A stretch of DNA of 13,484 nucleotides, taken from Azolla caroliniana (lineage: Eukaryota > Plantae > Polypodiophyta). The DNA is taken from positions 1 to 13,484 of the forward strand of contig JBHGNT010000949.1 in NCBI GenBank assembly GCA_043228905.1, given 5' to 3'. The position numbers were made by a program, and so were the translations under genes. The notes under the pieces are model-generated. The model did no database searches and had not been told where the DNA came from. It saw only the letters and a program-made list of their open reading frames with translations. This document shows positions 1-13,484 of this stretch, piece after piece. The number at the start of each line of letters is the position of its first letter. Position 1 is the stretch's first letter.

Positions 1-359
1 CAATTTCTACAATTGCGCAGAGAGCATGAAGGATAAAATGCATAAAAAAAAGTAACATGATCCAGCTCTAAACTCATCATTTTAGCATGCTTCCACCATG
101 ACAACTTTCATCTAAAGAAGAGAAACTAGTATATAAGTAGTGTTTATGGCTAGAAATGTGATCATCACATTTGCTACGTTATCATGGTTGCTGCATGTTT
201 ACTAGTATCATGCAAAATACGTTTGGGGCTTAGATTTATAGGAATGATGTGATCCCTACGCACAACAAGTATTATTCCGCTATGTGGATGTGAAGAAGCT
301 TCACCAAGATATCAAACACCAAAAGTCAAGATTACACATTTTACAAGGTATATTGCATA

Positions 360-725
360 TGCACATACAATATGTAATAGTGATCACAAGTGCACATATA
401 ATTTGAGTAGTGAAACATCATATTCATATCAAGGTTAGGGCTATGGTTGTAGCATGAGGATGTGATCTATTTGTTGTCTTTACCAACGTACAAATAGATA
501 TCACTAGCAAACAAGTCCCGCCAAAAAACTCACGTTGCACCAACAAACATCTTATTTCAAGTGGATAATGTTTTATGGACTAAAGCTATTATATCATGAC
601 ATGGGAAAGGTTAAGGGATATGTGTGTAACCACGTTAATGACTCAAATGTATGGTTAACAAATGGGTTGGCAAGTTCTAATGCATCTTGTTGTGGTAGTT
701 GAATGGAACTAAATACACATCTCTC
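360..725 (-). pseudogene. Possible Ulp1/C48-like peptidase relic (DNA-transposon associated)
   Basis: Minus strand DVYLVPFNYHNKMH*NL (~721-671; TAG one base from Trp), then HTFESL in another frame and a later TQ...TCDHY. The order resembles the P.N...HW.L / DSL / Q....CG motifs. Several frameshifts are required, so support is weak. Confidence 0.25.
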
Positions 726-1539
726 TTGAGTGATGTTGCACATCAGGAAAATACAGTTAAGCTCCATGTAAGATAAGGACCCCATCATGAGAATGTCCTT
801 GCATGAATATACATATGCTTAATGTGTCTTAAAAGCTTATCTAAAACATATTTTCAAAGCACTTGATCAAAACAACACATGATTTTGCATCTACATCATA
901 TTAAAGGTTCTTTATGTAGAATACCCAAATCCTTTGTGCCTTCCCACAATTTGAGGAGAACTACGCACTAGGTATGTTTTTGCTAACCTTCAACCACACG
1001 CACTTGCAACTATATTTATTGAAATACATATCTGGGGAGATTAAGTTACTCTTCTCATAGCAATAATATTATGAAGTTAGTGGTTATGAGCGTTATGGAA
1101 TTCAAATTTGTGATAATCTGGATCCATCCTAAATTTAATGATCAACAAATATTCTTTCTCCATTCTTACTCTATCTTTGTGGGTATAATGTGTTATGGTT
1201 CCTATCACCTAATTTAGTGAGTTCTATGAAGAGTACATAATATTAAGGTTAAATGTCATTGAGAAAAACATTTTCAGTGCATAGTCTAAAAGTAATATCG
1301 AAACAATGGATCAAAAATATGAAGTGTCACTTTTAAATGTGAACTCGAGTTTACTTGTGTCTTAGAAATTTAAAGATTTCGATTGGAATATGTATATAGC
1401 TCATCCGTGTCACTTTTAAGTAACTTTGTTTGTACTAATGAAAAACATGATTTCATTTTACAATTTTCCTAAAATAAAGAGAATTAAAGGGTATGATCAA
1501 TTTCAAAGAGACCATATAAATTCTCACATGCATCAAACT

Positions 1540-1950
1540 ATGCTTCATCGTTACATTGAGGCTAATACAATATACTTGTGTGATGCGTTAGCATTCTCGA
1601 ACAAGCAAGTGATTGCATTTAGGAAACATGATCCTTTATCACGTACTAACTCTAATGGACAATCAAAGTGCACAATTATGTTCCACACAAAAATTGGGTT
1701 GTGTCTCACTGTCTTGTGCATCACTCTTTTAGCAAGCTTTGACTTTAGCCCACTTTGTGCAATATTCCACGGTAGTAATGATGTCATGATTTTGATTAAA
1801 TGTTGTGTTGGTTGGTCAAAGGAAATCTATTCCCCATTTCTCGAATGCCTGGCAAGCTATGACTTGTTATAGGAGGTTCTTATCAACCTTTAATGGGTGT
1901 TTATCGCATTTACACTCATGAAAATGTTTGTGTATTTGTAAATGTCTTCG
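1540..1950 (-). pseudogene. Degenerate Ty3/Gypsy integrase (end of zinc-binding region plus rve catalytic core)
   Basis: Manual minus-strand translation: QVIACQAFEKWGIDFL*PT (FEKWGIDF at 1845-1822), IITTVEYCTKWAKVKAC, then after a frameshift FVWNIIVHFDCPLELVRDKGSCFLN (inside listed ORF 1551..1787) and PQCN. This follows the Gypsy rve order PFxxWGIDFVGP / IxxxDYxTKWxEA / IIxRFGxPxxLVSDxGxxF / YPQxNG. Multiple stops and frameshifts. Confidence 0.85.
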
Positions 1951-2310
1951 AAATGCATCAATCACCTCAAGTTGGGTTGGAGATAATGAATTGAGATTCC
2001 TTGAAGGGGCCAACACAAGTACTCATACCTTCGAGGGACACTTTCCAATTATCACTATCGAGTCTCAAGGGGTCACCTTTCTCACAATGGGTTAATTGAA
2101 ATTTTGGTAGATGTCACTCCCCAATGGCAAAGACTACAATGTACACCATACATCAAGACATATTACTTATTTCTCCACTCCATGCCACGGTGGAAGCTTG
2201 AAAGCCTTCTTAATTTGTTAACTTAAATTAAACACAAATATAATCACTACATTATTTAAGAATCATGTTTATCTTTATTAATATATATTTACCACATAAG
2301 AAACATATAA

Positions 2311-2558
2311 GGGAAAAGTACAAGGATACCCCTGGAAGTTTGTCTATATTACCAGAATGCCCCTGGAAGTTCCAAATTTACCAAACTACCCTTATGTCCA
2401 AAAAATACACTTTATAAAGTAATTATACACTCAAATCTTTGGTAAATAGGGCTAGTTCAGGTCCATTTCTTCCATCTTTGGTAAATAGGGCTTGTAGATT
2501 TGAGTGTATAATTACTTTATAAAGTGTAATTTTTTGGACATAGGGGTAGTTTGGTAAA
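2311..2558. mobile_element. Mutator (MULE)-like non-autonomous foldback element / MITE, right end truncated
   Basis: Near-perfect inverted repeat 2377-2438 vs 2496-2558 (1 substitution, 1 single-base indel). The left end starts GGGAAAAGTACAAGGATACCCCT, resembling plant MULE TIR starts, with subrepeat CCCCTGGAAGTT twice. 19-bp direct repeat ATCTTTGGTAAATAGGGCT at 2435-2453 and 2474-2492. No TSD found; superfamily assignment is inference. Confidence 0.6.
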
Positions 2559-2559
2559 C

Positions 2560-2870
2560 CATACATAAAAAAGGGAGTGATATGGTGGTTATATAGTGTC
2601 TAAAAATTGTGCCTAAGCTTCTTTTTTCTTGTGGAGTAGTTTCGTTTTGGTTGGGTTAAGTTGATGACTAGAGAATGTGATAGTGACATTGAAATTTCTA
2701 TCTCGAACTTGACCAAATACCATGCCAACCACAAAGATAGATGTGTAGGTGTGAATACAATACTTTTTATCTCAACCTAATGACCCAATGCTTGTTTCTC
2801 TCTCGAGGCATTCTCTCATTAATTCAAAGAAATTTGTGCAACTATTAGCCCACTTAAATTCATTACATGG
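2560..2870 (-). pseudogene. Degenerate Ty3/Gypsy RT connection and RNase H region, probably the same element as the integrase relic
   Basis: Minus strand from 2858: FKWANSCTNFFELMRECL...DKKYCIHTYTSIFVVGMVFGQ...ITFSSHQLNPT, frameshift, RNYSTRKKEA (2644 downward), then FRHYI (2604-2590). Matches FxWxxxCxxAFxxLK..HTDAS..VGxVLxQ..IxFASRxLxxAERNYSTTExE..FRHYL. RNase H lying upstream of integrase is the Gypsy domain order. Confidence 0.8.
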
Positions 2871-3211
2871 TCCATAAATTGACCAGTGTGTTGGCATAAG
2901 TTACTTCCATTGAGCGTACGTCTTCATTTCAATGGTCGAGATCATATGTCGAGGCCAAACTATCACATAAAATCTTTATGGTGAATAAGAAGAGAGTGCT
3001 CATTGGGCATTCTCAAGCTACAAACCTTGTAAACCAAGACTTAGTGAACTCTCATTCTCCTAACTCGTTTATTGTTCCTAACTAAGAAACTAAATGTAGC
3101 CTTAATGTTATGTATACCATATATACACTAACAAGAACAAAACCACACTTAGTAAGTTAAGACACTACATAACAAATACAAAGAGATCAATGTTTGGCTC
3201 TCAGTACTTAA

Positions 3212-3496
3212 CACCTAATATTGTTAGAGTATGAGAGAGACTCCTCTAGCATAATTGAAACCCGGGAGCTTTTTGATGAATTATTGTTGGTTGGAGGTGT
3301 GGTACAATGGACTTCCATGTTATTGGGCTAAACTAAGCACAATAAGAACGAGTATGCTACACAACTCTATCCTCAAATACTTGTGCAAGGTCTCTTACCT
3401 AATATGATGACATTTTCTGGTATGAAAGCAAGTGGCAACATGGGAGATTTGGTAGTACATATTGAAATGAAATTAGATTTTGAGATGGATCTCAGT
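3212..3496 (+). pseudogene. PLS-class pentatricopeptide repeat (PPR) gene fragment
   Basis: Frame from 3248: SIIETRELFDELLLVGGVVQWTSMLLG*TKHNKNEYATQLYPQILVQGLLPNMMTFSGMKASGNMGDLVVHIEMKLDFEMDLS*. This matches the PLS array CGSxxxARxLFD..DVVSWTAMIxGYxxHG..ALxLFxxMxxxGxxPNxxTF..LKACG. TAA at 3329-3331 replaces the conserved Tyr. Confidence 0.8.
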
Positions 3497-4241
3497 TAAA
3501 TGAAGGATCCATGGCTAGTAGTAGCCATTGTCTTACACAAGACAGGCTTGGGAAGGATAGTCACTTCCTTTCCATCTATTTTGTAGGTTGTAGCTTTTAT
3601 GCCTTTTTTAAAACTAATGGAAGGATATTTTGTTTTGAAAAAACATAGATCTAAAGGGAGATAAAGTTCAAGGAGAACTAAAAGGTTATGAAGTGACCTT
3701 TATAATCCTTTACAAAAGTATGGGCCCCTTTCACATGGTTATTTAGTTTATACAAACGTTGCTCACATTAGTAAAAGGAGGACACACCCTCCAATACTAA
3801 TTTAAATGACAGTAGCAACTATATAAGCAAGTTCATACCCTATATTTACGAGGTTGGTTGATGCTTGCAACCGCATTGAAAGGTTCAAAGTTCAAACATA
3901 GCGCACGCGTCTATGAGCCAAATTGGTATTTTGGTCTCACATCAAAAGACAATGTTGGACCCTAATTTTGTACACTTTTGGATGAAGTTTACTAGCTTCA
4001 CAAAATGAGGAGCGAGGTGTAATTGAATAACCCAACTATTCTCTCCAAAACAATATGCAAAAGCCACGATTCAAGATTGCATACATTGAACAAATGGCCT
4101 CTATAATAGGTGCGACGAAGGTGATACAATGACATATGAAAATTTAAATAATGAATCGTTCCATTCAAAATTGCATAACCCCACCCAACAAAACTTCCTA
4201 ATCCCTAGTTAATGTCAAACCTTCAAGTATGAATGTATGAT

Positions 4242-5068
4242 TGTTATGAGGTTTGACGACTCAATGAAGAGGTTGCAGACACCTACCAAGCCGACCACGA
4301 AAGTCGGGGTATATTTTTGTACTTTTTGAAGATCCCTTCTCTTTAGTTTATGTGTGTGCATGTATTTTGTTTATGTTTGATGTGACCATGAGTGTGTGAA
4401 CGAATCTCAATATAAATATGAGTTTGTTATGCACTTATAGGTGTGAATCTATGCGCAAAATTGTGTGTATATTGTGTTAAGTACTTGTATATAGCACAAC
4501 CCATGAAGACATTGACATCAACATTGGTACTAAAAACTAAGTGTAGGATCGAGAAAATGAGGATAAAACAAAGTTGGTTCTAGAGCTTTAGGCCTAATGG
4601 TCAATGGTCACCCCAATGTTAAAAGAGACAACCTTTTTGTCGGTGAGCTATAATTGTCACGTTTGTGTGTTTTCTTCTTCTTGAATTCTTAGTCTTAAAC
4701 CCCTTTTTCAATCCAAGCAAGATCTCTCTCTCTCTCTCTCTCATATTTTGTATAAGTCGAGTGCTTAGTGTTAAGCGCTACTTAGCCAAACACCAATCAA
4801 TCCTTTTTATTCTATATATTGTGTGCATATTATGTATGTTTATTATTTAAGTGTTTAATCTCTTTGTTGGTGTTTAGTACCTCATGTATCTAGCATTAGT
4901 ACCTATTAAGGTATTAACTAGCTCTTCAGCGAGATACTTAGCACATCTACGAGATACAAGTGAGGGTTTGCGGGTTAGGGTTATTGAAGTTAGTGGCTTG
5001 AGAGTGTTTAAAGCACTTTCACTCAATTGGCCACCAATAGGGTATATGGTGGTCCAAACCCCTCAACA
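4242..5068 (+). mobile_element. Possible solo LTR
   Basis: Begins TGTTATGAGGTTTGA and ends CCAAACCCCTCAACA (TG...CA, imperfect terminal inverted repeat with 11/15 matches). Non-coding, with an internal (TC)10. No matching 4-5 bp TSD (ATGAT vs TACTA) and no clear PBS or PPT, so support is weak. Confidence 0.3.
4723..4742. repeat. (TC)10 microsatellite
   Basis: Read directly from the sequence. Confidence 0.95.
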
Positions 5069-5125
5069 TACTATTTTGGCAAAGAGAGAGAACTCCGACT
5101 AAAACGAATATGTATACTTGGTGCA

Positions 5126-5150
5126 ATATATATATATATATATATATGTG

Positions 5151-5182
<32 letters not shown>

Positions 5183-5485
5183 GAGAGAGAGAGAGAGAGA
5201 GAGAGAAGTCAATATGTGTTTTCTTTTAAGTGTGTACGTGTGTGCGTGCACGCATTCACACAAACATTGACATAAATAATATAATGGGGTTGTGTGTATG
5301 TATTCTCATGTGTATGTGCATGTAATGGTAGAAATAAGTGTGTTTGCATATGATTATGTTTATATCATATATGTGCGAGTGGGTGTGTTTGGATACGAAT
5401 ATGTGAGTAGACATGTGTGCATGATTATAATCGTAGTTGTGCAATGTGTGTATGTGATAGTTTATGTGTGTCTATATGTGAGTGT
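5126..5485. repeat. Compound microsatellite (AT)11-(TATG)n-(GA)12 followed by degenerate TG/TA-rich low-complexity DNA
   Basis: (AT)11 at 5126-5147, TATG run at ~5155-5182, (GA)12 at 5183-5206, then decayed TGTA/TGTG repeats to ~5485. Confidence 0.9.
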
Positions 5486-6122
5486 ACCAAATTTGGTCCT
5501 TTACTTTGAATCCATCAAGCACATGGTCTATAATTCTTCCTGAAACAAGTAATTTCAAGTTGGGAGGTCGATTATAATTGAATCTCTATGATGGTCATAG
5601 ATCTCGTAATTATAATAAGTTTCAATGAAAATAAATCCAAATCTATGCTAATTTTACTATATTTGAACTTTTGATATTTTACAATATAATAACTCTTACC
5701 ATGAGAACTCGGTTCAGAATATATATTTGAACCCATTTATATTGTAATGTGCAAGATTGAAGTGAGGAAATATTAGCATTAGACGAAATTTGGGGGGGTA
5801 TCGTTGAGTTTCAACATGGCTAGCCAATGATCGACAACAAAATTGTCTTCGTTATCATAAGCCTCCCACGCACCTTCGTGATCCCATTTGTTGCAAAGTA
5901 GGGCTTGATTCCCAAAACTTGAGAACTTGACTATGAGCTCTATTACCTATCATTTGGGAGATCTCTTGTTATATAAAAATAGTAATATCACCTTTCACCC
6001 ATTCACTGCATGCTCTTCCCTTTTGAACATGCACTTGTTCTTATCCTTGTATTGGTGCTTGGTTTCAATAAAAAGCATGTGAACATATTCACGTTTAATG
6101 TTGCATATTTTTTTATCATCAT

Positions 6123-9100
6123 TGGTACACATGGTGGGCTCCTGCTCACGACGTGTTAGAAAGGAGAGGTGGAGTGTGTATTTCGGTGAGGAAATCAGCG
6201 GATATCATCATCTTGGATCATGGCATATTGATCGAAGGTAGGGCTATGTTTTGCTACTTGGAATGGAGGAATGTAAAATTTGGGGTGCTGAATGTCTACG
6301 CACCTAACATTAGCAATGAGAGGACCTCATTTTGGAGACTGTTGGCAAACAAAATTCCCTCCGTCGACAATTGGATAGTGGCAGGGGATTTTAACATGAC
6401 AGAGAGAGTGGAAGATTGTCTTGGGGCTCATTCGAACTTGCTACATGGGGAGGAGTTTAGAGCGTGGGGTTTCTTAACTTCTATGTTGGGAATCCGAGAC
6501 TCGTGGTATTCTACTATGGCAGTTGAGGTGAATTCCTTAAGGTTCTCACGATTTGGCTAGAAGGAGAGTGAAGGATGTCACTCTAGATTGGACCGCATCT
6601 ATGTGAGCCCCGGGATAGAGGAATGGAGTGGCTTCTCATCCATTCTTGCTGGTTTTACTTATTCGGATCACCTTCCAGTATCCTTGACTCTTGAACCTAT
6701 TTATAAGAAGAAGAGTGAGAGCAATGTGAGGATTCCTCCGAAGATTTTCGGTATCCAAAAGGTTAAGGATGCAATGAATACCATTTGGACGGCATCCCCA
6801 TCAGCCCACGACCCGATACAGGTACTAGAGGAAAATATTATTAATTCTTCTTTGTTTCTTCAGAAAGTGGCTAGGGAGGAGTTGTTAAGGTGTCAATACC
6901 GTCTGCAATGCCTAAGGAAGGCAGTCATCTCAGCTCAAAAGCTCACGCAAGTGGACCCATGTTGTGCTTGGGCGAAAGACAGGCTGCAGGAGGCCACTAG
7001 GTTGCTGCAGGAGGTTAGACAGCAACGTGAGCAATTCCTCTTCAGAAAGTCAGCAGAATGGTGGGCTGTCAAGGGAGATAAAGTTAACAGGGAATTTTTT
7101 CTTGCCAAGACTCTGAAACAGAGAGGAACACATATTCATAGTCTCAAACGGGAGGATGATTCAATGACATTTGATCAAGAGGAAATCTTGCAAATGGCGA
7201 CTAATTACTACAGAGACCTTTTAGCTCCTACGTTGACAAACGACCCTCCGAGTAACCTGATGCATGGTGTAATTACATGCTTGAAAACCAGGATTGGAGA
7301 AGCAGCTAAAGCGCAGTTGTCAAAAGCCATAGAGGAGGAAGAGATTGTAGCGGGGCTAGATAAGATACAGAGTATGGCTTGTCCTGGTGCTGACAGTCTT
7401 CCCAAAGCCTTCTTCAAGGAGTTTTGGGAGCAAATTTTTCCAAGCTTGAAAGCTGGACTGCAAGAGATGTGGAGAACGGGACGGATGCCGAGTAGCTTCA
7501 ATGAAGGCTTGATCTACTTGATTCCGAAATCGGAGACTACGCTGCACGAGATTAAGCAATGGAGGCCCATTACAATTTTAAACCTAATTTATAAAAATTT
7601 TGCTAACATATTAGTGCAGAGAATCAAGCCCTTCCTAGGTGATATCATCCAATCCAATCAAACTGGTTTCATGGAGCATCGTTCTATTATGGACAACGTG
7701 ATTTTGTTTTGGGAGGCTGTTGCAACGGCGAAGGTGACCAATCAAAACTTAGCCTGTCTGATGCTCGACTTCGAGAAAGCCTATGATCGAGTGCAATGGT
7801 CTTTCTTGGAAGAAGTGATGAAGGTCATTGAGCTACCATTGGAATGGAGGTGTGCTGCCCAAGCCTTATATAGGAATGGCTCGAGTAAGGTGCTGATTGC
7901 AGGGAGGAAAGGAGCTCAAATCATTCTTACTCGATCCATCAGGCAGGGTTGTCCTCTTGCCCCCTTTCTTTTCCTTTTTATTACTGAAGCAATGTCTGCC
8001 CTTTTTAATAGCCAAGGGGCAAATCTTCATGGTCTTTCGATCCCTAATGCAAGGAAGTCCCTGTTGGATTCGGAGTTCGCGGACGATACGATGTTATACC
8101 TCCAAGGAAATGAAGCGAATCTTGAGAGGGCACAGAGTGCTATTGAGCTCTTTTGCAAGGCATCGGGAGCGTCCATTAATTGGAAGAAGTCCAAGGGTTT
8201 TTGGATCAGCTTGGAGCCCGAGCCTGTTTGGAATCCAAATGCTGAATTCAAATGGATTGCAAATGGGGAAGCCACTAGGTATCTGGGAACGTGGATTGGG
8301 GTAGATATCGACAAGGGAATTCAACTGCAACATATTCAAAGCAAAATCTGTGACAAAATTCGCAACTGGTCAGGGATGAACTTATCATTGGCTGGCAGGA
8401 TCATAGTAGCTAACCATGTGCTTTTGTCTACATTATGGCATGCAGTTTCAGTGTGGATGTTTTACAAGCAAGCTATTCGTACTGTTAAAGCGTGTATTAG
8501 GGGATTTCTTTGGGCGGGGATGAGGAAAGACAATGCGGCAGCCAAAGTATCATGGTCTACATTGATTCTTCCCAAGAGTAAGGGGGGTTTAGGATTGGTT
8601 GACCCTGGATTGCAGAGTCAGGCATTGTTATGTAATATATTGGTAAGAAGCTTGCTACCCGGTGATGAGTTATGGAAAACATTGATACATAATAGGAGCA
8701 TTCTATGGAGTCCAAGACTGGGTGGGCAATGGAAGTCACACAAAGCGTGGCCTTTTTGCATGGACTTAAAATTGAGGAAATCTAACCGATTGGCTGATCA
8801 TACTTGTATGTCAGTGATGCAGGCGTGGAGTATGCTTCGTGGGCATCTAAGTCGGAATCGTCCAAGTACTAGTGCTGAATGGATGTGCCAACCCCTATCG
8901 TGGAACGAGACCGTGCAATCGCCAAAAGGAATGATGCTTGGACAAAGCAAGCGCATGTCGTGGGCTATATTGCATTGTCTAGGGATACACTCGGTGGCTG
9001 ATTGGCTGCGGTTGTCCGGCAATAATCGTGATCAATTATATGAAGACATGGGAAAGGTCAGAAATGGCAGAAAGATGCTTGACGTAGTCAATACAGCTGT

Positions 9101-10214
9101 CTCCTCGCTTCCTATTGGTAATGAGGAAGAGGGTGAATGGTCTGGACAATGTGATGGTACCAGAAATATTATCAATGTCAGGGGTCTAGGAAAGAGTGGG
9201 AAGACCGTCCCGATGGGATTATTAGATGAAAGTGCAGGCTGGTACCCTATTAGAATTGTGGCAAGACACGGAAAGAAATGGAGGGTGAATCCACCAGTCG
9301 AAGAGGTCGAGGAGGATTGGATCTTGTACGTGGTTGAAGGCAAGCCTCTCGAGCGCGTAGAATGGGATCTCGCTGAATATAGGTGGAAGGGAGAACAAGC
9401 TAAATCACTAGGTTTCTTCAAATACTCGACGCGCTTGGGGAGAAAGTTAGGTTCGTATCGTGAGAAATGTGCCAACAAGTGGACCCATGCAGCTATTGAT
9501 TCAGTCTTCGTGGATAGAACCAGGAGCAGGATATGGAACTCATCCCTTCCCGAGCGGATCAAAGTGTTTTTCTGGTTAATCACCCATCGGGTTGTTCCAA
9601 CAGGAGAGTGGCTTGGGAATAGAGGCGGCATGAGTGGTTGCAAGGCGTGTAGTGCGAGCTTGGAGGACATCGCTCATTGTTTGTGGTGTTGCCCACGAGC
9701 GCAAGAAATCTGGCTGAGGAGCTTAAGAATCTTGGCTCGTTTTGGGGTTGAGGTTCATGTATCGAGCGCAGCAATCACTTGGCTGGCCACTGAATCGGCC
9801 TCGTGGTTTCAAGGGTGGGATGGAAACAGTCCTTCTTTAATGGTAAAGCAAGGATCTGTGCAACCAGCAATGCAAGGAGGTTTATTCTTCTTACAGGAAC
9901 GCTACGTGGACATATGGGTATTAGTGGTCGGCCTTACGGTCTGGCAAGTGTGGGTATCTCGGTGCAAGGAGACCCTCGCAGGTAAACGAACCCCACTGGT
10001 TGAGAATTTAATGATGATCTGGTTTAATCTTATTTCTACGTTGCGAGGTGAGTTTGAAAGTCTTCAAGGGCCATCTGATGCAAGTGAAGAAGCTAGAGCT
10101 CGATTCCTTCGGAAATGGAGCGGTTCGTCGATGCTACAGATAATGGATGGTAAAGTGAAGTGGAATTATCAACCACCGCGGTGGCTGTTCCCTCCAAGTG
10201 TTCCTAACATCTAG
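6123..10214 (+). pseudogene. L1 ORF2p: AP endonuclease + reverse transcriptase + C-terminal zinc finger (zf-RVT), interrupted by one TAG
   Basis: ORFs 6153..6560 and 6588..10214 are in the same frame, separated by TAG at 6558-6560. APE motifs: NVYAPN, AGDFN, SRLDRIYVS, SDHLPV. RT motifs: WRPITILN, QTGF, LDFEKAYDRV, IRQGCPLAPFLF, FADD (8076-8087), RYLG. Zinc finger CKAC-x8-H-x4-C at 9639-9692. Confidence 0.95.
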
Positions 10215-10468
10215 ATGGGTGCTGCCATGAGGAGCGAATGGAGGACATCTATGCTGAATTCTGTTTTGTATGAGGCTCACGTGGAGAATAGGTGTTCGAG
10301 TAATGCTATACACATAGAATGATGTGGTGTTTTGGAGTTGTTTTTTTATGTTGTTTCATCTACACATTGTTTTCCTTTGACATGCAAGATGTCTTGTAAG
10401 ATATGAGTTGTAAATGATTCCTTTGTACATTCTTAACTAATGGAAGTAGATGTTTTTGGAAAAAAAAA
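6123..10468 (+). mobile_element. L1-clade LINE (non-LTR retrotransposon), 5'-truncated within the endonuclease domain, no ORF1
   Basis: Composition shifts to higher GC at ~6123. ORF2 has APE, RT and CCHC domains, followed by a ~245 bp T-rich 3' UTR (10215-10459) and an A9 tail at 10460-10468. No TSD identified, so the 5' boundary is approximate. Confidence 0.93.
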
Positions 10469-10662
10469 TATAGATCACCTCTTTTACCATCAATTGCCTT
10501 TAGCAAGTATTGAACACTTCACCCTTTTGTTCTAAAATTAGCTCTTACCATTGTTGTTGACTTCTTCTTTTTTACATTTCCTTTTGATAATGACCAAAAT
10601 CCCAACCTATTATAAAACTTGACTTTGTTGGCTCTTTTCTGCTGTCACATGTACCATATCAT

Positions 10663-10810
10663 GAGGTCAAAAACCATAATGACTAAATGCATGGACTACT
10701 CACCTTTTGATGCCAATGATGTTAGTTTCACATTCCTTGTAAAGGTAAACATTGTCAACACTCTAACAATATTTGATACATGAGTGGGACTATTATCAAA
10801 TACACCACTT
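10663..10810 (+). repeat. Direct repeat copy 1 (~150 bp) on the left flank of the Penelope-like insertion
   Basis: GAGGTCAAAAACCATAATGAC...TCAAATACACC-ACTT aligns by eye to 12089-12238 with 3 substitutions and 2 single-base indels. Confidence 0.97.
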
Positions 10811-11293
10811 ACTCCCGTCTTAAAAAGCAAAATTCATAATCTTTCAAATTACGCCCTTAGTAAATTAGAAATCAAACTTTTAAACCTAGGACTTTTGTTT
10901 ATACCCCCCTGCCCCCCACCTACTAACCAATCCATTCTTCAAGAATACCAAAACCTCAGTAGATCCTTGAGACTTAAACATTTCTTTAAAGACTTAAACT
11001 CTCCCCCCTCTAATCCCTTCAAACTACCCAACCCGAATTGGAACCCTCCTACTAAGTATCCACCGTTAGAGTCTATACTCCATAAACACAATATCTCTCT
11101 CTCCACAAACCTCCATAATAATATACTGCCTAATACCAAAATACCACTACACCTCCAAATAGCACTAACCAGCCGTAGAAAAAACAAACAAATAATCATC
11201 CTACTAGCGGACAAAAACATCGGAGTTTGTGTCCTCGATAAAAAAACATACCTAGATGAAGCCCTAGAACATTTTTCCGACATCACTACATAT
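10811..11293 (+). pseudogene. N-terminal part of a PLE reverse transcriptase (through the DKG-type motif); RT core and GIY-YIG endonuclease absent
   Basis: Within ORF 10784..11407: IHNLSNYALSKLEIKLLNLGLLFIP, LSRSLRLKHFF, PFKLPNPNWNPP, ALTSRRKNKQIIILLADKNIGVCVLDKKTYLDEALEHFSDITTY. Matches the PLE pattern NLS..LS..E..LL..GL.F.P / R.LRLK.FF / AL..L....IVIKPADKG..VV.D...Y......LSD...Y. Homology ends at 11293; the rest of the ORF translates microsatellite. Confidence 0.85.
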
Positions 11294-11415
11294 GTATTTT
11301 ATATCTTCACTCATTTCTTTTCTCTCTCTCTCTCTCTCCCTTTTTTCTCCCTTCTCCCTTCCCCCTCCCCTATACCTCTCACTACCTTTTTGTACACATT
11401 TCACTAAAATCCATA

Positions 11416-11457
<42 letters not shown>

Positions 11458-11845
11458 CTCTTTTCCCTCAAACCTTCTCCCCACCACTCTTACTAACTTC
11501 CTTTTTCTTTCCCTTCTTATTCCCTTCCTTTATTTTCCCCTTCTCACCATCTTATGTTTACTTACTTATAATTACATACCCTATCACTCATTCATTTCCC
11601 CTTATCACCCACTCCCACTCCCACTCACTCATCTGTCTTATCACCCTATCAATCTTCCTATCACCAACTCATTTTCCCCTTTATCACCACCCCCCCTATC
11701 ATCAAGATCTTCCACCTTAAATCCTTACAGCCTTCTATCTATTTACACTCTTATTACACCCCACTCACTATGATTATACTTTCCCTCTTTCTCCTCCCTT
11801 CCCCATTCTCAACATCCTATATAAACCACCTTTTTTATTTACATG
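11294..11845 (+). repeat. Polypyrimidine / low-complexity tract including (TC)9 at 11321-11338 and (TC)18 at 11418-11453
   Basis: Read directly; the + strand has almost no G. Probably the PLE 3' UTR. Confidence 0.85.
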
Positions 11846-11898
11846 ACCTTTTGCACTGATGAGCTCTAAGCGAGCGAAACTAGTTTGTTGCATAAGGT
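11846..11898 (+). ncRNA. Minimal type I hammerhead ribozyme motif
   Basis: Core CTGATGA at 11856-11862; stem II GCTC/GAGC (11863-11866, 11872-11875) with loop TAAGC; GAAA at 11876-11879; palindromic stem III AC-TA-GT; triplet GTT at 11883-11885; outer helix ACCTTTTGCA (11846-11855) with TGCATAAGGT (11889-11898), 9/10 paired. Confidence 0.85.
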
Positions 11899-11929
11899 AT
11901 TTCCTTTCATTTTAATGAAAATTTCTTGA

Positions 11930-11932
<3 letters not shown>

Positions 11933-11990
<58 letters not shown>
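11933..11990. repeat. (TC)29 microsatellite
   Basis: Read directly from the sequence. Confidence 0.97.
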
Positions 11991-11993
<3 letters not shown>

Positions 11994-12088
11994 TTTGTGC
12001 TTAGAATCTCTTCTTTTCCTATTACATTATCTACCATATCACAAAGTCACCCGCACTCTTTGCTACAACCGAATGGTTAATAACAAAA

Positions 12089-12238
12089 GAGGTCAAAAAC
12101 CATAATGACTAAATGCATGGACTACTACACCTTTTGATGCCAATGATGTTAGTTTCACACTCCTTGTAAAGGTAAACGTTGTCAACACTCTAACAATATT
12201 TGATACATGAGTGGGACTATTATCAACTACACCTACTT
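12089..12238 (+). repeat. Direct repeat copy 2 (~150 bp) on the right flank of the Penelope-like insertion
   Basis: Aligns to 10663-10810 and runs on into the downstream retropepsin relic. Confidence 0.97.
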
Positions 12239-12401
12239 GCAAAAGTGGGTTAGTACTAATAATATGCCTCAATCAAAGGTGAATCTTACATTTGTCGTTA
12301 CTAGATCGGCCAACCTAGTGGGCCATGATTGCATGTTACGATGACCTTTCCTTCACGTAAATTGACTTGCCATTGACTTCAAGAACAACATCCTCTATAT
12401 A
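12151..12401 (+). pseudogene. Degenerate LTR-retrotransposon (Gypsy-type) aspartic protease (retropepsin)
   Basis: SFTLLVKVNVVNTLTIFDT*VG (DT* at 12202-12210, TGA one base from GGA, i.e. catalytic DTG). After one frameshift: TIINYTYLQKW...VNLTFVVTRSANLVGHDCMLR*PFLHVN*LAIDFKNNILYI, matching VxVNG..ALxDTGA..S.I and FxV....DxILGxPFL....IDF. Confidence 0.65.
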
Positions 12402-13484
12402 AGAATGGAGAGTAGCATTACCTAATGCAAGTTTACAATAAAAAAGTGCATGAACATGAAGGTAGCCAACTCATGGACGACAATTTGATGACCATAGATT
12501 TTGAGGATAGCTTACTCCAATGCCACCTAGATAATGATTGGAAGATTGATAGAGACGAGAATATAGGGCTCGAGCCACACAACTACTCATCCTTTGAGGT
12601 AAACCATGACTTGTAATGAAGTGGATGCTAATGTTAGCGATGGTTCATTGTGATTAACACACAATGTGGTCATGTTGGTAGAGTCATCCTAGACAGTGAC
12701 CCATGATACTATAAATATCATGACATGTAACACTGCAAATAACCAACACCTCTTATCTCTCATATGAAATCTATGGTAGAGATACAATGGCCTTAATTTA
12801 GTACTAAAGCCATTGTCACAACACTTTCATACAAACATTGGTTATGACTTCATTTGTTGACCCTTATGTAACTTTCAAGCCTCGATGACACGACCATCCA
12901 ATGTGTGGGGATCACTCTCATTGGATATTAAAACCCTTATTAGCAAGACACATGTTCAAGATTGGGTAATGCATGCAGGACAAGGTTGGTGCAACACGAA
13001 TGAATGTATTATTGTTACGAGTGCAAAACTAATGTACTTCACAACCTCTAGTGGTTTCAATATAGAACTCTTCATGTAGGTTGCGGCCTCAAGAAAGTTG
13101 CCTCATTCTGAAGATGCACTGAAGTTAGGCCTTGCCCCGGCCTTGCAACTTTCGGTTTCAACATTCCTACCTCAACAACCCCAAAAAAGAAATCACAACC
13201 CCTAGCAAGTGGGTTCCACCAATCATGCCTATAAATCTTAGTTTATCGAGTTTTAATCCCATTACATGGTGACGAATCTGACGATCCAAGCGTGGTCCCC
13301 CAAAGGATTCTTATCAAGCACGAGTGAACAAAAATGGCACCGTTGTTGGACTAGAGAAAGGAACCTCGGCCACGTGGCAAAAAAAAACTAACATCTACCT
13401 AAGGGTGGCATAAATGCAATGAGAAATTTTTCTTTCAAAACAAGTGCAAATCCCTGTCAAGCCAAAATCACCCAAACCAAATCT

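Follow-up and report, generated by a model that had tools for sequence, protein, structure and literature searches.

Endonuclease-less Penelope-like elements (PLEs) are described as having to find other 3′-OH ends (PMC8557442), and they are reported to lie generally at chromosome ends (PMC8557442, PMC4209133, PMC13159263, PMC12477314). The Coprina group of endonuclease-deficient PLEs, which includes Sm1/Sm2 of Selaginella moellendorffii, is, by its features, the closest described match to the family analyzed here. The reported features in common are a reverse transcriptase (RT) without GIY-YIG, a hammerhead in the terminal repeat, telomere-type repeats beside the hammerhead in some units, head-to-tail arrays, and an upstream ORF as in Coprina-1_Alen (PMC8557442, PMC4209133, PMC13159263). 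Coprina-type elements are generally restricted to chromosome ends, whereas the copy described below carries no telomere-type array and sits in a 145-nt target duplication. Canonical Penelope/Poseidon elements (Adineta vaga Pen2 and Pen3a, Anolis PAc) resemble this copy in a 3′ end at an internal RNA start, 5′ microhomology, and internal deletions (PMC3846280, PMC11167929). They differ in having a C-terminal GIY-YIG and duplications of 8–10 bp in the examples reported (PMC3846280, PMC6431247), and the insert contains no inverted pseudo-LTR.

Host DNA of >100 bp doubled around a 5′-truncated retrocopy has been reported for LINEs (PMC9977147, PMC5223499, PMC2666801). The duplication is 126 bp for rotifer R9 and has a median of 900 bp for Chlamydomonas Dualen-4b (PMC9977147), and one of 1228 bp is given for zebrafish ZfL2-2 (PMC2666801). 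R9, Dualen, L1, and ZfL2-2 encode their own endonuclease, whereas none is detectable in the present family. Endonuclease-independent L1 insertion is similar in that the retrocopy is a likely patch at an existing break, but it is tied in the source to target deletions and translocations and not to long duplications (PMC1920257). HERV-K (HML-2) provides insertionally polymorphic sites with duplications of 111 and 250 bp and an empty allele (PMC5488345); it is an integrase-dependent LTR element of different chemistry. A literature search, with most hits judged from their listings, found no long duplication around an endonuclease-less PLE, and the novelty of such a case is provisional.

The window is a 13,484-nt stretch of Azolla caroliniana DNA (contig JBHGNT010000949.1). 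A first-pass annotation of its sequence had interpreted a direct repeat of ~150 bp around a PLE as a giant target-site duplication, far beyond the typical length. The length is indeed unusual, but the cases cited above are precedents among retroelements.

The direct repeat and its alleles

Self-BLAST paired positions 10663–10810 with 12089–12238 in a 150-column alignment of 96.7% identity (E 2.7e-67). Its 3 substitutions and 2 one-base gaps are the same differences as counted in the first-pass annotation. Positions 10804–10816 are the element's own ORF2 sequence. Therefore, the duplication comprises 144 nt in the 5′ copy and 145 nt in the 3′ copy, which differ by 3 substitutions and 1 indel, and the second apparent indel is the 5′ junction itself. 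The coordinates are presented in Table 1. The element runs from 10804 to 12088 and is abutted by the repeat at both ends, as had been claimed. The annotation had further described the repeat as lacking the hammerhead, as unlike the insert in G content, and as carrying a shared TGA. The hammerhead-like motif was located inside the insert, G makes up 14.7% and 15.3% of the two copies versus 5.9% of the insert, and the TGA follows ...TIFDT in both copies.

Table 1. Features of the insertion and its target, in positions of the window
Feature	Position	Strand	Basis or remark
Target-site duplication, 5′ copy, 144 nt	10663..10806	+	Self-alignment, single-copy depth; last 3 nt (10804–10806) common to the element
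Truncated N-terminal part of ORF2 (reverse transcriptase)	10804..11293	+	97.7% identity to L001 over 10811–11293
Internal-deletion breakpoint, ~1.45 kb gone (remainder of the RT gene and beginning of the untranslated region behind it)	11293..11295	+	Comparison with relatives
Pyrimidine-rich untranslated region of the element	11295..11842	+	80–83% identity to L001, L018, L032, and L038
Type I hammerhead-like motif of the element's terminal repeat (predicted)	11843..11907	+	Rfam HH9
(CT)n tract of the element	11932..11990	+	Also present in L001
Conserved 3′-terminal segment	12053..12088	+	Usual end point of the family, ~17 nt ahead of the next unit's ORF1 start codon
Target-site duplication, 3′ copy, 145 nt	12089..12233	+	Letters of the X3 empty allele at all four sites that differ between the copies
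Low-copy host continuation with decayed reading frames; aspartic-protease likeness by eye only	12234..12450	+	Single-copy depth, continuity in X3 record 18

The sample data (X1, X3, X4, X6, and X10) are contigs, and the locus is seen through contigs and depth rather than through a single molecule across it. In X1 the repeat bins have depths of 47.7 and 67.2 against a flank base of 55.7–61.6, and the covered bins of the insert reach 376–3291. The target is low-copy DNA that has one or two distant paralogues. The first-pass annotation had suggested a search for an empty orthologous site, and one is found in X3, where a contig of 3082 nt (record 18; depth 18, equal to flank depth) joins 10662 to 12089 with a single copy of the repeat. 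The depth in X3 is flat at 18 over 12096–12139, and none of the contigs listed crosses the junction there. An empty homologue that is ~90% identical was also obtained from X4 (record 24).

The filled 3′ junction is represented by a 59-nt contig across 12088/12089 in X1 (depth 43.5, flank 55.7) and in X4 (depth 6.85, flank 10.7). These contigs hold 29 and 30 letters on the two sides, which is under the 31-letter rule for a bridge. The flank contigs of X1 and X4 break at 12089. Since both samples retain the break and the junction contig, a junction that is present survives assembly. On this ground, and for the SNPs that X3 has of its own, graph simplification was set aside as an unlikely origin of the X3 join. 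Among the contigs listed, none crosses the 5′ junction. The filled appearance of X6 comes from 4 junction bases at a depth of 2.9 and was left out of the evidence, and X10, with its repeat bins uncovered, contributes nothing. Over window positions 10534–12508, X4 holds the filled allele and the ~90% identical empty homologue at similar depth (10.7 and 12.2), as in a hybrid or polyploid.

The repeat was not found at any of the 8 listed loose ends behind 12080–12092 (four runs; 17 of 19 rows); 5 of these ends lead into unrelated DNA and 3 into the element's own next unit, as in L001. The best match of the repeat within the 52 family loci is 13 nt long (E 0.41). Within the reach of contigs, this absence from 8/8 listed ends and 52/52 loci bears out the statement that the repeat is not a pseudo-LTR. 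Three of the four variant letters of the 5′ copy occur in an X1 contig and are thus not errors in the window. It is very probable that the 145-nt repeat is locus-specific host DNA, present twice around the Penelope-like insertion and once in the empty allele.

The duplicated DNA had been read in the first-pass annotation as the first half of a decayed retropepsin and as Gypsy-derived. The duplication of host DNA upon insertion is upheld by the single-copy depth and the empty allele, but the Gypsy identity is a matter of motif resemblance, and the retropepsin assignment was not sustained. A Pfam search returned no protease family in 9/9 frames (X at stops) or in 3/3 open pieces, a search whose sensitivity is lowered by the decay, and 0 of 20 candidates scored in the homologue search for the target protease. 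Remnants of RT, RNase H, or integrase were absent from the three plus-strand frames of 12451–13484. By eye, the corresponding position of a distant paralogue shows L-D-T-R, which would fit a decayed D-T-G motif of an aspartic protease.

The two copies differ at positions 10701, 10733, 10751, and 10800, and when polarized with X3 all four changes fall on the 5′ copy (two-sided p 0.125). The copies differ at 4/145 positions versus 8/988 between the flanks of the window and X3 (Fisher p 0.056; 0.16 when the site next to the junction is left out). If X3 represents the pre-insertion state, the Poisson p of four changes on a single branch is 0.003. The ORF part of the insert carries 10 private changes in 483 nt relative to 6 relatives, and of the 10 codons that differ from L001, 4 are silent and 6 residue-changing, which fits neutral aging. 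Two histories would account for the copy differences: error-prone synthesis of the 5′ copy, or an older insertion that X3 lost through recombination within the first 38 nt of the copies. By a rough estimate they are about equally likely, and either keeps the duplication reading intact. The X3 allele could thus be a secondary loss of the insertion, and precise loss by recombination between duplication copies has been suggested for L1 (PMC5223499). The recent date proposed in the first-pass annotation fits the presence and absence of the insertion between samples, but is tempered by the copies, which differ more from each other than the window does from the X3 allele.

The insert, its family, and its surroundings

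Judged from its sequence, the insert is a 5′-truncated, internally deleted copy of a two-ORF Penelope-like family. The family set consists of 52 loci from a scan of metagenome contigs. The ORF part of the insert has 86% amino acid identity to P0001, and the full RT of the family is 612–656 aa. The element begins at 10804, and 10804–10816 matches the ORF2 of L001, L002, L018, and L038; at 10816/10817, between two short direct repeats, a stretch of 18 nt is absent. At 11293 other copies continue into the ORF, and the gap relative to L018, L032, and L038 is 1452–1458 nt. A TATA-like box is read from the sequence at 11817–11828. The hammerhead-like motif is predicted from an Rfam HH9 match that scores 21.7 bits (E 0.041), short of the gathering score of 52; its core recurs in many family loci.

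The 3′ ends of five dispersed loci (L014, L031, L035, L037, and L038) lie 34–44 nt from the conserved motif. The corresponding distance in the window is 36 nt, which identifies 12088 as the ordinary 3′ end of the family. One base is shared at the 3′ junction (L001, L025). A 4-nt homology proposed for this junction from contigs ending at 12092 was dropped, since L001 and L025 share one base only. At the 5′ junction, 3 nt are common to the element and the end of the duplication, or 7/8 with one bulge, and the chance of an exact 3-nt microhomology is ~5%. The target boundaries are CAT/GAG and ACC/TAC.

The order within the head-to-tail units of L001 is ORF1 (842 codons), the RT ORF, a pyrimidine-rich untranslated region, the hammerhead, (CT)n, ~170 nt of telomere-type repeats, a short terminal segment, and the next ORF1. 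The real terminal repeat of the element, as seen in L001, is the hammerhead segment. ORF1 (L001 4348–6876) contains NP-rich repeats built from telomere-like DNA and has no significant Pfam match. In the L018 and L001 arrays, head-to-tail neighbors belong to different subfamilies (67% and 85% identical).

In L001 the hammerhead is succeeded by telomere-type repeats, and in L006 the usual 3′ end of the family runs into such repeats. No telomere-type array was found in or beside the window copy, and the 13.5-kb window holds one 7-nt match. In L001 the block occupies 4105–4258, between (CT)n and the 3′ motif, and it is absent from the corresponding interval of the window (12000–12020) and from L038; subfamilies may therefore differ in telomere targeting. 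The family has a depth of ~10–60 times single copy and many dispersed junctions.

Full-length relatives show an RVT_1 match, a DKN motif, and a YIDD core. A GIY-YIG domain was absent by Pfam from 6 translations of L001, with ORF1, ORF2, and three downstream frames included, and a six-frame pattern search for GIY-YIG detected 0 in the 52 family loci, with an ad hoc pattern that could miss a divergent or separately encoded nuclease. Among the best 120 of 129 relatives, PF01541, the GIY-YIG family, is confined to those with ≤35% identity; the closest proteins with a name come from Cryptomeria (43–45%), Gb_11119 (41%), and Selaginella (40%). A quick tree was calculated from 50 selected proteins, several of them on long branches. 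In it the 8 rows of the family cluster together (SH-aLRT 100) within a group of 25 rows that includes the Selaginella, Cryptomeria, and Gb_11119 proteins (98), and a single branch separates all 12 of the GIY-YIG-bearing relatives from the family (SH-aLRT 98). The Selaginella protein that groups with the family is uncharacterized. These plant neighbors make a land plant the likely host. The search for a solved structure for the RT alignment gave no match. From these comparisons the family is Penelope-like, with no detectable endonuclease.

Flank-to-flank duplications were sought at other copies. Non-shared sequence on both sides is available at 11 loci, of which L027, L037, L042, and L046 were dropped because their flanks are <90 nt or element-like. 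None of the 7 informative loci has a duplication, and the window, used as the positive control, does show one. This sample is biased, since contigs from short reads end at long repeats and some may be chimeric; among the 7 loci the usual 3′ end is seen at L031 only. The long duplication is one event, and a family-wide habit is not shown. The 5′ flank of one dispersed copy (L029 1–896) resembles a Copia RT by eye and has no continuation on the 3′ side, which may reflect a target deletion or a chimeric contig.

Other features lie near the insertion. A near-intact LINE ORF on the plus strand (6099–10469; endonuclease, RT, and zf-RVT, interrupted by one TAG at 6558–6560) has its poly(A) end 193 nt before the duplication, and no target duplication of ≥8 nt was found for it within the stretches searched. 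The X3 contig matches the window from 10467 on and has 944 other bases before that point, so the LINE is likely absent from the X3 haplotype too. A hairpin element of ~180 nt at 2377–2558 resembles a small inverted-repeat transposon; its 63-nt arms are 96.8% identical, and it has a 22-nt repeat inside. A compound microsatellite (TA, TATG, GA) followed by a G-skewed, GT-rich tract occupies 5127–5420.

Routes to a long duplication

On balance, the most likely origin of the duplication is a staggered break, already present and with nicks ~145 nt apart, one end of which the RT of the element used for priming. Host damage or repair would have produced the nicks on opposite strands; as no nuclease is detectable in the family, they likely came from elsewhere. 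The primer would have been the bottom-strand 3′ end of the right-hand fragment, used like a telomere overhang, and synthesis would have started inside the element RNA just upstream of ORF1 with ≤1 nt of target homology. The orientation, as judged from L006, is the one expected for telomere-overhang priming. About 1.3 kb would then have been copied from an internally deleted template, or 1.45 kb skipped, and the cDNA end would have been joined to the left-hand end via microhomology. Filling of both gaps by host polymerases would have doubled the 145 nt. Tandem duplications from opposite-strand nicks are described for mammalian cells in PMC8355091 and reportedly form in plants as well. A purified PLE enzyme is reported to initiate inside its own RNA without target homology (PMC11167929). 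The location of all four copy differences on the 5′ copy is not predicted by a symmetric two-nick model and stands against it.

That asymmetry is what would be produced at a one-ended break, where the enzyme extends a broken fork and the cDNA end invades the sister chromatid 145 nt further on at a microhomology, such that the 5′ copy is wholly new and error-prone. The copies also differ more than the alleles do, with the Poisson value given above if X3 is the pre-insertion state, and the 18-nt skip just inside the 5′ junction suggests unstable synthesis. The same asymmetry is explained, however, by an older insertion with an X3 allele derived by recombination in the first 38 nt of the copies, and the private changes of the ORF part, silent and residue-changing, point to neutral aging. 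Four events are also a small number. A one-ended break is considered improbable. It is also rather unlikely that the first nick was made in trans by the endonuclease of another element, such as an abundant LINE, with the second nick far off as in the long-duplication tail of LINE insertions. The LINE with an endonuclease domain that ends at about 10469 has a very high-copy 3′ end and lies close to the duplication, but the target boundaries differ from the T-rich site of L1, although the neighboring LINE may prefer another site. This LINE also seems to be absent from the X4 flank contig, a piece of which starts near 10467, though X4 has the insertion; the observation weakly suggests that LINE and insert were not co-inserted. 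Duplications of >100 bp are reported for up to 10% of L1 events in HeLa cells and for most events in NER-deficient cells (PMC5223499), and Dualen duplications have the long median quoted above (PMC9977147), but in Adineta no cross-mobilization of endonuclease-less elements by Penelope endonucleases is reported (PMC3846280).

Two further explanations were weighed. PLEs are reported to form direct repeats and tails of 30–40 bp (PMC8557442), and none of the listed reads or contigs covers the filled locus from end to end, which would leave room for a pseudo-LTR, a tail, or an assembly artifact. These are very unlikely given the single-copy depth, the absence of the repeat from the listed ends and the family loci, the empty allele, the junction contigs in two samples, and the 5′-copy letters in X1; the real terminal repeat of the element is, moreover, the hammerhead segment. 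Unequal crossing-over between two insertions 145 nt apart on different haplotypes, which would leave a chimeric element between host copies, would account for the excess divergence of the copies and would allow the internal deletion to be read as a scar of the crossover. It requires two same-orientation insertions within 145 nt in a family whose depth is only about 10–60 times single copy, and an allele with one junction only was not seen across 5 runs. We consider this the least likely of the explanations.

Meaning for the element family

The 145-nt target duplication is real and specific to this locus, and it encloses a broken Penelope-like copy. The case is one event, in a class with long duplications already published, and what distinguishes it is an element without detectable endonuclease. 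With its two junctions, its long duplication, and an empty allele to compare, the locus constrains primer acquisition away from telomeres. It is possible, although we propose it only tentatively, that telomere-type nuclease-less PLEs of land plants routinely patch breaks inside chromosomes and treat any exposed 3′ end as a telomere. The length of the duplication would then be the stagger of the host break, and long duplications would permit later precise removal, of which X3 may be an example. Recombination between the copies of a long duplication could in any case reverse such an insertion.

What the first reader, a model, noticed from the sequence alone, without database searches (positions are those of the whole stretch)
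10811..12088. Hammerhead-bearing, non-autonomous Penelope-like retroelement in a land-plant genome
Seen: a G-poor 1.28 kb insert with a stop-free ~160 aa PLE N-terminal RT segment that ends just after the ADK motif region, followed by ~550 bp of pyrimidine tract, a hammerhead motif and (TC)29. Known: PLEs carry minimal hammerheads in their terminal repeats and are patchily distributed in plants (conifer Dryads, Selaginella, green algae; generally not reported from angiosperms). Inference: this is a deletion derivative mobilised in trans by an autonomous PLE family, halfway to a retrozyme-like ribozyme RNA. In a probable fern-type genome it may be a poorly described or horizontally acquired lineage. 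The usual DKG motif reads DKN here, which may be diagnostic of the clade.
Basis: partly seen in the sequence, partly recalled or inferred. Interest (0 to 1): 0.85.

Follow-up and report, generated by a model that had tools for sequence, protein, structure and literature searches.

The report
Broken telomere-type retroelement outside telomeric DNA
A broken copy of a telomerase-related jumping gene whose family has no DNA-cutting enzyme sits in ordinary DNA of what is likely a land plant, between two copies of a 144-base stretch, likely because it was pasted into a staggered DNA break; it is likely a one-off dead copy rather than a new ribozyme-parasite family.

Summary
Window 10807-12088 is a fragment of a Penelope-like element (PLE) with a type I hammerhead. 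Intact relatives (97.7% identical over the ORF piece) are 5.5-6.1 kb head-to-tail units: hammerhead, (TC)n, sometimes telomere-like repeats, ORF1, a likely -1 frameshift, and a telomerase-like RT with no GIY-YIG. This is the endonuclease-less, Coprina-type design. The RT nests with Selaginella, Ginkgo and Cryptomeria proteins, so horizontal transfer has no support. DKN is the known Coprina motif, not a new signature. The copy is 5'-truncated and lacks 1.45 kb including every RT catalytic motif. It carries 6 private amino-acid changes. Its deletion junction is in none of 8 family loci and no contig of 6 runs spans it, so it is likely one dead copy, not a non-autonomous or retrozyme family. The insert lies in non-telomeric DNA between a 144/145-bp direct repeat that is single in a diverged empty site. 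It ends at the same point, 17 nt before ORF1 and without telomeric repeats, as two other dispersed copies. This suggests the family primes at internal staggered breaks.

The parts
10663..10806 (.). Left copy of the 144-bp target duplication
   Evidence: 3 substitutions and 1 indel against the right copy. Single copy in a diverged empty-site contig of run X4 (record 24).
10807..10816 (+). True 5' end of element-derived DNA. It joins the target by a 3-nt ACC microhomology (10804-10806) and is followed by an 18-nt deletion between two ACTCCC repeats.
   Evidence: Direct comparison of the window with L001 1534-1570; loose ends at 10810/10811.
10811..11293 (+). Remnant of ORF2, the N-terminal region of an endonuclease-less PLE RT (residues ~38-198), with the DKN motif at 11210-11218. 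Decaying, including P to L in the PADK motif.
11293..11294 (+). Junction of a ~1.45-kb internal deletion that removes all RT catalytic motifs and the thumb; imperfect ACTAC(A)TAT microhomology
   Evidence: 943 to 2402 in L003, 498 to 1951 in L004, 7548 to 9002 in L007
11294..11817 (+). Pyrimidine-rich 3' UTR of the parent family
   Evidence: A contig with 1 difference over 202 nt lies on 11629-11830 in run X3.
11818..11825 (+). TATATAAA box, 38 nt upstream of hammerhead C3; predicted promoter that would start transcription at about the 5' end of the ribozyme
   Evidence: Offset -38 or -39 in 9 of 9 hammerhead copies from three families; function untested
11844..11899 (+). Type I hammerhead: core CUGAUGA from 11856, stem II 11863-11875, GAAA 11876-11879, palindromic helix III, predicted cleavage after U11885; predicted to act as a dimer
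11933..11990 (+). (TC)29 tract; present with variable length in relatives
11991..12088 (+). 3'-terminal segment ending 17 nt before the position of the ORF1 ATG. It lacks the telomere-like repeat block of L001. Same end point as L003 and L006; inferred start site of reverse transcription.
   Evidence: The junction with the target is spanned by a 59-nt contig in run X1.
12089..12233 (.). Right copy of the target duplication (145 bp)

Best explanation
The insert is a 5'-truncated, internally deleted copy of a two-ORF, endonuclease-less (Coprina-type) Penelope-like retroelement, likely a single dead copy, which was likely reverse-transcribed by the family's own RT into a staggered break in non-telomeric DNA, so that repair duplicated 144 bp of target. 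Shown: the anatomy of the parent, the absence of GIY-YIG, the deletion, the direct repeat and the shared 3' end. Inferred steps: (1) In tandem arrays the TATA box in the 3' UTR of one unit starts an RNA at the hammerhead of the next unit. (2) RT is made by a -1 frameshift from ORF1. (3) RT starts cDNA at a fixed internal site about 200 nt past the hammerhead, so this template was not cleaved at its 3' hammerhead, or was a circle or multimer. (4) The primer was a free 3'-OH at a break with two nicks 144 nt apart on opposite strands. (5) Template jumps or later microhomology-mediated repair removed 18 nt and 1.45 kb, and a 3-nt microhomology joined the 5' end. (6) The copy has since decayed neutrally; its only promoter points out into the flank.
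For: Parent anatomy in L001, L005 and L007. ORF2 carries only RT-region families and no GIY-YIG in 7 of 7 close proteins. The confident model (pLDDT 90.7) has telomerase RTs as its top 6 fold matches. The tree places the family with Selaginella, Ginkgo and Cryptomeria. The 3' end is the same in the window, L003 and L006, each joined to unrelated DNA. Flanks hold 0-1 telomere hexamers against 10-12 in the repeat blocks of L001 and L005. The repeat is single in a ~10%-diverged empty contig of X4. Of 10 changed codons against L001, 6 change the amino acid (74% of random changes would), and staying stop-free has probability 0.66. The deletion junction is absent from 8 family loci and unspanned in 6 runs. 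PMC3846280 (passages) states that EN-deficient PLEs can prime at double-strand breaks; PMC8355091 (abstract) shows that breaks with 3' overhangs give tandem duplications.
Against: No genome is held, so copy number and chromosome position are not measured. Contigs drop rare paths: the 5' junction, which must exist where the insertion exists, was also unspanned, so a few more deleted copies cannot be excluded. L006, the only other copy with both flanks long enough to test, has no target duplication, so the 144-bp repeat is one case. The 'empty' contig in X3 may be an assembly collapse, because depth over the repeat there is about double. One further 3' junction (shared by L004 and L008) lies at the TC tract, not at the common end. 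The two repeat copies differ at 4 positions, which age or allelic exchange must explain. No named Coprina or Athena reference was in the tree. Ribozyme cleavage, promoter and frameshift are untested; the lone hammerhead's lowest-energy fold is not the active one (-14.8 against -2.9 kcal/mol).
Confidence: 0.75

Rival explanations
1. The deleted 1.28-kb form is a non-autonomous family, mobilised in trans and on its way to a retrozyme.
For: It keeps the likely cis-acting 3' end and an intact hammerhead core. Intact RT ORFs of the family exist to act in trans. A 2026 preprint derives animal retrozymes from PLE pLTRs (abstract only).
Against: The junction is in 0 of 8 family loci. Depth stops at 11293 in 4 of 4 runs, exactly so in X4 (252.9 expected and observed). 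There is one hammerhead and no upstream promoter or terminal repeat. The other dispersed copies (L002, L003, L006, L008) have different 5' ends and keep ORF2 sequence that the window lacks.
Confidence: 0.1
2. The PLE RNA was inserted by the host's L1 LINE machinery in trans, whose APE endonuclease made the nicks.
For: An L1 with a 1217-codon open RT frame ends 200 bp upstream of the left repeat, and a 94%-identical protein cluster has 27 members.
Against: The insert has no poly(A) tail and ends at a PLE-family-specific site in 3 of 4 distinct 3' junctions. L1 duplications are usually 7-20 bp (recalled). An L1 nick could still have supplied the break.
Confidence: 0.1
3. The insert is filler DNA copied from a genomic PLE copy during break repair, with no RNA step.
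For: Microhomology-bounded jumps at the 5' junction, the 18-nt deletion and the 1.45-kb deletion, and similar jumps at the 5' end of L006, fit synthesis-dependent end joining.
Against: DNA-level copying would not stop at the same 3' position in three independent loci.
Confidence: 0.07
4. The lineage was acquired horizontally.
For: PLE distribution in plants is patchy and conifer Dryads are a documented transfer (PMC9033089 passages).
Against: The nearest named RTs are Cryptomeria 42-45%, Ginkgo 44%, Selaginella 40% and Closterium 36%, ahead of animal GIY-YIG elements at 31-34%. These form nested clades with support 1.0 and 0.975.
Confidence: 0.03

Closest known systems
Coprina-clade endonuclease-deficient PLEs (Selaginella Sm1/Sm2, conifer EN(-) PLEs, fungal Coprina-1_Alen)
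   Same: Parent has two ORFs, a helical then disordered ORF1, ORF2 with DKN, RT and thumb and no GIY-YIG (compare PMC13159263 section 17), a canonical type I hammerhead as described for Selaginella (PMC4209133), head-to-tail arrays, 5' truncation and a C-rich sense strand. Two array copies have telomere-like repeats downstream of the hammerhead.
   Different: This copy and two others lack the telomeric repeats, end at a fixed non-telomeric site and are joined to ordinary DNA at the junctions seen. The window copy has a 144-bp target duplication. Described Coprina elements lie at chromosome ends between telomeric repeats.
Athena/Terminon elements of bdelloid rotifers
   Same: Endonuclease-less PLE RT, hammerhead near the 3' end, head-to-tail chains (PMC6431247 passages).
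   Different: Unit is 5.5-6.1 kb with no accessory ORFs. Telomere-like repeats, where present, begin 130-200 nt downstream of the hammerhead rather than adjacent to it.
PLE-X of Chara and Selaginella (Chlamys clade)
   Same: No endonuclease, canonical hammerhead, insertion away from telomeres by an unknown route (PMC8557442 section 9).
   Different: PLE-X is described with a CxC motif and an N-terminal CxCX1-8C extension, inside a clade where the third residue of DK is not conserved. This family has a DKN-type RT behind a separate ORF1 and shows no rDNA target.
Retrozymes (plant LTR type; animal non-LTR type)
   Same: Non-coding-capable retroelement derivative carrying a hammerhead.
   Different: Plant retrozymes have two ~350-bp LTRs, each with a hammerhead (abstract); animal ones give 170-400-nt RNAs from repeats (abstract). 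Here there is one hammerhead, no LTR and no tandem unit.
Endonuclease-independent L1 insertions; R9 long target duplications
   Same: Retrotransposition into pre-existing breaks (PMC1920257 abstract). An exceptionally long target duplication is known for rotifer R9 (title in a reference list; 126 bp recalled).
   Different: Endonuclease-independent L1 events are tied to target deletions, and R9 uses its own endonuclease at a fixed rDNA site. Here an endonuclease-less PLE has a long duplication at a non-rDNA site.

Membership tests
Penelope-like elements | RT related to telomerase RT | tested here: met
   Model of parent ORF2: top 6 Foldseek matches are TERTs. Sequence relatives include GIY-YIG-bearing RTs.
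Penelope-like elements | DKG/DKN motif N-terminal to the RT core | tested here: met
   LADKN in the window, PADKN in the parent; 62 of 79 relatives read DKN, 9 DKG, 2 other, 6 do not cover it.
Penelope-like elements | Hammerhead in the terminal (pLTR) region; tandem or partial-tandem arrangement | tested here: met
   Tandem units in L001 and L007; L005 begins and ends with the same 55 nt.
EN+ PLEs (Penelope/Poseidon, Dryads, Neptune, Naiad/Chlamys) | GIY-YIG endonuclease, N- or C-terminal | tested here: not met
   No GIY-YIG in 7 of 7 close ORF2 proteins or 2 ORF1 proteins. The same scan found it in 4 more distant proteins. ORF2 ends about 80 aa after the thumb.
Coprina-type EN- PLEs | Two ORFs: coiled or disordered ORF1, and ORF2 with DKN, RT and thumb | tested here: met
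   Met in the parent. The ORF1 N-domain models as all-helical but with low confidence (pLDDT 47). Only an ORF2 remnant is in the window.
Coprina-type EN- PLEs | RT groups with the Coprina clade | tested here: inconclusive
   It groups with an endonuclease-less Selaginella protein and gymnosperm proteins, but no sequence labelled Coprina, Sm1, Sm2 or Athena was available.
Coprina-type EN- PLEs | Reverse-complement telomeric repeats downstream of the hammerhead | tested here: not met
   Absent in the window, L003, L006 and the first unit of L007; present in L001 4102-4256 and L005 5640-6110.
Coprina-type EN- PLEs | Junctions with telomeric repeats; location at chromosome ends | tested here: not met
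   No telomeric hexamer in 500 bp on either side of the window insert; 0-1 in each of five other flanks. Chromosome position itself could not be tested.
Retrozymes | Two hammerheads in direct repeats (LTRs or tandem units) that release a unit-length RNA | tested here: not met
   One hammerhead core in the window. The only long direct repeat is host target DNA.
Retrozymes | Abundant linear and circular RNA | not testable with these tools
   No RNA holder listed.
Non-autonomous TE family | Several insertions sharing the same internal deletion | tested here: inconclusive
   0 of 8 family loci and no contig in 6 runs carry the junction. This excludes an abundant family but not a few copies, because contigs drop rare paths.
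Type I hammerhead ribozyme | CUGANGA, GAAA and NUH core with helices I-III | tested here: met
   Pairs listed; helix I varies among families while staying paired (read); 5 of 1000 random sequences match.
Type I hammerhead ribozyme | Self-cleavage | not testable with these tools
   Needs an in vitro assay; a cofold of two copies opens both cores around an intermolecular helix III.

The most novel reading that the evidence does not exclude
A land-plant lineage of telomerase-related, endonuclease-less PLEs has loosened its tie to telomeres. Subfamilies without the telomeric-repeat adaptor start reverse transcription at a fixed site just before ORF1 and routinely enter internal DNA at host-made staggered breaks or replication-fork ends, leaving duplications up to about one nucleosome or Okazaki-fragment length (144 bp here). 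That would give a countable footprint for how endonuclease-less PLEs spread through a genome.
Probability: 0.35. Interest if true: 0.7.

Novelty: new variant of a known kind. Interest (0 to 1): 0.45.

Why it matters
How PLEs without an endonuclease reach internal sites is stated as open (PMC8557442 section 9), and Coprina-type elements are described as largely confined to chromosome ends. This family offers a small, recent set of dispersed copies with a fixed 3' end and readable junctions, one with a 144-bp duplication. It also has intact ORFs with a candidate promoter, ribozyme and frameshift, so the question can be tested by counting junction types in one long-read genome and by an in vitro priming assay. 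The RT tree also points to an old, vertically inherited streptophyte lineage of these elements. The particular copy in the window is a dead fragment and matters mainly as that footprint.

Tried and rejected
No own genome is held, so no genome-wide junction count was possible. Pfam does not recognise the 161-aa piece; a sequence search of the PDB with P0002 found nothing; the ESM Atlas could not read P0002. No RNA holder listed. The X3 contig that joins 10662 to 12089 was first read as an empty allele, then downgraded because summed depth over the repeat is about twice the flank. A long target duplication was sought in L006 and L008 and not found; L008 has only 34 nt of right flank. L004 and L008 share a 3' tail and were counted as one junction. 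The ORF1 model was too poor (pLDDT 47) for a fold search, so a cryptic nuclease in ORF1 is not excluded by structure. Naming the host through the neighbouring L1 failed: 46 hits, none with a taxon name. The Rfam miRNA hits are a MITE hairpin and microsatellites. Earlier-findings searches returned nothing. Selection on the ORF remnant was rejected. A chimeric origin of the insert was considered because its ORF part is closest to L001 and its 3' end resembles L003 and L006. It was not adopted, because contigs nearly identical to both parts occur at equal depth in X3 (177 and 188).

Full report
1. Observation. The stretch 10807-12088 has 5.9% G against 19.9% in the window. 10811-11293 reads as 161 stop-free codons, followed by a pyrimidine tract, a hammerhead-like motif and (TC)29 at 11933-11990. 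The bare hammerhead core is expected about once per window by chance and Rfam scores it below threshold (HH9, 21.7 bits, E 0.18). The core together with stems I-III appears in only 5 of 1000 random sequences of the same dinucleotide make-up, and 8 homologous hammerheads occur in related loci.

2. The parent element. The peptide finds 7 longer proteins, six of 612-636 aa and one of 301 aa; the best is P0002 at 86%. Their precomputed domains are RT-region families with no GIY-YIG, and a fresh Pfam scan finds only RVT_1, in 5 of 7. An AlphaFold model built on 58 relatives is confident (pLDDT 90.7), and its six best fold matches are telomerase RTs. A metagenome scan gave 12 loci; 7 belong to the window's family (L001-L004, L006-L008, holding 8 ORF2 copies) and the rest to more distant families. 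L001 and L007 show head-to-tail units of about 5.5 kb, and L005 a 6.1-kb unit whose contig begins and ends with the same 55 nt. The order is hammerhead, (TC)n, in L001 and L005 a block of CCCTAAA-like repeats, ORF1 of about 815-870 aa (helical N-domain, then Asn/Pro-rich), ORF2 in the -1 frame, pyrimidine-rich 3' UTR, TATA box, next hammerhead. Five of five ORF1/ORF2 junctions seen have the heptamer A AAA AAC; a hairpin folds right behind it in the four that were folded, and its 5' arm is also present in L005. A programmed -1 frameshift is therefore likely but untested. TATATAAA lies 38-39 nt before hammerhead C3 in 9 of 9 copies, which would place the start of transcription near the ribozyme's 5' end (inference from the usual TATA-to-start distance, recalled).

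3. Family placement. Named relatives of the RT core are Cryptomeria (42-45%), Ginkgo (44%), Selaginella (40%) and Closterium (36%). I chose 79 proteins from the hits (all close hits plus a spread of distant ones) and built a FastTree on 385 columns, rooted at the midpoint. The family lies inside a clade with Selaginella, Ginkgo and Cryptomeria (local support 1.0), sister to Closterium (0.975); all 15 GIY-YIG-bearing proteins fall outside it. This fits vertical descent in streptophytes and is the basis for calling the host a land plant. No tool named the host, and the L1 search gave no taxon, so 'fern' is unconfirmed. DKN is read in 62 of the 79 rows, including 5 with GIY-YIG; DKG in 9, all with GIY-YIG. 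PMC13159263 (section 17) names DKN as the conserved motif of a two-ORF Coprina element. EN(-) PLEs are already listed for Selaginella, pine and spruce (PMC9033089 passages), and canonical type I hammerheads for Selaginella PLEs (PMC4209133, parts 1-2 of 4).

4. What happened to this copy. It starts inside ORF2, joined to the target by ACC, and an 18-nt piece between two ACTCCC repeats is missing right after the junction. A 1.45-kb deletion then runs from the codon for the invariant Y198 into the 3' UTR, removing all catalytic motifs. Against the closest intact copy (L001, 97.7%) 10 codons differ and 6 change the residue, including the conserved P of PADK. Random changes would be 74% non-synonymous and would leave the frame open with probability 0.66, so the open frame shows youth, not selection.

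5. Is the deleted form a family? The junction is in none of the 8 family copies. In runs X1, X3, X4 and X10 the summed depth of bin 11252-11322 is 672.8, 256.6, 252.9 and 22.9, against 684.6, 271.1, 252.9 and 22.8 expected if all cover stops at 11293. Loose ends at 11293 in X1, X3 and X4 continue into the intact ORF. At 97% likeness no contig of X1, X3, X6 or X7 spans the junction. The limit of this test is that the 5' junction was also unspanned although X1 holds the 3' junction, so single-copy paths into a repeat can be dropped. An abundant deleted family is excluded; a few copies are not. Depth over the ORF piece is roughly 20-30 times the flank in X1 and X3, a rough sign of a small family; the tool warns that this is no copy number. 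The insert also fails the retrozyme definition: one hammerhead, no LTRs (PMC4918200, abstract) and no short tandem unit (PMC7229834, abstract).

6. The unusual part. The window, L003 and L006 all end within about 5 nt of the same point (GGTTAATAAC), 17 nt before the ORF1 ATG, lack the telomere-like block, and continue into unrelated DNA; a fourth junction, shared by L004 and L008, lies at the TC tract. 5'-truncated ends of L002, L006 and L008 also meet ordinary DNA. The seven flanks counted hold 0-1 telomeric hexamers each, against 10 and 12 in the blocks of L001 and L005. A fixed internal start of reverse transcription is shown in vitro for an EN+ PLE (PMC11167929, part 1 of 4). For the repeat: X1 has a 59-nt contig across the 3' junction (depth 43.5, flanks 56-62). 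X4, another species label, has both a window-like haplotype and a contig about 10% diverged that runs from left flank to right flank with one copy of the repeat (record 24), which I take as the ancestral empty state. X3 has a similar joined contig that may be a collapse. L006 has no duplication but shows microhomology jumps at its 5' end, so outcomes vary, as expected for entry at breaks.

7. Mechanism. In target-primed reverse transcription a duplication arises when the two strands are cut at staggered positions leaving 3' overhangs (established knowledge, recalled). With no endonuclease in the family the break must come from the host: two nicks 144 nt apart, an L1 nick plus a second lesion, or a nascent strand end at a fork. 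EN-deficient PLEs are said to prime at deprotected telomeres or double-strand breaks (PMC3846280 passages), and 3'-overhang breaks give tandem duplications in mammalian cells (PMC8355091 abstract). I put this route at about 0.55 given the identification. That 144 bp is close to a nucleosome core length is one data point and only a lead. Because the insert runs 203 nt past the predicted cleavage site, its template was not cut there. This fits a ribozyme with a palindromic helix III that is predicted to need a second copy (cofold; dimer model in PMC4209133), or a circular or multimeric template.

8. Novelty. The kind is known: endonuclease-less PLEs with hammerheads in land plants. Searches for Penelope-like with hammerhead and plant, telomere and fern, endonuclease-deficient and Selaginella, fern genome, Coprina and gymnosperm, long target duplication and ribosomal frameshift listed no description of a plant Coprina-type family with a fixed non-telomeric 3' end, a long target duplication or this frameshift signal. 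These were search listings only; the library is partial, and three key papers were not held. Endonuclease-less PLE-X elements are already known to spread genome-wide by an unexplained route (PMC8557442 passages and section 9). Other papers seen: PMC12477314 and PMC6431247 as passages, PMC1920257 and the 2026 retrozyme preprint as abstracts.

9. Verdict. Observation confirmed; interpretation partly supported. The locus is likely a single dead copy of a new plant family of Coprina-type PLEs, not a non-autonomous or retrozyme family and not horizontally acquired. Its interest lies in the off-telomere insertion footprint. Interest 0.45; new variant of a known kind.

Noticed in passing
window ~6100-10469 (+): An L1-type LINE, apparently 5'-truncated: APE endonuclease fragment, a stop at 6558-6560, then a 1217-codon open frame with RVT_1 and zf-RVT, ending in a short poly(A) at 10460-10469. 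A 94%-identical protein cluster has 27 members. No target duplication was found.
   Followed up: partly
window 3612-3647: 78% match to the L1 3' end at 10435-10470, possibly a tiny truncated L1 remnant (D13).
   Followed up: no
window ~2311-2558: MITE-like hairpin with 30- and 39-nt inverted arms and subterminal repeats; it causes the miRNA-like Rfam hits. A Mutator-like terminus is my recollection, not tested.
   Followed up: no
L001 1332 and 6864; L003 230; L007 1906; L005 2666: Conserved A AAA AAC heptamer followed by a GC-rich hairpin at the ORF1/ORF2 overlap across three families; likely a -1 ribosomal frameshift.
   Followed up: partly
L001 5330-5570; L005 1060-1390; L007 5350-5610: ORF1 encodes (Asn-Pro)n runs from CCTAAC-type DNA repeats that resemble the C-rich telomere strand.
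   Followed up: no
L003 2911; L007 9511: Hammerhead core reads CUAACGA instead of CUGANGA in these copies, likely inactive, yet L003 is a dispersed insertion with the common 3' end.
   Followed up: no
L007 1-9654: Two different families (64% protein identity to P0002, then the window's family) are chained head to tail in one array.
   Followed up: no
L009 ~1030-1055; L010 ~1555-1580: A distant-family copy ends about 40 nt after the ORF2 stop in CCCTAACCCTAAACCCT and then joins non-telomeric DNA.
   Followed up: no
L004 2553-2616; L008 2689-2721: Two copies share a 3' tail after the TC tract that is found in no other locus, yet have different 5' ends.
   Followed up: partly
window 11848-11887 in runs X1, X3, X4, X10: Depth peaks at the hammerhead and loose ends show several diverged TATA-hammerhead variants, so the host holds more such families.
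   Followed up: no
window 12046-12062: A motif like CGCACTCCT lies about 30 nt before the common 3' end and is kept in distant families (L005, L007 first unit); candidate RT-binding signal.
   Followed up: no
protein P0004: A 301-aa relative leaves the RT sequence about 12 residues earlier than the window's peptide and runs into unrelated sequence, an independent break.
   Followed up: no

What the first reader, a model, noticed from the sequence alone, without database searches (positions are those of the whole stretch)
11846..11898. Minimal hammerhead ribozyme with palindromic helix III, likely needing dimerisation
Seen: the conserved core is complete (CUGAUGA, 4-bp stem II, GAAA), helix III is reduced to AC-UA-GU inside the perfect 10-nt palindrome AAACUAGUUU (11877-11886), and the predicted cleavage triplet is GUU (cut after 11885). 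Known: PLE hammerheads have very short palindromic helix III and are thought to cleave as dimers from tandem copies. Inference: a 2-nt loop cannot close in a monomer and only one motif is in the window, so cleavage would need a second transcript. GUU may be a C-to-T decay of GUC. Two helix I registers compete (GCA/UGU next to the site versus the longer 10-bp helix shifted by 3 nt), which could act as an inactive/active switch.
Basis: partly seen in the sequence, partly recalled or inferred. Interest (0 to 1): 0.75.

Follow-up and report, generated by a model that had tools for sequence, protein, structure and literature searches.

The report
Dimer-type hammerhead of plant Penelope retroelement
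This is a real, conserved hammerhead ribozyme motif near the 3' end of a broken, endonuclease-less Penelope-like jumping gene in a land plant (likely a fern), predicted to cut only when two copies pair up; the arrangement is already known from a spikemoss.

Summary
The motif is real (0 of 1500 shuffles give a strict match). It is a type I hammerhead about 200 nt before the 3' end of a 1.28-kb, internally deleted copy of a two-ORF, endonuclease-less Penelope-like element (PLE). The copy is flanked by a 144-bp duplication, and the empty site exists in another sample.

From 49 related loci: 32 hammerheads, distal helix I covaries, and helix III is always a 10-nt palindrome with the loop flipping UA/AU. 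This supports dimer cleavage. Tandem units would supply the partner ribozyme; this lone copy has none in cis.

Extras: a TATA box at fixed spacing upstream; a box plus small hairpin after which insertions end (7 of 9), never at the cut site; one subfamily joined to plant telomere repeats, most not. Cleavage is untested. Known kind (Selaginella EN- PLEs). The scan found this family before on another piece of this genome (e1-10619883).

The parts
10663..10806 (.). Left copy of a 144-bp flanking duplication (target DNA)
   Evidence: The empty site with a single copy is seen in run X3 (joint 10662 to 12089).
10804..11293 (+). 5'-truncated remnant of PLE ORF2: pre-RT N-terminal region up to the DKN motif; 3-nt microhomology with the target at the 5' junction
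   Evidence: 87% identical to P0001; 97.7% DNA identity to L001 1560-2042; junction.
11293..11298 (+). Internal deletion joint: about 1.4 kb (RT core, thumb, start of 3' UTR) missing
   Evidence: Family contigs continue into the RT at 11293 (loose ends); alignment to L038, L002, L003.
11299..11817 (+). Pyrimidine-rich 3' UTR of the element with (TC)n tracts
   Evidence: 80-83% identical to L001, L003, L038; multi-copy depth.
11818..11825 (+). TATA box, predicted internal promoter for the next unit
   Evidence: TATA motif 36-39 nt before C3 in 28 of 30 copies; function inferred.
11846..11898 (+). Type I hammerhead: distal helix I 11846-50/11894-98, proximal helix I 11853-55/11886-88, core, helix II 11863-66/11872-75, palindromic helix III, predicted cut after 11885
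11933..11990 (+). (TC)29 tract inside the terminal repeat
   Evidence: present at this place in several subfamilies.
12052..12078 (+). Conserved box (CGCACTCCTT-like, one mismatch here) followed by a 4-bp/4-nt hairpin at 12067-12078; candidate RT initiation signal
   Evidence: Box after 26 of 32 cut sites; hairpin pairs covary.
12085..12088 (+). 3' end of the insertion, 203 nt past the predicted cut and about 20 nt before the ORF1 start of a following unit
   Evidence: Depth drop and loose ends at 12085-12087 in runs X1, X3, X6, X10.
12089..12233 (.). Right copy of the flanking duplication (97% identical to the left)

Best explanation
The motif is a conserved type I hammerhead in the terminal repeat (pLTR) of a two-ORF, endonuclease-less Penelope-like element, and it likely cuts after its GUU only as a domain-swapped dimer, two palindromes pairing into a shared helix III. 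Shown: element anatomy, tandem units of about 5.5 kb, conserved core and palindrome, covarying distal helix I, fixed TATA spacing, insertion ends clustered after a box and hairpin. Inferred: transcription starts at the TATA box just before one ribozyme and reads through to the next; the two ribozymes pair and release a unit-length RNA that may be circularised; the RT starts copying about 30-50 nt past the box, at a telomere overhang or an internal DNA break, and passes through an intact or re-ligated ribozyme. This copy is a dead, solitary by-product: one ribozyme, no RT core, and a subfamily sequence that favours misfolding, so it probably cuts poorly or only in trans.
For: Upstream ORF remnant 87% identical to a 621-aa RT-only PLE protein. 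No GIY-YIG domain in ORF1 or ORF2. Slippery site at the ORF1/ORF2 overlap in 38 of 38 junctions found. 32 model matches in 31 of 50 sources. 97.5% of cells paired; 4 of 14 pairs with two-sided change, all in distal helix I; 0 of 500 shuffles reach the cell count. Palindrome kept through a loop flip. In all 18 variants the monomer minimum-energy fold pairs core bases with the palindrome and is inactive. Tandem unit of 5531 bp in L001. L007 ends in a plant telomere array and L009 is 5'-truncated and telomere-capped. Dimer-dependent cleavage of short-palindromic-helix-III type I ribozymes is published (PMC4209133, parts 1-2 read; PMC7229834, passages).
Against: No cleavage or RNA data. No DNA end maps to the cut site (0 of 9 3' ends; 0 of 9 upstream copies start there). 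No single contig holds both ribozymes of one unit. Helices II and III never vary, so they carry no covariation, and that alignment was fitted to the model. Nearest-neighbour energies put the active dimer 15.8 kcal/mol above an inactive 10-bp-palindrome dimer for this copy (range 3.0-19.6; the active dimer beats two monomers in only 5 of 18 variants); such models ignore tertiary core contacts. 48 of 49 loci come from one series of short-read assemblies, so they are not independent species, and tandem joins could be assembly artefacts.
Confidence: 0.78

Rival explanations
1. The fold is kept mainly as a structural or dimerisation signal (for the RT, ORF1 or RNA packaging) and rarely or never cuts in vivo; the invariant U17 extends the palindrome to a 10-bp duplex that locks two RNAs together in an inactive state.
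For: All 9 mapped 3' ends lie downstream of the ribozyme, so templates carried it intact. The cofold minimum-energy dimer of the window copy is the 10-bp inactive duplex, and C at position 17 narrows the gap by 2.0-6.7 kcal/mol in the model. PLE ribozymes cut weakly in vitro (PMC4209133).
Against: The catalytic core is fully conserved in 30 of 32 copies, which is hard to explain without selection on chemistry. GUU is listed among cleavable NUH sites (PMC3138052, passages). Circular templates explain intact ribozymes in the DNA copies equally well.
Confidence: 0.12
2. It cuts as a monomer in vivo, helped by loop I-loop II tertiary contacts or proteins; the palindrome is incidental.
For: Long helix I with an internal loop; PMC4209133 calls Selaginella PLE ribozymes canonical, and PMC7229834 reports some monomer cleavage for a 2-bp helix III with a tetraloop.
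Against: The loop here is 2 nt; the loop changes only in a way that keeps the palindrome (25 vs 7); loop II and the internal loop vary widely in length and sequence.
Confidence: 0.07
3. One reading: two helix I registers form a selected on/off device, and GUU is a decayed GUC.
For: The shifted register is the predicted monomer fold in the window copy and occurs in two distant subfamilies (L001 group, L026 group).
Against: Weak in 12 of 18 variants; GUU in 32 of 32 copies.
Confidence: 0.03

Closest known systems
Telomere-associated EN- PLEs of Selaginella moellendorffii (Coprina Sm1/Sm2) with canonical type I hammerheads in their pLTRs (PMC4209133, parts 1-2 read; PMC13159263, passages)
   Same: Land-plant, RT-only PLE; type I hammerhead in the pLTR; an RT-only S. 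moellendorffii protein (P0089, 40% identical over the RT region) falls in the same well-supported clade.
   Different: Different host lineage. Two ORFs with a frameshift site, whereas Coprina is described as usually single-ORF. Most subfamilies here lack telomere repeats (25 of 30) and show non-telomeric flanks. I could not see the Selaginella ribozyme figure, and P0089 is not confirmed to be Sm1 or Sm2.
Athena/Terminon 3' module: hammerhead plus reverse-complement telomere repeats (PMC6431247 and PMC12477314, passages; the primary paper is not held)
   Same: No endonuclease, two ORFs, tandem chains, 5' truncation capped by telomere repeats, 3' end on a telomere array (L007, L009).
   Different: Telomere repeats lie about 120-440 nt after the cut rather than immediately next to it, and are absent from this copy and most subfamilies; ends track a box and hairpin instead.
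Dimer-acting type I hammerheads of amphibian non-LTR retrozymes (PMC7229834, passages; bioRxiv 10.64898/2026.07.22.740005, abstract)
   Same: Very short palindromic helix III, 4-bp helix II, predicted dimer cleavage, proposed origin in PLE pLTRs.
   Different: [quoted passage not shown]
min-HHR of metazoan PLEs (PMC4209133)
   Same: Palindromic positions around 15.2-16.2, G10.1-C11.1 pair, pLTR location.
   Different: No extra base between A9 and 10.1, helix II only 4 bp, and a long two-part helix I.

Membership tests
Type I hammerhead ribozyme | Conserved core CUGANGA ... GAAA and NUH triplet | tested here: met
   intact in 30 of 32 family copies; triplet GUU.
Type I hammerhead ribozyme | Helices II and III closed, helix I open; pairing supported by variation | tested here: met
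   two-sided changes in 4 of 5 distal helix I pairs; helices II and III invariant (uninformative).
Type I hammerhead ribozyme | Rfam gathering score | tested here: not met
   HH9 21.7 bits vs 52; no other hammerhead family listed.
Type I hammerhead ribozyme | Loop I-loop II tertiary contacts | tested here: inconclusive
   Loop II is 5-9 nt and the internal loop is variable, with no fixed bases.
Type I hammerhead ribozyme | Self-cleavage | not testable with these tools
   No assay; no raw RNA reads listed.
min-HHR (Cervera and de la Pena 2014) | Unpaired base between 9 and 10.1, enlarged helix II, short helix I | tested here: not met
   Helix II follows A9 directly and is 4 bp; helix I has 8 or more pairs.
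EN-deficient PLE (Coprina/Athena type) | PLE RT with DKG/DKN motif and no GIY-YIG endonuclease | tested here: met
EN-deficient PLE (Coprina/Athena type) | Hammerhead near the 3' end, pLTR/tandem arrangement | tested here: met
   Hammerhead 279-1109 nt after ORF2 or 2.5-2.7 kb before it; 5531-bp unit in L001.
EN-deficient PLE (Coprina/Athena type) | Reverse-complement telomere repeats after the hammerhead; terminal location | tested here: inconclusive
   Met in 5 of 30 copies, with L007 and L009 showing telomere joins; not met in the window copy, which is internal and has none.
Coprina clade specifically | RT groups with named Coprina elements | tested here: inconclusive
   Groups with RT-only proteins of Selaginella, Cryptomeria, Gb_11119 and Closterium (FastTree, 73 of 75 rows); no named Coprina or Athena reference was in the tree.
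Retrozyme (LTR or non-LTR) | Non-coding short tandem unit, or LTRs with a type III hammerhead | tested here: not met
   One type I motif, a PLE ORF remnant, and no tandem repeat of the motif in the window.

The most novel reading that the evidence does not exclude
A plant lineage of telomere-type, endonuclease-less PLEs has largely left the telomeres and inserts at internal DNA breaks. A dimer-only hammerhead acts as a two-pLTR counter that licenses only full units for cutting and circularisation, the invariant U17 tunes it by extending the palindrome to 10 bp, and a separate box-plus-hairpin signal fixes where the telomerase-like RT starts. The 144-bp flanking duplication, whose two copies match two different empty alleles, would record break repair by template switching to the homologous chromosome.
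Probability: 0.25. Interest if true: 0.65.

Novelty: new member of a known kind. Interest (0 to 1): 0.36.

Why it matters
The role of PLE hammerheads is open (PMC8557442, passages: function unclear). This family offers a natural test set: at least eight subfamilies sharing one core, a palindrome-preserving loop flip, telomeric and non-telomeric members, a mapped empty site and a candidate RT start signal. The ribozyme itself is ordinary for PLEs. What may be new is the evidence on how an endonuclease-less PLE spreads at internal sites in a plant.

Tried and rejected
No own genome was held, so copy number was not counted; summed contig depth (about 6400 vs 56 in run X1) only shows that it is multi-copy. 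No RNA holder was listed; X14 turned out to be probably DNA; no evidence on expression either way. The Atlas was unavailable. The maximum-likelihood tree timed out and was replaced by FastTree. The flanking direct repeats as LTRs of the element: rejected, because the empty site holds one copy. GUU as decay: rejected. Register switch as a family feature: rejected. Retrozyme: rejected. A search for flanking duplications in 7 other loci found none, but their 5' ends are mostly not in the contigs, so this is uninformative. Rfam miRNA hits are AT-rich hairpin noise. Four look-ups for three primary papers failed (Gladyshev 2007, Arkhipova 2017, Lin 2016), so their content is taken from reviews. Paper searches showed no report of fern EN- PLE hammerheads. 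The library is partial and supplements were not read, so absence from print is not established. Sequence look-up in earlier findings was blank.

Full report
Observation. The motif is the only descriptor hit in the window. Of 1500 dinucleotide shuffles, 16 gave a loose hit, 4 a hit with a 4-bp helix II, and none a strict hit. Rfam scores it only weakly (HH9, 21.7 bits, E 0.18). The monomer folds no better than shuffles (z -1.45), and its minimum-energy fold uses the shifted helix I and buries core bases.

Context. The motif lies in a 1.28-kb segment (10807-12088) between two 97%-identical 144-bp repeats. A single-copy contig of run X3 joins 10662 directly to 12089, so the repeats are duplicated target DNA and the insertion is absent in that sample. 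The segment starts with an ORF remnant 87% identical to a 621-aa protein. That protein and its relatives carry a PLE-type RT with a DKN motif and no GIY-YIG domain. The remnant stops just after DKN and joins the 3' UTR, about 1.4 kb being deleted. This copy cannot make an RT.

The family. A scan of metagenome contigs gave 49 loci, 48 of them from one series of assemblies. Full units have an ORF1 of about 850 aa with no significant Pfam match (best E 0.007) overlapping ORF2 at a slippery A-AAA-AAC site followed by a predicted stem-loop (38 of 38 junctions found). L001 shows a 5531-bp tandem unit. In a FastTree tree of 73 of 75 proteins (two under 390 aa left out), the family is sister to a gymnosperm group, within an RT-only clade that includes a Selaginella moellendorffii protein and, more basally, Closterium. 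With the plant telomere repeat in related loci, this points to a land plant. 'Fern' is an inference from that position and from earlier unchecked notes. L007 runs from the pLTR into a (CCCTAAA)n array, and L009 is truncated in ORF1 and capped by such repeats, which are the signatures of telomere-attaching EN- PLEs. Telomere-like repeats follow the ribozyme in only 5 of 30 copies (five of the other 25 had under 300 nt to inspect), and not in the window.

The ribozyme across copies. A model built from 5 close copies found 32 matches in 31 of 50 sources; two have core substitutions. The triplet is GUU in all 32. The 10-nt palindrome is kept in all, with a UA loop in 25 and an AU loop in 7. On 20 distinct rows, 97.5% of cells pair and 4 of 14 pairs change on both sides, all in distal helix I; 0 of 500 shuffles reach the cell count and 7 of 500 the pair count. 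Helices II and III are invariant, and the alignment leans to the model. The catalytic helix I register has 3 or more proximal pairs in 16 of 18 variants; the shifted register reaches 7 of 10 in only 6 of 18. The window's U at 11888 (a G-U pair) is shared with L003 and L038, whereas most copies have C. A TATA motif lies 36-39 nt before C3 in 28 of 30 copies.

Where insertions end. A conserved box follows 26 of 32 cut sites; four misses had too little sequence, one copy ends earlier, one lacks it, and the L029 match is probably chance. It is followed by a 4-bp hairpin with two-sided changes in 3 of 4 pairs (13 sequences; 0 of 500 shuffles for cells; the structure was picked from the same alignment). 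Seven of 9 mapped 3' ends fall 29-53 nt after the box start; L033 (+131) and L012 (before the box) do not. Loose ends in four runs cluster at 12085-12087. No end lies at the cut site, and all 9 upstream copies include the TATA box. So the templates carried an uncut or re-joined ribozyme, and copying was more than unit length.

Mechanism. Most likely the ribozyme works as the published dimer type: a 2-bp helix III with a 2-nt loop cannot close, and two palindromes form a shared helix. PMC4209133 (parts 1-2 of 4 read) describes this architecture as canonical type I, reports canonical type I motifs in Selaginella PLEs, and proposes cleavage and circularisation; PMC7229834 (passages) shows dimer-enhanced cleavage in axolotl repeats. 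In a two-pLTR unit, the TATA-driven transcript would carry two ribozymes in cis. This is inferred, since no contig holds both. Energy models caution that an inactive 10-bp palindrome dimer is preferred by 15.8 kcal/mol for this copy (3.0-19.6 across 18 variants), and that U17 contributes to this. These models omit tertiary contacts. The window copy, solitary and in a high-barrier subfamily, is probably a poor cutter.

Comparison and novelty. Hammerheads in the pLTRs of EN- PLEs, including a land plant, are known, and EN- PLEs are listed for Selaginella, pine and spruce (PMC9033089, passages). The hammerhead-plus-telomere 3' module is known from Terminons (PMC6431247, PMC12477314, passages). 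EN- PLEs are described as generally terminal, with unexplained genome-wide EN- families in Chara (PMC8557442, passages). My searches found no fern report, but three primary papers were not held and no supplements were read. An earlier, unreviewed note of this scan on another piece of this genome reached the same reading, including a second RNA signal (e1-10619883). I had seen the telomere links and the downstream sequences before that note; the box and hairpin counts were made after it. Verdict: real, a new member of a known kind, interest 0.36.

Noticed in passing
window 10663-10806 and 12089-12233: The two flanking copies differ at 12127 (indel), 12160 and 12178. The single-copy contig of run X1 carries the left-copy letters, and the empty-site contig of X3 shows none of these three differences from the right copy. 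Either the insertion joined two alleles during break repair, or the repeats diverged and the element was later excised; beyond 12233 X1 matches the window and X3 does not. Two samples only.
   Followed up: partly
window 6099-10467: L1-like LINE (endonuclease, RT, zf-RVT) with one in-frame stop at 6558-6560 and an A-rich tail near 10460, about 200 bp before the PLE insertion.
   Followed up: partly
window 2377-2558: MITE-like foldback with 30-nt arms, 97% complementary; the source of the spurious miRNA hits.
   Followed up: no
L029 5493-5809: Two hammerheads 257 nt apart, the second with core substitutions: a possible short tandem (retrozyme-like) derivative at a contig end.
   Followed up: no
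L001 1332 and 20 other distinct junctions: Conserved -1 frameshift site and downstream stem-loop between ORF1 and ORF2.
   Followed up: partly
L001 5300-5570: ORF1 contains Asn-Pro repeats encoded by telomere-like AACCCT units.
   Followed up: no
P0080-P0087, P0091, P0096: RT-only relatives in Cryptomeria, Gb_11119 (label suggests Ginkgo; recalled) and Closterium; the branching roughly follows plant phylogeny.
   Followed up: partly
L019, L026, L001: Signs of exchange between subfamilies: L019's second unit has an ORF2 piece like the window's subfamily, and L026 shares L001's ribozyme 3' arm and ORF1 start despite a 64%-identical RT; recombination or assembly chimera.
   Followed up: no
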